Source: an uncultured delta proteobacterium
GTDB lineage: Bacteria > Desulfobacterota > Syntrophorhabdia > Syntrophorhabdales > WCHB1-27
Direction: 5' to 3'
Assembly: GCA_963810935.1 (NCBI GenBank)
Contig: CAWEPK010000005.1
Span: forward strand, 128,001-192,000
DNA length: 64,000 nucleotides
Position 1 is the stretch's first letter; every line of letters starts with the position of its first letter. The notes beneath the pieces are model-generated. The model searched no databases and was not told where the DNA came from. It worked only from the letters and a program-made list of their open reading frames with translations. The position numbers and the translations under genes are program-made. Below are positions 1-64,000 of this stretch, one piece after another.

Positions 1-1242
1 GAGGGGGAAAAACGAAAGGGAGGCGCAGATGCCGGCAAGAAAAATGGCGGGGCCTATCTGTTCCATTGTGGCTGAAAGGGCCTGCTTCGTCGAAACGAAG
101 AAGCGCTGCCGCTCTTCGCTGTATCGTGCGAACCAATGGACCCCGTAATCGATGCCGAGGCCGAGGAGCATGGGGGCAAAGGTAACCGAGAGCAGGTTGA
201 GGTGTCCTATAACGATGGTGGTAATGCCGAAAGTGATGCACAGCGCAATGACGAGGACGGCTACCGCGAGGAGCGGCCTTCTTACGCCGCGCCAGAAAAC
301 GATAAGGAGTACGGCGAGCCCGACCAGCGACAGCCCGGTCGCGAGCCCTATGTCCTTCATCGCAATCTGTTTTTCGTCTTCGTCGAGCGCCTTCTGGCCG
401 GTCACTCCCGCGTTGACGTCGCGATAGTCCGCCCTTAAGGCGGCCACGGTTTCCCGCAGCGCCTGCAACGGCGGTATGGCAAGGTTGCCGCCTTTGGAGA
501 CAGGCTGCACGAAGATAAGCAGGTATTTATTGCCTTCCGTCCAGAAATAGCCTTCCTGGGACTCATCGGTCACACTTTCCCTGAAAAAAGAGTCCCAGGG
601 CGAGCTAAAGGCAGGCACGCCTTCGATCCAGCTTTTCATCTGGCGGAGCGTGCTGATCAGGAAGCCCAAGTCCATCGGGCTTTTGTTCGCCTTGTTGTCC
701 TTGAGGAAGCCCGTGAACAGCTCACCCACCATGCCCGAGGCCATCTCATCGTTGACCTCATGGAAGAGGACGTCCAGGCGGGGCGACTTTGAAAGCTGCG
801 CAATAGAGGACGTATGGTCGCGCAGGTTCTCCCGCAGGTCCGAAAGCTCGTGCTCGCTGAGATAGAGGAGCGCCCAGCGCCTCATTGAAGCGCGGTCCAC
901 CCGCGCAAACACCTGGCTGTAGTGCTCGCGGTCCGCCTCCAGTTTTTTCGTGAGCCGGTTGACGAACTCAAGCGTCCTGTGGGCGTCCCGGTTCTCCACT
1001 ACAACGACGAAGGCCTCCTGGTCGGAGAACCGGTCGGCCATCTTGAGAAGCTGCATCATGCGGTCGCTGGGCGAGATGAGGGAGCGCTGGCTCGTCTCGA
1101 AACCGAGATACCCGATTGTAACGGCGACGGAGACTGCGGCGAGGGCGACCCAGAAAACGAGCGTCGCCAGGGGGTGCGCTATCTGGACGGCGACGAGCTT
1201 TTGAAGCCATCGCCGTATGTGCCTGTGGTTGCCTACCTTCAC
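1..1242 (-). CDS. MMPL/RND family transporter (HpnN-like); N-terminal part, runs off the window's left edge
   Basis: Manual translation, not in the ORF track because there is no stop in the window. GTG at 1242 overlaps the TolC stop (GTGA). TM1, a large periplasmic domain, then 'VTGQKALDEDE' and TM helices containing the MMPL signature 'LGLGIDYGVHW'. Confidence 0.85.
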   Translation of the reverse strand, partial: MKVGNHRHIRRWLQKLVAVQIAHPLATLVFWVALAAVSVAVTIGYLGFETSQRSLISPSDRMMQLLKMADRFSDQEAFVVVVENRDAHRTLEFVNRLTKKLEADREHYSQVFARVDRASMRRWALLYLSEHELSDLRENLRDHTSSIAQLSKSPRLDVLFHEVNDEMASGMVGELFTGFLKDNKANKSPMDLGFLISTLRQMKSWIEGVPAFSSPWDSFFRESVTDESQEGYFWTEGNKYLLIFVQPVSKGGNLAIPPLQALRETVAALRADYRDVNAGVTGQKALDEDEKQIAMKDIGLATGLSLVGLAVLLIVFWRGVRRPLLAVAVLVIALCITFGITTIVIGHLNLLSVTFAPMLLGLGIDYGVHWFARYSEERQRFFVSTKQALSATMEQIGPAIFLAGICASLSFFPL

Positions 1243-2642
1243 CAGTTCCTTACTCCCATCGCGTACTCAAGCTGCGCCATGGACAGGTTGTAATTGAAGA
1301 GGGCCTCCAGGTACCTGCCCCTGTTCTGGCCGTACCGCTCGATGCCCCGCAGCAGGTCGTCGGCTGTGCCCGTTCCCATGTCGAAGCTGGTCAGGGCGGC
1401 CACTATCCATTTCCTCGACGCTCCGGCTGCCTTATCATACGCCTCCACGGCCACTCTCCATTGCTTCACGTCCTGGTAAGCCTTCATTACCTGGATGGGG
1501 ATATTGAGCTGCGCGTTGGCTTTGGTGTGGCTAAGGCGCTCGTACTCCGCCCTCTCCTTCTCAACCCGGGCCTTCAGTATACCAAAATCGAAGTGCCAGT
1601 TCACTCCCGTCACTACGCCGCCATACGCGTGATTGAAATCGTCCGTGATATAAGGGTTATGCAGCGTCTCGCGCCCCGGCGCGACGGCCACGGACCCCAC
1701 GGCGGCCGCAAAAAAGGACGGCATCCTGTCCGCCTGGGCTGCTTCGACGAGCGATCTCTGCGCGGCAAGCCCCTTCTCCAACTGCTTGAACTCGGGCCGC
1801 TCTGCCAGCGCCTTGCTTACATACGAATCAGGCCCACCAAGCTCCTCCAGCTTGAATTCGAGTCTCTTTTCCGCGGGCTCGAAGTCCTTGCCCGAAGAAA
1901 GCCCCAGGAGGCGCTTCAGCGCATAATACGATATATTGGCCCCTTTCTCCGCCTCCGCCCTTCCCCTGATTACGTCCGCCCGGTAGGCATCGACCCTGTA
2001 CAGCTCGCTCTCCACAACGTTCGCCGAGCCGAGCTTGAGAAGGCGCTCCATGTGCGTCCTCGCCTCGTCGAAAAAGCCGCCCGCTTCCTTTGCGGCCTCT
2101 ATCCCTGTCTTCGAAAGGACGAGGGCATAATAAAGCTCCCTCACGCGTAGGGCGATCTCGTTGCCCGTCTGCAGCTCCTGGGCCTGGCGCGCGGCAACGC
2201 CCTGCTCGGCCGCGTCGCGCCTGTTCGAGATCTTGCCGAACGTATAGATGGGCTGCGTCATCATGACGTTGAGCTTGCCGAAAACACCGATGGACCAGTA
2301 GCTCGACGATGGATCGATGATCCGGTTGCCTGCGACCTCCGGCCGCTTGGCGTCATTTACCGGCCCCAACAAGCCGACGGTATCGATCTGCGGGAGAAAG
2401 CCCGCCCGCGCCTGGGCAAGATCGCTTTTGGCCGAGGCGGACGCGCTCCGCTTTTCCGCCATCTCGGGGCTGAAGGCAACCGCCATGCGGATCATATCCG
2501 TAAGGCCGAGCACCGTTTTCTCCCCGCCGGACTGTGCGCGGGCGGCGCCCGCAAACAAAACGAGAAGTGCGATGCAGCAGGCTGCCGCACCCGGAAGCCG
2601 CCACATCCGGCTCACGAAAAACGCTTCTACGTGCGTCTCCAT
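1239..2642 (-). CDS. TolC family outer membrane efflux protein
   Basis: Signal peptide, two OEP repeats ('AQARAGFLPQI', 'AQADRMPSF'), C-terminal 'YNLSMAQLEYAMG'; AGGAGG SD upstream. Confidence 0.88.
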   Translation of the reverse strand: METHVEAFFVSRMWRLPGAAACCIALLVLFAGAARAQSGGEKTVLGLTDMIRMAVAFSPEMAEKRSASASAKSDLAQARAGFLPQIDTVGLLGPVNDAKRPEVAGNRIIDPSSSYWSIGVFGKLNVMMTQPIYTFGKISNRRDAAEQGVAARQAQELQTGNEIALRVRELYYALVLSKTGIEAAKEAGGFFDEARTHMERLLKLGSANVVESELYRVDAYRADVIRGRAEAEKGANISYYALKRLLGLSSGKDFEPAEKRLEFKLEELGGPDSYVSKALAERPEFKQLEKGLAAQRSLVEAAQADRMPSFFAAAVGSVAVAPGRETLHNPYITDDFNHAYGGVVTGVNWHFDFGILKARVEKERAEYERLSHTKANAQLNIPIQVMKAYQDVKQWRVAVEAYDKAAGASRKWIVAALTSFDMGTGTADDLLRGIERYGQNRGRYLEALFNYNLSMAQLEYAMGVRNW

Positions 2643-3685
2643 GTGACCTCCTTGTTCTCTTCTCCCTTGCTGCTGATAATCCCGGCTTCGCCGTTGCCCA
2701 CCAGGGCCCTATCCCTCTTTCTCATCCCTCCGACAAGTACCACGTAGACAGCCAGGCCGGCGCATGCCCAGACAAGCTGCTCCAGACGCAGCGTTATGCC
2801 ATAAGTAAGCCCCGCGGCCGAATTAAAACCGAGGATGCTGAAGACGATCACCCGCGTCGTCTCCTGCACGCCGAAATCGACCGGCAGAGCAAAGGTGACG
2901 AGGTTAAACCAGATGCCCAGACAGACGATTGCCGTAGCGAGCGACATTGACGCCCCTCCGGTAACAAAAGTGAGGAAATAGTAAGCGGGCAGGATGCTCC
3001 ACGTCAGAGCTGCGACGTGCCATATAACCGATAAAGGCATGTCGTAAGGGCGCAGCCGGTAGTACGCACGCAGCCTCTGGTCGACGTCGGTCGCATGAAG
3101 GGCGGCGGTCCGCAGGCCGGCGCCGCCGATACGATGGGCAACTGCCCAACGCACGACTGCCCCCAGCTTGCCGTACTTCTGGACGATAAAGAAACCTATA
3201 ATGCCGCCGGTGAGCAGGGCCGTGCCTGCGACCAGGGCGGCCCAAAGGCCGCCGGGCAGGACGACCCGGCGGAAGATTACGATTCCGCTTCCCACAACGA
3301 AGACGATCTGGCCGAGCGCCTGGGAAAGCTTATCGATTATGACGGCGGAGGCCGCGTCTGCGCCGGTCCGGTTAGTCGACAGAAGGACCCCTTTTGCGAC
3401 TTCGCCGCCGAAACCTGCGGTGGGGGTAAGGTGATTGATCGACGAGCCGGCAAGGCGGATCGCAAAAATCTTGGCAAAAGAGAGCGATCTGTGGGCGCCC
3501 AACAGGCAGCGCCCCCAGCCAATGGTATGGAAGACCTCGGTGACGCCGTCGAGGAGCACGAGGAGCAGAAAGCCCCATCCGAGCATTACCATCCTCTGCC
3601 ATATCGCAACCGGCCCAATCTTGTAGATAAGGACGGCGAGCAGGGCCACCCCGGACGCTATGGCTATCAGATGGAACTTCTTCAA
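2627..3685 (-). CDS. Lysylphosphatidylglycerol synthase TM / flippase-like membrane protein (UPF0104/HpnL-like)
   Basis: Multi-TM protein with 'INHLTPTAGFGGEVAK', 'VIIDK' and 'PVDFGVQE' motifs. Likely TTG start at 3685 behind AAGGGAG; the ORF track extends it to 3784. Confidence 0.8.
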   Translation of the reverse strand: MKKFHLIAIASGVALLAVLIYKIGPVAIWQRMVMLGWGFLLLVLLDGVTEVFHTIGWGRCLLGAHRSLSFAKIFAIRLAGSSINHLTPTAGFGGEVAKGVLLSTNRTGADAASAVIIDKLSQALGQIVFVVGSGIVIFRRVVLPGGLWAALVAGTALLTGGIIGFFIVQKYGKLGAVVRWAVAHRIGGAGLRTAALHATDVDQRLRAYYRLRPYDMPLSVIWHVAALTWSILPAYYFLTFVTGGASMSLATAIVCLGIWFNLVTFALPVDFGVQETTRVIVFSILGFNSAAGLTYGITLRLEQLVWACAGLAVYVVLVGGMRKRDRALVGNGEAGIISSKGEENKEVTWRRT

Positions 3686-3808
3686 CGTTTGGCTCCCTTG
3701 AAGTAAATCAACGGCGCGCCTTCCGGCCGGTGACGGAAAAACAGGTACTTCGAACGGGCGTTGCGAACGAAAGCCGCTCCTCATCGATGCCCGCAGCTTC
3801 CGCGTCTT

Positions 3809-4513
3809 TTAGGCCGCGCCGTGTAACCTCAGATAATCCTCCGCTGCCGCAACATCCTCCGGCCTGTCCACGTCGATCGTCTTTGCGACGGAGACGGCGC
3901 ACAGCCTGAAACCCGCCTCGGGCAGGAAACAGAGGAATTGCCGCAGCGCGCTTAAGCGGCGCTCCTTCGCCGCTTCCACAAAATCGAAGACCGACGGCTC
4001 CAGCCTGTAAAAACCCGCAGTCACGGTGCCCGCCGGACCATCCGTGTGGCCGATCCTGCGTACCACGTGGTCGCGGCCCGCATCCACACGCAGGGGCTTC
4101 TCGTCGTCGCTGAAGCGGGTTACGGCCAGCACCCCTTGCGCGGAGCGAAGTGCCGCCGCGCCTGCAAGGAAGCGTTTTAGCGTAAGCGTCCTGAAGACCG
4201 TGTCCACCGTGAAAAGGACGAACGGCCCGCCCCGTAGGAGCGGGGCAAGCGCAATCAGGCTCTCCAGGGAGTTGTCCGTCGTCTTCTTTATCAGCTCGAA
4301 ATCGAGCGGCCACTTCTGTGAGAGCAGGTACGCCTCGGTCTGAGGGCTCCGCTCGTTGATGATGCAGCACATGGAGGTGATCCCGGCATTGTGGGCCACG
4401 CGTATGAGCCTGCCGATCATCGGCTCTCCGCAGATGGGCACCATCGGCTTCGGGACGGAGAACCCCGGAGCGAGGCGCTCCCCGAACCCTGCCGAGATGA
4501 TGCCCGCCCTCAT
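3809..4513 (-). CDS. NTP transferase (candidate inositol-1-phosphate cytidylyltransferase)
   Basis: 'IISAGFGERL...PKPMVPICGEPMI' nucleotidyltransferase signature and C-terminal 'IDVDRPED'; in an operon with ino1. Confidence 0.8.
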   Translation of the reverse strand: MRAGIISAGFGERLAPGFSVPKPMVPICGEPMIGRLIRVAHNAGITSMCCIINERSPQTEAYLLSQKWPLDFELIKKTTDNSLESLIALAPLLRGGPFVLFTVDTVFRTLTLKRFLAGAAALRSAQGVLAVTRFSDDEKPLRVDAGRDHVVRRIGHTDGPAGTVTAGFYRLEPSVFDFVEAAKERRLSALRQFLCFLPEAGFRLCAVSVAKTIDVDRPEDVAAAEDYLRLHGAA

Positions 4514-5223
4514 AACGCCAGGGCCTCCAGCTCTGAAAGCCTCGTTATGATCGCGTCTATGGGCGGCGCATTCTCCGGCATGCGGGGGGCCGGCCCCTTG
4601 AGCCAGATCGTCTTCATCCCGATTCCTGCGGCCGGCACCATGTCGCGCTCGTATGAATCCCCGATGAAGACCGCCTGTTCGGGCCTTAAATCGAGCTTCT
4701 CGAGGGCAAGCATGAAGATGCGGGGGTCCGGCTTGCTGACTCCCACGCGGCCGGAATCGATGACTACGTCGAAGGCGTTCGACAGCCCCGCATCATCGAG
4801 GATGACCTCCAGATTGCCGAAAAAATTGGAGACTATCCCGGTGCGGAAACGGCCCCTCACCGTCCGGAAAAGACCCGTCCGCAAAGACAGGATGTGCTCG
4901 GAGCGCCCGCAAAACAAGCCCGCAAGCCGCCTGTGCATGGCCGCATCGTCAAAGCCGAGCGCCGCAAATTGATGGCCGACGTGCCGGTCGAGCAGGGTGC
5001 GCAGACCTGCCGCCGGTAGCCCTGCGTCAGCGTGGCACGCGGCATCGGCCACGTAAAAAGCGCGCTTGATATCGTCCCTGTGGAACTTGAGCCCTTCGTG
5101 CTCGTAGAGCTCGAAGAACCTGTCAAGCCAATGTTCTCCGTCGGAATCGATAGTCCCCCCAAAATCAAAAAGGAGGGCCTCGCATCCACGGAACCTTTTG
5201 GAGTCCATGATGCCCCTCGTCAT
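4510..5223 (-). CDS. HAD-superfamily phosphatase
   Basis: Motif I variant 'FDFGGTID', plus 'VSN', 'KPDPRIF' and 'GDSYERD'. Confidence 0.85.
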   Translation of the reverse strand: MTRGIMDSKRFRGCEALLFDFGGTIDSDGEHWLDRFFELYEHEGLKFHRDDIKRAFYVADAACHADAGLPAAGLRTLLDRHVGHQFAALGFDDAAMHRRLAGLFCGRSEHILSLRTGLFRTVRGRFRTGIVSNFFGNLEVILDDAGLSNAFDVVIDSGRVGVSKPDPRIFMLALEKLDLRPEQAVFIGDSYERDMVPAAGIGMKTIWLKGPAPRMPENAPPIDAIITRLSELEALAL

Positions 5224-5233
5224 AAATCCGTTT

Positions 5234-6409
5234 TCAGTGGATACCCCTAAATCCCTCGCGCGCGCCCACCTCCGGCAGGTGAAGGCGGAGGGACCTGCCC
5301 GGCTGTTTTTCCTCGCACGAACCTTGTATAAACTCCTCGACGGCGAGATACGCCTCGTCGTCCGGCAATTGCACGGGCGGGTGCTTCATGAAGAAGGCCG
5401 CGGGACCCTGCAGGACACCCGATATCCCACGGTCGAGGGCCAGCTTGCAGCACCGGATGGCGTCGATGACTATGCCCGCGGAATTGGGCGAATCTTCTAC
5501 GGACAGGCGCAATTCAATATTGAACGGGACGCCGCCGAACATCTTTCCTTCGACCCGGATGAAACAGACTTTATTGTCTTTCTGCCATGGGACGTAGTCG
5601 CTCGGACCTACGTGGATGTTCATGTCGTCCAGGCGCTCGGCCGCGATAGACTGTACGGCCTCGGTCTTGGACGTCTTTTTCGAGGCGAGCCTTTCGCGGT
5701 TGAGCATGTTCAGGAAATCGGTGTTCCCGCCGGTATTGATCTGGTAGGTGCGCTCGAGCTTGACGCCCCTCTTCCTGAAAAGGTCGACCAGGGTCCGGTG
5801 GACAATCGTAGCGCCGAGCTGCGATTTTATATCGTCCCCGATCAGGGGAAGCCCCTTGGCTTCGAAGCGGGCCGCCCATGCGGGGTCGCTCGCGATGAAA
5901 ACCGGGATGTTGTTGACGAGCGCGCAGCCTGCGTCGAGGGCGCATTCCACGTAGAACCGCGCCGCTTGCTCGGACCCGACGGGCAGGTAGTCGAGCAATA
6001 TCTCTACCCCTGCGTCCCGCAAGGCCGCAGTCACTTCTTTTTTATCCGGCTCTTTTTCGTCCGAAACCAAAAAGGTGCACGCTTCGGGATAGTCGCCCAT
6101 GTGGCCCGAGCAGCCGTCGAGGACAGCCCCCATCCTGACGCGCGTGCCCGTCGGCGTTACGTCCCTGCAGAAGGCAGTCGTGCAGTTCGGCTTCTCGAAG
6201 ATCGCCTCGGAGACGTCCTTGCCCACCTTGCGCCTGTCGATGTCGAAAGCGGCAACTATCTCTATATCGCCCGGCGCGTACCCGCCTATCTCCCGGTGCA
6301 TAAGGCCGATCTCTTCCGCTTCTTCCGTTTTCTTATAATAATTGATTCCCTGCACGAGCGAGCTGCAGCAGTTTCCGACGCCGACTACACCGATTCTGAT
6401 CGGATGCAT
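5234..6409 (-). CDS. ino1: myo-inositol-1-phosphate synthase (actinobacterial/archaeal-type)
   Basis: 'VGVGNCCSSLVQG', 'GDDIKSQLGAT', 'GGNTDFLNM', 'SKKTSKT', 'HVGPSDYVPW', 'EDSPNSAG'. Start placed at ATG 6409, just downstream of the promoter. Confidence 0.93.
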   Translation of the reverse strand: MHPIRIGVVGVGNCCSSLVQGINYYKKTEEAEEIGLMHREIGGYAPGDIEIVAAFDIDRRKVGKDVSEAIFEKPNCTTAFCRDVTPTGTRVRMGAVLDGCSGHMGDYPEACTFLVSDEKEPDKKEVTAALRDAGVEILLDYLPVGSEQAARFYVECALDAGCALVNNIPVFIASDPAWAARFEAKGLPLIGDDIKSQLGATIVHRTLVDLFRKRGVKLERTYQINTGGNTDFLNMLNRERLASKKTSKTEAVQSIAAERLDDMNIHVGPSDYVPWQKDNKVCFIRVEGKMFGGVPFNIELRLSVEDSPNSAGIVIDAIRCCKLALDRGISGVLQGPAAFFMKHPPVQLPDDEAYLAVEEFIQGSCEEKQPGRSLRLHLPEVGAREGFRGIH

Positions 6410-6416
6410 TCCTACT

Positions 6417-6445
6417 AACATATGGGAATCGGGCCGAATTGTCAA
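6417..6445 (-). promoter_or_regulatory. sigma70 promoter of the ino1 operon (leaderless geometry)
   Basis: TTGACA-17 nt-TATGTT, then 7 nt to the ATG at 6409. Confidence 0.7.
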
Positions 6446-6560
6446 GTGTTTCCGCCGTCTGCGGGGGTGCGCGAGGGGTGAAGCAAGACCTGGCGGCGGA
6501 CCCGAAAGATGCGTCTTACCGCCTTGGATTTCGCTCGCTTTACCTCATCGCTATGCGCCG

Positions 6561-7064
6561 CTACCCTTCCGCCTTTATCTCTATTTTTTTCGTCTGCTCG
6601 ATAGCCCGGGGCGACTTCGGCAGCACTATGCTGAGCACCCCGTTCTTGAATGTTGCCTCCACCTTGTCCGGCTGGACTTCCGTCGGCAGCGAAACGGAAC
6701 GCCTGAACGTGCCGTAGCTGCGCTCGCTGTAACGCACGTCCCTGCCCGCATCGAAGCGCTCCCATTTTTTCTCACCGCTGATAGTTATCGAGTTGCCGCC
6801 CGACAGCGTTATGTCGATGTCCTCAGGGCTCATGCCCGGCACTTCCGCGTTTATGCGGACCTGTTTCTCCTCGTCGATCACATCCACGCTGGGCATGAAC
6901 TCCTGCGTCCGCCACTCCAAGGGCCGCAGCCGCAGCATGGGCCATTCCTGGAAGAGATCGTCCATCCACCGGTCCATCATATCCCGCATTACGGATAAGG
7001 ACGGCGCGCCCTGGTTCCGCCTGACCGGCACGCCCTCCTCTTTCCTGGTCACCTGTTCAGCCAT
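6561..7064 (-). CDS. Hsp20/alpha-crystallin small heat shock protein
   Basis: 'PSVDVID...AEVPG', 'ERSYGTFRRSVSLP', 'ATFKNGVLSIVLPK'; GGAGG SD. Confidence 0.93.
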   Translation of the reverse strand: MAEQVTRKEEGVPVRRNQGAPSLSVMRDMMDRWMDDLFQEWPMLRLRPLEWRTQEFMPSVDVIDEEKQVRINAEVPGMSPEDIDITLSGGNSITISGEKKWERFDAGRDVRYSERSYGTFRRSVSLPTEVQPDKVEATFKNGVLSIVLPKSPRAIEQTKKIEIKAEG

Positions 7065-7174
7065 GAAGCACCTCCATCTTACCGAGAGATAGACCTAACG
7101 TAATGCAGAGATAAAACCGTTTCAATATGCAGCCGCGACACCCTTGCAAACAAAGGATAAAACGCAGAATCTTG

Positions 7175-7203
7175 TTGACAATAGGGGCATTATAGCCTAA
7201 TGT
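7175..7203 (+). promoter_or_regulatory. sigma70 promoter for tRNA-Met/HU
   Basis: TTGACA-17 nt-TAATGT, ending 8 nt before the tRNA. Confidence 0.6.
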
Positions 7204-7211
7204 AGAAATAA

Positions 7212-7285
7212 GGCGGTGTAGCTCAGACGGTTAGAGCATGCGGCTCATATCCGCAGTGTCCGGGGTTCAATTCCCTGCACCGCCA
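7212..7285 (+). tRNA. tRNA-Met (CAT), elongator type; CCA not encoded
   Basis: Cloverleaf: acceptor GGCGGTG/CACCGCC, anticodon arm TGCGG-CTCATAT-CCGCA, T arm CGGGG-TTCAATT-CCCTG. Paired G1-C72 argues against initiator; Ile2 (lysidine) is not fully excluded. Confidence 0.92.
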
Positions 7286-7337
7286 TATTGAAAGCGAAAG
7301 GTCTTTACTCGCCCAATTCTTCAGGAGGATGCAGGCA

Positions 7338-7610
7338 ATGACCAAAGCGGAGTTGATCGCCAGTGTTGCAGCAGAGGCCGGATTAAAGAAATCGGTGGCC
7401 GAAAAAATCCTTACCGCGCTCACGGACTGCATTGAAAAAGCATTGCAGAGCGGGGATAAGGTCACGCTGACCGGTTTCGGCACGTTCCAGTGCACGCGAC
7501 GTGCCCCGAGGACGGGCAGGAACCCGAGGACGGGCAAAGAGATCGAGATACCTGGATGCAGCATCCCTAAATTCAAGCCCGGCAACAAACTGAAGGAGGC
7601 GTTGAAATAG
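7338..7610 (+). CDS. hup: HU family DNA-binding protein
   Basis: 'MTKAELI', 'GFGTF', 'RTGRNPRTGKEIEIP', 'PKFKPG'; AGGAGG SD. Confidence 0.95.
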   Translation: MTKAELIASVAAEAGLKKSVAEKILTALTDCIEKALQSGDKVTLTGFGTFQCTRRAPRTGRNPRTGKEIEIPGCSIPKFKPGNKLKEALK

Positions 7611-8194
7611 TGGCCGCGAAAAGCAAAGAGGTTCTTTGGGTCCCTCTACTCATCATGTTGGCAGTTGCGCTCCTCTTGCCGCATTACGCGATGGGGGCGG
7701 AAAAAAAGGCAAAACGGCCGGCTGCCAAGCCTGCCCAGTCGGAGACCGTGGCCGCTGCGACGGTTAACGACGCCAACCTGAACGACTCCCTGCGGACCGC
7801 CGAGGACCAGGTAAAAAAGGGGAGGGCCGAAGACGCGCTCCGGATACTCCTCGCGGTGCACGGCTACGCGTCGGACAGCCTGAAGTTCCTGGCTTGCGCC
7901 GGAGAGGCATACGAAAAGGCGCGCAACAACCCGAACCTAGCGCAGGACAAGAAGGAAACGCTCTACCTGAAACAGCAGAGGATAAGCTCGCTCGTCGACC
8001 GGTATACCAAGGTCAGGGGGGAAGCCTCCTATGACCTGGGCGTCGTCTATGCGAAGAAAGGGGACCAGGCACAGGCAAGGAAATACCTCGTGGAAGCCTG
8101 CCGGACAGTGCCTTTTTCGACCGACCCGGCCTCACTCTGGATGAAATCGAAAGACATTTTTCTCAAGATCTCCAACCTGGACGGGGAGTTCTAA
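7610..8194 (+). CDS. Exported hypothetical protein with a TPR-like helix pair
   Basis: Signal peptide and 'ASYDLGVVYAKKGDQAQARKYL' TPR-like segment; start overlaps the HU stop. Confidence 0.6.
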   Translation: MAAKSKEVLWVPLLIMLAVALLLPHYAMGAEKKAKRPAAKPAQSETVAAATVNDANLNDSLRTAEDQVKKGRAEDALRILLAVHGYASDSLKFLACAGEAYEKARNNPNLAQDKKETLYLKQQRISSLVDRYTKVRGEASYDLGVVYAKKGDQAQARKYLVEACRTVPFSTDPASLWMKSKDIFLKISNLDGEF

Positions 8195-8224
8195 AACCCA
8201 AACAACTGAGTATACGTGCGCCCT

Positions 8225-8935
8225 CTACGTCTCGTCGCGATGGAGCCGCTTCAGCGCAAGGCCGAAGGTATATTCATACAGGTGAAGCCCCTTGCTGACC
8301 GCCACTATAGACCCGTCGCCCACGCCTATCTCATGGCACATGTATTCCTTTAGCAACTGGATAGCAGCAAGGTTCGACGGAAAGCCCGCCCAAAGGTCCC
8401 AGCTCCTGAAATAAAGGACAAAATTGAGCCGGTCATCCGCCAGGCGCGTATCGATCAGCCGCAGGCACGGAGGGTCTTCGAGAGTTATGTCCTGCGGCAT
8501 GCCGACCTCCATGATCGCCTGGTTGGTGCCCCGTCCTTTGCGGTAAATATCTATCACCTGCTGGACCGGGTTGATCCCGAAGGAATACTCCTTTCCATCT
8601 ATCGACACTTTGGGGTTGGTCAGCCTCTCTCCGTATGTATAGACCTCGTTTTCCTGCTTCCTGTCCGTCATCAGGTACTGGAGGTAGTCTTCGACATATT
8701 CCATGCTCGTCGGCGCCGGTATGCCCAACCCGGCAGGTATATCGGGTATCAGCGGCCTTGTCCCGGGGTGGGCTATATGGACCACGACGAGGTCGAACTC
8801 CCGCCTTTTGACCCCTTCGAAAGAGCCCCTTTCCACCTCGTACTCGTGGACGCCGCCTTCCTCGAAAATCCCGTACACGCACTGGAACCAGGCATCGGGC
8901 AGGTCCCGCGCCTTTATGACAACCGGCTGCATCAT
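8225..8935 (-). CDS. thyA: Thymidylate synthase, short archaeal/methanogen-like type
   Basis: 'YTYGERL', catalytic 'PPCL', 'RSWDLWAGFPSN', 'LHLYE'; about 236 aa. Confidence 0.82.
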   Translation of the reverse strand: MMQPVVIKARDLPDAWFQCVYGIFEEGGVHEYEVERGSFEGVKRREFDLVVVHIAHPGTRPLIPDIPAGLGIPAPTSMEYVEDYLQYLMTDRKQENEVYTYGERLTNPKVSIDGKEYSFGINPVQQVIDIYRKGRGTNQAIMEVGMPQDITLEDPPCLRLIDTRLADDRLNFVLYFRSWDLWAGFPSNLAAIQLLKEYMCHEIGVGDGSIVAVSKGLHLYEYTFGLALKRLHRDET

Positions 8936-9007
8936 GATCGAAAACCCCCCTCTCCGAAAAATGTTTGAGACATTATAACCGAAAACGGCCTGCGACAAGA
9001 ATAAGCG

Positions 9008-10579
9008 TCAGGGGCCTTTCGCCGGGTGCGGGAACACGCTCCTGATGTCCGATAGGGCCAGCCCGTTCCCCGTGGCTTTCAAAACGTACGCCTTCAGCGG
9101 CTCTATATAGCGCTTCCTGTATTGCCCGCCGAGAAGCTCCACTTTCGCGCTTTCATCCGAAAAATCGAGGGCGTACATGCCTTTTTCATCGAATTTTATC
9201 TGCGCGGACTCATAGACGTCGATGCTGCCGTCTCTGTACCAGAATCGCGGGCCGTATTCACCGGCGAAGGCGCTCGTATCGACCCCGTCGAAAATCAGGA
9301 CCGACCCGTGAGGCAGCACCGGCAGGCGCCCCATCAGGTCCCGCCGCAACTCATCCGCTTCAAGGGCCCGCTTTACGGAGTCTTGCTGCCTGTGCCGGAA
9401 TATATTATCCGACTGGTATATCGACGCGCCTGCGACAGCAATGATCACGAACGCGGCAACGATGTCCAGCCGGACGGTCTTTATGCCTGACCCGCTCTCG
9501 AAAAGCAAAAAACTGAGCGCCAGAAATGCGGGCAGGGCATAAACGCTGTAGTACGCATACCGATGGTTCGCGAGCATCATGGGGGGTACGAGGGCAAAAA
9601 AGACCCACAGGGCAAAGAAAAGCACGGTCGCAGCAACGTCATGATCCTTCCTGTTGAAGAGCGCGCTTTTCAGGCACAGAAGGAGGTAGAGGCCGACCGC
9701 CAGGAAGAAGGCGATGAATGCGGGCTCCCGTATCTTGAAGAAAGGCAGGAACGTCCTGAGCATCCACGCAGGATACGCATACAGACCTATGAGCACGTGA
9801 GCGCCGACCGGCTTCACCAGGTAAGGGTGCGCGGCAGGGAAATTGGTGAAGAATATGCCTGCGGCGACTTTCGGAAGGAAGCTAAGGCCCATTATGAGGA
9901 CGAAAAGGATGCCAGCCGCAATTTCGCTTCTGTTCCGGCGCGCTTCTTCCCGGTCTTTTGGCGCTGCGTAAATGAAGCGGTGTGAAAGAAGGATTGCGGG
10001 CAGTATAATGCCCGATTCCTTCGACAGGACGCTGCACGCAAAAAAAGCAACGCTTAAGAAAAGCCTTCCGTGCAGGTAAGACAGAAAAGATAGAAAGAAG
10101 AAGAATGCGCACAGCAAATCATAAGAACCGACCATCCACAGCAGCGGGTCCAGGTTGACCGAAAGGGAAACGGCGTAAAGCAGGGAGACGACGCAGGCGA
10201 TCCTATCGTTGCTCGTTATCTTTCTCATTATCAGAGCGACCATTACCGCGTTGAGGAAATGGATCGAGAGCGCCGCGATGTGAAACGCAACGGGCTCGGC
10301 CCCGAAGAAACGGTACATGGCGAGCATGTACAACTGGGACAATGGCCTGTAGAAAAGCTTCCCTTTGAAGGAAAGGATCGCGCGTATCACGGAGGAGGGG
10401 CCGGCCGCGCTGAAGTCGTAAAGCCATCCCCAATCGTCCTGATAAAAGGGAATGGCCGCGCAACGCCAGTAGACCAGGCCCGTGGCGAGCGCGAGAAGGG
10501 CGAGGAACGCCGGCAAGGGATATTTCGGGCGCATAGCAATCGAACCGCTGTTAGAGACACTCCCGTAAGAGCTTCTCAT
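9008..10579 (-). CDS. GT-C-fold membrane glycosyltransferase-like protein
   Basis: About 12 TM helices, 'QDD' after TM1, 'FYRPL', 'LSKES'. The start could instead be 10534. Confidence 0.6.
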   Translation of the reverse strand: MRSSYGSVSNSGSIAMRPKYPLPAFLALLALATGLVYWRCAAIPFYQDDWGWLYDFSAAGPSSVIRAILSFKGKLFYRPLSQLYMLAMYRFFGAEPVAFHIAALSIHFLNAVMVALIMRKITSNDRIACVVSLLYAVSLSVNLDPLLWMVGSYDLLCAFFFFLSFLSYLHGRLFLSVAFFACSVLSKESGIILPAILLSHRFIYAAPKDREEARRNRSEIAAGILFVLIMGLSFLPKVAAGIFFTNFPAAHPYLVKPVGAHVLIGLYAYPAWMLRTFLPFFKIREPAFIAFFLAVGLYLLLCLKSALFNRKDHDVAATVLFFALWVFFALVPPMMLANHRYAYYSVYALPAFLALSFLLFESGSGIKTVRLDIVAAFVIIAVAGASIYQSDNIFRHRQQDSVKRALEADELRRDLMGRLPVLPHGSVLIFDGVDTSAFAGEYGPRFWYRDGSIDVYESAQIKFDEKGMYALDFSDESAKVELLGGQYRKRYIEPLKAYVLKATGNGLALSDIRSVFPHPAKGP

Positions 10580-10767
10580 GGATATCGGTTATTCGTTCGC
10601 CTTCAGGCTCTCGATATAACCTCCGCGCATCTTACCGCCCGTCCTTCGGATTTGTCAAGCGCGGCCGGAGGATGTCGTCAAAACGACGGCCGCGGAAGGA
10701 AATTTAGCAGGGTTGTAACCGACAGCCGAAAATAGTATGATAAGGCAAATCTAACGCGGAAGGGACT

Positions 10768-11406
10768 ATGTTCGTAGAACAGATGGAAGTTGGAGGTTTC
10801 TCGGTCTTCGCTTACCTGGTAGGCTCGGAAAGCACAGGGGAGGCGCTCGTCATCGACCCTGCCGGCGACCAGGAGATGATCGTAAAGACGGCCGACAAGA
10901 AGAAGCTGAAGATAAAGTACATCGTTAATACCCACTTCCACATCGACCACATCATGGGCAACCGGAAAATGAAAGACCTGACCGGCGCCAGGATAATCAT
11001 TCACGAGGCGGAAGCCGCTTATCTCGCCAACCAATCGAGCCGCACGATAAGCATGTTCGGGGCGGAGCAGTCTCCGGCTGCTGACGAGACGGTCAAGGAA
11101 AACGACCTGATAACCGTGGGCGACGTCTCGCTGAAGGTCATCCACACGCCGGGCCATTCGCCCGGCAGCATCTGCCTTTATACGGAAGGTCTCGTCTTCA
11201 CCGGCGACACCCTTTTTGTCAATGCCGTAGGGCGGACCGACCTCGAGGGCGGTTCCTGGCAGACGCTCGTGAATTCTATCCGTACCAAGCTTTTCGTCCT
11301 GCCCGATACGACCGTGGTCCTTCCTGGACACAACTATGGAGAATACCCAAAAAGCACCATTGGAATGGAGAAGGTCAACAACCCTTATGTCGGTTCGCGC
11401 GGTTAG
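10768..11406 (+). CDS. MBL-fold metallo-hydrolase (glyoxalase II-like)
   Basis: 'THFHIDH', 'HTPGHSPG', 'GDTLF', 'PGH'. Confidence 0.9.
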   Translation: MFVEQMEVGGFSVFAYLVGSESTGEALVIDPAGDQEMIVKTADKKKLKIKYIVNTHFHIDHIMGNRKMKDLTGARIIIHEAEAAYLANQSSRTISMFGAEQSPAADETVKENDLITVGDVSLKVIHTPGHSPGSICLYTEGLVFTGDTLFVNAVGRTDLEGGSWQTLVNSIRTKLFVLPDTTVVLPGHNYGEYPKSTIGMEKVNNPYVGSRG

Positions 11407-12292
11407 CAGCAAACTTCTACTCCCGCTCCTTACGCTTTTCCTCCTCTTTTCGTGCCAGACCGCCCAGCCAGGCAAGGTAGCAGCGCCCGGCCCCGCGAAG
11501 GCGGCGGTGAAAAAGGAACCGGTAATCGCCCTCGTCCTCGGCGGCGGGGGCGCGAAAGGCTTCGCCCACGTTGGCGTGCTGCGCGTCCTGGAGCAGGAAA
11601 AGATACCGATCAGCATGATAATCGGCACGAGCGTCGGCAGCCTCATCGGCGGCCTTTACGCTGCGAACCCGGACAGCTTCCAGCTCGAATGGACCGCCTT
11701 CAAGATAGACCGCAGCGACATATTCGATTTCTCGATAGCTTATTCGAAGATGGGGCCTGTGCAGGGAAACCGCATTGAGGCATTTGTCGACCAGAACGCC
11801 AAGGTCAAGCGGGTGGAAGACACGAAGATACCCTTCATACCCGTTGCCACCGATCTCAACACGGGCGAGACCCTGACGCTCGAAAAAGGCTCCCTTGCGA
11901 AGGCCATCCATGCTTCGGCCGCCATACCGGGCATCTTCGTGCCTGTCTCCTTCGGCAGCAGGACACTCGTGGACGGCGGAGTCACGGACAACTGCGCCTG
12001 CGACATCGCCAGGGCCAGGGGCGCAGACATAGTGATCGCGGTGAGCCTGCAGAAGGACGTCAGGAACTACAAGATCGACTCGCTCATCGATATCATCGCC
12101 CAGTCGATCGATATCATGATGCGCGAGTCGAGTAAAGTGAAGCTGGGCTCGGCCGATGTCCTGATAGAGCCTGACACGAAGGGCGGCTCGACCTTCGACT
12201 TCGGCAGGAAGAAGGAGATGATGGACGAGGGCATCAAGGCGGCAAGGCAGGCGATGCCGCGTATCAGGGAGTTGATCGAGAGCAAGCGGTAA
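11387..12292 (+). CDS. Patatin-like phospholipase (lipoprotein)
   Basis: 'GGGGAKG', 'GTSVG', 'DGG'; lipobox-like 'LFSC'. Confidence 0.88.
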   Translation: MSVRAVSSKLLLPLLTLFLLFSCQTAQPGKVAAPGPAKAAVKKEPVIALVLGGGGAKGFAHVGVLRVLEQEKIPISMIIGTSVGSLIGGLYAANPDSFQLEWTAFKIDRSDIFDFSIAYSKMGPVQGNRIEAFVDQNAKVKRVEDTKIPFIPVATDLNTGETLTLEKGSLAKAIHASAAIPGIFVPVSFGSRTLVDGGVTDNCACDIARARGADIVIAVSLQKDVRNYKIDSLIDIIAQSIDIMMRESSKVKLGSADVLIEPDTKGGSTFDFGRKKEMMDEGIKAARQAMPRIRELIESKR

Positions 12293-12301
12293 ATCCGGCA
12301 G

Positions 12302-13306
12302 TTATGCCAGAACCACTAGTTCCGCCCGCCAGCCCGGCAGCCACAGGTAATAGAAACCAGGCTCCAGCGGCGGCATGATCGCCGGCAGGTTTATATCTAT
12401 CAGCGGCGAGAACAGGGTCCCCGCACTGGCGGCGGTATTGTAAAGGGTGTCGTCCGGGTATTTTGAGCGCCTGTAAACGATTACCTTGGCATCCTCGGTA
12501 AGCCCGGCTAGCTTTTTCGCCTCCTTCACGCTATCCGGTACATAGCCTATCGAATCGATAAGTCCTAACTTCAGCGCCTCATCCGCCGAGTAAATGCGGG
12601 CCGTTGCGATTTTTTGCAGGTTCTCAGCGCCGATCTTTCTATTCCTGCCCACGAGGTCGATGAATTTCCTGCCCATCTCATCGGTGAGGTCCTGGAGTAT
12701 TTTCCGCTCCTCGGGCGTCGAAGGCCGGAAGGGAGAGCCCATGTCCTTCTCGCTGCCCGACTTGCTCACGTCCACCGCAACGCCGATCTTGTCCATAAGG
12801 CCCGACACCTTCGGCGTAATCAGGATAACGCCGACAGAGCCGGTAATGGTGGTGGGGTGCGCTATGATGCGGTCCGCAGCGAGCGACATATAGTAGCCGC
12901 CCGATGCGGCGAGGTCTGTGAACAGGGCGACGACTTTCGCGCCCGTCTTCTCCTTGAAATCGACGATCTCCTTATAGATCATGTCGCTCGCCGTCATCGA
13001 GCCGCCAGGCGAGTTGACCTCGAAGATCACGGCCTTCACCTCTTTGTCTTTTTCGGCCAGGCGCAGCCTGGAGACAACCTCCTCGACCGTGCTCGCCCTC
13101 CCGCTGAACTTGCTACCCGGTTTGTCCGATATAAATCCTGCCACCGGGATAACAAGCACCTTCTCCTTCTCTTTCCCTTCGATCGTATATTCCTTGAGCG
13201 GCTCTCCCGTTGGCCCCCCGATCTGTACCTTTACCCTGAAGCAGGAGGTGGAGAGAAACGCGACTGCAAGGACCAGTATCGCAAAAGCCGGGAACCTGAT
13301 TTTCAT
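12302..13306 (-). CDS. sppA: Signal peptide peptidase SppA (36K type)
   Basis: 'VNSPGG', 'AASGGYY', 'TGSVGV', 'KSGSEKD'. Confidence 0.9.
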   Translation of the reverse strand: MKIRFPAFAILVLAVAFLSTSCFRVKVQIGGPTGEPLKEYTIEGKEKEKVLVIPVAGFISDKPGSKFSGRASTVEEVVSRLRLAEKDKEVKAVIFEVNSPGGSMTASDMIYKEIVDFKEKTGAKVVALFTDLAASGGYYMSLAADRIIAHPTTITGSVGVILITPKVSGLMDKIGVAVDVSKSGSEKDMGSPFRPSTPEERKILQDLTDEMGRKFIDLVGRNRKIGAENLQKIATARIYSADEALKLGLIDSIGYVPDSVKEAKKLAGLTEDAKVIVYRRSKYPDDTLYNTAASAGTLFSPLIDINLPAIMPPLEPGFYYLWLPGWRAELVVLA

Positions 13307-13470
13307 GGGGTTATCCTTTCGGCCGAAGGGCCTTTTCAATTGTCGCCTGTTCGGAATGCGCTGTCAAGCAAAACATGCTATGCGAAGCTGCGCCCGGCTT
13401 TCTTTTGTCCCGTCATCGTGGTAAAAAATAAGGCCTGGGCGGATCGGGTGCGCCTTAAGAGGAGAGCGTT

Positions 13471-14424
13471 ACGGAAGGGAAAATAGGGCCAATAAGCATA
13501 GTCGGCGCGGGGGCGGTGGGCGGCGCTATAGCGTCCATGCTGCACGACGCCGGCGAATCGGTCTCTATCCTTGCGGCCGGCCGGCGGCGGGCACGCCTCG
13601 CAGACGATGGCCTGATCGTCAACGGAAGACGCTACGACATACCCTTGACCGACCCCGACGCGCCTTGGGGACCGGCCGATTTCGTCATAGTCGCAGTGAA
13701 GCAACACGACCTCGACGCGGCCATCGACCAAATGGGCCGAATCGTAGGCACGGGGACTCTCGTCATGTCGCTCATGAACGGCGTGGACAGCGAGGAGCGG
13801 ATAGGGGCGGCCCGTGGGGACGCTCATGTCCTCCCCGCAGTCATCGTAGGCATAGACGCGCTCCGGGCAGGAAACAGCATCACTTATACAAGCAGGGGGA
13901 AGATATTTTTCGGGGAGGCGGCAGGCTGTGACGCGAGGGCCGTCGGGCGCGTCAGCGCATTGTTTAGCCGCGCAGCCGTCCCCTACGAGATACACGCCGA
14001 CATAAAGCGCACGATCTGGTGGAAATTCATGATAAACGTAGGCATCAACCAGGCATCCGCCGCTCTCCGGGCAGATTACGGAGTCTTCCAGAGACAGGGC
14101 GAGGCGCGCTCGCTCATGGACGCTGCCATGCGGGAGGCCATAGCCGTTGCGGAGAAAATGGGCGTCTCCCTCACCGAGGCGGACATTGCCGATTGGTACA
14201 AAGTGCTCGACGGCCTGAGGCCGGACGGCAAGACATCGATGCTTCAGGACGTAGAGGCGCGCAGGAAGACCGAAGTGGAGATGCTGGCAGGCAAGGCGAT
14301 AGAGCTGGGCAGGCGCTTCGGTATCTCAACACCGGTAAACGAAAAACTGTTCGAAATTATCAGGAAGATCGAGTCGTCGTACGTGCAGAAGGGAAGGCAG
14401 GCGCCTGCCCCTGAAAGACCCTAA
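13471..14424 (+). CDS. panE: Ketopantoate reductase family protein; start codon uncertain
   Basis: 'VGAGAVGG', 'VAVK', 'LMNGV', 'WWKFMIN', 'TSMLQDVEARRKTEV'. The frame is open back to TAA at 13456, with no ATG/GTG/TTG ahead of the GxGxxG motif. Confidence 0.8.
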   Translation, partial: TEGKIGPISIVGAGAVGGAIASMLHDAGESVSILAAGRRRARLADDGLIVNGRRYDIPLTDPDAPWGPADFVIVAVKQHDLDAAIDQMGRIVGTGTLVMSLMNGVDSEERIGAARGDAHVLPAVIVGIDALRAGNSITYTSRGKIFFGEAAGCDARAVGRVSALFSRAAVPYEIHADIKRTIWWKFMINVGINQASAALRADYGVFQRQGEARSLMDAAMREAIAVAEKMGVSLTEADIADWYKVLDGLRPDGKTSMLQDVEARRKTEVEMLAGKAIELGRRFGISTPVNEKLFEIIRKIESSYVQKGRQAPAPERP

Positions 14425-15635
14425 TCCCCGCGCGTCTTATCGACCGTGCAGTCCAGCCCGCCCTGAAAAAGCTTCACCCGCACCCGGTCCCCGGCCGCCA
14501 CTTGCGTTGCCTCCCTCACTACAGCGTAAGTGTCCGCCCGCACCGTGATGCTGTAGCCCCTTTTCAGAATATTATCCGGATTCAGGTCCATGAGCCGCTG
14601 GCTGCATGAGGCCAGCCGCACTTTGGCGTCGCTGTAAACCGCCGAAAACGCGTTCTGCAGGCTGTTGGAAAGCTCGTCCAGGTACATCTTATGGTGAAGA
14701 AGAATGGCCCTCTGTTCTTTCAGGGCGGCCGCATCCCGCGAAAGAATGAGCCTCGAACCCTGAAGCCGCTGCGCCATAAGGCCGACGAGCCGCTCGCGCA
14801 CGGATTGAAGCGTAGCGGCCAGCTCCCGTCTGTCCCGCACGACCATATCCGCGGCGGCTGTGGGGGTCGGCGCCCTCACGTCCGCCACAAAATCGGCTAT
14901 GGTGAAATCGATCTCGTGGCCTATCCCTGAGACGATGGGTATCCGGGAGGCGCAGATGGCGCGTGCCACCGCCTCTTCGTTGAAGCAGGCAAGGTCTTCC
15001 AGGGAACCCCCGCCCCGCCCGAGGATGATGACGTCGACGTCACGCTCGCGGTTGAAATACTCGATGCCCTCGACTACCTCCCCGCACGCCAGGTCGCCCT
15101 GCACCCTCACCGGGTATATCCGCACGGCCATGTTCTCGAACTTGCCGTAAATGATCTTGAGCATGTCCCTTACGGCCGCACCAGAGGGCGACGTGACTAT
15201 GCCTATCCTTTTCGGCAGAAAAGGGAGCGGCCGCTTACCTGCCGCGTCGAAGAGTCCCTCGTGGAAGAGCTTCTCCTTGAGCATCTCGAACCTGATCTGC
15301 AGCAGCCCCAGGCCTTTTGCCTCTATCCCGTCCGCGAGGAGGCGGTACTCGCCTCTTTTTTCGTAGACGTCGATGCGCCCCTTGCAGATGACCGCCGTCC
15401 CGTCCTTTATGACGTCTACGCGGCATTTCCCCTCGTAGTTGAACATGACCGCTTTCATGCTGCACGAGTCGTCTTTGAGGGTAAAATAGAGGTGGCCCGA
15501 AGGGTAGATTTTGAAGTTGGAGATCTCGCCCTCAACGATCACATCACGGAACTGTCTGTAAATGCAATCGCGGATGCGCGACGTAAGCTGGGAAACGGTC
15601 AGGACATTGACCGGCAATTCCAAGGGGTATCTCAT
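14421..15635 (-). CDS. xseA: Exodeoxyribonuclease VII large subunit
   Basis: 'VEGEISNF...SGHLYFTLKD', 'GRGGGSLEDL', 'GIGHEID', 'APTPTAAA'. Confidence 0.95.
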   Translation of the reverse strand: MRYPLELPVNVLTVSQLTSRIRDCIYRQFRDVIVEGEISNFKIYPSGHLYFTLKDDSCSMKAVMFNYEGKCRVDVIKDGTAVICKGRIDVYEKRGEYRLLADGIEAKGLGLLQIRFEMLKEKLFHEGLFDAAGKRPLPFLPKRIGIVTSPSGAAVRDMLKIIYGKFENMAVRIYPVRVQGDLACGEVVEGIEYFNRERDVDVIILGRGGGSLEDLACFNEEAVARAICASRIPIVSGIGHEIDFTIADFVADVRAPTPTAAADMVVRDRRELAATLQSVRERLVGLMAQRLQGSRLILSRDAAALKEQRAILLHHKMYLDELSNSLQNAFSAVYSDAKVRLASCSQRLMDLNPDNILKRGYSITVRADTYAVVREATQVAAGDRVRVKLFQGGLDCTVDKTRGD

Positions 15636-16919
15636 CTACTTCTTGAAATACTCCGAGACGATCTTCATGGCGCAGAATTCGCCGCACATGCTGCAAACGT
15701 CTCCGTGGAGGCTTCTCTCTTTCCTGAAATCGATGATCTTCTGTGGGTCCATCGCGGTCTTTATCTGGCCTTCCCAGTCGAGTGCCTTGCGGTAGATGGA
15801 CATCTGCCGGTTCCGCTCCCAGGCGTCACTGCGGCCCCGCGCCAGGTCGGCCGCGTGGGCGGCTATCCTCGCTACGATGACCCCTTCCCTCACGTCCGCT
15901 ATGGTGGGCAGGCCGAGGTGCTCGGACGGCGTCACGTAACAGATAAAGTCGGCCCCGTGAAAACCGGCAAGCGCCCCGCCTATCGCGGCCGTTATATGGT
16001 CGTACCCCGGTGCGATGTCCGTGACGATAGGGCCGAGCACGTAAAACGGCGCCCCTTTGCACACCCTCTTTTCGAGGAGTATGTTCGTCTCGATCTGATT
16101 GAGCGGCACGTGGCCGGGACCTTCGATCATTACCTGCACGCCGTTCTTCTGTGCTTCTTCGCAAAGCTCCCCCAAAAGCAGCAGCTCCTGCACCTGCGTC
16201 CTGTCGGTAGCGTCGGCCAGGCAGCCCGGCCGCAGGCCGTCGCCGAGGCTCAGCGTCATGTCGTATTTCTTCGCGATGGAGACAAGGCGGTCGTAGTGCT
16301 CGTAGAGGGGGTTCTCTTTTTCATTCACGATCATCCATTCCGTCAGGAAAGCGCCGCCCCTGCTTACGATGTCCGTGACCCTGCCCTGTTTTTTAAGCCT
16401 CTCCAGCACACTCCTGGTCACGCCCGCATGGACGGTGATGAAATCGACGCCGTCCTCTCCATGTTTCTCGATGACCTCGAACAGGTCGTCCGGCTCCATC
16501 CTGGTGATGCTTTTCTTCCTGGCCACCGCCTCTACCGCCGCCTGGTAGATAGGGACGGTCCCTATGGGCACGGTGGCGTGGGACATAACGATCTTCCGTA
16601 TCTCGTCGAGATTTCCGCCCGTGGAGAGGTCCATGATCGCATCCGCCCCCGCGGCTTCAGCCGTGCGAAGCTTTTCGATCTCGTCCTCCACGTTTACCCT
16701 TTCGGGCGAGGTGCCTATATTGGCGTTGACCTTTATCGAAAGGCCCTCTCCCACACCCCTCGGGACAGAATTCTTCCGCCTGTTATTCAGAAGCACGATC
16801 GCTTTGCCCGAAGCCACGAGCTCGCGCAGGTCTTCCGCCTCCACGCCCTCGCGGGCCGCGACGCCCCTTAATGCGTCCGTGATCTTCCCTATCCGGGCCT
16901 CGACCAGTTGGTTGCTCAT
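15636..16919 (-). CDS. thiC: Phosphomethylpyrimidine synthase ThiC (short form)
   Basis: 'KVNANIGTS', 'MDLSTGG', 'VSRGG', 'EGPGH', 'PGYDHI', 'CSMCGEFC'. Confidence 0.96.
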   Translation of the reverse strand: MSNQLVEARIGKITDALRGVAAREGVEAEDLRELVASGKAIVLLNNRRKNSVPRGVGEGLSIKVNANIGTSPERVNVEDEIEKLRTAEAAGADAIMDLSTGGNLDEIRKIVMSHATVPIGTVPIYQAAVEAVARKKSITRMEPDDLFEVIEKHGEDGVDFITVHAGVTRSVLERLKKQGRVTDIVSRGGAFLTEWMIVNEKENPLYEHYDRLVSIAKKYDMTLSLGDGLRPGCLADATDRTQVQELLLLGELCEEAQKNGVQVMIEGPGHVPLNQIETNILLEKRVCKGAPFYVLGPIVTDIAPGYDHITAAIGGALAGFHGADFICYVTPSEHLGLPTIADVREGVIVARIAAHAADLARGRSDAWERNRQMSIYRKALDWEGQIKTAMDPQKIIDFRKERSLHGDVCSMCGEFCAMKIVSEYFKK

Positions 16920-18241
16920 AGCATCATCTCCATTTTTTTTATCAGTTCCTCAGGGTCCCTCGCAAAAAGCCTGACAATCGGCTCTTTGCCGACGTCCCCT
17001 TTATCGTAAATGATATCGGGCGGTCCTTCCGCCTTCGCGAGGGCCGCCTCCACGAGAAAATCGAGGCTCTTGCCCTCTTTAACCTTCAGGGACTCGGGCT
17101 CCTTCTGCCTGTCCCAGAAAATGGCGGACAAGCCGCGCCCGCGCGCCTTTGCAAGGACGGCCTCGCCGTACTTGATATCGACAGCAGCGCGCCGGTCGGG
17201 ATAGCGCCTCATGTACGTCAGGCAGAGACGGGCCACGTGCGACGACGCCCCGAACTCCGGCGCCCCTTTGAAGTAAAGCTTCCCGTTGTGCACGCCTATC
17301 CGTCCGGGAAAGGCGGCGACGTCGGCCGTCGTGGCCGCACCCCGCAGGGCATAGCCCATATTCATCTGGACGGCGGGGACAAGGTCGGCGACGTCGAGCA
17401 CTGCGAGGCGTGCTGCCGCCTCGTTCATCGCCCGGATGACGGCCCATCTCTGGGCGTCCATACCCGCGACGCAGCCTGGGTCCGCATAGTAATAGGCGCC
17501 CTCGGCAGGCTGGTATGCTTCGCAAAAAAGCCTGTCAAGGAGCCGCTCGGTTTCTAAAAACGCCTCTCTTACGGGGTAGTCCAGGGCCATGTGGCAGAGG
17601 AGTGCGGCAGAGAAAAGGCAGCCCGTCCCATGGACGTTTTTATCGACCCTTTTTCTCCCGTACGCCGTTACCGCCCCGCCGTCGGAAAGGATGTCTACCG
17701 GGTCGCCGGAAGCGTGGCCGCCTTTAAGCACCACGTGCTTCGCGCCTTTTGCGCAGAGGGCGGCGGCGGCCTTCTCCATCGCGGCTGTATCGCCGATCCG
17801 GCTGCCTGTGAGGATTTGCGCCTCTTCTATGTTGGGCGTAAGCGACGGCCCGAGCGGCAGGAGCCGGCCGGCGAGTGCGGCCAACCCGTCGTCCGTCGTC
17901 AGCCTTACACCGTTCTTTGCGGCAAGCACGGGGTCGAGCACGAAGGGGACATCCCCGAGGGACGCCACGAGGTCGGCCACTTTTTCGACATAGGGAGCGT
18001 CCGGCAGGACCCCGACCTTGATGCCCGAAATGGGGAAAGCGTTCTTTGCAGCTTCAACCATCTCCGAGAATACCCCGACCGGCACCGGCTCGACGCGCTT
18101 TACGCCTTCGGGCCCCTGAACGACGTAAGCCGTCGGAACGGAGAGGCCGTGCAGGCCGAGGGAAGCAAAGACTTCCAGGTCTTTCGTTATACCCGCCCCG
18201 TGAGACAGGTCGTGGCCGGCGATGGTTAGAACGTATCTCAT
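16916..18241 (-). CDS. thiDN: ThiD (HMP/HMP-P kinase) fused to a ThiN thiamine-phosphate synthase domain
   Basis: N-terminal 'LTPN..EA', 'LKGGH', 'HGTGC'; C-terminal ThiN 'VAAFPGRI', 'PEFGASSHVAR', 'GDVGKEP'. Confidence 0.88.
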   Translation of the reverse strand: MRYVLTIAGHDLSHGAGITKDLEVFASLGLHGLSVPTAYVVQGPEGVKRVEPVPVGVFSEMVEAAKNAFPISGIKVGVLPDAPYVEKVADLVASLGDVPFVLDPVLAAKNGVRLTTDDGLAALAGRLLPLGPSLTPNIEEAQILTGSRIGDTAAMEKAAAALCAKGAKHVVLKGGHASGDPVDILSDGGAVTAYGRKRVDKNVHGTGCLFSAALLCHMALDYPVREAFLETERLLDRLFCEAYQPAEGAYYYADPGCVAGMDAQRWAVIRAMNEAAARLAVLDVADLVPAVQMNMGYALRGAATTADVAAFPGRIGVHNGKLYFKGAPEFGASSHVARLCLTYMRRYPDRRAAVDIKYGEAVLAKARGRGLSAIFWDRQKEPESLKVKEGKSLDFLVEAALAKAEGPPDIIYDKGDVGKEPIVRLFARDPEELIKKMEMML

Positions 18242-18412
18242 CGAATCTCTTTGCAAAAAGTTTGTTTGTCCCCGTCGTCTTCGTGAGTTTTAGCCGTGGG
18301 GAATGGCTCTAATATAGCACTTTTCCGGCTTGAAATATAGCTGAGAATCCGCCGGGCGGCACCAGGTAAAGGGATCGGAACCGGGCGGGTAAGACCTGGG
18401 AGGAACGGTCCT

Positions 18413-18736
18413 CTATGAGCGGATCATGACGAGGAGCATCTTCAAGGGGTCCACCGCCTTTATCGCGTGTTGCCTCTGTGCAGGTATGACAATCATCTCG
18501 CCCGTGTCGAGGACGTGCCTCTTGTCCTCTATGGCGATCTCGGCTCGTCCTTCCACTACGTAGGCAAAGGCATCGAAGGGAGAGCTGTGAGGGTTTAATC
18601 CCTGTCCCCGGTCGAAGGCGAACAGACTTATCGTGCCCGCCTGCCTGCTCGTGATCTCCCTGCTCACTATCGAGTCCTTCTGATAATCGACCAGGCTGGC
18701 CAGCCTTTCCCGCACGCCTGTCTCGCCTGCCTTCAT
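18413..18736 (-). CDS. Cupin domain protein
   Basis: 'FAFDRGQGLNPHSSPFDA', 'IPAQRQH'. Confidence 0.85.
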   Translation of the reverse strand: MKAGETGVRERLASLVDYQKDSIVSREITSRQAGTISLFAFDRGQGLNPHSSPFDAFAYVVEGRAEIAIEDKRHVLDTGEMIVIPAQRQHAIKAVDPLKMLLVMIRS

Positions 18737-18863
18737 GAGAGGCCCCCCTTTTGGAATAATAAAACGATGCCTACATTATTTTATACTAACCATGCGCAAG
18801 CGGCTGCGCAACATTGGAGGCGACGGATAAGGGCCGTCAACAGGGCAGATTTTCGAGTTTTTC

Positions 18864-18892
18864 TTGACTCCCCCTGTCTTATCTGGTATTGT
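18864..18892 (+). promoter_or_regulatory. sigma70 promoter (leaderless geometry)
   Basis: TTGACT-17 nt-TATTGT, then 6 nt to the ATG at 18899. Confidence 0.6.
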
Positions 18893-18898
18893 GAGGCG

Positions 18899-19516
18899 AT
18901 GAACCGGCAGGAAGTCAAAGATATCTATTCAAGGTATTCCTCTTTCTACGACCGCATTTTTTCTCATTTTTTTTTTCCAAGGATAAGACTCGGCATCGAT
19001 AGATCGCCTATAGGCAAAGGCGACCGGATTATCGAGGTGGGCATCGGAACGGGGCTCTCACTACCGCTCTATCCCAGCGGCTGCGAGATCGTAGGGATCG
19101 ACGTCACGAGAAAAATGCTCGAAAAGGCCCAGAAAAAGAAGGCGAAGCAGAAGCTCGACCACGTTGATCTCTTCGAGATGGACGCGGAGAACATGACGTT
19201 CAACGACAACAGCTTCGACCACGCAGTCGCCGCTTTCGTCGTCACCGTCGTCCCCAACCCGGAAAAGATGGTCTCGGAGATGAAGCGGGTGACGAAGCCG
19301 GGCGGCAGCATCGTAATCCTCAACCATTTTTGCAGCAAGAACTCCTTCCTTCACAAGATTGAAGACATATTCTCCCCGCTGTGCGAGAAGTGGGGGTGGA
19401 GGTCGGACGTCACCCTCGATTTGCTCTCGAACCATTGCAATCTCCAGATAAGCCAGGTGTTGAAGAAGAACAAGCTGGACCCCTGGTCCATAATCATAGC
19501 CACCAACAATAAATGA
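18899..19516 (+). CDS. Class I SAM methyltransferase, phospholipid N-methyltransferase (PmtA)-like
   Basis: 'YSSFYD', 'IEVGIGTGLSL', 'VTVVPNP', 'LNHF'. Confidence 0.75.
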   Translation: MNRQEVKDIYSRYSSFYDRIFSHFFFPRIRLGIDRSPIGKGDRIIEVGIGTGLSLPLYPSGCEIVGIDVTRKMLEKAQKKKAKQKLDHVDLFEMDAENMTFNDNSFDHAVAAFVVTVVPNPEKMVSEMKRVTKPGGSIVILNHFCSKNSFLHKIEDIFSPLCEKWGWRSDVTLDLLSNHCNLQISQVLKKNKLDPWSIIIATNNK

Positions 19517-19517
19517 G

Positions 19518-20330
19518 ATGAAGATAGCGGGCGTACAGTTTGCGTGTTCGGACGACAAGGAGAAGAACACGGAAAAAGCCTGCAAGATGATGGACATGGC
19601 GACCGGGGAGGGGGCGAAGATCGTCTGCTTCCAGGAGCTTTTCAACCTGTACTGGTTCCCGAGGAGCAGAGACAAAGGCGCATTCGCCCTCGCCGAGAAG
19701 ATCACGGGCCCGACGGTATCGCGCATGAGGGAGAAGGCCGCCGGTGCCGGCTCGGTGGTCGTCCTGCCGTTCTTCGAGAAAGAAGGCAAAACTTTTTATA
19801 ATAGCTGCGCGGTCATCGACGCGGACGGAGAAGTGGCAGGCGTATACCGCAAGATCCATGTCCCGGATATTCCGTTGTGGGAAGAGAAATTTTATTTTTC
19901 CACGGGTAACCTGGGCTTTCCCGTGTTTTCGACGCGCCACGGCCGCATCGGCGTCCAGATATCGTGGGACAATCTCATCCCGGAGTGCGCCAGGGTCCTG
20001 AGCCTCAAGGGCGCGGACATCATTTTCGCGCCGACCGCCTGCTCCTTCAAGTCGCAGCACATCTGGCAGACCGTCATAACTAGCAACGCCATCACGAACG
20101 CCTGTTTTGTCATGCGCGTCAACAGGGTGGGGAGCGAGGAAAGCCATGATTTTTACGGCATGAGCTTCAGCGCAAGCCCGGAAGGCGAGATGATAAGCGG
20201 GCCGACGGGCAGGGCCGACGGGATCATGCTTGCGGACGTGGACCAGGTACGGTTGGCCGAGATAAGGCGGGAATGGCCTATCATCAGGGAAAGGCGCCCG
20301 GCCCTTTACACCGAGATATGTAAGGAATAA
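19518..20330 (+). CDS. Carbon-nitrogen hydrolase (N-carbamoylputrescine amidase-like)
   Basis: 'FQELF', 'YRKIHVP', 'EKFYF'. The usual nucleophile motif ICWD reads ISWD here. Confidence 0.8.
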   Translation: MKIAGVQFACSDDKEKNTEKACKMMDMATGEGAKIVCFQELFNLYWFPRSRDKGAFALAEKITGPTVSRMREKAAGAGSVVVLPFFEKEGKTFYNSCAVIDADGEVAGVYRKIHVPDIPLWEEKFYFSTGNLGFPVFSTRHGRIGVQISWDNLIPECARVLSLKGADIIFAPTACSFKSQHIWQTVITSNAITNACFVMRVNRVGSEESHDFYGMSFSASPEGEMISGPTGRADGIMLADVDQVRLAEIRREWPIIRERRPALYTEICKE

Positions 20331-20454
20331 CGAAACCCGCACCGAGACTGCCCAGGGGCCTTATGCGAAGGCGGGCAACCAGGCTGCCGCCCGAAAAACG
20401 GCCCCTTCAGGAACTTTTCCGGCTAAGGGAACGGACTAAAGAAGGAGAAAACCC

Positions 20455-22146
20455 ATGATAAGAAAGCGGATTGCAGAATTGCTCGCCCGGTCTATCGAGC
20501 GCTGCAAGAGCGAGGGCCTTCTTCCCGCTGACATAGAGATCGAGCCTTCCATCGAGATGCCGAGGGAGAAAGGGCACGGCGATTATGCAGCCCCTATCGC
20601 CTTTCTCCTTGCGAAAAAAGCGCGGAAAAACCCGGAGGCTATCGCGCGCTGCCTTGTCGAGCGCATGGACGCCGGCGATTTGTGCACCACCGTGGAGGTT
20701 GCTGCCAAAGGCTTCATCAACTTCCACGTGGCAGACCGGGCGTTCCGCCAGGAGCTGGCGGATATACTCCGGCTGGGCCTCGACCCGTTCTTTTCAGATG
20801 TCGGCACCCGAAACAAAGTCATCCTGGAGTTCGTGAGCGCGAACCCGACGGGTCCGCTCCATATAGGGCACGGTAGGGGCGCGGCAGTCGGCGACGTACT
20901 GGCGAGCATACTCTCGAGGTCCGGATACCAGGTAAGCCGGGAGTATTATGTAAACGACGCGGGCAGGCAGATCGAGACCCTGGGACGGTCCGTCTACCTC
21001 AGGTGGAAGGAGCTTCAGGGGGGAAAGGTTGAGTACCCTAAAGACCTCTACCAGGGCGACTACGTCAGGGACATCGCGGCCATGCTCCTGCCCGATGCGG
21101 CCGGGGTGCCGGCGGGGGAGGATGAGGCGGTTGCCTTCATGGCCCGGTTCGCAGCGGACCTCGTGCTCTACGGCATAAAGCAAGACCTTGAGAGCTTCGG
21201 CGTATTCTTCGACAACTATTACAGGGAGAGCGGCCTTTTTGAAAGCGGCGCCGTGGAAGCGACCATCGATGAGTTGAAGGGGCGCGGGTGGCTCAAGGAT
21301 GAGGAGGGGGCCCTCTGGTTCAAAACGTCGGAGCTGGGCGACGAGAAAGACCGCGTCCTGATAAAATCGGGCGGCGAAAAGACGTACTTTGCGTCCGACA
21401 TGGCCTATCACAGGGATAAATTCGGCCGCGGCTTCGATGCGGCGATCGACATATGGGGGTCGGACCATCACGGCTACATTGAGCGGATGAAGGCGTCGCT
21501 GGAGGCGCTCGGCATCAGCAGGGACCGTCTCAAGGTGATCCTCATCCAGTTCGTTACGCTCCTGAAAGACGGTAAGCCCATCGGGATGTCCACGAGGGCC
21601 GGCCAGTTCACGACGCTCCGGGAAGTGCTCGACGAGGTGGGCAAGGACGCGGCCAGGTTCTTCTTCCTTATGCGGAAAAGCGACGCCCACCTGGAATTCG
21701 ATCTGGACCTCGCCAAAAAGACGTCCAATGAGAACCCCGTCTTTTACGTGCAGTATGCGCACGCACGCATCCAGTCCATATTCAGGACGGCGGCCGGGCA
21801 GGGCATCGACACGTACGCTATCGCCGCGGCCGACGTAGAAAGGCTGGAGCTGCCCGAAGAGATGGACCTGATAAAGGCAATCCTCAATTTCTTCGATGTC
21901 CTGGAGGGAAGCGCCAGGAGTCTGGAGCCGCACCGCATCACCTTCTACCTGATGGACCTGGTCGGCAAGTTCCACGGTTACTACAATAAGGCCCGGGTGC
22001 TGGGAAACGAGGCGGACCTCACCATGGCACGGCTCGCCTTGATCCTGGTGCTGCAACGGGTGATCGGGGAAGGCCTTTCAATCCTGGGCATTTCGGCGCC
22101 GGAGAGAATGGAGCGCAGCGATGAGGCCGGGGTGATAAATTCCTGA
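20455..22146 (+). CDS. argS: Arginine--tRNA ligase
   Basis: 'SANPTGPLHIGHGRGA', 'GSDHHGY', 'MSTRAG', 'YVQYAHAR'. Confidence 0.97.
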   Translation: MIRKRIAELLARSIERCKSEGLLPADIEIEPSIEMPREKGHGDYAAPIAFLLAKKARKNPEAIARCLVERMDAGDLCTTVEVAAKGFINFHVADRAFRQELADILRLGLDPFFSDVGTRNKVILEFVSANPTGPLHIGHGRGAAVGDVLASILSRSGYQVSREYYVNDAGRQIETLGRSVYLRWKELQGGKVEYPKDLYQGDYVRDIAAMLLPDAAGVPAGEDEAVAFMARFAADLVLYGIKQDLESFGVFFDNYYRESGLFESGAVEATIDELKGRGWLKDEEGALWFKTSELGDEKDRVLIKSGGEKTYFASDMAYHRDKFGRGFDAAIDIWGSDHHGYIERMKASLEALGISRDRLKVILIQFVTLLKDGKPIGMSTRAGQFTTLREVLDEVGKDAARFFFLMRKSDAHLEFDLDLAKKTSNENPVFYVQYAHARIQSIFRTAAGQGIDTYAIAAADVERLELPEEMDLIKAILNFFDVLEGSARSLEPHRITFYLMDLVGKFHGYYNKARVLGNEADLTMARLALILVLQRVIGEGLSILGISAPERMERSDEAGVINS

Positions 22147-22217
22147 TTTTAGGTTATAATGACCCTCTGTAAGGGTCGCGGGGAGGGGGCGACGCGAGCC
22201 CCGGTAATGGAGAGCCA

Positions 22218-22838
22218 ATGAGACAAAAAAGCAAAACGCGGGAATACATCGAGTCCCTTCTTATCGCTGCGCTCATCGCCTTGTTCGTGCGTGGCTTCAT
22301 AGTGCAGGCGTTCAAGATCCCCTCAAGCTCCATGGAGCCCACCCTGCTCATCGGCGACCACCTGCTGGTCAACAGACTCAGCTATGTGACGAAAGTCCCG
22401 TTTACCGATACGGTTCTTCTCAACCTCGGCAACCCTGTAAAAGGCGACGTAATCGTTTTCCGCTATCCCGCAGACAGGAGCAAGGATTTCATAAAAAGGG
22501 TCATCGGGACCGAGGGAGACGTAATCCAAATAAAGGAAAAGGCCATTTACATCAACGGAAAGAAGGTGAGCGACTCACATGCCTTTTTCGCCGAAGAGAC
22601 GGTCATTCCCGGTGCTTTCTCGCAGCGCGACAACTTCGGGCCGATCACGGTCCCAAAGGACTCCTACTTCGTCATGGGCGACAACAGGGACAGGAGTCTC
22701 GACAGCAGGTTCTGGGGATTTGTGAAAAAAGAGGACCTGGTCGGACGTGCCCTCGTTATCTACTTCTCCTGGAACAGCAACGCTCCCGATATCATCCATC
22801 ATGTGCGATGGGATAGAATGGGAAGGGTGATACGGTAG
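22218..22838 (+). CDS. lepB: Signal peptidase I
   Basis: 'IPSSSMEPTL', 'FIKRVIG', 'GDNRDRSLDSR'. Confidence 0.96.
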   Translation: MRQKSKTREYIESLLIAALIALFVRGFIVQAFKIPSSSMEPTLLIGDHLLVNRLSYVTKVPFTDTVLLNLGNPVKGDVIVFRYPADRSKDFIKRVIGTEGDVIQIKEKAIYINGKKVSDSHAFFAEETVIPGAFSQRDNFGPITVPKDSYFVMGDNRDRSLDSRFWGFVKKEDLVGRALVIYFSWNSNAPDIIHHVRWDRMGRVIR

Positions 22839-22886
22839 CACCCTGTTGAATTTTGAATATTATTGAAAAAGAGGTATCATATTAAT

Positions 22887-24566
22887 ATGAAAAGGCTTCT
22901 GTTCGTCCTTTTCGTCGGTTTCATCGTTTTCGCTATTATCTCCCCGGCACTGGCCGCGCGGGGGCCGGGCGACGCCTTCTTCTCTTTCCTGAAGGGATAC
23001 AGGGAGGCGCAGGCGGGTAAATACGACGAGGCGCTGAAATCCTACAACTCCGCCCTCGCCTCCGACCCCGGTTCTTCGGCCATCAAAGGCGAGATGGCGT
23101 TGATTTACCTGAAGAAAGGCGAGTTCGAGAAGGCCGAGGGCCTGCTCCAGGAGGCCGTAAAGGTATCGCCCAAGAACCGGCATAGCTTAATGCTGCTCGC
23201 CGGCCTTTACTCTTCAAGGAACCAGTTCGACAAGGCGCGGCGCCTCTACGAAGAATGCATATCCATGGACAAAGAGGATACGGAGGCCTACCTGCTCCTC
23301 GGCTCCGTTGTGATAGCCCAGAAAAACTACCCGGAAGCTGCCGCTATTTACGAAAAAGTGCTCGCTTACGATGAAGACAACCTCATGGCCCTCTATTACG
23401 CGGGAAGGCTGCAAGGGGAGCTGAAGAACTACGACAAGGCGCGAAGCTACTACGAGAAGCTCCTTGGCCTGAAACCCAACTTCGAGCTCGCCCTGCTCGA
23501 CATAGCGACGCTCTCCGAGATGGAGGGCAAGCTGGACGCGGCAGTCGAATACTATAAGAGGGCCATCCAGGTGAACCCGGCGGGCAAGAAGGCCAGGGCG
23601 AGGATAGCAGCGATCTACATCCAGAAGAAAGATTACGACAGGGCAATCTTCGAGTTCGAGAAGCTGTCCGACCTCGACCGCGAAGACCTCTCGATAAGGG
23701 AAAACATCGGCCTTTTGCACCTCGAAAAAGGAAGGTACGAGCAGGCCATCCAGGAGTTCAGCCTGATCCTGGCCTCAAGGCCCAAAGACAACAAGGCAAG
23801 GCTTTACCTCGCCGTGGTTCTGCAGGAAAAGGGCGACCTGAAAAGGGCGACCGAGGAGTTCCTGAAAGTGGACCCCAAGACGGACGAGTTCCATTCCGCC
23901 TCCCGGAACCTCCTCGCTCTTTTTGTGAAGGAAGGCAAGGTCGACGATGGCCTGACGCAGGTAGAGGGGCTGATCGAGAAGACCGGCAAGAACGTCCCGC
24001 TCTTCCTGCTGAAGGCGGCCCTTCTCGAAGAGAAATCGGAGTATGCGGACGGCATCAAGGTCTTGGAGACTGCAAGGCAGATGGAACCGCAGAACGTGGA
24101 CCTTCTGTACCAGCTTGCCATGCTTTACGAGAAGAACGGGGATAACGCGACGGCGATGCGCTATATGGAAGACATACTGAAGACGGAGCCCGACAACGCC
24201 GGCGCGCTCAACTTCATAGGTTACAGCTTCGCAGAAAAAGGCATCAACCTCGATCGGGCCGAAGAGCTTATCAAGAAGGCCCTTGAGAAGAGGCCCGACG
24301 ACGGCTATATCATCGACAGCCTCGGCTGGGTCTTTTACAACAAGAAAGAGTACCCGAAGGCCCTGGTGGAGATGCTCAAGGCCCAGACCCTCGTCTCCGA
24401 CGATGGGGTCATCGCGGAGCACCTTTCGGATGTCTACGTGAAGCTCGGCCAGTACGACAAGGCGATAGAAATCCTTCGGCATTCGATAGGCCTCGAGAAA
24501 AAGCAGGACCGCAAGAAGGCCCTGGAAGAAAAACTGAAGGGCATAGAACAACAGAAGCGCAAGTGA
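22887..24566 (+). CDS. Exported tetratricopeptide repeat protein
   Basis: Signal peptide, many TPRs, 'ALNFIGYS', 'IIDSLGW'; this family usually precedes lolB. Confidence 0.85.
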   Translation: MKRLLFVLFVGFIVFAIISPALAARGPGDAFFSFLKGYREAQAGKYDEALKSYNSALASDPGSSAIKGEMALIYLKKGEFEKAEGLLQEAVKVSPKNRHSLMLLAGLYSSRNQFDKARRLYEECISMDKEDTEAYLLLGSVVIAQKNYPEAAAIYEKVLAYDEDNLMALYYAGRLQGELKNYDKARSYYEKLLGLKPNFELALLDIATLSEMEGKLDAAVEYYKRAIQVNPAGKKARARIAAIYIQKKDYDRAIFEFEKLSDLDREDLSIRENIGLLHLEKGRYEQAIQEFSLILASRPKDNKARLYLAVVLQEKGDLKRATEEFLKVDPKTDEFHSASRNLLALFVKEGKVDDGLTQVEGLIEKTGKNVPLFLLKAALLEEKSEYADGIKVLETARQMEPQNVDLLYQLAMLYEKNGDNATAMRYMEDILKTEPDNAGALNFIGYSFAEKGINLDRAEELIKKALEKRPDDGYIIDSLGWVFYNKKEYPKALVEMLKAQTLVSDDGVIAEHLSDVYVKLGQYDKAIEILRHSIGLEKKQDRKKALEEKLKGIEQQKRK

Positions 24567-25075
24567 AGCGCCTACTACTGCTTGCCTCATTTTTAATTCT
24601 CCTCTCGGCCTGCGCGCTCGCCCCGCAAAAATTCGAAAGGCCGGAATGGCCGTCCGACATCACCTCCCTTACCGGCGAGGGCGACGTCGAAGTGACGTGG
24701 GCAAAGGAGCACTTTTCCGGGCCTTTCGTGGTTAAGATGCATTACCCCGGGTCATTCCTCTTCGAGGTGTTCGGCTCTTTCGGCCAGACCCTTCTGCATG
24801 TTGAAAAAGAAGACGGGCGATTCCTCCTTATGGCAGGCGACGAGAAAACGACCGACGAGTCTGTCTTCGAGAAGCGCTACGGCTTTTCCGTCAGCCGGCT
24901 GATGGACGACCTTTCGGCGAGGGGACGCAGGGAGGAGGCGCCGGGCGGCTGGGTGATAACGCGCGAGGGTTACAGCGTCCGCTACGGTCAGGACCGGCAC
25001 GGCCGCAGGAACGTCTGTTGGCAGGGCGAGAAGGGCACCATCTGCCTGACGTTCGACCGGATGGAATTCTCCTGA
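24563..25075 (+). CDS. Lipoprotein, LolB-like
   Basis: Lipobox 'LSAC', beta-rich body with 'FGSFGQ'; coupled to the TPR gene (GTGA). Confidence 0.55.
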   Translation: MKRLLLLASFLILLSACALAPQKFERPEWPSDITSLTGEGDVEVTWAKEHFSGPFVVKMHYPGSFLFEVFGSFGQTLLHVEKEDGRFLLMAGDEKTTDESVFEKRYGFSVSRLMDDLSARGRREEAPGGWVITREGYSVRYGQDRHGRRNVCWQGEKGTICLTFDRMEFS

Positions 25076-25090
25076 TAATGCCTAAGTAGT

Positions 25091-25118
25091 ATGACCCTGC
25101 TGCTTGCAGCAGGGTCAT
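25091..25118. other. Perfect 13-bp inverted repeat abutting repeat copy 1
   Basis: ATGACCCTGCTGC-TT-GCAGCAGGGTCAT. Confidence 0.8.
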
Positions 25119-25198
25119 AAAGCAAGCGTAGCGCCGCGCCGAGGGGGGAGGCTCTGCGAGCTTCGCTCGCGGAGGGGGCGCTGAGCCCCAATAATTGC
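25117..25198 (+). repeat. Dispersed structured repeat, copy 1
   Basis: ATAAAGCAAGCG...GCGCCGAGnGGGGAGGC-[hairpin]-GGAGGGGGCGCTGAGCCCCAAT; homologous to 28441-28523 (minus) and 51194-51306 (plus). Confidence 0.88.
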
Positions 25199-25333
25199 AT
25201 GTCGTAAAGTGTGCCAAACCTCCGGGTATGATAGTCGGATTGAAAGAACGCGGGGATGGAATGGGCGCGAAGAGGCGTTTATGCGGAGTGAACAGTAGTA
25301 TCTCAGCAGCAGGTTCAGGGAATCAACAAGTAT

Positions 25334-26398
25334 ATGTCTGAGATCGTCGCAGGCGGATGCCCAAGCTACGACGTGGACATTATTCAGGCCTTCCTGGCGC
25401 GGGCCTTCGCCGAATTCAACACGCTGCCCGCAGGCGGCAAAGTCCTTTTGAAACCCAACCTTCTCCTCGGGAAACCACCCGAAAAAGCCGTCAATACCCA
25501 CCCGATCTTAGTGCGTGCCGTTGCCCTCATGCTTTTGGAACGCGGGTGCTCCATTTTCGTCGGAGACAGCCCCGGTTATGAGTCGACCGAGAAGGCCCTG
25601 GAAAAATCGGGCATCATGGATATCGTGCGAGACCTGGGACTCCATGTCGCGCATTTCAACAAAAGAGTGCCAAAGGAGGTCGTGAAAGGCATCTCGCCGT
25701 ACAGGGAACTGACGTTCGGCGAGGACCCCCTCGACTTCGATTTTATAATCAACATGCCGAAGCTCAAAACCCACGCCATGGTGGGCCTGACTGCGGGCGT
25801 GAAGAACCTCTTCGGGTTCGTCCCCTCTCTCGGCAAGGCAAAATGGCACCTGCGGTGCGGGGCCGATAAGCGCCTTTTCACGTCACTGCTCTTGGACATA
25901 TACACTACGGTCGGACCCGGACTGACAGTCCTCGATGGCATTATCGCCATGGACGGCGAGGGGCCGACCAACGGCCGGCCGCGTAATTTAGGCATCGTTG
26001 CGGTCTCCGACGACGCCATTGCCCTCGACGCGTTCCTGGAGAAAAGGCTCTCGATACCCTTTCCGCTGCCCGTCTCCGTCATGGCCGCCGAGAAGGGATT
26101 ACTGAAGGAAGCGAACGTGGTCGATCTGGGTATGCCTGCGGTGCGGGATCTTCTGCTGCCGCCGTCAATGGAGGTCGACTGGAACCTTCCGCCCCTCATA
26201 AGAGAGACGGTCAGGCGCGTCTTCACGAGGAAGCCGAAGTGCGCCCGCAGGAAATGCAGCCTCTGCGGGACCTGCATAAACGTCTGTCCCGCAGGCGCTA
26301 TAGCCGGTGGGGAAACAAAAATCTCCTTCGATTATCACAAGTGCATCAGGTGTTTCTGCTGCAGCGAGATGTGCCCGGCCGGCGCGATCAGCGCTTAG
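25334..26398 (+). CDS. DUF362 domain protein with a C-terminal 2x[4Fe-4S] ferredoxin domain
   Basis: 'KPNLL', 'NTHP', 'PKLKTH', two CxxCxxCxxxCP motifs. Confidence 0.88.
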   Translation: MSEIVAGGCPSYDVDIIQAFLARAFAEFNTLPAGGKVLLKPNLLLGKPPEKAVNTHPILVRAVALMLLERGCSIFVGDSPGYESTEKALEKSGIMDIVRDLGLHVAHFNKRVPKEVVKGISPYRELTFGEDPLDFDFIINMPKLKTHAMVGLTAGVKNLFGFVPSLGKAKWHLRCGADKRLFTSLLLDIYTTVGPGLTVLDGIIAMDGEGPTNGRPRNLGIVAVSDDAIALDAFLEKRLSIPFPLPVSVMAAEKGLLKEANVVDLGMPAVRDLLLPPSMEVDWNLPPLIRETVRRVFTRKPKCARRKCSLCGTCINVCPAGAIAGGETKISFDYHKCIRCFCCSEMCPAGAISA

Positions 26399-26429
26399 AA
26401 ACCGGTGGTCCCGGGAACGGCCTTTCGTT

Positions 26430-26696
26430 CTATCTCTCAAGGGGTGATGACGGCAGGGGCGTCGCCTCAACAATATCCCATGCCGTTGTTCCCTTAGTTT
26501 GCAGGATCACCTGAGAGGGTGAGACCGACTCGATTGCCGTGTAGGGGACGAGTGTTACAGGGGCGCCGGCGTCGCAGAGGAGGAATTCTTTTTCGCGGAA
26601 GCCCCGGACGAAACCGAGGGGGCGCCTGTCAACGGTCAGGACCTCCATCCCCTCTGCCACGTCCGGCCTTACCGGACATCCAACGGTCCTATCCAT
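26430..26696 (-). CDS. Small PRC-barrel/DUF2171-like hypothetical protein
   Basis: 'EGMEVLTVDRRPLGFV...VPYTAIESV'; TTGATT-16 nt-TATCTT ends 7 nt before the ATG. Confidence 0.5.
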   Translation of the reverse strand: MDRTVGCPVRPDVAEGMEVLTVDRRPLGFVRGFREKEFLLCDAGAPVTLVPYTAIESVSPSQVILQTKGTTAWDIVEATPLPSSPLER

Positions 26697-26733
26697 AAAT
26701 CCGAAGATAATACAGGTTTCACGGAAATCAAGG

Positions 26734-26771
26734 GCGGAAACGTCCGTCCACGCGGGGACGGACGTTTCCGC
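26734..26771. terminator. Perfect 16-bp inverted repeat downstream of satP (terminator or REP-like)
   Basis: GCGGAAACGTCCGTCC-ACGCGG-GGACGGACGTTTCCGC; only a weak U-tract follows on the minus strand. Confidence 0.5.
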
Positions 26772-26867
26772 TATCTTCGGCATGGTAATGCGCTGACCGG
26801 CAGGCAATGCCTGCTCGGCATCCGGCCCTTGCGTTCTGTGGAAGGGCCGTCGCTATTGCGAAGGACC

Positions 26868-27455
26868 TTACCTTGCGCCGGCGAGCTTGACTGCCGGGGC
26901 CGCCTGGTCGCCTATAGGAAGCACCGTCCTGCCGTGGACTTCGTTGAGCACCTCAGCCATGGCGAGGTAAAAAGCGGACGCGCCGCACGTGATGCCTTCC
27001 CATCCGGCAATCGTTCCTATGGTCGCGCTGCCGGCCCAGTCCCTGATCGCCAGAAGCCAGAAAAGGATCGTGAGGCTGAGGAATACATACTGGATGACCC
27101 TGTTCTTGCCCCATGTGCCGAACCACATGAAGAAGGTGAACGTTCCCCAGCAGAAGAGATACCAGCCCATGAACCCCGGAGAAACCCCCGGCAGCTCTTT
27201 GAACACAATGATGAATACGAGGCTCATCCAGAAAAGACCGTAGGACGTGAAAGCAGTCATGCCGAACGTATTGCCTTTCTTGAATTCCAATATCCCCGCG
27301 ATGACCTGCGCTATGCCGCCGTAACAGACCCCCATAGCCAGTATCATGGAACCCATAGGAAAAATGCCCGCGTTGTGAATGTTCAAAAGTATTGTGGTCA
27401 TGCCGAAGCCTGCAAGCCCGAGCGGCGCCGGATTCCCTAGTTTTTCCGCTTCCAT
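26868..27455 (-). CDS. satP: Acetate uptake transporter (SatP; GPR1/FUN34/YaaH family)
   Basis: 'NPAPLGLAGFGMTT', 'YGGIAQ', 'GNTFG..AFTSYG.FW'. Confidence 0.93.
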   Translation of the reverse strand: MEAEKLGNPAPLGLAGFGMTTILLNIHNAGIFPMGSMILAMGVCYGGIAQVIAGILEFKKGNTFGMTAFTSYGLFWMSLVFIIVFKELPGVSPGFMGWYLFCWGTFTFFMWFGTWGKNRVIQYVFLSLTILFWLLAIRDWAGSATIGTIAGWEGITCGASAFYLAMAEVLNEVHGRTVLPIGDQAAPAVKLAGAR

Positions 27456-27586
27456 TTGACCCCCCCGTCGTATTTAATGGCTTGTGCAGTTGTTCACAAG
27501 TAGGAGAATATACTACGGCTTCCGAAAACGTGTCAACTCTTTCGTTTAGGTTGAGCAAAAAATAGCCGATAAGATAGCAGGCTCTT

Positions 27587-27898
27587 ATGGCGAGACAATA
27601 CGAACCTGAAGAACAGACCGGCCGATGCGTGCATATCCGCCGCCTCCTGGGCAAGCGGCTGAGGATTCCTCTCGTCGCCACGGTCGAGCCTGTCAATCCC
27701 GGCTTTGTGGCGCACGCAGGGGGCATCTCCGTCTTCGGCTACGGAGACAACGCCACGGAGGCAATCGAGGTGCTGAAGGAAGGGATAGAGAACATGTGTC
27801 TGGACGACGAGTTCGTAGACCTGCGGGCCGCCGTTCAGAGGATGCTGCTGCTGGAAAACGTCATGGCGGGCGAAAGACCGCAGGGCCTGGGCAGTTAA
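27587..27898 (+). CDS. HicB-like N-terminal domain protein
   Basis: 'FVAHAGGISVFGYGDNATEAIEVLKEGIE' resembles the HicB G-D-x-x-x-E-A motif. Confidence 0.45.
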   Translation: MARQYEPEEQTGRCVHIRRLLGKRLRIPLVATVEPVNPGFVAHAGGISVFGYGDNATEAIEVLKEGIENMCLDDEFVDLRAAVQRMLLLENVMAGERPQGLGS

Positions 27899-27901
27899 GC
27901 C

Positions 27902-28357
27902 TTAGGTCTGGCGCTTTTTCTCCTTTATCGTTTTCTTCTTATCTACCGGCCGTTTCTTTTGAACGTCATCTTTCGCTTTTTGCGCGCTTATCGCCTGTAT
28001 GTCAGTCTGCAGCCGGGCGATGTCGCCCTTAAGCTTGTCGACCTCGCCGCCGGATTTCTCGAGCTTTGCGTTGAGCGCAGCCACTTCTCCTTTGATGTCA
28101 TCGAACATCTTCTTGTCCGGCTGGCCGCGTAGTGATGTCACCTCGCGGTCCAGGCGGTCGATCCTCGCAAAAGAAACAAAGCATAACAAGAGCAGTACTG
28201 CCGCCACTATCGTCGGGGCAAGCAGCCCCCTTCCGACCTTCCGGGCGGGCGCGCGTTCATAAGCCTCGGTTCCCTGCCCCTGCACAGGCTCGTAGCTCTG
28301 GCTCCTCAGAAACTCCTCCACGCTCTTTCCCTGCTTGCCTCTACCGATACCGGCCAT
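27902..28357 (-). CDS. Single-TM coiled-coil hypothetical protein
   Basis: One TM helix, heptad-rich segment, basic tail; GGAGGAG SD. Confidence 0.6.
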   Translation of the reverse strand: MAGIGRGKQGKSVEEFLRSQSYEPVQGQGTEAYERAPARKVGRGLLAPTIVAAVLLLLCFVSFARIDRLDREVTSLRGQPDKKMFDDIKGEVAALNAKLEKSGGEVDKLKGDIARLQTDIQAISAQKAKDDVQKKRPVDKKKTIKEKKRQT

Positions 28358-28440
28358 TACTTACTCCTCCCGATGCGCGTCTTCAAACCATGCCCTAGTC
28401 TATATTCCGCAGGCGATATTTTGCAACACTTTTGTTGGGG

Positions 28441-28523
28441 CCAGTTATTGGGGCTCAGCGCCCCCTCCACCGGCAAAGCCGGCTGGAGCCTCCCCGCTCG
28501 GCGCGGCGCTACGCTTGCTTTAT
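28441..28523 (-). repeat. Dispersed structured repeat, copy 2
   Basis: Reverse complement matches the flanks of copy 1 almost exactly, with a different central hairpin sequence. Confidence 0.88.
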
Positions 28524-28645
28524 AAAACAGCGCCGATGCGAGTAAATGCTTGAAGAGCGCTTCAATTGACAGGGAGGCCATAGTGTTTATCTTTGAACTA
28601 TCCAAAAGAACCGAAAGCCGGAAGATACGACCAAGGAGGCAGCGT

Positions 28646-29869
28646 ATGAGAGCGATCATTTACAAAGGGCCTTACATCATCGGTCTTGATAATGTCGAGG
28701 ACCCGGTTATCGAGCAGCCGGGCGACGCGATAGTCAAAGTCACATCGAGCGGCATATGCGGCAGCGACCTGCACATGTACGAAGGAAGGACGGCGGCGGG
28801 GCCGGGCGTGGTCTTCGGCCATGAGATCATGGGCACGGTGCATGAGACCGGCGGCGGCGTCTTCTCGATCAAAAAAGGCGACCGCGTAGTCCTGCCCTTC
28901 AATATAAGCTGCGGCGTCTGCTTCAACTGCACGAGGGGCTACTACAACTCATGCCTGACTGCCAACCCGGAAGGCGCCAGTGCAGCATACGGCTACGTAG
29001 GCATGGGCCCGTTCCGTGGGGGACAGGCGGAGTACGTACGTGTACCATACGCGGACGTCAACTGCCTGAAGCTTCCCGGCAAGCCGGGAGACGACCTCGA
29101 GGACGATTTCCTTTTGCTTTCGGACGTCTTCCCTACGGGTTATCACGGCGCGGAAATGGCAGGCGTGGAGCCCGGCATGAGCGTCGCCGTCTTCGGCGCG
29201 GGCCCGGTCGGGCTGCTCGCTGCGTACAGCTCGCTTTTGAAAGGGGCCTCCGAGGTTTACGTTGTCGATTGCGTCAAGGCGCGGCTCGACAAGGCCCGCC
29301 ACATAGGCGCCATCCCGGTTGATTTCTCGAAGGGCGACCCCGTGGAGCAGATATTCGAGCTGAGAAAGCACAACGCGGGCATCGCCGGGTCGTGGAGGCC
29401 GGGAGAGGAGAAGATGGCAGGGGTCATGTGCGGGATAGACGCGGTAGGCTATGAGGCGCTCGACACCTCGAACCCCAAACAGCAGAACCCCGCTCAGGTG
29501 ATAAACGACCTCGTAAGGGTAGTGAACCCGACCGGAAAGATCGGCGTAGTCGGGGTCTACCTGCCTTCGGACCCGGGAGGCATAAACGAGACTGCCAAAA
29601 AGGGCGAGTATAATATTGCCTTTGGCAAGATCTTCGAGAAGGCCATCGCTTTCGGCACCGGCCAGGCCATAGTGAAGAAATACAACGCGTACCTCAGGGA
29701 CCTGATCATTGACGGCAGGGCGAAGCCGAGCTTCATCGTGAGCCATCGCCTGCCCCTGGAGGACGCTGTATCGGCTTACGACAAATTCGATAAGAGGACG
29801 GACGGCTATACGAAGGTGATCTTAAAGCCGCTCATGAAGAAGGCCGAGCGGGCCAAGCGCGCGGCCTAG
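28646..29869 (+). CDS. Glutathione-independent formaldehyde dehydrogenase family (Zn-dependent MDR)
   Basis: 'ICGSDLH', 'GHE', 'CGVCFNC', 'LSDVFPTGYH', 'GAGPVG'; AAGGAGG SD. Confidence 0.88.
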   Translation: MRAIIYKGPYIIGLDNVEDPVIEQPGDAIVKVTSSGICGSDLHMYEGRTAAGPGVVFGHEIMGTVHETGGGVFSIKKGDRVVLPFNISCGVCFNCTRGYYNSCLTANPEGASAAYGYVGMGPFRGGQAEYVRVPYADVNCLKLPGKPGDDLEDDFLLLSDVFPTGYHGAEMAGVEPGMSVAVFGAGPVGLLAAYSSLLKGASEVYVVDCVKARLDKARHIGAIPVDFSKGDPVEQIFELRKHNAGIAGSWRPGEEKMAGVMCGIDAVGYEALDTSNPKQQNPAQVINDLVRVVNPTGKIGVVGVYLPSDPGGINETAKKGEYNIAFGKIFEKAIAFGTGQAIVKKYNAYLRDLIIDGRAKPSFIVSHRLPLEDAVSAYDKFDKRTDGYTKVILKPLMKKAERAKRAA

Positions 29870-29894
29870 GTTGGGGCTCAACGCACGCGGGGGA

Positions 29895-30527
29895 TCAGGC
29901 GGAAAGGAGGTCCTTCACCTTCCGCATGTCCGCGTAGGCGTCGCCCATCGCGCTTTGGTTCCGCAGCAGGAAGGAAGGGTGGTAGGTGGGCAACAGCTTG
30001 ATGCCTCTGTACTCGGTGAGTTGTCCGCGTATCTTCGTTATCCGCGCATCGACGCCGAGAAGTGTATTGTACGCGTGCTTGCCCAACGTGCAGATAAGCA
30101 GGGGGTTTATCGTCTCGAGCTGCGCGCTCAGGTAGTCCTTGCACGCCTCGACCTCCACCGGCTCCGGGTCCCGGTTGCCCGGCGGCCTGCACTTCAGGAC
30201 GTTGCAGATATAGACGTCCTGCCGCTTGAAGCCTATGCTCTCGATCATCTTGTCGAGCAACTTGCCTGCCCGTCCGACGAAGGGCCTGCCCTGCCGGTCT
30301 TCTTCCTCCCCCGGCGCCTCGCCCACGAAGACTAACCGCGCAGCCTCGTCGCCTTCACCGAAGACGACGGTACTGCGGCTCGCAGAAAGGCCGCACCTGG
30401 TGCAGGCGGCAGCCTTCAGCCGGACGCGGTCAAGCGTCTGCCGCTCTTCTGCGCCGGAGACGTAGTGGTCGATGCCCATTTTATGGAGGGCCGCCAGAAA
30501 GCGTTTCGGGTCGTCTATCGTTTTCAT
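29895..30527 (-). CDS. Uracil-DNA glycosylase, family 4
   Basis: 'CTRC', 'GEAPG', 'PFVGRAG', 'KCRPPGNR', 'YHPS'. Confidence 0.93.
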   Translation of the reverse strand: MKTIDDPKRFLAALHKMGIDHYVSGAEERQTLDRVRLKAAACTRCGLSASRSTVVFGEGDEAARLVFVGEAPGEEEDRQGRPFVGRAGKLLDKMIESIGFKRQDVYICNVLKCRPPGNRDPEPVEVEACKDYLSAQLETINPLLICTLGKHAYNTLLGVDARITKIRGQLTEYRGIKLLPTYHPSFLLRNQSAMGDAYADMRKVKDLLSA

Positions 30528-30530
30528 CGC

Positions 30531-31991
30531 TTAACCGAAGGCGTCGGGCAGCTTTTTGAGCTTCTTCTCCGCCTCGAAAAGGTACGCGGCCTGGAGCATG
30601 CGTGACTCGCCCAGGGGCTTCCCTATGATCTGCAGGCCGATGGGCAGGCCGCGGCTGTCGAAGCCGCACGGCAGCGACATGCCGGGCAGGCCGGCCAGGT
30701 TGACCGGTATCGTGAAAATGTCCGAGAGGTACATGGTCAGCGGGTCTTCCGTCTTTTCGCCGATCTTGAAAGCCGTTGTGGGCGAGACGGGCGTGACGAT
30801 CAGGTCGCACAGGCCGAAGGCCGCGTCGAAATCGCGCTTTATGAGCGTCCTGACCTGCCCGGCCTTCCTGTAATAGGCGTCGTAGTACCCCGACGACAGG
30901 ACATAGGTGCCGAGGATGATGCGCATCTTCACTTCCCGGCCGAAGCCCGCCGAGCGTGTTTTTTTGTACATGTCGATGATGTCTTTTCCGTCGACCCTCA
31001 TGCCGTATTTAACCCCGTCGTAGCGGGCGAGGTTCGAAGATGCCTCCGCAGTGGCGATGATATAGTAGATCGCCACTGCGTATTGCGTGTGGGGCAGCGA
31101 GACGGGCACCACCGTGGCGCCGAGATGCTCGAACGTCTTGATCGACGACTCGACCGCCTCCTTCACCTCACGGTCCATGCCCTCGATGAAATATTCGGCG
31201 GGTATGCCGATTTTGAGTCCCTTGATATCCTTGCCGAGGCCCGCCGCGTAATCGGGGACGGGCTGCGGTATCGACGTCGAGTCCATACGGTCGTGCCCGG
31301 CTATTGCCTTGAGGACAACGGCGCAGTCTTCGACGCTACGCGTGATCGGCCCTATCTGGTCGAGGGACGAGGCGAAGGCGACGAGGCCGTAACGCGATAC
31401 CCTGCCGTACGTGGGCTTGAGGCCCACTGCACCGCACAGGCTGGCCGGCTGCCTGATGGAGCCTCCCGTGTCGGTCCCCAGCGCAGCGGCGCAGAGGCCC
31501 GACATCACCGCAGCCGCCGACCCGCCGCTCGACCCGCCGGGTATGCGTGTCAGGTCCCAGGGGTTCTTCGTAACTTGGTAAGAAGAGTTCTCAGTGGACG
31601 ATCCCATAGCGAACTCGTCCATATTGAGCCTGCCGAGATGGACGTAGCCGCCCTCGTTCAGCCTCTTAACGACCGTTGCGTCGTAAGGCGGGCGGAAACC
31701 TTTCAGTATCTGCGAGGCGCATGTCGTCTCGATGCCCTTAGTGCAGAAGATGTCCTTCATGCCGAAAGGTATGCCCGTCAGCTCGCCGTCGCTTCCTTCG
31801 CGTATCCGCCTGTCCGCCTCACTTGCCATCGCGAGCGCCGTCTCCTCGGTTGTGCGGAGATAGGCGCCTACTTTTCCGTCGTGCTCCTTTATCCTGTCGA
31901 GGTAGAAGCGCGTCAGCTCGTATGATGTGATCTCCCCTTTTTTCAGGAGGTCCCTTACTTCCTTTATGCCTTTATGCAGAAGCTCTTTCAT
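30531..31991 (-). CDS. gatA: Asp/Glu-tRNA amidotransferase subunit A
   Basis: '[10 protein letters not shown]', 'PGGSSGGS', '[10 protein letters not shown]', 'SSNLARYDG'. Confidence 0.97.
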
Positions 31992-32028
31992 ACCGTCTCC
32001 TTGAAATGCCGGCAGCCGCCCTATCTAA

Positions 32029-32322
32029 TTAGTCCGTCTCTATGATGGGCGGCACCTTGAAGAAACCGTCTTCCCGCGCGGGCGCGTTAGAGACTGCGGC
32101 TCCGGCCTCCAGGTTGTTATCGACGGTGTCCGACCTAAACACGTTCACCGCGGGTATCGCATGGGTCGTAGGGTCTATACCGGTCGTGTCCAGCGAGTTG
32201 AGCTGGTCCATGTACGCGAGTATGCCGTCTATCTGTCCGGTGTACATCTCCACTTCGGCAGGCAGGAGCTCTAGCCTTGCCAGGTGCGCCACATATTCCA
32301 CTACGTCTTTCGTGATCTTCAT
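32029..32322 (-). CDS. gatC: Asp/Glu-tRNA amidotransferase subunit C
   Basis: 'VAHLARL', 'NAP...GFFKVP'; directly upstream of gatA. Confidence 0.93.
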   Translation of the reverse strand: MKITKDVVEYVAHLARLELLPAEVEMYTGQIDGILAYMDQLNSLDTTGIDPTTHAIPAVNVFRSDTVDNNLEAGAAVSNAPAREDGFFKVPPIIETD

Positions 32323-32329
32323 TTGCACC

Positions 32330-32704
32330 TCATTCGCATGCTGCGACCGCCTTTATCAGATCGCCCCTCGTGACTATGCCGACGAGCTTGTCGCTATCTA
32401 CGACCGGCACCCGGTTTATGCCCTTGTCTATCATGATTTTCGCGACGCTGACGGCGGGCTCCGTCGAGGCCACCGTAACGATCTCCTTCGTCATAACGTC
32501 CTCCACCGAAATGTCCTGGAGGGCGCCGCCGGATTTGAGTCCCCTCAGGATATCCGTCTGGGTCACTACCCCAACGATTATGCTCTTCTCGACGACCGGC
32601 ATTCCGGCGATGTGGAACAGCTCCAGCTTGTTGACTATGACGGACAGCTTCTCCAAGGGATGACACGTCACTACGTTTTTGTTCATTACCTCGGCTACCT
32701 TCAT
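32330..32704 (-). CDS. Stand-alone CBS-pair protein
   Basis: Two CBS motifs: 'PVVE...VGVVTQTD' and 'PVVD..KLVGIVTRGD'. Confidence 0.88.
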   Translation of the reverse strand: MKVAEVMNKNVVTCHPLEKLSVIVNKLELFHIAGMPVVEKSIIVGVVTQTDILRGLKSGGALQDISVEDVMTKEIVTVASTEPAVSVAKIMIDKGINRVPVVDSDKLVGIVTRGDLIKAVAACE

Positions 32705-32727
32705 TCCCCCAACCCCCCTTTTTCCCT

Positions 32728-33948
32728 TTACAATGGCTCCCCGAACAACACCACTTCGTGCAGGTACTTCTGGAACGACTCCACCGCCTTCATGGCCTTG
32801 CGGAGTTTCCCCGACTCCTCGGCCGCGAGACGCGCGGGGTCTACATAGTTCTGGCCGTCCTGGCCTTCCGTGCCGATCTGGCCCATAATGCGAAAGCGGG
32901 CAAACAACAGGTACGCCTCGATCAAATCGGAGGCCGTATCCTTTTTGACTGCGTTCATCTCCCTGAGCCTTTTGATTCTCTTCAGCGTGTTCGTCTCATA
33001 GAGCCCTTCAGCGAGCGCCAGGGCGCGGACGGACGTAATCAGGGGCGACCATCCGAGGAGCTTGACGTTGAACGTCCCTTTGCGGTCCCCGTCCGCCTCC
33101 AGCCTGAACCTGCCGAAGAAGCCCAGGGCCGTGGGCATGGCTACGGCCGTTTCCGTGATCTGCTTCATTATATGCCTGTTCTCCCGGAGCAGGAGGAAGA
33201 ACCGGTCGAGGACTGCGTCGAAAAGCCGCCTGTCGCCGTACATCACGCGCGCGTCCGTTATGACGATAAGGTCGAGAAGCTCCGGCGTCTCTCCGCCCTG
33301 GAGGGTCCTTTCGATCCTGTCCGTCCAATCCCTTACGGAGCCGCGCCATTTTTGGTTGGACGGCATGATCCCGCCCTTGCACTTCTCGAACCCTACCTCG
33401 GCCAGCCTCTCCATCGCGCGGCCGCTGAATTCACCGTAATAGCGCTCCGCTTCTGCCGGCCGGTCCGTTTCGCCGTCCGGGGCCGCGTAGACCAGCATAT
33501 TGTCCTGGTCCGTCAGGAAGGTCTGCTCGTCCCGCCCCTCGCTGCCGAGACCGATCCAACAATAACCGGAAGGAGGCCGGCCGAAGCCTGCGGACTCCAT
33601 CTCCTGCTCGACCAGGGTGAGCACGCGGCTCGTAAGACGGTCCCTCACGATGCGGAAAAGGTCGTGCACGTCCGGGACGGTCTGCTCCTCGCCGAAGTAA
33701 ATCTTCATACCTTCGACGGAAGTGGTGTGATATTTCCTGAGGAGCTCGAAGTCCTTCGCGGAATCGATGCTTTCGAGCACCCTGTTAAGCTCCGATTCGA
33801 AGCGCTCCGCGTCGCGCAGCGCCTCCCAGAGCGTCTGCCTCAAGCTGACCAGGATATCATAGCGGTCGTGGCGCAGCAGCGTCCGGTCGTGCATGGCCGC
33901 GCCGTATTCGGCAACGAACCTGTCCACGATGGAAAAATTAAGCGCCAT
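32728..33948 (-). CDS. DUF294 putative nucleotidyltransferase (DUF294 plus DUF294_C)
   Basis: 'GLGSEGRDEQTFLTDQDN', 'CKGGIMPSN..W', 'PTALGFFG', 'TNTLKRI'. Confidence 0.85.
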   Translation of the reverse strand: MALNFSIVDRFVAEYGAAMHDRTLLRHDRYDILVSLRQTLWEALRDAERFESELNRVLESIDSAKDFELLRKYHTTSVEGMKIYFGEEQTVPDVHDLFRIVRDRLTSRVLTLVEQEMESAGFGRPPSGYCWIGLGSEGRDEQTFLTDQDNMLVYAAPDGETDRPAEAERYYGEFSGRAMERLAEVGFEKCKGGIMPSNQKWRGSVRDWTDRIERTLQGGETPELLDLIVITDARVMYGDRRLFDAVLDRFFLLLRENRHIMKQITETAVAMPTALGFFGRFRLEADGDRKGTFNVKLLGWSPLITSVRALALAEGLYETNTLKRIKRLREMNAVKKDTASDLIEAYLLFARFRIMGQIGTEGQDGQNYVDPARLAAEESGKLRKAMKAVESFQKYLHEVVLFGEPL

Positions 33949-36590
33949 CAGCCCCTCAGGAGCCCCTCCAGCATCGTCTTGCTCGCAACGAGCTTTTCCC
34001 TCTTGCGGCGCAGCTCCTCGAAATTGGCCTCTTCTTTCTTGAGGACTTCCTCGGGCGCCTTCTCCCTGAATGCCCTGTTGTTTATCTTGTTGAAAACGCG
34101 GTCTATCTCCACCGCGACCTTCGCCAGCTCCTTTTCGGTCCTGGCCTTTTCCCGGTCTATGACGCCCGGGTCCGTGATCGGGACAAAGACTTCGATGTCT
34201 TTGAATATGCCGAGGGCTGCCCGTTTCGGGGCCTCGCCCGTCACATACCCGATCTCGGAGACGCGGGCAAGGTCCCTGATATAGTACCCGTAAGTCTCCA
34301 GAAGCGGCCTGTAGCTGTCCGTACGTATCTGTACCTGCACCTTTTCGCTGGGCGCAAACCCCATCTCTCCCCTTACGTTCCTGATCGCGTCTATGACGCC
34401 CATGACCAGGCCCATCTGCCCTTCAGCCTCTTCGTCGATCCGGTTGTTATCGACCTCGGGGAAAGGCGCGATCATGATGCTGTCGGCGTCTTTCGCGGGC
34501 AGCCTCTGGTAGATCTCCTCCGTCATGAACGGCATAAACGGATGGAGCAGCTTGAGCGCGTCGGTGAGGGTCGCAAGCAGACAAGAGGCCGTAGGCGCCA
34601 GGTCGAATGCCGTCACCTTTCCATAGAAGTTGGGTTTGACCGCCTCCAGGTACCAGTCGCACAGCTCATGCCAGATAAAACCGTAAAGGCTGTGGGCCGC
34701 GTCGCTGAACCTATACGTCTCGATCGCCTCACGCACTTCCCGGGTCACTTTTTGCAGGCGTGACCTGATCCACCTGTCCGGCAGGAAGCCGGAAGGGCCG
34801 GCCGGCGCCACAGACGGGACCGGCGCGTTTTCCATCAGGGACATCGTCAGCCGGGCGGCGTTCCATACCTTGTTGACGAAGTTCCTGTTGCCCTCGATGC
34901 GCTCCTCCGACAGGAGGACGTCCCTGCCCTGGGCAGCCAGCATGGCGAAGGTGAACCTGAAGGAGTCGGTCCCGTAGCTGTCGATTATCACGAGGGGGTC
35001 GATGACGTTCCCCTTCGACTTGCTCATCTTCTTGCCTTCCGCGTCCCTTACGAGGGCGTGTATGTAGACGTCCCGGAAGGGTACGTCTCCCATGAAGTGC
35101 ATGCCCATCATGATCATACGGGCGACCCAGAAAAAGAGGATGTCGAAGCCTGTTACGAGAAGAGACGTGGGGTAAAAAGTCTTGAGGTCGTCGGTTGCGT
35201 CCGGCCAGCCCAAGGTGGACAAGGGCCAGAGGCCCGAGGAAAACCAGGTGTCGAGCACGTCCGACTCCTGCCTGACGGGCCCTGCGCACTTGGGACATGA
35301 CGTGATGTCCTCGCGGGAGGCATATACGCCGTCGCAGCTATCGCAATACCAGACGGGGATGCGGTGCCCCCACCATATCTGCCTGGATATGCACCAGTCC
35401 TTGATGTTCTCCATCCACTCGAAATAGACCTTTTCCCACATCTCGGGGATGATCGCCACGCGCCGGTCGCGCACTGCGGCTATTGCGGGCTCTGCGAGCG
35501 GTTTCATGCGGACGAACCACTGGAGCGAGACTATCGGCTCGACTATAGTCTTGCACCTGTAGCACCTTCCGATAATAAGCGCGTAGTCTTCGATCTTTTC
35601 CAGCAGGCCCGCAGCACGCAGGTCCTCTACGATGCGCTCCCTGGCGGCAAAGCGGTCCATACCCTTGTAGCTGCCCGCCTGCTCGTTCATACTGCCGCCG
35701 TCGTCGATGACCTTGATCACCTGGAGGTTGTGCTTCTTGCCGATCTCGAAGTCGTTGAAGTCGTGGCCGGGCGTTATCTTGAGCGCGCCAGTCCCGAAAG
35801 CCACGTCGACGTAGGGGTCGCCTATAAGGGGTATCTTCCGCTCCGTAAGGGGCAGGACCAGCTCCTTGCCGATGAGCCGCGCATACCTCTCGTCTTCCGG
35901 GTTGACCGCAACGGCGGTGTCCCCGAGCATCGTTTCGGGCCTCGTCGTCGCTACGGTGACCGACCCGGAGCCGTCCGCGAAAGGGTATTTGATGTAATAG
36001 AGGTGCCCTTTCGTCTCTTCATGCTCGACTTCTACGTCCGAAAGGGCCGTCTTGCACCGGGGGCACCAGTTGATGATATAGTCTCCCCGGTATATCAGGC
36101 CCTCCTCGAAGAGCCTCACGAAGACCTCGCGCACGGCGCGGCTGAGGCCTGAGTCCATGGTGAACCGCTCGCGGGTCCAGTCGCAGGACGCGCCGAGCCG
36201 CTTCAACTGCTCGATAATGCCGCCCCCCGATTTTTCTTTCCACTCCCATACCCTATTTATGAAGGCCTCTCTACCCAATTGGTCCGCGCTCAGGCCCTCT
36301 TTGGCCAGCTCCCTTTCGACGACGTTCTGCGTGGCTATGCCCGCGTGGTCCGTTCCAGGCACCCAGAGGGCGTTAAAGCCTGCCATCCTCTTATAGCGGG
36401 TCATGATGTCCTGAAGCGTATTATTCAGGGCATGGCCCATATGGAGCACGCCCGTAACGTTGGGCGGGGGGATCACCATCGAAAAAGGGGGTTTTTTTGA
36501 AACGGCCTGGGCGGTGAAGTAGCCCTTCTCCATCCAGAAGGAATACCACTTCCGCTCGACCTGCTTTGGATCGTATACCTTATCTATCAC
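33948..36590 (-). CDS. valS: Valine--tRNA ligase
   Basis: 'PPPNVTGVLHMGHA', 'DWCISRQIWWGH', 'KMSKS', C-terminal coiled coil. Confidence 0.98.
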   Translation of the reverse strand: MIDKVYDPKQVERKWYSFWMEKGYFTAQAVSKKPPFSMVIPPPNVTGVLHMGHALNNTLQDIMTRYKRMAGFNALWVPGTDHAGIATQNVVERELAKEGLSADQLGREAFINRVWEWKEKSGGGIIEQLKRLGASCDWTRERFTMDSGLSRAVREVFVRLFEEGLIYRGDYIINWCPRCKTALSDVEVEHEETKGHLYYIKYPFADGSGSVTVATTRPETMLGDTAVAVNPEDERYARLIGKELVLPLTERKIPLIGDPYVDVAFGTGALKITPGHDFNDFEIGKKHNLQVIKVIDDGGSMNEQAGSYKGMDRFAARERIVEDLRAAGLLEKIEDYALIIGRCYRCKTIVEPIVSLQWFVRMKPLAEPAIAAVRDRRVAIIPEMWEKVYFEWMENIKDWCISRQIWWGHRIPVWYCDSCDGVYASREDITSCPKCAGPVRQESDVLDTWFSSGLWPLSTLGWPDATDDLKTFYPTSLLVTGFDILFFWVARMIMMGMHFMGDVPFRDVYIHALVRDAEGKKMSKSKGNVIDPLVIIDSYGTDSFRFTFAMLAAQGRDVLLSEERIEGNRNFVNKVWNAARLTMSLMENAPVPSVAPAGPSGFLPDRWIRSRLQKVTREVREAIETYRFSDAAHSLYGFIWHELCDWYLEAVKPNFYGKVTAFDLAPTASCLLATLTDALKLLHPFMPFMTEEIYQRLPAKDADSIMIAPFPEVDNNRIDEEAEGQMGLVMGVIDAIRNVRGEMGFAPSEKVQVQIRTDSYRPLLETYGYYIRDLARVSEIGYVTGEAPKRAALGIFKDIEVFVPITDPGVIDREKARTEKELAKVAVEIDRVFNKINNRAFREKAPEEVLKKEEANFEELRRKREKLVASKTMLEGLLRG

Positions 36591-37490
36591 TCGCCGGGCT
36601 CCTTCAGCAGTTTATCTATTTCGTCCCTGACCACCTTCTCCGTGGTCTCAAGCAATATCTGCCTCACATATTCTTCTACGTACCGGGCCAGGACGGGCGC
36701 AAGCCGGGCAGACATCTTTTTCGCAGCCTCGGCAACAGCCTGTTCGAGGGCCTCCGTAAATTGCCTTTCAAGCTCGGGCCGGGAAGGCAAACCAGCATCA
36801 TTCGGCGCGCCCGGCGCCTCCTTGGAGGGAACGCCGCACGTTGTCCATCGCGTCCCGCAGTTGCTTCCCTATCGCCTGGCGGAGCGTCGGAGCTTCCCCC
36901 GCGTCCGCCTGTTTTCCGTCTTTTCCGGCTGCCGTCCCCTCGTGTGCGCGAGCGGCAGCGGGCGGCTCCGCGACGGGCCGGGCGGCAGGGGCTTCCGCGG
37001 CTGCGCGGGCGGCTGGCGGCTCGACAGGTACGCGGGGCACAGCGGGCTCCCTCGGCGCCTCTTCACGGGCGCGTTTCCTGCTCTCCCTTGCCTCACCGGG
37101 GGGCTTCTCTTCGATCAGGTCAGTCAGCTCGATCACCTCGTCGTCGCCCGTTACGGCCTCATAGAGCTTGAAGAAATTTATCGGCTTTTCCACTATGCCG
37201 TCCGCCTGATGTTCCGAAAGGTCCGTCTTGTCGCCCTCATCCTTGAGGAAAAAGAAACCGGCCGCATCGAGATAGCCCTCCTGCTGCAGCTTCTTATAGA
37301 CGTCGATGCCTCCCGTTTTGGGAAGGTTGACGTTGACGATGTAAAAGTCGGCGTTGATCCTGCCTGCTATGCGCTCGACCTCTTTGCCGTTCGACGCGTA
37401 GAAGATCTCGTACTGCTCTTTCGAGAAGACCGTCATGAACGCCTGCCGGATTTTCTCGTCCCTGTCCGCAACGACTATCGTTTTTCTCAT
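36587..37490 (-). CDS. RomR-like protein (atypical receiver, Pro/Ala linker, Glu-rich C-terminal helix); apparent frameshift at about 36800-36840
   Basis: ORFs 36798-37490 and 36587-36790 join in the +1 frame ('...GVPSKEAPGAPNDAGLPSRPELE'); the second ORF's stop overlaps the valS start. Confidence 0.6.
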
Positions 37491-37499
37491 CTGTTCCCC

Positions 37500-38537
37500 C
37501 TAAACGGGTATCTTCCAAGGCATGGGAAGAAATATCTTCTCGAAGAGGTTGAAGGCGTAACGGTCCGTCATACCCGCCACGAAATCGCAGACGCAGGTGG
37601 CCTGGTCTGCGTAGAATGACTTCGCGGAGGTCTCCTCCAGGAAGGCGTCCGGCTTTCCCAGGAAGTAGCGGTAAATGTCTTCGACGATCCGCGAGCACTT
37701 GTTGAATTCATCGTGGACTACGACGTTGTCGTAGACGTTCCTGTAAAGGAAATCGCGCAACAGGAGAATCGACTCCTCGATCTCCGGCTCTATGGCGATG
37801 GTCTTTTTCTTCAGGGTCTCGCCTATGACGGACCTGACCATGCGGTCGATCCTGGCCGAATGCGTGTCGCCCAGGGACTTCCTGCACGGACCCGGCAGGT
37901 CGTCCAGCTTGATTACTCCTCCCCTAATTGCATCGTCGATATCGTGGTTGATATAGGCTATGACGTCGGCCACCCGGACTACCTCGGCCTCACGCGTCAG
38001 GGGCTTGTCCGCGTCGCGGCATATAATGATCTCCCCCCTGCCTTTAGAATGCCTCAGTATGCCGTCCCTCACCTCGATAGTGAGGTTGAGGCCCTGGCCG
38101 TCCCTCTCCAGGAAATCGACTACCCTGACGCTTTGCTCGTTATGGCGGAAACCGCCCGGATGTATGCTGTTCAGGACTGCTTCCCCGGCGTGGCCGAAGG
38201 GCGTATGCCCCAGGTCGTGCCCGAGTGCGATCGCCTCCACCAGGTCCTCGTTCAAAAGGAGCGACTTGGCTATCGTCCGCGCGACCTGTGAGACCTCCAG
38301 CGTATGGGTCAGGCGCGTCCGGTAATGGTCGTCGGTGGGAAAAAGAAATACCTGCGTTTTATACTTCAGTCTTCGGAATGCCTTGCAGTGGACGATTTTA
38401 TCGCGGTCGTGCTGAAACGCCGGCCTTATGTCGCAGGGCGTCTCTTCCCGGAGCCGTCCCCTCGTGCACCGGCTCTTCTGTGCAGACGGTGAAAGATTCC
38501 TTTCCTCCCTTTCTTCTAATTCTTCCCTGATAGTCAT
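37500..38537 (-). CDS. dgt: Deoxyguanosinetriphosphate triphosphohydrolase
   Basis: 'FRRLKYKTQVF', 'RTRLTHTLEV', 'HDLGHTPFGHAGE', 'AGMTDRYA'. Confidence 0.95.
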   Translation of the reverse strand: MTIREELEEREERNLSPSAQKSRCTRGRLREETPCDIRPAFQHDRDKIVHCKAFRRLKYKTQVFLFPTDDHYRTRLTHTLEVSQVARTIAKSLLLNEDLVEAIALGHDLGHTPFGHAGEAVLNSIHPGGFRHNEQSVRVVDFLERDGQGLNLTIEVRDGILRHSKGRGEIIICRDADKPLTREAEVVRVADVIAYINHDIDDAIRGGVIKLDDLPGPCRKSLGDTHSARIDRMVRSVIGETLKKKTIAIEPEIEESILLLRDFLYRNVYDNVVVHDEFNKCSRIVEDIYRYFLGKPDAFLEETSAKSFYADQATCVCDFVAGMTDRYAFNLFEKIFLPMPWKIPV

Positions 38538-38604
38538 AATGGATAGGCGCGATAATACAGGCTAATCTATCACAAACAGACCGTTATTTCAATATTAACA
38601 AGGG

Positions 38605-38739
38605 GGGTGGCTGCATATGAGGCGCAGATTTGGGTGAGCGCGAGCCCGAGGAACGGAGACGTACTCTTTTGTACGTCGGAGTCCCGCAGGGCGAAGCGCG
38701 ATCCCAAAGATGCGCCTCAGACGCCGCCTAGCCGCACCC
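38605..38739. other. 135-nt imperfect long-hairpin element (MITE/REP-like or ncRNA)
   Basis: Nested helices TGAGGCGCA/TGCGCCTCA, TTTGGG/CCCAAA, GCGC/GCGC, GCCC/GGGC, GACGTAC-TCTTTT-GTACGTC. Confidence 0.7.
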
Positions 38740-38777
38740 GCTTGAACGGCTTCCGGTTTGGTTATATACTAAACCTT

Positions 38778-39218
38778 ATGAAGAAAACATGTGCAGTCCT
38801 GATCGCAGCTATCATTTTTTTGGCCTCCGCCGCATTCGCGCAGGACTACGAGGGCGCCCTCAAGGCGGCAAAAAGGGACAACAAGCCCGTCATGCTCTAT
38901 TTTTTCACAAATTCCTGCTATTACTGCCGGCTCATGGATAAGAACACGCTGGCGGACAAAGAGATCGACGCTACGCTCAAGAAGGATTTCGTTTACCTGC
39001 GAGTCGATCTGGATAAGTCCACCGACCTGCAAAAGCTTTATCAGATCACCGGCACACCCACCTCGTGGTTCCTCGAATCTTCGGGAAACCGCGTAGGCGC
39101 AATACCGGGGTACGTGGACGCAAAGACCTTCAGACGCATTCTCGAATACGTCAAGGGCAAGATTTACAACCAGATGGACCTACAGGCATACCTGAAGAAG
39201 GCACCGGCCGGGAAGTGA
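38778..39218 (+). CDS. Exported thioredoxin-fold protein (SoxW-like)
   Basis: Signal peptide, 'CYYC', 'GTPT', 'IPGY'; TTGAAC-17 nt-TATACT ends 7 nt upstream. Confidence 0.85.
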   Translation: MKKTCAVLIAAIIFLASAAFAQDYEGALKAAKRDNKPVMLYFFTNSCYYCRLMDKNTLADKEIDATLKKDFVYLRVDLDKSTDLQKLYQITGTPTSWFLESSGNRVGAIPGYVDAKTFRRILEYVKGKIYNQMDLQAYLKKAPAGK

Positions 39219-39278
39219 GCCCGCCCGGTCTGCGTCAGGGCTTTCCCCCGACCTGCGCCTTACGCGCTTTTTTGGGTA

Positions 39279-39770
39279 TCAGAAGACGCGCCTGAACTGG
39301 CTGAAGCTCCGCTTCCAGTAAGGGGCGTTCACGTTGTCTATGGCGACGCCCCTCGACTTGGAGGCGTGAACGAACTCTACATCGTTTATCATGATGCCCA
39401 CGTGGTAATCGCGCTTGATGCGGAAAACGACCAGGTCGGCCACTGCAACTCCGCTTCGCTCGATCTCGTAGCCCGTCCGGTTCAAGCCTTCGGTCGAGAC
39501 CGGCAGGACAACGTCGAACCGGCCGTACACGTGATGGACGAAACCGCTGCAATCAAAGGCGTCAGGGCCTTTGGCTGCATTCTTATACGGCTTGCCGAGC
39601 AGCGTAACCGCGTACCGGACGATGTCCTCCCGCGCCCTGGCTGCGGGGACCTCTTCGCGCGTATGGATTACTTTCGGGGAGCACCCGAAGCCTGCAAGAA
39701 GGGACAGGAGGACCACTGGAGTAACGAAAAACCCCATGTTCTTCGCAAACCCTCGCCGGCCGTCTCTCAC
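39279..39770 (-). CDS. NlpC/P60 (C40) peptidase lipoprotein
   Basis: 'GKPY', 'FDCSGF', 'HVGI', 'FVHAS'. Confidence 0.9.
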   Translation of the reverse strand: MRDGRRGFAKNMGFFVTPVVLLSLLAGFGCSPKVIHTREEVPAARAREDIVRYAVTLLGKPYKNAAKGPDAFDCSGFVHHVYGRFDVVLPVSTEGLNRTGYEIERSGVAVADLVVFRIKRDYHVGIMINDVEFVHASKSRGVAIDNVNAPYWKRSFSQFRRVF

Positions 39771-40466
39771 GCGCGCGCTCGCAGTACCTCAAAAACCTCT
39801 TTGAAAGAACCGTTGTGAAGGGCGTGGTCGAGAAAGGGGAGGGCCCCAACGCTGGGGTGATATCCGACTGCCGTGCCCACCTCTTCGAACATCGACCTGT
39901 CGCCTTCGCTGTCCCCTACGGCTGCGGCCTCGGCCTTGCTTATGCCGAGACGGCTAAGGACACTCCGCACCCAGTAGCCCTTGTCCCGCGGACCTTGCCC
40001 TGCTCTGCCTGGGGCTATCCGGTCGCCTGTAGCCGACCGCCTCGTCGTGCGCCACCGTCAGGCTGATTTCGCCCGTAAGGACGCCGTCCTCCACGATCAG
40101 GTGGTTTGCCAGGGCCGCGTCCATATCAAGCTCGTTTTTTACCTTCTCGACGAGAAGGGAAAGCCCGGTAGACAAGACGACCGTGACGATGCCTTCAGCC
40201 TTCAGGGCCCGGAGGGTCTCCTGCACACCCTCGTGGTAAGGTATCTCGCCTACGATATCGAGCACGCGGCTCACCGGAAGGCCCTTCCAGAGCGCAGCAT
40301 CCCTCCTGCAGAACTCGTCGTAATCGATCCGGCCCAGCCGGAACAGGCGCTGGAACTCATCCGCGTTCCCGTCCCACAGGTCGAGTCTCTCATGGAGATA
40401 CTGCCAACTGCTTTTTACTGTAGTAAGCGTGCCGTCGCAGTCGAAAAAAACGATCTTCACGGCCAT
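39767..40466 (-). CDS. HAD-IB phosphoserine-phosphatase-like protein; apparent frameshift at about 39990-40045
   Basis: 'FFDCDGTLT' and 'LSTG' in ORF 39954-40466; 'DKGYW' and 'VGDSEGD' continue in the frame of ORF 39767-39970. Confidence 0.75.
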
Positions 40467-40531
40467 GCTCTTCTTATAGCATTTCGCCTAGAAAAAATCT
40501 ATGTTTTGAGGGAAAGGGTTTATAATAGCAT

Positions 40532-41362
40532 ATGCCGGTTCTGGATGGCCATACGCACTTATTCCCACCGGAAGTGATCGGGGACCGGGACCGGATCGCC
40601 GCGCGCGAACCCGGCTTTGCGGGCATTTATGGCGACAGGCAGGCCCGCATGGTGGACGCCGGCGGCCTTTCGGCCTACATGGAGGCGGAAGGCATCGACA
40701 GGGTGATCGCCGCCTGCTTCCCCTTCAGCGACCCCGGCCTTATCCGCCTCGTAAACGACTACGTATTAGAAGCCGCGAAGGCGGACGCGCGGATCGTGCC
40801 CTTCATAGCAGCGGACAGGAGCAACGAGGCAGCAGCGGTGGCCGAGGCCCGGCGCTGCGCAGCCAAAGGCGCCAAGGGCGTGGGGGAGATGGCGTGGTAC
40901 GAGCGCCCCTTCGGCGAAGCAGAGCGGAAATGCATGGAGGGTCTCGTTGGATACCTGGAAGAGGCGGGCATGGTCTTCATGATGCACCTGAACGAGCAGG
41001 TCGGCCACGACTACCCGGGGAAAGGGCGGGCGGATTTCGGCGAGGTCGTCCGCCTCGTGCAGGGTCATCCCGGCCTTAACGTGCTTTTGGCCCACATGGG
41101 CGGTGGCATCTGCTTTTACGAGCTTATGCCCGAGATAAAGAGATCCTTTTCCCGCGTCTACTACGACCTCGCGGCAGTCCCCTTCCTTTACTCGGACGCC
41201 CTCTATCGCTACGCTGCGGCGTTCCTCGAAGACAAGGTTATTTTCGGGTCCGATTATCCCCTCCTCAAGCTCAGCCGCTACAGACCGGAAATAGACGCCC
41301 TCGGCAGCGGCGCGGCAGAGAAAATAGTGTGGGGCAACGGGGTGCGCCTCCTTGGAAACTGA
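40532..41362 (+). CDS. Amidohydrolase_2 family protein
   Basis: 'DGHTH', 'GVGE', 'AHMGGG', 'FGSDYP'. Confidence 0.88.
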   Translation: MPVLDGHTHLFPPEVIGDRDRIAAREPGFAGIYGDRQARMVDAGGLSAYMEAEGIDRVIAACFPFSDPGLIRLVNDYVLEAAKADARIVPFIAADRSNEAAAVAEARRCAAKGAKGVGEMAWYERPFGEAERKCMEGLVGYLEEAGMVFMMHLNEQVGHDYPGKGRADFGEVVRLVQGHPGLNVLLAHMGGGICFYELMPEIKRSFSRVYYDLAAVPFLYSDALYRYAAAFLEDKVIFGSDYPLLKLSRYRPEIDALGSGAAEKIVWGNGVRLLGN

Positions 41363-41915
41363 TTGGGACAAAAGGTACAGGGAAGGCTTTTACCAAGGCG
41401 CCGACAAGGCGCATGATTTCATCGGGAGGTTTTCCCGCCTGATACCTCCGGGAAAGCCGGTGATCGACATAGCGATGGGCAACGGCCGCGACCTTATCTC
41501 TCTTGCCGTGAAAGGGTTCCCCGCGTACGGGCTCGAAAGGTCCGACGAGGCGATCAAGCTCGCGATGCAGGCCGCGGAAAACAGGCGCGCACGCATTATC
41601 CCGATTAAGGGAGACGCCCATCACCTGCCCTTCAGGGCGGGGGTCGCGGGCTGCGTGCTCGTCTTCTATTTCCTGGTGCGTGAGATCATGGACGACCTTG
41701 TCAGGCTGCTTGCGCCGGGCGGCCTTCTCATTTACGAAACGTTCCTCAAGCGGCAGAACGTACTGTCCGGGCCGAGGGACCCGCGCTACCTCCTGGACGA
41801 CGGCGAGCTGATCGGCTATTTCGGCCGCCTCGACCTTCTCTCCTATGAAGAGCTGGTCATTGACGCAGAAGGAAGGCAGCGGGCCGTCGCGCGCTACGCG
41901 GGGAGAAAGAGATGA
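41352..41915 (+). CDS. Class I SAM methyltransferase (TehB-like)
   Basis: 'WDKRY', 'DIAMGNGR', 'PGGLLIYETF'. Confidence 0.8.
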   Translation: METDWDKRYREGFYQGADKAHDFIGRFSRLIPPGKPVIDIAMGNGRDLISLAVKGFPAYGLERSDEAIKLAMQAAENRRARIIPIKGDAHHLPFRAGVAGCVLVFYFLVREIMDDLVRLLAPGGLLIYETFLKRQNVLSGPRDPRYLLDDGELIGYFGRLDLLSYEELVIDAEGRQRAVARYAGRKR

Positions 41916-42526
41916 TCCTGGAGTTCAATCCGGCCAGGGCCAAAAGGAAGACGATCGATTTCATAAAGGAAGGTCTCGAAAACGGCGCCATCATCGGATA
42001 CCCTACGGACACGTTCTACGGGCTCGGCTGCGACCTATTCAACATCAAGGCGATCAAGACGCTCTACGAAATGCGGGGCCTCGACGAGAAGCGGCCCTTG
42101 AGCATAATCTTCAAGGACATCAAGGATATAAGCAACTATGCGGTGCTCACGAATTTCGCCTTCCAGGTCTTGAAAAGCACGCTTCCGGGCGCCTACACCT
42201 TCATCCTCAAGGCGAGAAGGATCGTGCCCAGGCTGCTCATGACGAGCAAAAAAGAAGTGGGCGTGAGGATGCCGGACCACGAGGTGACGAGCGCCCTCGT
42301 AAATCTGCTCGGCAGGCCCATCATCAATACTACCGCAAAGCCGGCCGGGCGCGACCCGATGGAAGACCCGCGCGAGATTGAGCGTTATTTCAAGGGCAAG
42401 GTCTCATTCGTAATCGACGGGGGGCTGATCGTTGGAGAGCCGTCGACCGTTGTGAGCCTGGTGGACGACAAGGTGACGGTGCTGAGGGAAGGCAAGGGGC
42501 CGCTTACAGATCTCCTTCGGGACTAG
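41912..42526 (+). CDS. Sua5/YciO/YrdC family protein
   Basis: 'YPTDTFYGLGCD', 'LPGAYTFIL', 'VGVRMP', 'PSTVV'. Confidence 0.88.
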   Translation: MILEFNPARAKRKTIDFIKEGLENGAIIGYPTDTFYGLGCDLFNIKAIKTLYEMRGLDEKRPLSIIFKDIKDISNYAVLTNFAFQVLKSTLPGAYTFILKARRIVPRLLMTSKKEVGVRMPDHEVTSALVNLLGRPIINTTAKPAGRDPMEDPREIERYFKGKVSFVIDGGLIVGEPSTVVSLVDDKVTVLREGKGPLTDLLRD

Positions 42527-42845
42527 TCTGTGAGTCTTCCATTGCCGCAGCCATCTCTTCTTCAAACCCTTCGCCCATCTCATCGCCCAGCTCGCTGCCC
42601 ACCCTCTTCATCAGCCTTTCCACGGACCGCGGGTCGCTCTCGTCGAGGTCGCCCATCGTCGAGGGGTCGAGGAGGCTTTCCATCCTCTTCTCCTCACTGC
42701 GCAGGACCGCTACGCGCGAGAGTACGCGCTTTACTTCGGACGATTTGCAATGCTTGCAGTAAGGGGCGACTTCTTCGGTGGACCGAAGCAGCAGGAAGGA
42801 CGATATTTTCTTGCAGGATTCGCAGTAATATTCATAGATGGGCAT
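42504..42845 (-). CDS. FmdB family zinc-ribbon protein
   Basis: 'MPIYEYYCESC...CKHC'. Confidence 0.88.
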   Translation of the reverse strand: MPIYEYYCESCKKISSFLLLRSTEEVAPYCKHCKSSEVKRVLSRVAVLRSEEKRMESLLDPSTMGDLDESDPRSVERLMKRVGSELGDEMGEGFEEEMAAAMEDSQTSPEGDL

Positions 42846-42924
42846 TAATACATTTTATTTTTTCGGATTTGATTTGTAAAGGCCTTACGCGATAGTCTAG
42901 TCCCGGAAAGGAAACGAAAGAACG

Positions 42925-43749
42925 ATGAAGGCCGGACCCCTTTGCAAAGATTGCCTGAAGGACCTCGCGAGGCGCGTCGCCGCGCTTTCAGGCGGAACCG
43001 CGCGGCTTGCCGCCTCGGCCCTGGAGCTTGTCGATGCCCTTTTCGACGTCTACCGGGTCCCTACCGAGGTGTCCAACCGCCTACTGAGATACGTCAGGGA
43101 GGAGACGGGCGTCTACGACCCGTACGCACAGCGGAAGGAGGCGGAATTCAGACAGGCCCTGGCCGCCTCGCTCCGGCTGAAAGACTTTTTCCCCGATACG
43201 CTGGAGGGCGCACTGCGCGCCTCTGCCTTCGGCAACGGCGGGGATTTCTTCATGGAGCATTCATACGACGCGGACCATATGGAGTTCGAGGGTGAAGTGG
43301 CTAAAATAGAGCAGCAGGTATATATTAGTACCAAAATTATGGTCCTGGGAGACAATCCGGGCGATTTCGTCTTCGACCTGCCGCTTTTGCGCCTGCTCAG
43401 GCGGGATGGAAAAGAGGTCTGTTACGCGGTGAAGAAGCACCCCGTACAGAACGATATGTCGATGCCGGACATGGAGAGGTTCGGGGCGCACGACCTGTGG
43501 GACGCAATTATTCCCGCAGGGACGGAAGTGGGCATCAGGCGCGAGGAGATGACCGGGCGGGTGCGGGAATGCTGGGAGGACGGCAGCATGATTATCGCGA
43601 AGGGCATGGGGAACTACGAGACGATCTCCGAGTACGACAGCGGGCGGCCGGTCGTCTATGTCATGGCCGTAAAGTGCGGCGCCGTGGCGGAGTCGCTGGG
43701 GCGAAAGATCGGGACGTATATAGCTGTCGCGGGTGGTGAGCATGGCTAA
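42925..43749 (+). CDS. DUF89/ARMT1-like damage-control phosphatase
   Basis: 'CKDC', 'DPY', 'GN..D', 'DNPGD', 'QND', 'AKGMGNYET', 'KC'. Confidence 0.83.
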
Positions 43750-44686
43750 AAAAGACTACTACGAGATACTGGGTGTGCAGAAGACCGCATCGGAAGACGA
43801 CATCAAAAAGGCTTACAGGAAGCTGGCGCTGAAGCACCACCCGGACAGGAACCCGGGAAACAAGGCTGCCGAAGAGCAGTTCAAGGGGATAAACGAGGCC
43901 TATGCTGTCCTGAGCGATAAAGACAAGCGGAAAGAATACGACACTTACGGCATGAGCGGCTTCCAGCAGAAGTATACCCAGGAGGACATCTACCGGAACT
44001 TCAACGTAGGCGACCTCTTCAAGGACCTCGGCTTCGGGACGGGCGACGTCTTCAGCATGATCTTCGGACAGCAGGGGCGCGCAGCGGGGGGCAGGAGGGA
44101 ATCGGCGCGCGGCGGAAGGCGCGTTCACGATTTCGGCGATTACGTGGCCCGGGACCGCGGTGCTGGCGCAGAGCTCGACCTCAATTACGAGCTGGAGATA
44201 CCTTTTATGGACGCCATGAAGGGGGCCGAGAAGGTGCTTGCCTTCTCCAGCGAGCGGGGCGGCGAAGAGATAAAGGTAAAAATACCGAAGGGCATAAATA
44301 CGGGCCAGAAACTGCGCCTCCACGGCAAGGGGAGCAAGGACCCGTACACCGGCGGGACCGGCGACCTCTATGTGACCATAAAGGTGGCCGAGGACCCTGT
44401 CTTCAGGAGGGTGGGCAACGACCTTTACATAAAGCAGGAAGTGCGGGTGACCGACGCCTTCCTGGGCGGCTCTATAGAGGTGCCGACCATCGACGGGCCG
44501 AAGCAGATCAAGATTCCGGCCGGGGTTCGCGCCAACTCGAAGGTGCGCCTGAAGGGCCTCGGGGTGCCGCAGATCGGCAGGCAGGCCGCGGGCGACGAGT
44601 ACGTGGAGATCGCCATCGACGTGCCGCGAAAGCTGACGGACAGGCAGAAGGCGCTGCTCGAAGAATTGCGAAAAGAAAACCTCTAG
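43742..44686 (+). CDS. DnaJ class B/CbpA-like chaperone (no zinc finger)
   Basis: J domain with 'HPD', G/F region and DnaJ_C; no CxxCxGxG repeats. Confidence 0.92.
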
Positions 44687-44761
44687 CTCCGCTTGCCAGT
44701 TTATTTTGTCCCCCTTGATGACTATATTAGCACTATCTCGAGAACTCCAAAGGGGGTGCTA

Positions 44762-45340
44762 ATGAGGCGTATCGGTATGGGTCCGGGTGCTTTTTTAATA
44801 TTATTCCTCGGACTGGCGCTTCAGGCAGCAGCCTTCGAGCTCTCCGCCGATATGGTCACCAGGGAAGGGGAGCAGAAACAAACAGGCAAGTTATACGTCA
44901 AGGGGAACAAATACCGCATCGAGACGAAGAACGGCTCCGAATACGCCATCATCAGGCACGACAAGAACAAATCATGGATCGTCATACCGGAGCAGAAGGC
45001 ATACATAGAGATGCCCTTCGACCCGAAGAAAAAACCGGCCATCGAGGATAGGCAATCTGCAGAAGGGAACCGCAAATTCCTGGGCGCGGAGACGGTCAAC
45101 GGCCATCCGTCCAGGAAATACGAGGTCACGACTAAGGAAGGGGAGTCGGTAGATCCGTTCTATGAATGGATCGCTTCCGACATCAACTTCCCCATAAAAA
45201 CGATGGCAGTGAACGGGAACTGGAGCATCGAGTACAGCAATATCAAGACCTCGGTGCCCGACAGCCTATTTGAGATACCTGAAGCCTATGAGAGGATAGC
45301 TATGCCCTCGAACGGAGGGCAGATAGGCGCCATCCGATAG
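44762..45340 (+). CDS. DUF4412/LolA-like exported protein
   Basis: Signal peptide, 'SADMV', 'GKLYVKGNKYR', 'LGAETVNG', 'DSLFEIP'. Confidence 0.75.
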   Translation: MRRIGMGPGAFLILFLGLALQAAAFELSADMVTREGEQKQTGKLYVKGNKYRIETKNGSEYAIIRHDKNKSWIVIPEQKAYIEMPFDPKKKPAIEDRQSAEGNRKFLGAETVNGHPSRKYEVTTKEGESVDPFYEWIASDINFPIKTMAVNGNWSIEYSNIKTSVPDSLFEIPEAYERIAMPSNGGQIGAIR

Positions 45341-45405
45341 GGGTGGACTAAGACGATATTGAAAAAGAAAAAGGCAGGTCGCCTGGTGCGGCCCGCCTTG
45401 CCTTT

Positions 45406-45606
45406 TTAGAGCTTAACTACGTTCGCAGCTTTCGGGCCTTTCGGGCTTTCTACTATATCGAAACTGACTGCCTGGCCTTCCGTCAGCGACTTGAATCCAT
45501 CGTCCTGGATCGCGCTGTAATGAACGAAAACATCATCGCCGTCTTCTTTGGCGATAAAGCCAAAACCCTTAGATGCGTTGAACCACTTTACGGTCCCCGT
45601 TGCCAT
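45406..45606 (-). CDS. Cold-shock protein
   Basis: '[15 protein letters not shown]', 'VFVHYSAI'. Confidence 0.96.
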
Positions 45607-45964
45607 ACCGAAAATACCTCCTGTGCAAATATCGAAGAGTCAAACGATGCCAATAAAAAACCGCAACGTTTCACGCATTGCGGCACGTAACAATACGTCC
45701 GAAACTTCGGGTAACATGATTACATAGAATCGCGGAAAGAGTCAAAACAATTTTGTATCATACTTTACACTTTGCTTCCCCGTTCCGGGCTACCCCTGAT
45801 GTGCCCTTTAAATACGGCATGAGCCGGACCGCTCAATGCGGTTGACACAAAACCCCTGTTTTTGATATGGTTTAGAGTCGGCGGAATGGCTCGTTGCAGC
45901 TTGAATGCGTTTATGCAAGGCCGCAATTATGCGCCCGGGCAAGGGCGACTGCCGCATCGCGGGG

Positions 45965-46882
45965 ATGATGGATACGATAGAACTCGACAAGGTAAACGTT
46001 ACTGACAGCAGGTTCTGCGTCTCTTACCCCCTGGCCGACGACCTCCTGCTGGCTTCGATAAAAAGGTTCGGCATCCTCACGCCCGTTGCCTTGCAGGGGG
46101 GCGAGAGACGGGCCGTAATCACGGGTCACAAGAGATGCGATGCAGCGCGCGTGCTCGGGATCGCACACGTCCCATGTGTCTTCTTCAACGTCGACGACAG
46201 GCAGGCCCTCCTGATGTCGATAAACGACAACATGGCAAGGCCCCTCAACACCGTTGAAAGGGCCGTCTGCGTTGCGAAGATGGCAGCCTGCGGTTTTCCC
46301 ACGGAAGAAGTCTACGCTGTTATGACCATGCTCGGGCTGCCTGCAAGGGCGAATGTTTTGAAGACGTGCATCGGGGCCGCCTCGGCCGAAGAGCAGGTGT
46401 CGGCGTTTATCGTGGGCCACGGCCTCCCGGTCGCGGTAGTCGAGCAGCTTTTCGCGTTCGAGACAGGGGAGATGCGTGAAATCATCCGGCTGGTCGAACC
46501 GCTTCATCCGACCGTAAGCTCTTTGAGAGAGGCCCTCCAGCTCATGATGCTCGCCAGGGTGAAGCTGGGAGGCATAGATTTCGCGGGGTTCGAAGAGGTC
46601 AGGGACATGGAGGCCTTAAGACGCGCACTCAAAAAACGGACCAACCCGCTCCTTTCCGGGCTCGAAGAACGGCTGGCGGCTATACTCACCGCTTGCGCAC
46701 TGCCCCCTTCTATAAAGGTGCGGGTGGACCCGGCGTTCGAGAGGGAAACGGTCGATATAACGATACGGGCGCGCAGTAGCGGCGAGATAGAAGCGGCCGC
46801 ATCGAAGCTGGGCGGCATCGCCAGGGAAGGACTTTTCAGGAGCATATTTGAGCTTACCCACGGTACGTCGAATAGAATCTAA
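45965..46882 (+). CDS. ParB/Srx N-terminal domain protein
   Basis: 'LLASIKRFGILTPV', 'ITGHKR', 'DNMARPLNTVE'. Confidence 0.72.
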   Translation: MMDTIELDKVNVTDSRFCVSYPLADDLLLASIKRFGILTPVALQGGERRAVITGHKRCDAARVLGIAHVPCVFFNVDDRQALLMSINDNMARPLNTVERAVCVAKMAACGFPTEEVYAVMTMLGLPARANVLKTCIGAASAEEQVSAFIVGHGLPVAVVEQLFAFETGEMREIIRLVEPLHPTVSSLREALQLMMLARVKLGGIDFAGFEEVRDMEALRRALKKRTNPLLSGLEERLAAILTACALPPSIKVRVDPAFERETVDITIRARSSGEIEAAASKLGGIAREGLFRSIFELTHGTSNRI

Positions 46883-47795
46883 GGCCAGCGTCGTCAGGGA
46901 CTGTCCAGGTACGCGCAAGCACGTCTGCTGCGGCTACAAGACCATAGACCTCGTGGAGGGGTGCCCCCTGTCCTGCTCGTACTGCATCCTCAGGTCGTAC
47001 CTCAATAACCCCGGCATTACGGTACGAGGCGCCACGGACGCGATCATCGGCGAGATAGACGGGGCCGTCGCGGCCGAGAAAGCGCACGTCCTCAGGTTCG
47101 GCACGGGGGAATTGGGAGACAGCCTCGCCGTTGACAGGAAGCTCGACGCGGTCAGGCCTGTAGTCCGGTTCTTCGGCGAAAGGAAAGAGGCGCTTCTGGA
47201 GCTGAAGTCGAAATGGGCCGGCCTCGACCACCTGCGGTCGAGCCTCAACCCATACGTTGTCGTCTCCTTCTCGCTCGCCCCCCAGAGGATCGTCGATATG
47301 GAGGAGAAAGGGACGAGCCCTGTTGCGAAAAGGCTCAAGGCCCTGAAAAAAGCGCAGGATTGGGGATGCCTCGTGGGACTTCACTTCGACCCGGTGATCG
47401 TTTACGACGGCTTCGAGGACGATTACGCGCGCCTGATAGATGAGATAGCGGATACGCTCGATCTGAGCAGGGTCATATGGGCCAGCATGGGGTGCCTGCG
47501 CTTCGTGCCACGGCTCATGAAGCTTTTTCTCGATGAGAGGCGTGAAAACCTCCTGCACGGCGAATTTATCATGGGCGAGGACGGTAAGTACCGCTATATC
47601 AAGATGGAGAGGATCAGGGTCTACAAGATGCTTTACGGGCTCCTCAAGGCAAAGTCGCCCGGCCTTTTCATCTACCTTTGCATGGAGAGGCCCGAGGTGT
47701 GGCGGGAGGCGACCGGCGCGGAGGTCGGCCGAAGCGATGACCTGATAACGCTTTTCGACAGAAGAATAAGCGAATTCTACGGAGGCTTGCAATGA
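46848..47795 (+). CDS. Spore photoproduct lyase-like radical SAM protein
   Basis: 'CPGT...CCGY', 'GCPLSCSYCIL', 'GTGELGDSL', 'HFDP', 'DGKYRY', 'YLCME'; TTG start with AGGAG SD. Confidence 0.82.
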   Translation: MSLPTVRRIESKASVVRDCPGTRKHVCCGYKTIDLVEGCPLSCSYCILRSYLNNPGITVRGATDAIIGEIDGAVAAEKAHVLRFGTGELGDSLAVDRKLDAVRPVVRFFGERKEALLELKSKWAGLDHLRSSLNPYVVVSFSLAPQRIVDMEEKGTSPVAKRLKALKKAQDWGCLVGLHFDPVIVYDGFEDDYARLIDEIADTLDLSRVIWASMGCLRFVPRLMKLFLDERRENLLHGEFIMGEDGKYRYIKMERIRVYKMLYGLLKAKSPGLFIYLCMERPEVWREATGAEVGRSDDLITLFDRRISEFYGGLQ

Positions 47796-48577
47796 GGTTC
47801 AGGGACAAGGTCGTCTTTATCACAGGGGGTACGCGGGGGCTGGGCAAGGCAATGGCCGAGGCTTTCCTCGAAGAGGGCGCGAAGGTGGCCGTCAACGGGA
47901 GGAAGAATGAGGCCGTAGCGAAATTCCGCGAAAATCACGCACAAGAAGCGGCCAGGGCCTTCGAGGCCGATGTGTCAGATTACGCCGCTATGGAGGCCGT
48001 ATCGGAGAGCGTAGTACAGGAATGGGGCGGCATCGACATCCTCGTTAACAATGCGGGCATCGTCAACCCACTCGTGCCTTCCGCAAAGATCAAGCGGGAG
48101 GATTTCGATCACGTGATCGACGTGAACCTGAAGGGCACCTTCTACGTCACCCAGATATTCGGGCGCAAGATGCTCAAACGGGGCTCCGGGAGGGTTATAT
48201 CGATATCGTCCCAGGTCGCCCTCTTCGGCGAAAAGGGCTTCCTTCCTTATGCGATCAGCAAGGGGGGGATCCAGCTCATGACGCGGAGTCTCGCGTCAGA
48301 ATGGGGCAGGTCCGGGGTCACGCTTTGCTGTCTGGCTCCCGGGTACATAAAGGGCGGCATGAACGAAGGGTTGGCTAAAAGGCAGGACCTGGTGGATTTC
48401 CTGTCCGCCAAGACGCCGGTCCTGAGGATGGGCACGGTCGGCGAGCTGGTCGGCACGGTCCTCTTCCTCGCGTCCTCTGATGCGGCCTATATCAACGGCG
48501 AGACAATCACCATGGACGGCGGCCTGACCGGATACGCAGCCGAAACGCTGCTGGACGCAATAACAAAAGGAAAATGA
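47792..48577 (+). CDS. SDR family oxidoreductase
   Basis: 'TGGTRGLG', 'NNAG', 'YAISK'. Confidence 0.9.
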   Translation: MRFRDKVVFITGGTRGLGKAMAEAFLEEGAKVAVNGRKNEAVAKFRENHAQEAARAFEADVSDYAAMEAVSESVVQEWGGIDILVNNAGIVNPLVPSAKIKREDFDHVIDVNLKGTFYVTQIFGRKMLKRGSGRVISISSQVALFGEKGFLPYAISKGGIQLMTRSLASEWGRSGVTLCCLAPGYIKGGMNEGLAKRQDLVDFLSAKTPVLRMGTVGELVGTVLFLASSDAAYINGETITMDGGLTGYAAETLLDAITKGK

Positions 48578-49215
48578 TGGACAGCATCTCTTTCGTAGTC
48601 TTTACTTTCAATTCGCGGTACGTAAAACGGTGGATAGCAGGCGGTCTTATCCTTATGATCCCGCTGGCCAATTTCCTTTCCGTCGGCTATCTCGCCCGCA
48701 CGTCCAGCCTTACCATGATAGGCGGCATGGGCCTGCCTACCTGGGAGAAAAAGAACGAGCTTTTGTGGGAGGGCGCAAAGCTTTTCGGCATTTTCATCCT
48801 TTACGAGGCCCTGCCCTGCTTCCTTTTCTCGTTCAGCTTCCTCCTTTCGAGCTTCGGCAACACCCTTACCGGCTTCGCGGGCGGCATAATAAAGTTCCTG
48901 GCGGTTATCGCTTTTATCGTCTGCTCCGCTTTCCTCCCCTTCGCTTTCTGCACCTTCATCGATCAGGCGGAAGTGCGGAGGGCCTTCGAGTTCGAGCGGA
49001 TAGCCGCAGCCGTCAAGGAAGTGATGCCTGCGTACGTTTTCGGTTACGTCCTGAGCCTAATCTGCATGTACGTGGCATACAAGCTGCACACCATCCCCTA
49101 TCTACTGGGTTTCGCCCTCTCGTCCGTGCTCATCTATTATGTCCTCCTCGTCTCCACTTATTATTTCACGCAGCTTTACAAAAAGACCGCGCTGGGGGCA
49201 GGCAAACTGCCGTAA
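48574..49215 (+). CDS. DUF4013 family membrane protein
   Basis: 'IPLANFLSVGY', 'LPTW', 'AFEF'; 5-6 TM helices. Confidence 0.7.
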   Translation: MMDSISFVVFTFNSRYVKRWIAGGLILMIPLANFLSVGYLARTSSLTMIGGMGLPTWEKKNELLWEGAKLFGIFILYEALPCFLFSFSFLLSSFGNTLTGFAGGIIKFLAVIAFIVCSAFLPFAFCTFIDQAEVRRAFEFERIAAAVKEVMPAYVFGYVLSLICMYVAYKLHTIPYLLGFALSSVLIYYVLLVSTYYFTQLYKKTALGAGKLP

Positions 49216-49275
49216 GACCGCGTAATGTATACGGTTATGAGCCGAATCGTATGCCCGGACCAGGCCAGTTTATAC

Positions 49276-49304
49276 TTGCACAGTTTACCGATATTTTATA
49301 AGAT
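49276..49304 (+). promoter_or_regulatory. sigma70 promoter of the glycan operon
   Basis: TTGCAC-17 nt-TAAGAT; implies a leader of about 130 nt. Confidence 0.6.
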
Positions 49305-49375
49305 ATTCTGGCACATTCCGGAAAATCTGTGTATAGCACCTCACGTGCCGAGGATGATTTGCGGGTATGCGGCGG

Positions 49376-49393
49376 GCCAGTGGCGGTAGCTTG
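49376..49393 (+). promoter_or_regulatory. ops (operon polarity suppressor) / JUMPStart-like element
   Basis: GCCAGT-GGCGGTAGCTTG matches the ops consensus GGCGGTAGnnTG exactly, on the sense strand of a polysaccharide operon leader. Confidence 0.72.
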
Positions 49394-49440
49394 TCAAAAA
49401 ATGGGACTACCACGATGATTTCGCTAAGGAAAGGAACAAC

Positions 49441-50325
49441 ATGAAAGGCATCATTTTGGCCGGAGGCAGCGGCACGCGACTTTTTCCGCTCACCCTCGGC
49501 GTATGCAAGCAGCTCATACCCGTATACGACAAGCCGATGATCTACTTCCCCCTCTCGGTGCTGATGCTGGCCGGCATCAGGGATATCCTCATCATCTCGA
49601 CGCCGCAGGACCTTCCGCGCTTTGAGACCATCTTCAAAGACGGCTCCCACCTGGGGCTTCGTTTCAGCTACGCTGAGCAACCCCATCCAAACGGGATTGC
49701 CGAGGCTTTCATCATCGGCGCGGATTTTGTGGGCGCCGACGACGTCTGCCTCATACTCGGGGACAACATATTCTACGGACACGGCCTTACCGCCCGGCTC
49801 AGGAAAGCCGTAGCCGACGTCCACGATCTGGGCGGCGCGACGGTCTTCGGTTACTATGTCAGCGACCCGGAACGGTACGGCATAGCCGAGTTCGACGAAC
49901 ACCTGAACGTCCTGTCGATAGAGGAAAAACCGAAAAATCCCAAATCGAACTATGCGGTGACGGGCCTCTACTTCTACGATAACAGCGTTATCGGGGTCGC
50001 GAAAAACATAAAGCCGTCGGCCCGGGGAGAGCTGGAGATCACGGACGTCAATAACGCGTACCTTAAAATGGGCAAGCTCCATGCCGAGCTTCTCGGCAGA
50101 GGGTACGCCTGGCTCGATACGGGCACCCACGAGACGCTCCTGGAGGCAGCCGAGTTCATGGCGACCATAGAGAAGAGACAAGGCCTCAAGGTAGCCTGCA
50201 TAGAGGAGATCGCCTACAGGCTTGGATACATCGACGCGGACCGGCTCCTTACCCTCGCCGAGCCGCTTAAGAACAACGGCTACGGCAAGTACCTTCTGGG
50301 CCTCGCAAAAGGACCAAGGTCATAG
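49441..50325 (+). CDS. rfbA: Glucose-1-phosphate thymidylyltransferase
   Basis: '[12 protein letters not shown]', 'LGDNIFYG', 'EEKP', 'RGELEIT', 'WLDTGT'. Confidence 0.96.
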
Positions 50326-50333
50326 CCGGCCTC

Positions 50334-51194
50334 ATGAGGGTCCTCATCGCCGGGAAAAGCGGTCAGCTTGCGTGTGAGTTCACAAGACAGCTTTCCGCGC
50401 CCGCCTTCACCGTACTGGCTCCCGACGAGAAAGAGCTCGATATAACTAACATTGAGACGGTCAGGACCATAGTCGGCGCAAGCCGGCCGGACGTTGTCCT
50501 CAACTGTGCAGCCTACAACCTGGTGGACGACGCGGAGAGGGCGCCGGGGCCGGCCTTTGCCGTGAACGCGACGGGCGTTGCGAACCTGGCGGCAGCATGC
50601 AGGGAAGCGGGCGCGGTTTTAGTCCATTACGGGACCGACTACGTCTTCGGCGGCCTGAAAGAAACGCCGTACACGGAAGAGGATAACCCCGACCCGATCA
50701 ACGCTTACGGGCAGAGCAAGCTGGCAGGAGAGAGGCTGCTCGCCGAAAGCATGGAGGATTACCTGCTCCTGCGCGTGAGCTGGGTCTTCGGAGACGGGCG
50801 GCAGAACTTTCTTTACAAGATGCTGCAGGCGGCCCGCAGCCGCGAGGTGATCGAAGTTGTCGACGACCAGGTCTCCATACCCACCTCTACGCGGGACATC
50901 GTAAAGTATACGATGAAGGCGCTCGAAAAGGGTCTCCGGGGGCTCTACCATCTGACCAATAGCGGCTTCGCCTCGAGATACGAGACGGTACGCTACAGTT
51001 TTTCCAGGCTTGGTGTTGCCGCCAGGGTGGTGCCGGTCGGCACGGACCGCTTCCCTGCCCCTGCCCGCCGTCCCCGCTTTTCAGCCCTCTCGAACGCGAA
51101 ACTGGCGTCGGTTCTCGGTGCCGAAATACCCCACTGGACCGACGGCGTGGACTGGTACGTTGAAAGGAATGCGCAGGTCCAAGGGAGCGTATAA
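50334..51194 (+). CDS. rfbD: dTDP-4-dehydrorhamnose reductase
   Basis: 'GKSGQL', 'NCAAY..VD.AE', 'TDYVF', 'YGQSK', 'PARRP'. Confidence 0.93.
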   Translation: MRVLIAGKSGQLACEFTRQLSAPAFTVLAPDEKELDITNIETVRTIVGASRPDVVLNCAAYNLVDDAERAPGPAFAVNATGVANLAAACREAGAVLVHYGTDYVFGGLKETPYTEEDNPDPINAYGQSKLAGERLLAESMEDYLLLRVSWVFGDGRQNFLYKMLQAARSREVIEVVDDQVSIPTSTRDIVKYTMKALEKGLRGLYHLTNSGFASRYETVRYSFSRLGVAARVVPVGTDRFPAPARRPRFSALSNAKLASVLGAEIPHWTDGVDWYVERNAQVQGSV

Positions 51195-51306
51195 TAAAGC
51201 AAGCGAATGCGCAGCGCCGAGTGGGGAGGCCGGGGCACCCGCCCGACGTAAGGAGGGAAGGGTCGCAGCTTTGCCGACGGAGGGGGTGCTGAACCCCAAT
51301 GATTGC
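51194..51306 (+). repeat. Dispersed structured repeat, copy 3 (longer centre)
   Basis: Same flanks as copies 1 and 2 with about 30 extra central nt; begins at the rfbD stop codon. Confidence 0.8.
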
Positions 51307-51348
51307 CTGGTACGTTGAAAGGAGAAAGCTTATGGGCGAGGTAGATTC

Positions 51349-52117
51349 ATGAAAGTCGTCATTCTGGCAGGCGGACTGGGCACCCGCTTGAGCGAGGAAA
51401 CGGTAATCAAGCCGAAGCCCATGGTCGAGATAGGCAGCAGGCCCATCCTGTGGCATATCATGAAGATATACGGGCGCCATCACTTCGACGACTTCGTTGT
51501 CTGCCTCGGCTACAAGGGTTACATCATAAAAGAATTTTTCGCGAACTACGTCATCCACCAGTCGGACATCACGATCGACCTCCGCGCCAACAGACTCGCT
51601 TCTGCGCAGTAACAACACCGAGCCGTGGAGGGTAACGCTCGTAGGTACCGGAGAGAAAACGATGACTGGCGGCCGTGTACTGCGGGTCAGGGATTACCTG
51701 GAAAACGAGACGTTCATGCTTACATACGGAGACGGGGTAGCCGACATCGATATCGGGAAGCTTCTCGCGTTCCACAAGAGCCACGGCAAGCTCGCAACGG
51801 TGACCGCAGTCCGCCCGCCTTCCAGGTTTGGCGGCATGTCGATCGAAGACGGCCTCGTTACCAATTTCATCGAGAAACCCCAGATAGGAGAGGGCTGGAT
51901 CAACGGTGGGTTCTTTGTGCTGGAGCCCGGCGTGCTCGATTATATAAAGGGCGATTCCACGCTGTTCGAGCACGAGCCTTTGGAGATGCTGGCACGGGAG
52001 GGACAACTGGCCGCCTACAAGCACGAAGGCTTTTGGCAGTGCATGGACACAGTGCGCGACGTAGCGCTCCTCAACGAGCTGTGGGAATCGGAGCACTGTC
52101 CCTGGAAGGTCTGGTAG
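51349..52117 (+). CDS. rfbF: Glucose-1-phosphate cytidylyltransferase; apparent frameshift near 51598
   Basis: 'LAGGLGTRLSEET..KPKPMVEIG'; continues in another frame as 'EPWRVTLV', 'TGGR', 'TYGDG', 'INGGFF', 'FWQCMDT'. Confidence 0.9.
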
Positions 52118-52118
52118 G

Positions 52119-53238
52119 ATGGAACGGGCGCGCGATATCCTTCGCAGGGCTTACCGGGGCAAAAGAGTCCTCGTTACGGGCCACACGGGTTTCAAGGGGT
52201 CCTGGCTGGCTACCTGGCTCCTGGAATTGGGCGCCGAGGTGACGGGGTACGCCCTCGCGTCCACTACGGAACGGGACAATTTTGTCGTCTCCGGTCTCGC
52301 CGACCGCCTTACCGATGTCCGGGGCGACGTGAGGGACTTCGAAGGCCTGAAGGCCGTCTTTGACGACTTCAAGCCGGAGTTCGTCTTCCACCTCGCTGCC
52401 CAGGCCCTCGTAAGGAGGGGATACCGGGACCCCAAGGAGACCTTCGATACAAACGTCGGGGGCACTGTCAACGTGCTCGAGAATTGCCGCCTCAGCAATT
52501 CGGTCTCGACAATAGTCAACGTGACGAGCGACAAATGCTACGAGAACAGGGAATGGTCCTGGGGATACCGCGAGTGCGACCCCATGGGCGGCTACGACCC
52601 TTACAGCTCCAGCAAGGGGTGCTCGGAGCTTATAAGCGCCGCTTACAGGACGTCCTTTTTCAACAGCGATGGGGCATCGCGGAAGGTCCTCGCGACCGTC
52701 CGGGCCGGGAACGTGATAGGCGGCGGGGACTGGTCCGAAGACAGGATCATACCCGACTGCATCAGGTCGCTCGAAGCGGGCAAGGCAATAGGCGTAAGAA
52801 ACCCCCGCGCAGTGAGGCCGTGGCAGTTCGTGCTGGAGCCTCTCGGCGGCTACCTGCTCCTCGGCGCTGTGATGGGCACGGACCCGGACAGGTACGGCGG
52901 TCCATGGAATTTCGGCCCGGACAGGCTCTTCAACGGTCACCGTGGGCGAGCTTACAGGCCTGGTCGTAGACGCATGGGGCTCCGGGAGCTGGGAATCGAC
53001 AGCGACCGGTCGCGAGACGCACGAGGCGGGCCTGCTCGCCCTGGATATAAGCAAGGCGCGATACACGCTAGGCTGGCGGCCGAGTCTCACTATCGCCGAT
53101 GCGGTCGCAATGACGGTCGAGTGGTATGCCGCCTGCGTGAAGGGTGCAGGCGCGGCGCCTATATGCGAAAGCCAGATAAGAACTTACATGGAGCGAATGT
53201 CCATTCATGACACGGGAAGAAGAACAGATCAGGGGTGA
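52119..53238 (+). CDS. rfbG: CDP-glucose 4,6-dehydratase; apparent frameshift near 52925
   Basis: '[11 protein letters not shown]', 'TSDKCY', 'DPYSSSK', '[11 protein letters not shown]'; the C-terminus '[13 protein letters not shown]' is in the +1 frame. Confidence 0.9.
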
Positions 53239-54525
53239 GATTTCCGGTCTCGTCGAGAAGCTCTACCGGATGAAATACGGCCGCAGCGATTTCGTCCCGG
53301 GAAAGACGCCCGTCCGCTACGCCGGGCGCGTCTTCGACGAGCGGGAAATGAAGAACCTCGTCGATGCGTCGCTCGATTTCTGGCTTACAGCCGGCCGGTA
53401 CGCCGAGGAATTCGAGTCAAGGTTCGCAGAATTTTTCGGCCTTTCAGACGCGATCCTCGTGAACAGCGGCTCGTCCGCCAACCTCGTCGCAGTGAGTGCC
53501 CTCACCTCGTCCAAGCTGGGCGACAGGAGGCTCAAACCGGGAGACGAGGTAATCACCGCAGCAGCGGGCTTCCCCACGACGGTTGCCCCTATCGTCCAGA
53601 ACAGGCTTATCCCCGTCTTCGTCGATGTCCGGATAGGAACCTACAACGTCCTTCCCGACGAGGTCGCAGCGGCAGTCGGCCCGAGGACCCGCGCCATCTT
53701 TCTGGCCCATACCATGGGCAACCCCTTCGACCTGGAAGCGGTCTGCGAAATCGCCCGCAGCCATGACCTCTGGCTGATAGAGGACAACTGCGACGCCCTG
53801 GGGAGCCGCTACGACGGGAAGCTGACGGGCACCTTCGGACAGATAGCGAGCACGTCCTTTTACCCGGCCCATCACATCACCATGGGCGAAGGGGGATGCG
53901 TCGTGACCGATTCGGAAGAGATAGCGCGGGTAGCGCGCTCCTTCAGGGACTGGGGAAGGGACTGCTACTGCAGCGGAGGAGAGAACAACACGTGCGGCAA
54001 GAGGTACACGCAGAAGTTCGGCGACCTTCCCTTCGGCTACGACCACAAATACGTGTACTCCCATATAGGATACAACCTCAAGGTCACGGACATGCAGGCG
54101 GCAATCGGGGTCGCCCAGCTCGACAAGCTGGAAGGCTTCATAGAAAAAAGGAAGGCCCACTTCGAGCCTGATCATGCAGGGGTTGAAGCCCTTCGAAGAC
54201 CGTCTTTACCTGCCCGAGGCGACGCTTCTGGCGGACCCTTCATGGTTCGGCTTCGTCATAACCGTCAGGGAGGGTAGCGGCTTTACGCGGAACGAGCTCG
54301 ACGTCGTACCTGGAGCAGAACGGCATAGAGACGCGCAACCTCTTTTCGGGCAACCTGACGCGCCAACCCGCCTATATGGAAATAGAAAAGCGGCAGGTAG
54401 GAGACTTGAGCAATACCGACTACGTCATGGAGAACACGTTCTTCATCGGCGTTTACCCGGGCCTTGACCGGGAGCAGATCGACTATATGATAGACCGCAT
54501 AGGCCGGTTCATCGGGAGCCGCTGA
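53207..54525 (+). CDS. rfbH: CDP-4-keto-6-deoxyglucose 3-dehydratase (E1, DdhC/RfbH); apparent frameshifts near 54167 and 54300
   Basis: 'NSGSSAN', 'EDNCDA', '[14 protein letters not shown]' (His in place of the PLP Lys), 'DWGRDCYC', 'YDHKY'; C-terminal 'PSWFGF' and 'FIGVYPG' lie in shifted frames. Confidence 0.9.
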
Positions 54526-55248
54526 TTGCCGACACCTGTTAAGATACCGGTAGTCGCCCAAACGGTCGTGCGCCACACGGACACGGTCAAGACCCTGCTT
54601 TTGAAGCCCCTCAAGAGGCTACCGGCCTTCAGGCCGGGACAGTTCCTCCACCTGGCCATTGACCCTTACGACCCGGCAGGCTTCTGGCCCGAATCGCGTG
54701 TTTTTTCAATCGCCAGCTCGCCCGGCCGAGACCTCGTGCGCGTCGTCTTCTCCGTGAAGGGCGCATTCACGTCGAGGATGTTCAACGAGATCGGGGAAGG
54801 CGATGCATTGACCGTCAAGCTGCCTTACGGCAGCTTCCTCTTCGAGGCGGACCGGCCCCTCGTTTTGATAGCCGGCGGGACCGGCATAACGCCTTTTATC
54901 TCCTTCCTCGAGCACTCTCTCGACAAGCCATCGCCTGCCCGGATCAGCCTCTACTACGGGATGAGGAGCAGAGCGGACTTCGTCTGTAGCGACGTCCTCC
55001 GGGAATGCACCCGCACCATGAGCGGTTTCCGGTGCACTTGCTGCTTCGAGGACGGCGGTTTGGTCGAAGGTGTGAGCAGGTGCGAGAAGGGCATAATCCC
55101 AATAGATGAGATTATCGCCGAAAACCGGACGCAAAAGGAATCCCTCTATTATCTCTCGGGTCCGCCGGAAATGATAAAAAACGCCAGATCCCGCATCGCC
55201 GCAGCCGGCATAGATGAAAGCAACATCAGGGTGGACGATTGGGAATAG
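54526..55248 (+). CDS. FNR-type FAD/NAD(P) oxidoreductase (candidate E3 reductase, no ferredoxin domain)
   Basis: 'FRPGQF', 'RVFSIASSP', 'AGGTGITPF', 'YLSGPPEM'; starts immediately after rfbH. Confidence 0.78.
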   Translation: MPTPVKIPVVAQTVVRHTDTVKTLLLKPLKRLPAFRPGQFLHLAIDPYDPAGFWPESRVFSIASSPGRDLVRVVFSVKGAFTSRMFNEIGEGDALTVKLPYGSFLFEADRPLVLIAGGTGITPFISFLEHSLDKPSPARISLYYGMRSRADFVCSDVLRECTRTMSGFRCTCCFEDGGLVEGVSRCEKGIIPIDEIIAENRTQKESLYYLSGPPEMIKNARSRIAAAGIDESNIRVDDWE

Positions 55249-56322
55249 AGACTTCCAGCCGCCCGTCTGCGCCTGACGCTAACCCATTGGTCTCCGACCT
55301 GGACCACGTCCTCGCATCGACGCGCGGGTTGTGGGAGCAACTCCGGGGGAAATCGATATTCGTCACCGGCGGGACGGGTTTTATCGGGAAATGGCTCCTC
55401 GAAAGCTTTGTCCGGGCTTCCGACGTGCTCGATTTGCAGGCGCGGATGACGGTCCTTACCAGAGACATAGGGACTTTCACGGACGAGCACCCTCGTCTTG
55501 CCCGCCACCCGGCAATCCGGTACATCGAGGGTGACGTAAGAGACTTCACCTGGCCCAAAGAAACTTACTACGCGGTCATCCACGGGGCCGCCCAGGCAAG
55601 CGCCGAGCTGAACCGGGAGTACCCGCTGCTCATGACCCGCACGATCACGGAGGGGACACATAACGTCCTGGAAATGGCAAAAGACAGGGGCGTGCGCCGC
55701 TTCCTTTTCATCAGCTCCGGCGCCGTCTACGGCGAGCAACCGGCCGATATGGCCCATACACCGGAACAATATCGCGGCGCACCCGACTCTCTCGATCCCG
55801 GCTCTGCCTATGCCGAGTCCAAGAGAATGGGCGAGGCTGCTTTGTTCCATCTATTGCGCCCGCTGCGGCATCGAGACGATTGCCGCCCGGTGTTTCGCGT
55901 TCGTCGGTCCCTACCTCGACCTGGATATACACTTTGCCATAGGGAACTTCATCCGGGACGGCCTCAATGGCGGTCCCATTATAGTAAACGGGGATGGAAC
56001 ACCGCTTCGCTCCTATCTTTACACGTCAGACCTTGCGATATGGCTATGGGTCCTTCTCTTGTCGGGGAAGGCAGGCCAGGCATATAATGTCGGGTCGGAA
56101 GAGGCTGTTTCCATCGCGGAGCTTGCGGCTTGCGTTGCCGCCTGCTTCGAGCGACGGACGGAGGTTGTTATCAGAGGGCGTAAGGAACCGGACAAGCCCG
56201 TCGAGCAGTATGTACCCGATACAACGAAGGCGCGTACCGAGCTCGGCTTGAGTCAGCATATCGATCTGACGAGCGCTGTGAAAAAGACCATCGAGTGGCA
56301 CAGGGCCGTTTCATGGAGATAG
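55239..56322 (+). CDS. NAD-dependent epimerase/dehydratase/reductase; apparent frameshift near 55836
   Basis: 'TGGTGFIG', 'SSGAVYG', 'YAESKR'; continues as 'ARCFAFVGP', 'GDGTPLRSYLY', 'YNVGS'. Confidence 0.85.
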
Positions 56323-56347
56323 GGAAGCCAGGCAAAAGGCAAGATAG

Positions 56348-58165
56348 ATGAAACTGACGGACTACGTGATCGATCGCCTTGCCGCCCGGTATGGGGTGCG
56401 CGATATCTTTATGATCTCCGGCGGAGGGGCAATGCACCTTGTCGACTCTGTCGGCAAAGAAACCCGGCTCCGCTATCTCTGCCCCCATCACGAGCAGGCT
56501 GCGGCCATCATGGCGGAAGGCTATTCCCGCGTAACCGGCCGTCTCGCCGTATCAGTCGTAACCAGCGGTCCCGGCGGCACGAATACCCTTACCGGAGTAA
56601 TCGGCCAATGGCTCGACTCGGTGCCGGTCCTCTATCTTTCCGGACAGGTTAAACAGGAGACAACGATAGAATCGTGCCGCGATCTCGGTCTCAGACAGCT
56701 CGGCGACCAGGAGATAAACATCGTTGATATCGTTAGGCCCGTGACGAAGTACGCGGCGATAGTCAAGGACCCGCAAGATATCCGTTATCAACTCGACAAG
56801 GCGGTCTACATCGCTACCCACGGTCGGCCCGGCCCGGTATGGCTCGACATCCCGCTTGACGTGCAGGCGGCGTCGGTCGATCCGGAGAGCCTATCAGCTT
56901 ACGACAGCCGGGAAGACGAGATGCCATTCGACAGGGCCGCGCTTGCAAGCCAGGTAGAGCGCGTTGCCGCTTTGCTGCAAAAGGCGGAACGTCCTCTTCT
57001 TGTTGCCGGACAGGGCATCAGGATAAGCAAGGGCATCGACTTGTTCAGGCGCGTGGTGGACAAGATAGGCATCCCGGTAATCACCTCGTTCTGCGGGTAC
57101 GACCTTATGCCGTCCGATCACCCCCTGTTTGTCGGAAGACCGGGAACGCTGGGAACGAGGTTCGGTAACTTCGCCCTGCAGAATGCAGACTTGCTCATAA
57201 CGGTCGGCTCCAGAAATAATATCCGCCAGGTGAGTTACACACGGGGGGATTTTGCCAAGAACGCCGTAAAGGTCATGGTTGACATAGACGAAGCAGAACT
57301 TAAGAAACCAAGCTTTCATCCGGACATCGCTATTTGCGCAGACGCAAGTGAGTTCCTGAGGCTGCTTGGCGAAGCCGTAGAAACGAGACCGCTCCCCCGC
57401 TGGGATTCATGGATCGACTGGTGCAAAGAGCGCAAGAGTCGCTACCCCGTCGTGCTTGCGGAGTACTGGGATGACAAGAAACTGGTAAATCCGTACTGTT
57501 TCACCCAGGCGTTAACGGAGTCGCTCGGCGAAGGCGCGACTGTTGTGGCAGGTAACGGCACCGCCTGCGTCGCCCTCTTTCAGGCAGGTATAGTGAAGGA
57601 CGGACAGCGTTCTTTCTGGAACTCGGGATGCGCCTCGATGGGCTATGACCTGCCCGCGGCCATAGGCGCATGCGTCGCGGCCGGAAAAACCGTTGTCTGC
57701 CTGGCCGGTGACGGCAGCCTGCAAATGAACATACAGGAGCTGCAGACCGTCTACCATAACAGGCTACCCATAAAGCTCTTCGTACTGAACAACGGCGGCT
57801 ATGTGTCGATCAGACAGACCCAGGACAGTTTTTTCGGAGGCAGGCACGTCGCGTGCGGACCCGACAGCGGGGTCACCTTCCCCGACATCTGTCGCGTCGC
57901 CCTGGCCTATGGGATACCTTCATCCGTCATCTCAGGTCATGAAGGCATGAAGGATAAGATAAGGGAGACCCTGTCAACGCCCGGCCCCAACGTATGCGAA
58001 GTCCTTCTTTCCCCGGAGCAGAACTTCAGCCCCCGCGTCTCATCGAAAAAGGAACCGGACGGGAGGATCGTATCGAAACCCCTCGAGGATTTGTACCCCT
58101 TCCTGCCGAGAGAAGAACTCGAGAGGAACATGCTCGTGCGGCATAAAAAAGGCGACAAGGAGTAA
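56348..58165 (+). CDS. ThDP-dependent acetolactate-synthase-like enzyme (YerE-like carboligase)
   Basis: 'HHEQAA', 'TSGPGGTN', 'GRPGPVWLDIP', 'SMGY', 'GDGS...NN'; located inside a dideoxysugar operon. Confidence 0.85.
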   Translation: MKLTDYVIDRLAARYGVRDIFMISGGGAMHLVDSVGKETRLRYLCPHHEQAAAIMAEGYSRVTGRLAVSVVTSGPGGTNTLTGVIGQWLDSVPVLYLSGQVKQETTIESCRDLGLRQLGDQEINIVDIVRPVTKYAAIVKDPQDIRYQLDKAVYIATHGRPGPVWLDIPLDVQAASVDPESLSAYDSREDEMPFDRAALASQVERVAALLQKAERPLLVAGQGIRISKGIDLFRRVVDKIGIPVITSFCGYDLMPSDHPLFVGRPGTLGTRFGNFALQNADLLITVGSRNNIRQVSYTRGDFAKNAVKVMVDIDEAELKKPSFHPDIAICADASEFLRLLGEAVETRPLPRWDSWIDWCKERKSRYPVVLAEYWDDKKLVNPYCFTQALTESLGEGATVVAGNGTACVALFQAGIVKDGQRSFWNSGCASMGYDLPAAIGACVAAGKTVVCLAGDGSLQMNIQELQTVYHNRLPIKLFVLNNGGYVSIRQTQDSFFGGRHVACGPDSGVTFPDICRVALAYGIPSSVISGHEGMKDKIRETLSTPGPNVCEVLLSPEQNFSPRVSSKKEPDGRIVSKPLEDLYPFLPREELERNMLVRHKKGDKE

Positions 58166-58171
58166 AACGAC

Positions 58172-58972
58172 ATGAACTCCGTTGAACAGAGAATGGTAGA
58201 GATACTGAAGGAGCTTCGGGAAAGCTACGGCGCGCTCGCCGTGCGGGCCGAGTTTGAGGCCGAAGGGACGCGCCTTGAGGAGCTCCTGCGCCTCAAGGAG
58301 ATATGCATGACCGCCGGCCTCGGTCTGACCCTGAAGATAGGGGGGTGCGAATCGATCAGGGACATGCTGGAGGCGAAGATCGTGGGGGTCGATTACCTCG
58401 TTGCCCCTATGGTCGAGTCGCCGTACGCGCTGCGGAAATACCTTCAGGCGGTAAGCAAGACATTCTTTTCCGAAGAGGCAAACCCGGTAGAGGTGCTTTG
58501 CAATATCGAAACGGTAACCGGGTGCAACAACTTCGAGGCGATGCTCGGCATACCCGAGCTTGGAGGCCTTAACGGGATAGTTATAGAACGGGTCGACCTC
58601 TGTTTCTCCCTGGGGCTCGACGAGCAAGCCATCAACAAGAGCGAAGTAAATGAGATCGTTCTCGAAACCATCACCAAGGCCAAAAAGAAGAACCTGACCT
58701 GTACGGTGGGCGGAGGGGTATCGGCGGAGTCGTTGCCCTTTTTCGAAAAGATGCCGGAGGGCTATCTCGACCGGTACGAGACCCGCAAGGTCTGTTTCTC
58801 CTGGCAGGGCACACCAAACAGCAGGGACAAGGCCATATTGAAGGCGCTGGGGTTTGAAGTGCTCTGGCTTCGCAACAAGTTCAACTACTTCGACGGCATC
58901 TCTCGTTCCGAAAGGCAGCGGATGAGCCTCATCGAGCAGAGATACTGGAACGCGATAGATGCGCTACTGTAA
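58172..58972 (+). CDS. HpcH/HpaI aldolase/citrate-lyase family protein, paralogue 1
   Basis: 'AEFEAEG', 'KIGGCE', 'APMVES', 'NIET', 'ERVDL'. Confidence 0.7.
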   Translation: MNSVEQRMVEILKELRESYGALAVRAEFEAEGTRLEELLRLKEICMTAGLGLTLKIGGCESIRDMLEAKIVGVDYLVAPMVESPYALRKYLQAVSKTFFSEEANPVEVLCNIETVTGCNNFEAMLGIPELGGLNGIVIERVDLCFSLGLDEQAINKSEVNEIVLETITKAKKKNLTCTVGGGVSAESLPFFEKMPEGYLDRYETRKVCFSWQGTPNSRDKAILKALGFEVLWLRNKFNYFDGISRSERQRMSLIEQRYWNAIDALL

Positions 58973-58987
58973 GAAGAAGGGGGTACG

Positions 58988-59806
58988 ATGAACCGGACAG
59001 AGAAACAAATGACGGAACATCTTCGGAAGATAAAGGACAAATATGCGGTAGTAGGCGTCAAGGCTGAGTTCGAGGCCGAGGGGACCAGGACGGAAGAGCT
59101 TATGAGACTCAAGGAGATATGCCTCTCCGCCGGTGCGTCCCTCACTCTCAAGATAGGGGGTTGCGAGGCCGTCCGGGACATGTACGACGCCCGCACGGTA
59201 GGGGTCGATTACCTCGTCGCACCCATGGTCGAGACACCGTTTTCGCTGCAAAAATATTTGAAGGCAATCGATATAGTCTTTCCGAAAGACGAGCAGGAGA
59301 AGATCGAATTTCTCATCAACGTGGAAACGATTATGGCCGCCGGGAACTTCAAAGAGATGATGACAGTGAACGGCATAGAAAAATTGGGGGGCATAGTCGT
59401 CGGCCGCGTGGACCTCGTGGGCTCTATGGGGCTCGACCGGAGCGCATGCGAGAGCGAAGAGATTTTCGCCATAGCGAAGGACCTGCTCGTAGAAACGAAA
59501 AAACAAAAGATGACCTACGTGCTGGGAGGCGCGATATCGGCCGACTCCCTCTCTTTTTTACGGCGGCTGTCCGGCGAGGCGATGATCGACAGGTACGAGA
59601 CAAGAAAGATCTGCTTCTCGTGCCCGGACGCCTTAAAGGACGGGGCCGAGCAAGGGATAGCGGAGGCCGTGGCGTTCGAGCTTTTGTGGCTGCAAAACAA
59701 GCGAAGCTTTTACAAGGCCATCGCTGAGGAAGACGATAAGAGGATCACGATGCTCGAGGCGCGCCACCGTCAGGCGGAGACCGGACAGGGCGTTAAGGGG
59801 GCGTGA
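58988..59806 (+). CDS. HpcH/HpaI aldolase/citrate-lyase family protein, paralogue 2
   Basis: 'AEFEAEG', 'KIGGCE', 'APMVET', 'NVET', 'GRVDL'. Confidence 0.7.
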   Translation: MNRTEKQMTEHLRKIKDKYAVVGVKAEFEAEGTRTEELMRLKEICLSAGASLTLKIGGCEAVRDMYDARTVGVDYLVAPMVETPFSLQKYLKAIDIVFPKDEQEKIEFLINVETIMAAGNFKEMMTVNGIEKLGGIVVGRVDLVGSMGLDRSACESEEIFAIAKDLLVETKKQKMTYVLGGAISADSLSFLRRLSGEAMIDRYETRKICFSCPDALKDGAEQGIAEAVAFELLWLQNKRSFYKAIAEEDDKRITMLEARHRQAETGQGVKGA

Positions 59807-60480
59807 TGGAAGCGGGCAGGCTTTCCGCGCTGGTCACGGGCGGCTCGGCGGGGATCGGTCTTGCCGTCGCCAAACGGCTGAAGGCGGAAGGCATCGACGT
59901 CATTACGCCTACCAGGCGCGATATGGACCTTTTGTCGGACGCATCGATAGACGCATACCTTAAGTCCCTCTCCCGGCCGGTCGATATCCTCATCAATAAT
60001 GCAGGCGTCAACATCATTGCGCCTCTTGCCGATATCACCGACGACTATATGCGGGAAACGATCCAGATTAATCTTCTCGCGCCTTTTCGCCTGGCCCGTG
60101 CGCTTGCGCCCGGTATGGCCGAGCGGAGTTACGGCAGGATAGTAAATATCAGCTCGATCTGGGCATACGTCAGCAAACCCGGAAGGCTCACGTATGCCAC
60201 GGCCAAATCCGGCCTGCAGGGAATGACGAGGACGCTGGCCGTGGAGCTCGCGCCTTACAACGTCCTAGTGAATGCCATAGCGCCCGGCTTCGTGAATACC
60301 GAAATGACGCGCCGGAACAATACCAGGGAGCAAATAGAGGCCATCGAGAAGAACATCCCCGCGGGCAGACTTGCGGAGCCTGAAGAGATCGCCGAGGCAA
60401 CCGCATTCCTCGCGTCAGAAAAGAATTCCTATATCACGGGCCAGACGATACTGGTAGACGGCGGGTTTACATGTCTCTGA
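59803..60480 (+). CDS. SDR family oxidoreductase
   Basis: 'TGGSAGIG', 'NNAG', 'YATAK', 'APG'. Confidence 0.88.
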   Translation: MMEAGRLSALVTGGSAGIGLAVAKRLKAEGIDVITPTRRDMDLLSDASIDAYLKSLSRPVDILINNAGVNIIAPLADITDDYMRETIQINLLAPFRLARALAPGMAERSYGRIVNISSIWAYVSKPGRLTYATAKSGLQGMTRTLAVELAPYNVLVNAIAPGFVNTEMTRRNNTREQIEAIEKNIPAGRLAEPEEIAEATAFLASEKNSYITGQTILVDGGFTCL

Positions 60481-61544
60481 TCACCGTCAAATCGAATATC
60501 CGGGACTACACGGTGAGCTTCCAGGAATCGTTCGCCTTCCTGGACGACCTCAAAAAAAAGCAGGAGAGGTGCTACGTAATCGACGAAAATGTGTGGCGTC
60601 TTTATTCGGCCGGGCCGCTCAAAGACCTCGCCGGCTCGGACGTTGTCGTGCTCCCCATACAGGAGGAGCTGAAATCCCTGGAGAGCGTCGAAAAACTTTA
60701 TGACTACCTCGTCCGGCGGACCGCCAAGCGCAACCTGACGCTTATCTCCATCGGAGGCGGCATCCTTCAGGACATATCCGGGTTCGTCGCGTCTACCCTC
60801 TACCGGGGAATTGACTGGGTCTTCATCCCCACCACCCTGCTCGCCCAGGCAGATAGCTGCATCGGCGCGAAGACCTCCCTGAACTATAAGTCCTTCAAAA
60901 ACCTGATAGGCACCTTCTATCCGCCGTCCGAGGTCATCGTTCATACCCCTTTTTTGCTCACGCAGGAGGACGTCGACTTTTACAGCGGGCTGGGCGAGGT
61001 CATAAAGCTGCATATGATCGGGGGCATGCAGTCGCTTCGTAAGATCGCCGGGGCAATGCCTGCGATAGAGCGTAAGGAGGCCGACGCGCTGAAGACATGC
61101 GTCTATGACTCCCTCGTCATTAAGCGCGGCTACATCATGGACGACGAATTCGACACCGGCAGGCGGAACATGCTCAATTTCGGCCATTGCTTCGGACACG
61201 CCATCGAGTTCGCGGCAGGCTACGAGATCCCGCACGGGCAGGCGATCGTGCTCGGCATGATGCTTGCCGAGATCGTCGCGAAAGAGCGCGGATTGCTTTC
61301 CCGGGAATTCTGCGGATTTCTTTCCGCGAAGCTTTTGTTGCCTGCACTAAAAGTAAAGGTCAGAACGGAACATCTCGACCCGGCAAGAATCGTCGAAGCC
61401 ATGCAGAAAGACAAGAAGCGGGTCGGCAAGGGGCTTGCTCTTGTCATGATGGGCGACAACTGTGAGATGTTCAAGGTGAACGATCTCACTGCGCGGGAAG
61501 CCTCTGACGCGCTCGATGCCGTATCGGTCGACCTGGCCCTCTGA
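60471..61544 (+). CDS. AroB-related sugar-phosphate cyclase (3-dehydroquinate synthase family)
   Basis: 'GGGILQD', 'YRG', 'PTTLLAQADSCIGAK', 'KNLIG', 'EVIK', 'LNFGHCFGHAIE', 'PHGQA', 'DKK'. Confidence 0.85.
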   Translation: MSLITVKSNIRDYTVSFQESFAFLDDLKKKQERCYVIDENVWRLYSAGPLKDLAGSDVVVLPIQEELKSLESVEKLYDYLVRRTAKRNLTLISIGGGILQDISGFVASTLYRGIDWVFIPTTLLAQADSCIGAKTSLNYKSFKNLIGTFYPPSEVIVHTPFLLTQEDVDFYSGLGEVIKLHMIGGMQSLRKIAGAMPAIERKEADALKTCVYDSLVIKRGYIMDDEFDTGRRNMLNFGHCFGHAIEFAAGYEIPHGQAIVLGMMLAEIVAKERGLLSREFCGFLSAKLLLPALKVKVRTEHLDPARIVEAMQKDKKRVGKGLALVMMGDNCEMFKVNDLTAREASDALDAVSVDLAL

Positions 61545-61644
61545 CGCCCGTCTTTCCCACCGCCCCGCAGCCTGCTTTTAGCGTCCACCCGTCATAGCGG
61601 CACAGTTCCCGGCGCCGACCTCCCCCCTCCGGCAGGAGACCATT

Positions 61645-62614
61645 ATGAGAAAACTGATAAGCATAATCGCGTCGGCATTCAATGAGGAAGGCAACATAGA
61701 AGAGCCTGTCCCGGCAACTCAAGGCCGTTTTCGACGAGAACGAGAGGTACGACTTCGAGGTGATCCTGGTCGAGAACGGATCGAGCGACCGCACTTTCGA
61801 AAAGATGCTAAAGCTCAACGAAGAGGACGGACGGTTCAAGATCGTGCAATTGTCGAGGAACTTCAGGATGGACGGCGGCATAACGGCCGGATTGAGCCAT
61901 GCCTCGGGCGACGCGGCCGTCATCATGACGGCAAACCTCCAGGACAAACCGGAAGTTATTACCGGTTTCATCAGGAAATGGGAAGAGGGTTATGAAAACG
62001 TCTACGGGATAGTTAGGAAAAGGACGGGCAAAGGGTTGCTGAGGCGATTCAACTCATTCTTGTTCTACAAGATAATAAACTCCATGACGAGCGGCCTGAT
62101 CCCCGAGAACGTGAGCGATTTCAGGCTTATGGACCGAAAGGTGTACGAAGCGATCAATTTCATGAAGGAGCGTAATCGCTTTCTTCGCGGCATGGTGGCC
62201 TGGACCGGGTTTAAGTCCGTCGGAGTGGAATACGAGCGGGCCAGGAGGTTTTCGGGCAAGTCTCACGCCCATTCGCTTCACGTCCTGCAGCTCGCAATCA
62301 ACAGCATATTCGCCTTTTCATACTTTCCCATCCGCTCAATCTCGTTTTTAGGCATAGCGTTGTCGGGGGTATCCCTTCTTTACCTCCTCTATACCGTAGT
62401 CAGGATATTCGAGAAGGGCGTTCCTTTCGCCGGTTACGGCACCATCGTCTCCCTCATAGTCCTGATGTTCGGGATCCTCTTTTTTATCCTCGGAATATTG
62501 GGCCAGTATATCGCGCAGATATACGAGGAAGTGAAGCAAAGGCCGAGCTATATCGTTAGCGCGAAGGTGGGGTTTGCAGATACGGCTGCCGCAGCGTCGA
62601 GGGACGGCAAATAA
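61645..62614 (+). CDS. GT2 glycosyltransferase, GtrB/DPM1-like with two C-terminal TMs; apparent frameshift near 61706
   Basis: 'AFNEEGNI', then shifted 'VENGSSDRT', 'LSRNF', 'NLQD', 'DFRLMDR', 'ERNRFLRG', 'IYEEVKQRP'. Confidence 0.87.
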
Positions 62615-62650
62615 TATAAATGGCGAAATCGCTGCCGTAACAAGAGAGTC

Positions 62651-64000
62651 ATGCTTCAATCAATCTACTATCTTCTTTTTATATACCTCTACCTTTCTTT
62701 CCTCGGGGCGGGCCTCTATCTGCTTCTCGCTCCGTCCTGGCTTAGGAAGCCGTACTATCTGCCCTTCGCAGTCCCGGTCCTCGGCTCGTCGCTCCTCTCC
62801 GTGCTGGGAATGTACGTCATCTGCCTGCGGCTGCACATCGGGGCGCTGATTCCTGTCTCCCTGACAGCGGCAGGTGTCCTGCTTCTATCGGGTCTATTGG
62901 CTCACCGGCGGGAAATCAGTCGAACCTGGTCCGAATTGAGGAATATACGACCGAGAATAAAGCATTTGCTGGTGGCCGTGCCTGCGATTATATGCGTGAT
63001 GCTGGCGGTCCTCTGGCCCGCTGTCAGGGAAGGGGCGCCGACCGTGCCTTTCCGGATCGGTCCCGATCAGATGTGCAATGTGATCGAGGCCCAATTCTTC
63101 CTGTCGGGCGGAACGATGAACAGCCCGACCGAGATAAACCGTTTCAGAAAAGACGATTGGATTCCAAGGTTGGCCATAGAGGGCATGCGGTGGAGTTTTC
63201 CGGCCGCTCTTGCGACTTATAACCGTCTTCTCGGAAGCCCTCACACGTACCGGGTCGGGTATCCCGCGATCGCTTTGCACCTGATATTCTTAGGCGGCCT
63301 GGCGTACTGCCTTCTTTATTACCGCTTCGGTCTGTCGCCGCCGGCCTCGTTGCTCGGCGGGGCCGCCGTTACCCTCAACTGCAACATGCTCAATGCGATC
63401 TGCGAAGGGTTCTGGGCGCAGGTCTTCACTATGCCGATGTTCGTCATCATGCTCCTCGCGTTGCTCGATCTACGGGACACTGAGAAAGTGCAGTCCCGGC
63501 CTGATATTTGGAAGTCGGTCGTTCTCCTCTCCCTTCTCGCCTTGCCTCTCATCACCGCATGGAGCGAAGGAACTCAGATCGTGCTTTATTTCTGGGTGAT
63601 CACGCTGGCGCTCGACCTTGCGCTCAAGAGGAAGATATCGAAGACTAACCTGATCGTACCGGTGGCAGCGCTCGTCACATTACTGCTCGCCGCCCCGGTC
63701 CTCCCGATGCTCAAGCAGCATTATATCAATGTAGCCAACCACTTTCTGCTGAATAGCGGGTTCCCGCAGCCGCATTGGGCTTTCCCATCGGAGATACTTG
63801 GCTTATCCGATATGTATCACAATTTCATGCGGTGGTTCGGGCGCTATTTTGTCCCCAAGACCGTACGCATGACGGGAGGTAGTCTTATTTTCAACACGAT
63901 TGCCTCCATAGTCATAATAGCCGCGTTCGCGCGACATACGCTCACCTCCCGATCCCTCGACAAGCCGTTTTGGCTGGCTGCGCCCGTCTTCGTCACTCTA
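62651..64000 (+). CDS. Polytopic membrane protein, GT-C-like; runs off the window's right edge
   Basis: Manual translation from ATG 62651 (MLQSIYYLLF...) is open to the window end; many TM helices and a loop containing 'RIGPD'. Confidence 0.6.
   Translation, partial: MLQSIYYLLFIYLYLSFLGAGLYLLLAPSWLRKPYYLPFAVPVLGSSLLSVLGMYVICLRLHIGALIPVSLTAAGVLLLSGLLAHRREISRTWSELRNIRPRIKHLLVAVPAIICVMLAVLWPAVREGAPTVPFRIGPDQMCNVIEAQFFLSGGTMNSPTEINRFRKDDWIPRLAIEGMRWSFPAALATYNRLLGSPHTYRVGYPAIALHLIFLGGLAYCLLYYRFGLSPPASLLGGAAVTLNCNMLNAICEGFWAQVFTMPMFVIMLLALLDLRDTEKVQSRPDIWKSVVLLSLLALPLITAWSEGTQIVLYFWVITLALDLALKRKISKTNLIVPVAALVTLLLAAPVLPMLKQHYINVANHFLLNSGFPQPHWAFPSEILGLSDMYHNFMRWFGRYFVPKTVRMTGGSLIFNTIASIVIIAAFARHTLTSRSLDKPFWLAAPVFVTL

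Follow-up and report, generated by a model that had tools for sequence, protein, structure and literature searches.

An AroB paralogue in a candidate operon for a long-branched 3,6-dideoxyhexose

The operon described here raises the question of why a paralogue of dehydroquinate synthase (DHQS, AroB) should lie among genes for a surface sugar. It lies in a window of 64,000 nucleotides (the whole stretch of DNA that was analysed) from an uncultured delta proteobacterium (assembly GCA_963810935.1, contig CAWEPK010000005.1). We consider it probable, although well short of certain, that the product of the operon is a CDP-3,6-dideoxyhexose whose C4 bears an open-chain branch of six carbons ending in a methyl group, either caryophyllose or one of its stereoisomers, and that the AroB paralogue, together with an adjacent short-chain dehydrogenase (SDR), takes the terminal phosphate off the precursor of this branch without closing a ring. 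If this is true, a textbook ring-forming family has been put to deoxygenation.

Gene content of the operon

Profile searches recovered all twelve genes named in the preliminary description, in the named order and on the plus strand (Table 1). They are co-directional and closely spaced, at -32 to +100 bp; rfbH and the FNR-like gene abut, the rfbH stop codon being at 54523-54525. In the assembly, rfbF, rfbG, rfbH (twice), the extended SDR gene and the GT2 gene are frameshifted, each time by one extra base. Relatives lack the six extra bases (rfbF is whole, at 255 amino acids, in loci L025 and L099), and contigs from four short-read runs of one study omit them in two to four of the four runs, depending on the site; these two observations rule out a pseudogene reading. 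The six frameshifts are assembly errors, and the genes are real.

Table 1. Genes of the operon and extra bases in the assembly (positions in the window)
Feature	Position	Strand	Basis or remark
rfbF, glucose-1-phosphate cytidylyltransferase	51349..52117	+	TIGR02623 on both halves
rfbG, CDP-glucose 4,6-dehydratase	52119..53238	+	TIGR02622, 395 bits > 278
rfbH (E1), C3 dehydrase	53207..54525	+	PRK15407, 546 bits > 423
FNR-like reductase	54526..55248	+	PF00175 only
Extended SDR	55239..56322	+	PF01370
YerE-like ThDP carboligase, GDG motif	56348..58165	+	Pfam TPP domains PF02775/00205/02776
Aldolase-like copy 1, divergent paralogue	58172..58972	+	PF03328
Aldolase-like copy 2	58988..59806	+	PF03328
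Classical SDR	59803..60480	+	stop overlaps AroB-like start
AroB-like paralogue, predicted phospho-lyase	60471..61544	+	TIGR04425, 400.0 bits
GtrB/PgfS/ArnC-like GT2	61645..62614	+	PF00535; best matches NF047588 and PRK10714, under cut-offs
Multi-pass membrane protein, 670 aa, 5' part	62651..64000 (runs to 64663)	+	no family match
rfbF extra base	51594		omitted in 3/4 short-read runs
rfbG extra base	near 52924 (52924-6)		omitted in 4/4 short-read runs
rfbH extra bases	near 54166 (54166-7) and 54299
Extended SDR extra base	55835
GT2 extra base	61705

RfbF, RfbG and RfbH together with an E3-type reductase produce CDP-4-keto-3,6-dideoxyglucose, and the rfbF/rfbG/rfbH set for this intermediate is present. 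A motif check of the FNR-like protein found no CxxxxCxxC ferredoxin motif, and the protein lacks a 2Fe-2S domain; judging from its sequence, it likely stands in for E3, and its gene is optional (near 13 of 57 AroB-like loci). The closest PDB entry to the ThDP enzyme is 8rph (E 1.9e-125), followed by 5ahk, which we take to be JanthE and PpYerE, respectively; AHAS ranks behind. Extended SDR genes occur close to 46 of the 57 AroB-like loci and to 5 of 7 loci that have only a HAD phosphatase; by analogy, the one in the window likely encodes a YerF-type reductase of the branch C1' ketone.

Relation to the caryophyllose locus of Mycobacterium marinum

The LOS locus of M. marinum contains MMAR_2327 (GT87), 2328 (sugar kinase), 2329 (AroB_2), 2330 (short-chain dehydrogenase), 2331 (aldolase/citrate lyase), 2332 (ThDP), 2333 (GT2), 2334 (rfbF), 2335 (rfbH) and 2336 (CDP-glucose dehydratase) (PMC12395582 supplement). 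Mutants in MMAR_2331-2333 lose caryophyllose, 3,6-dideoxy-4-C-[D-altro-1,3,4,5-tetrahydroxyhexyl]-D-xylo-hexopyranose, the branch of which is acyclic and methyl-ended. Our locus shares with it an AroB paralogue, a short-chain dehydrogenase, an aldolase/citrate-lyase protein, a ThDP enzyme, GT2, rfbF, rfbH, rfbG and GT87, and the transcriptional order ThDP-aldolase-SDR-AroB is common to both. The window has both an AroB_2/SDR pair of the MMAR_2329/2330 type and a YerE-like ThDP gene adjoining an MMAR_2331-type aldolase and a reductase. Three mycobacterial loci retrieved with the window's aldolase profile have the M. marinum order and genes homologous to those of the window; the tie of the window's aldolase to MMAR_2331 is indirect, via L183-L185 and an aldolase cluster containing Mycobacterium ulcerans proteins.

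There are also differences. The window stands apart by its second aldolase, its FNR-like gene and its adjacent extended SDR; the FGGY kinase of the mycobacterial loci is absent from it (and seen in 3 of 57 loci); and, as far as the genes show, its acceptor is not a trehalose glycolipid. Identities to the M. marinum locus are only 33-59%. Against mycobacterial copies, aldolase copy 2 is 46-47% identical, the GT2 53-54% (to the GT2 adjoining ThDP) and the ThDP enzyme 35% (to the copy in L184). The AroB-like protein is 35% identical to that of L184, on the same side of the tree with support of 100/100, and the L184 protein in turn shares 93% identity with a protein of M. marinum that clusters with AroB_2 of strain M. 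Because the window's AroB-like and ThDP proteins fall in another subclade than those of M. marinum, at 35% identity, chain length and stereochemistry may differ from caryophyllose.

A scheme of aldolase, ThDP enzyme and reductase is published for acyl-branched sugars (available text of PMC9306805), spanning yersiniose (YerE/YerF), erwiniose (ErwE/F/I/J), gastriose and a sugar of R. palustris (available parts of PMC9306805 and PMC12247030). Our locus has in common with it a 2-oxo acid produced by an aldolase, carboligation by a ThDP enzyme onto C4 of CDP-4-keto-3,6-dideoxyglucose, and reduction of the branch ketone, whereas the scheme, in its available text, includes neither a DHQS paralogue nor a phosphorylated donor. 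The word 'dehydroquinate' does not occur in the available text of PMC9306805, in its supplement text or in the review, although the cluster figures may show an AroB gene. Our literature search returned no paper tying caryophyllose to dehydroquinate, none on DHQS with O-antigen and ThDP/CDP-glucose or with HpcH/cytidylyltransferase, and no occurrence of 'AroB-related' among the papers listed (20 of 101). The literature searched, in the portions available, assigns no role to the AroB-like/SDR pair, and no mutant of MMAR_2329 or MMAR_2330 was found in it.

The preliminary description had proposed a candidate undescribed system that makes a larger or cyclic donor or branch. With the same parts in M. 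marinum and the aldolase-ThDP-reductase scheme in print, the pathway type is already known and the locus is no new system; since caryophyllose is acyclic and methyl-ended, a carbocycle is also unlikely. What survives of the proposal is a donor larger than pyruvate, most likely built by the aldolase, SDR and AroB-like genes, the presence of which beside the ThDP gene distinguishes the locus from one for yersiniose only (YerE/YerF).

The AroB paralogue and the predicted pathway

The AroB-like protein scores 400.0 bits, exactly the cut-off, on TIGR04425 (AroB-related putative sugar phosphate phospholyase; close homologues score 376-422), and 269.5 bits on the aroB model TIGR01357, under the cut-off of 305. 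The metal, NAD, phosphate and carboxylate residues are all kept: R112, D128, K134, N144, E176, K179, K218, R232, L235, N236, H239, H243, H255 and K315/316, the roles of which we take from the A. nidulans structure, are 98-100% conserved in 77 cassette copies. DHQS active-site residues are also kept in M. marinum AroB_2. In a tree that omitted the long branches L096 and L024, cassette AroB-like proteins separate from housekeeping AroB (46 versus 25 rows, support 100/100). The window protein further differs from housekeeping AroB in having a fixed SDR partner and a glycan-locus setting. In three long proteins (37-38% identity), none of which carries the SDR, an AroB-like domain is fused to an inositol monophosphatase (PF00459).

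Could the gene nevertheless encode a housekeeping DHQS, with plain yersiniose as the sugar? We regard this as very improbable. It is the sole AroB-family gene of its genome, in an assembly that is 93% complete and has aroD and aroE (contig C4, 2030-3654). To that extent, the circumstance named beforehand as refuting a sugar role, that the gene be the only aroB, literally holds. It does not refute that role, because DAHP synthase (aroF), aroA and aroC gave no match in this assembly, nor did the alternative DHQ synthase II or class II DAHP synthase. The missing aroF, aroA and aroC argue that the gene is not housekeeping, as do the separate clade and the three other genomes of the genus, none of which has aroC and two of which lack any AroB-family match. 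The separate housekeeping aroB that was expected is missing here and present, above cut-off, in 32 of 50 other cassette-bearing genomes. Judged by these comparisons, the AroB-like gene is not a housekeeping dehydroquinate synthase. Such genes are annotated as aroB in many genomes, which can give a lineage that lacks the shikimate pathway, apparently including this genus, the look of having it. The source genome is a clean case, with no DAHP synthase seen to feed the AroB-like protein from central metabolism, and the cassette would therefore make its own C7 phosphate.

Aldolase copy 2 is likely, from its sequence and model, the synthase of a 3-deoxy-ulosonate phosphate. The model (pLDDT 94.6) has class II pyruvate aldolases HpaI/HpcH as its closest folds; a PDB search by sequence gave no match. 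In copy 1, Glu replaces Gly139. Across loci, the residue here is E in the first member of 21/21 tandem pairs and G in the second member of 21/21, and G also in 96% of 91 single copies. The classical SDR has the tetrad N90/S118/Y131/K135, with R128 invariant in 67/67, and is probably an NADPH reductase of a C6 ketone. Its gene is immediately 5' of the AroB-like gene in 67 of 72 loci and is missing from 7/7 HAD-only loci. In the survey of the 57 AroB-like and 7 HAD-only loci, L167 was scored as lacking an SDR solely because its SDR sits just past the 3.5 kb limit. A complex prediction for the AroB-like protein and the SDR scored 0.00, which speaks neither for nor against pairing.

We propose the following route. 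RfbF, RfbG and RfbH, assigned by family, would with the FNR-like protein carry out the established reactions to CDP-4-keto-3,6-dideoxyglucose. From erythrose 4-phosphate and either pyruvate or PEP, the aldolase would make a 3-deoxy-hept-2-ulosonate 7-phosphate. The AroB paralogue would perform the early DHQS steps (oxidation of C5 by NAD+, beta-elimination of phosphate, re-reduction), and the enol would open and be protonated to 3,7-dideoxy-hepto-2,6-diulosonate. The classical SDR would reduce C6, the ThDP enzyme would decarboxylate the resulting 3,7-dideoxy-hept-2-ulosonate and add the C6 acyl unit at C4 of the keto-sugar, and the extended SDR, like YerF, would reduce C1'. The two reductases fit the two ketones, which we count in favor of the pathway. 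For the ThDP step in vitro, ErwE works with analogues and MMAR_2332 has been shown with aldehyde acceptors only. In true DHQS, the opening of the ring and the aldol closure require little assistance from the enzyme (PMC7144000). With the catalytic residues intact, the enol would therefore tend to cyclise, which counts against our model.

Exchange with a phosphatase across loci, and proposed transfer of the sugar

The aldolase-SDR-AroB-like-ThDP core with rfbFG(H) was found under 15 phylum labels, and the aldolase, SDR and AroB-like genes accompany the ThDP gene in 36 of the 43 loci of at least 15 kb; the co-conservation presupposed by the preliminary description was thus borne out. Plasmids gave no AroB-like match at 1e-40 and three aldolase records, and none of the phages and viral contigs searched had a match. 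Among 24 aldolase-anchored metagenome loci (those with 1.5 kb downstream), 13 have the SDR and AroB-like genes and 9 a HAD gene; of the other two, one has a HAD gene and a partial AroB-like match without SDR, and the second has a HAD gene from a different subfamily. The aldolase tree (59 rows, with L117 and L139 omitted for an unsupported HAD label, L173 as a long branch and L111 as a duplicate) forces at least six swaps between SDR+AroB-like and HAD, and the two kinds occur together in 2 of 64 wide loci (L069 and L121). The HAD locus L130 and the SDR+AroB-like locus L133 have aldolases 95% identical and ThDP enzymes 91% identical (over 347 aa), so the two kinds of product would fit almost the same ThDP enzyme.

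In the KdsA/KdsC and NeuB/HAD routes, a C3 unit is joined to an aldose phosphate and the terminal phosphate is then lost. NeuB and HAD genes occupy these slots in sister loci: NeuB takes the aldolase slot in three, and an HMGL-like/DmpG-like aldolase in one, which points to the aldolase as a forward synthase of an ulosonate phosphate. In our locus, unlike those routes, the phosphate would go by elimination, leaving a deoxy (methyl) end rather than CH2OH. If this is true, gene content predicts the branch end (HAD, CH2OH; SDR+AroB-like, CH3), a rule for long-branched sugars that spans at least 15 phyla. In L018, L020, L087 and L089, the SDR and AroB-like genes are paired with genes for HpaI and a CMP transferase resembling KdsB, with no ThDP gene; the KdsB-linked consumer, like the ThDP enzyme, needs a free C2 keto group. 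We give about an even chance to a broader proposal, in which TIGR04425 paralogues halt ahead of ring closure and form with the SDR a portable C7-deoxygenation module (ulosonate 7-phosphate to 3,7-dideoxy-heptulosonate). In M. marinum (MMAR_2329/2330), the module would supply the side chain of caryophyllose, replacing the published pyruvate plus deoxytetrose step and filling a gap in that route; in the KdsB-linked loci, it would also feed a so far undescribed dideoxy-ulosonic acid activated with CMP.

These loci also bear on whether a ring is formed at all. That the end product contains a carbocycle (a cyclitol branch or a caryose- or bradyrhizose-like sugar) is improbable: ring closure would consume the 2-oxo group required by the ThDP enzyme, near-identical ThDP enzymes operate with a plain phosphatase, the matching M. 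marinum locus yields an acyclic sugar, and a conserved enzyme activating a cyclitol acid was not seen. DHQS-family enzymes do normally cyclise, however, the TIGR04425 label says 'cyclizing', and Cys240, invariant in the window's AroB-like subclade, is Ser in M. marinum. An acyclic product could instead arise via a ring, if the AroB-like protein formed a dehydroquinate-type carbocycle that an aldolase copy or the AroB-like protein itself reopened by retro-aldol cleavage, with the SDR trapping the product. The intact active site and easy cyclisation (PMC7144000) are consistent with this, as are the second, altered aldolase and the nearness of the aldolase fold to lyases of tertiary alpha-hydroxy acids, a homologue at 35% residing in a citrate-type cluster. 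We think it unlikely. NeuB-fed loci without such an aldolase still keep SDR, AroB-like and ThDP genes, which lowers the case for the aldolase as a retro-aldolase of dehydroquinate; tandem aldolases occur in HAD loci without an AroB-like gene (L108, L113, L114 and L118); and the paralogue is retained in genomes that have a housekeeping aroB.

We likewise doubt that the published route applies unchanged, with the aldolase joining pyruvate and a 4-deoxytetrose, the SDR as the YerF-type C1' reductase, and the AroB-like protein in a side role or acting on another phosphate (for example, after the ThDP step). Steitz et al., in the text available, propose for both M. marinum and R. palustris that pyruvate is joined with aldehyde 28, but that text names no source of the deoxytetrose, and the HAD swap says that the intermediate is phosphorylated. 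Although another NAD-binding gene is not seen within 20 kb at L184 and an extended SDR was not detected in 11 of 57 loci, HAD loci lose the classical SDR along with the AroB-like gene (0/7) yet retain the extended SDR (5/7). In addition, the carboxylate-binding K134, K218 and R232 are kept, which fits a free ulosonate and not a CDP-sugar adduct.

Our preferred pathway would end with the GT2, GtrA and GT87 moving the sugar onto a glycan of the cell surface, with attachment on the outer face. The GT2, by its sequence, likely loads the sugar onto polyprenyl phosphate; a GT2 at 50% identity or more occurs close to just 13 of 57 loci. The membrane protein (62651 to 64663), which had been called GT-C-like, matches no Pfam or NCBIfam family; its Atlas look-alikes are mostly unnamed, some being DUF6541 (14-30% of members), and its fold model is unusable (pLDDT 41.5). 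It is possibly a GT-C, and the next gene (C5:192667) is a GT87. Around these the locus has several GT2 and membrane genes, GtrA (PF04138, C5:197500) and, 10.5 kb beyond the window end, a Wzx-like flippase gene (NF041503, 81 bits, far under the cut-off of 300). Export by a putative set of GtrB-like GT2, GtrA and GT87, as in the periplasmic decoration suggested earlier, is supported by the GtrA and GT87 genes just beyond the window and by MMAR_2333 and MMAR_2327 in M. marinum, but with several GT2, membrane and Wzx-like genes in the locus these three are only candidate partners.

Gene order and conservation of the cassette

All twelve contiguous genes named in the preliminary description were found on the + strand, running to the end of the window (see table). 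The window spans C5:128001-192000 of the source genome, G000. The AroB-like protein, a paralogue of dehydroquinate synthase (DHQS), scores 400.0 bits against TIGR04425 (cut-off 400) and 269.5 bits against the aroB family (cut-off 305). Six frameshifts, two in rfbH and one each in rfbF, rfbG, the extended SDR gene and the GT2 gene, are single extra bases. These bases are missing from relatives and from short-read contigs (four runs, one study), so the organism itself carries intact genes. The FNR-like protein has no ferredoxin domain, and the last gene, encoding a membrane protein, may be a GT-C.

The earlier statement that Wzx is not seen holds inside the window, but only because of where the window ends. 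Past that point the contig carries genes for a GT87, another GT2 and a flippase of the GtrA family, heptose genes and a Wzx-like gene. The GmhB-like/transaldolase fusion encoded there adjoins a SIS gene and HddA/HddC-like genes, and could be a further source of erythrose 4-phosphate. For the repeat upstream of rfbF, at least 56 genomic matches were counted, with 40 of the 91 candidates scored; its read depth is also raised, which suggests a REP- or MITE-like family.

Features of the window, its genome and the comparison loci
Feature	Location	Strand	Content
Operon	window 51349 to window end	+	rfbF, rfbG, rfbH, FNR-like, extended SDR, ThDP, two HpcH-family (aldolases), classical SDR, AroB-like, GT2, membrane protein
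Extended SDR	window 55239-56322	+
ThDP enzyme, YerE-like	window 56348-58165	+
Aldolase copy 1	window 58172-58972	+
Aldolase copy 2	window 58988-59806	+
AroB-like	window 60471-61544	+
Intergenic repeat	window 51200-51310		GC-rich, ~110 bp, between rmlD and rfbF
ParB-like gene	window 45905-47795		followed by spore-photoproduct-lyase-like radical SAM gene (by inspection)
Phosphatase/transaldolase fusion	G000 C5:201254-202501 (L209:11254-12501)		GmhB-like HAD phosphatase and transaldolase-family domain, one frame
aroD, aroE	G000 C4:2030-3654		mid-contig; gene upstream unrelated
KdsB-linked cassette	L018:7697-14731		HpaI, KdsB-like, Gfo oxidoreductase, SDR, TIGR04425 AroB-like, 2-hydroxyacid dehydrogenase, SIS
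Locus with two ThDP enzymes	L045:3553-8049		rfbFGH with NeuB-SDR-AroB-like
FGGY sugar kinase	L183:6259-7536		directly after AroB-like
Aldolase pair with radical SAM gene	L112:6416-8828		radical SAM gene and HAD in place of SDR and AroB-like
Solitary aldolase-family members	L171:9696-10493; L172:9710-10504; L098:12001-12774

The cassette recurs widely, with 15 phylum labels in the tree; two named homologues belong to Syntrophaceae and Syntrophorhabdales. A search with the AroB-like protein gave 72 loci. In 67 of them the classical SDR lies directly upstream of AroB-like (a contig end interrupts three of the other five); an aldolase is present in 58 and a ThDP gene in 63. Of the 43 loci that span 15 kb or more, 36 have aldolase, SDR and ThDP genes together, 36 have rfbF or rfbG and 30 have rfbH. 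Thus, the aldolase and cyclase-like genes are co-conserved with the ThDP and rfb genes. The locus with two ThDP enzymes perhaps makes two branched sugars. In three long fusion proteins (P0121-P0123), an inositol monophosphatase domain is joined to an AroB-like domain that shares 37-38% identity with the window protein.

Relation to the shikimate pathway

The AroB-like gene is not a housekeeping gene. In a careful tree, which omits the proteins of L096 and L024, 46 cassette-type and 25 housekeeping proteins split at 100/100. A separate housekeeping aroB was found above cut-off in 32 of 50 cassette-bearing genomes (covering 50 of the 72 loci) but not in the source genome, where the AroB-like gene is the only AroB-family match. 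The single DAHP_synth_1 match in that genome is KdsA by sequence and context, and the sole EPSP-family match resembles MurA. The genome has no match to class II DAHP synthase, DHQ synthase II or aroC, or to the ORFs after aroE in the operons of two relatives, which by inspection are aroA-, aroC-, pheA- and tyrA-like; it does have aroD and aroE. In 3 of 3 further members of the genus, whose genomes are 66-92% complete, aroC is missing, and two of them have no AroB-family match. Sister genera have the whole operon; this genus appears to be without aroF, aroB, aroA and aroC, with aroD-aroE kept in the source genome. Aromatic amino acid auxotrophy or use of quinate or shikimate is possible.

The caryophyllose locus of Mycobacterium marinum

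The pathway was put forward as an undescribed system leading to a branched or carbocyclic sugar. It is instead of the published caryophyllose/acyl-branched kind, and M. marinum has a locus with the same functions. In the available text of Steitz et al. (PMC9306805), erwiniose, caryophyllose and gastriose arise from an aldolase-made 2-oxo acid by ThDP carboligation and reduction; neither this text nor that available of a review (PMC12247030) mentions dehydroquinate synthase. Among the freely available paper texts searched, none joins caryophyllose with dehydroquinate, and related searches of the same scope on DHQS in such loci were likewise blank.

An aldolase profile search of 380 genomes of a PE-bearing genus gave four strong matches. 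Three full mycobacterial loci read rfbF-GT2-ThDP-aldolase-SDR-AroB-like-kinase, with rfbH-rfbG on the opposite strand. The functions, order and strands of MMAR_2327-2336 in the available part of a supplement (PMC12395582) match these loci, and MMAR_2329 is listed as "AroB 2". The AroB-like protein of one locus (L184) shares 93% identity with an M. marinum protein, and the cluster of that protein includes AroB_2 of strain M. The window protein is 35% identical to its M. marinum counterpart, and the two have in common the clade marks Q100, W116, C130 and S136 and all catalytic residues. Caryophyllose is missing in MMAR_2331-2333 mutants, whose glycolipid profile shows LOS-II*, and the sugar is acyclic, its branch ending in a methyl group (available part of PMC5706390). 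Thus, even though its DHQS active site is intact, this locus yields no ring, which argues against a carbocyclic product. However, the window enzymes are only ~35% like those of M. marinum, and the product may therefore be an isomer or homologue of caryophyllose. The kinase of the three mycobacterial loci (L183-L185), equivalent to MMAR_2328, is an FGGY sugar kinase absent from 54 of 57 AroB-like loci.

A proposed role for the SDR/AroB-like pair

Some loci carry a HAD phosphatase in place of the SDR/AroB-like pair. Of 54 aldolase-anchored metagenome loci, 24 extend 1.5 kb or more downstream. Of these, 13 have the pair and 9 a HAD-IIA phosphatase; one has a HAD and a partial AroB-like match without SDR, and one a HAD of another subfamily. 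In 64 wide loci, a sample biased because the majority were found through AroB-like, 54 have AroB-like and SDR only, 7 HAD only, 2 HAD and AroB-like, and one AroB-like with an SDR just past the distance limit. The aldolase tree contains eight changes between the two states, at least six forced by supported branches. Aldolases of a HAD locus (L130) and two pair loci (L133, L135) are 93-95% alike, and their ThDP enzymes 84-91%. Given these repeated swaps, also among loci whose aldolases and ThDP enzymes are near-alike, the intermediate acted on by the pair is likely a phosphate, and both products likely suit the same ThDP enzyme.

Either NeuB (L045, L075, L081) or, in L093, an HMGL-like aldolase can fill the aldolase slot, which indicates a forward synthase. 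In one locus (L035) the pair stands alone. Four loci (L018, L020, L087, L089) combine the pair with HpaI, a KdsB-like CMP transferase, Gfo, a 2-hydroxyacid dehydrogenase and mostly SIS, and have no ThDP gene; a fifth (L086) has its upstream part cut off. Their AroB-like proteins are above the TIGR04425 cut-off where tested, and the cassette is a candidate for making a CMP-activated dideoxy-ulosonic acid.

We propose, with about even confidence, that the AroB-like protein and the SDR form a portable, non-cyclising deoxygenation module. DHQS chemistry uses a seven-carbon chain with phosphate on C7. Both consumers, the ThDP enzyme and the CMP transferase, require the C2 keto group, and ring closure would consume it. 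A C7 donor minus CO2 would give a six-carbon branch, as in caryophyllose. On our reading of the name D-altro-1,3,4,5-tetrahydroxyhexyl, the donor would have to be D-ribo, the C4 epimer of DAHP, and this would explain why the locus has an aldolase and an AroB of its own. In the classical SDR, the tetrad, NADP-type basic residues and an invariant Arg are conserved. This enzyme is lost together with AroB-like, whereas the extended SDR is retained in HAD loci, which argues for two ketones and two reductases. According to the available part of an account of the DHQS reaction steps (PMC7144000), the last two need little enzyme help, so avoidance of cyclisation requires a cause. Cyclisation might be avoided by an epimeric substrate, enolate protonation or quick capture by the SDR. 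Cys240, invariant in the window subclade and Ser in M. marinum, is a candidate for enolate protonation in that subclade.

Aldolase copy 1 has Glu for the conserved Gly139 in all 21 tandem pairs, and tandem pairs also occur in loci with HAD. This copy may be a non-catalytic subunit, or may take another nucleophile. The radical SAM and HAD genes after the aldolase pair in L112 are a possible third way to tailor the branch. Solitary family members follow lpxK/kdtA-like genes in two genomes (L171, L172), and one in Ilyobacter (L098) lies beside aconitase, PrpF and 2-hydroxycarboxylate transporter genes.
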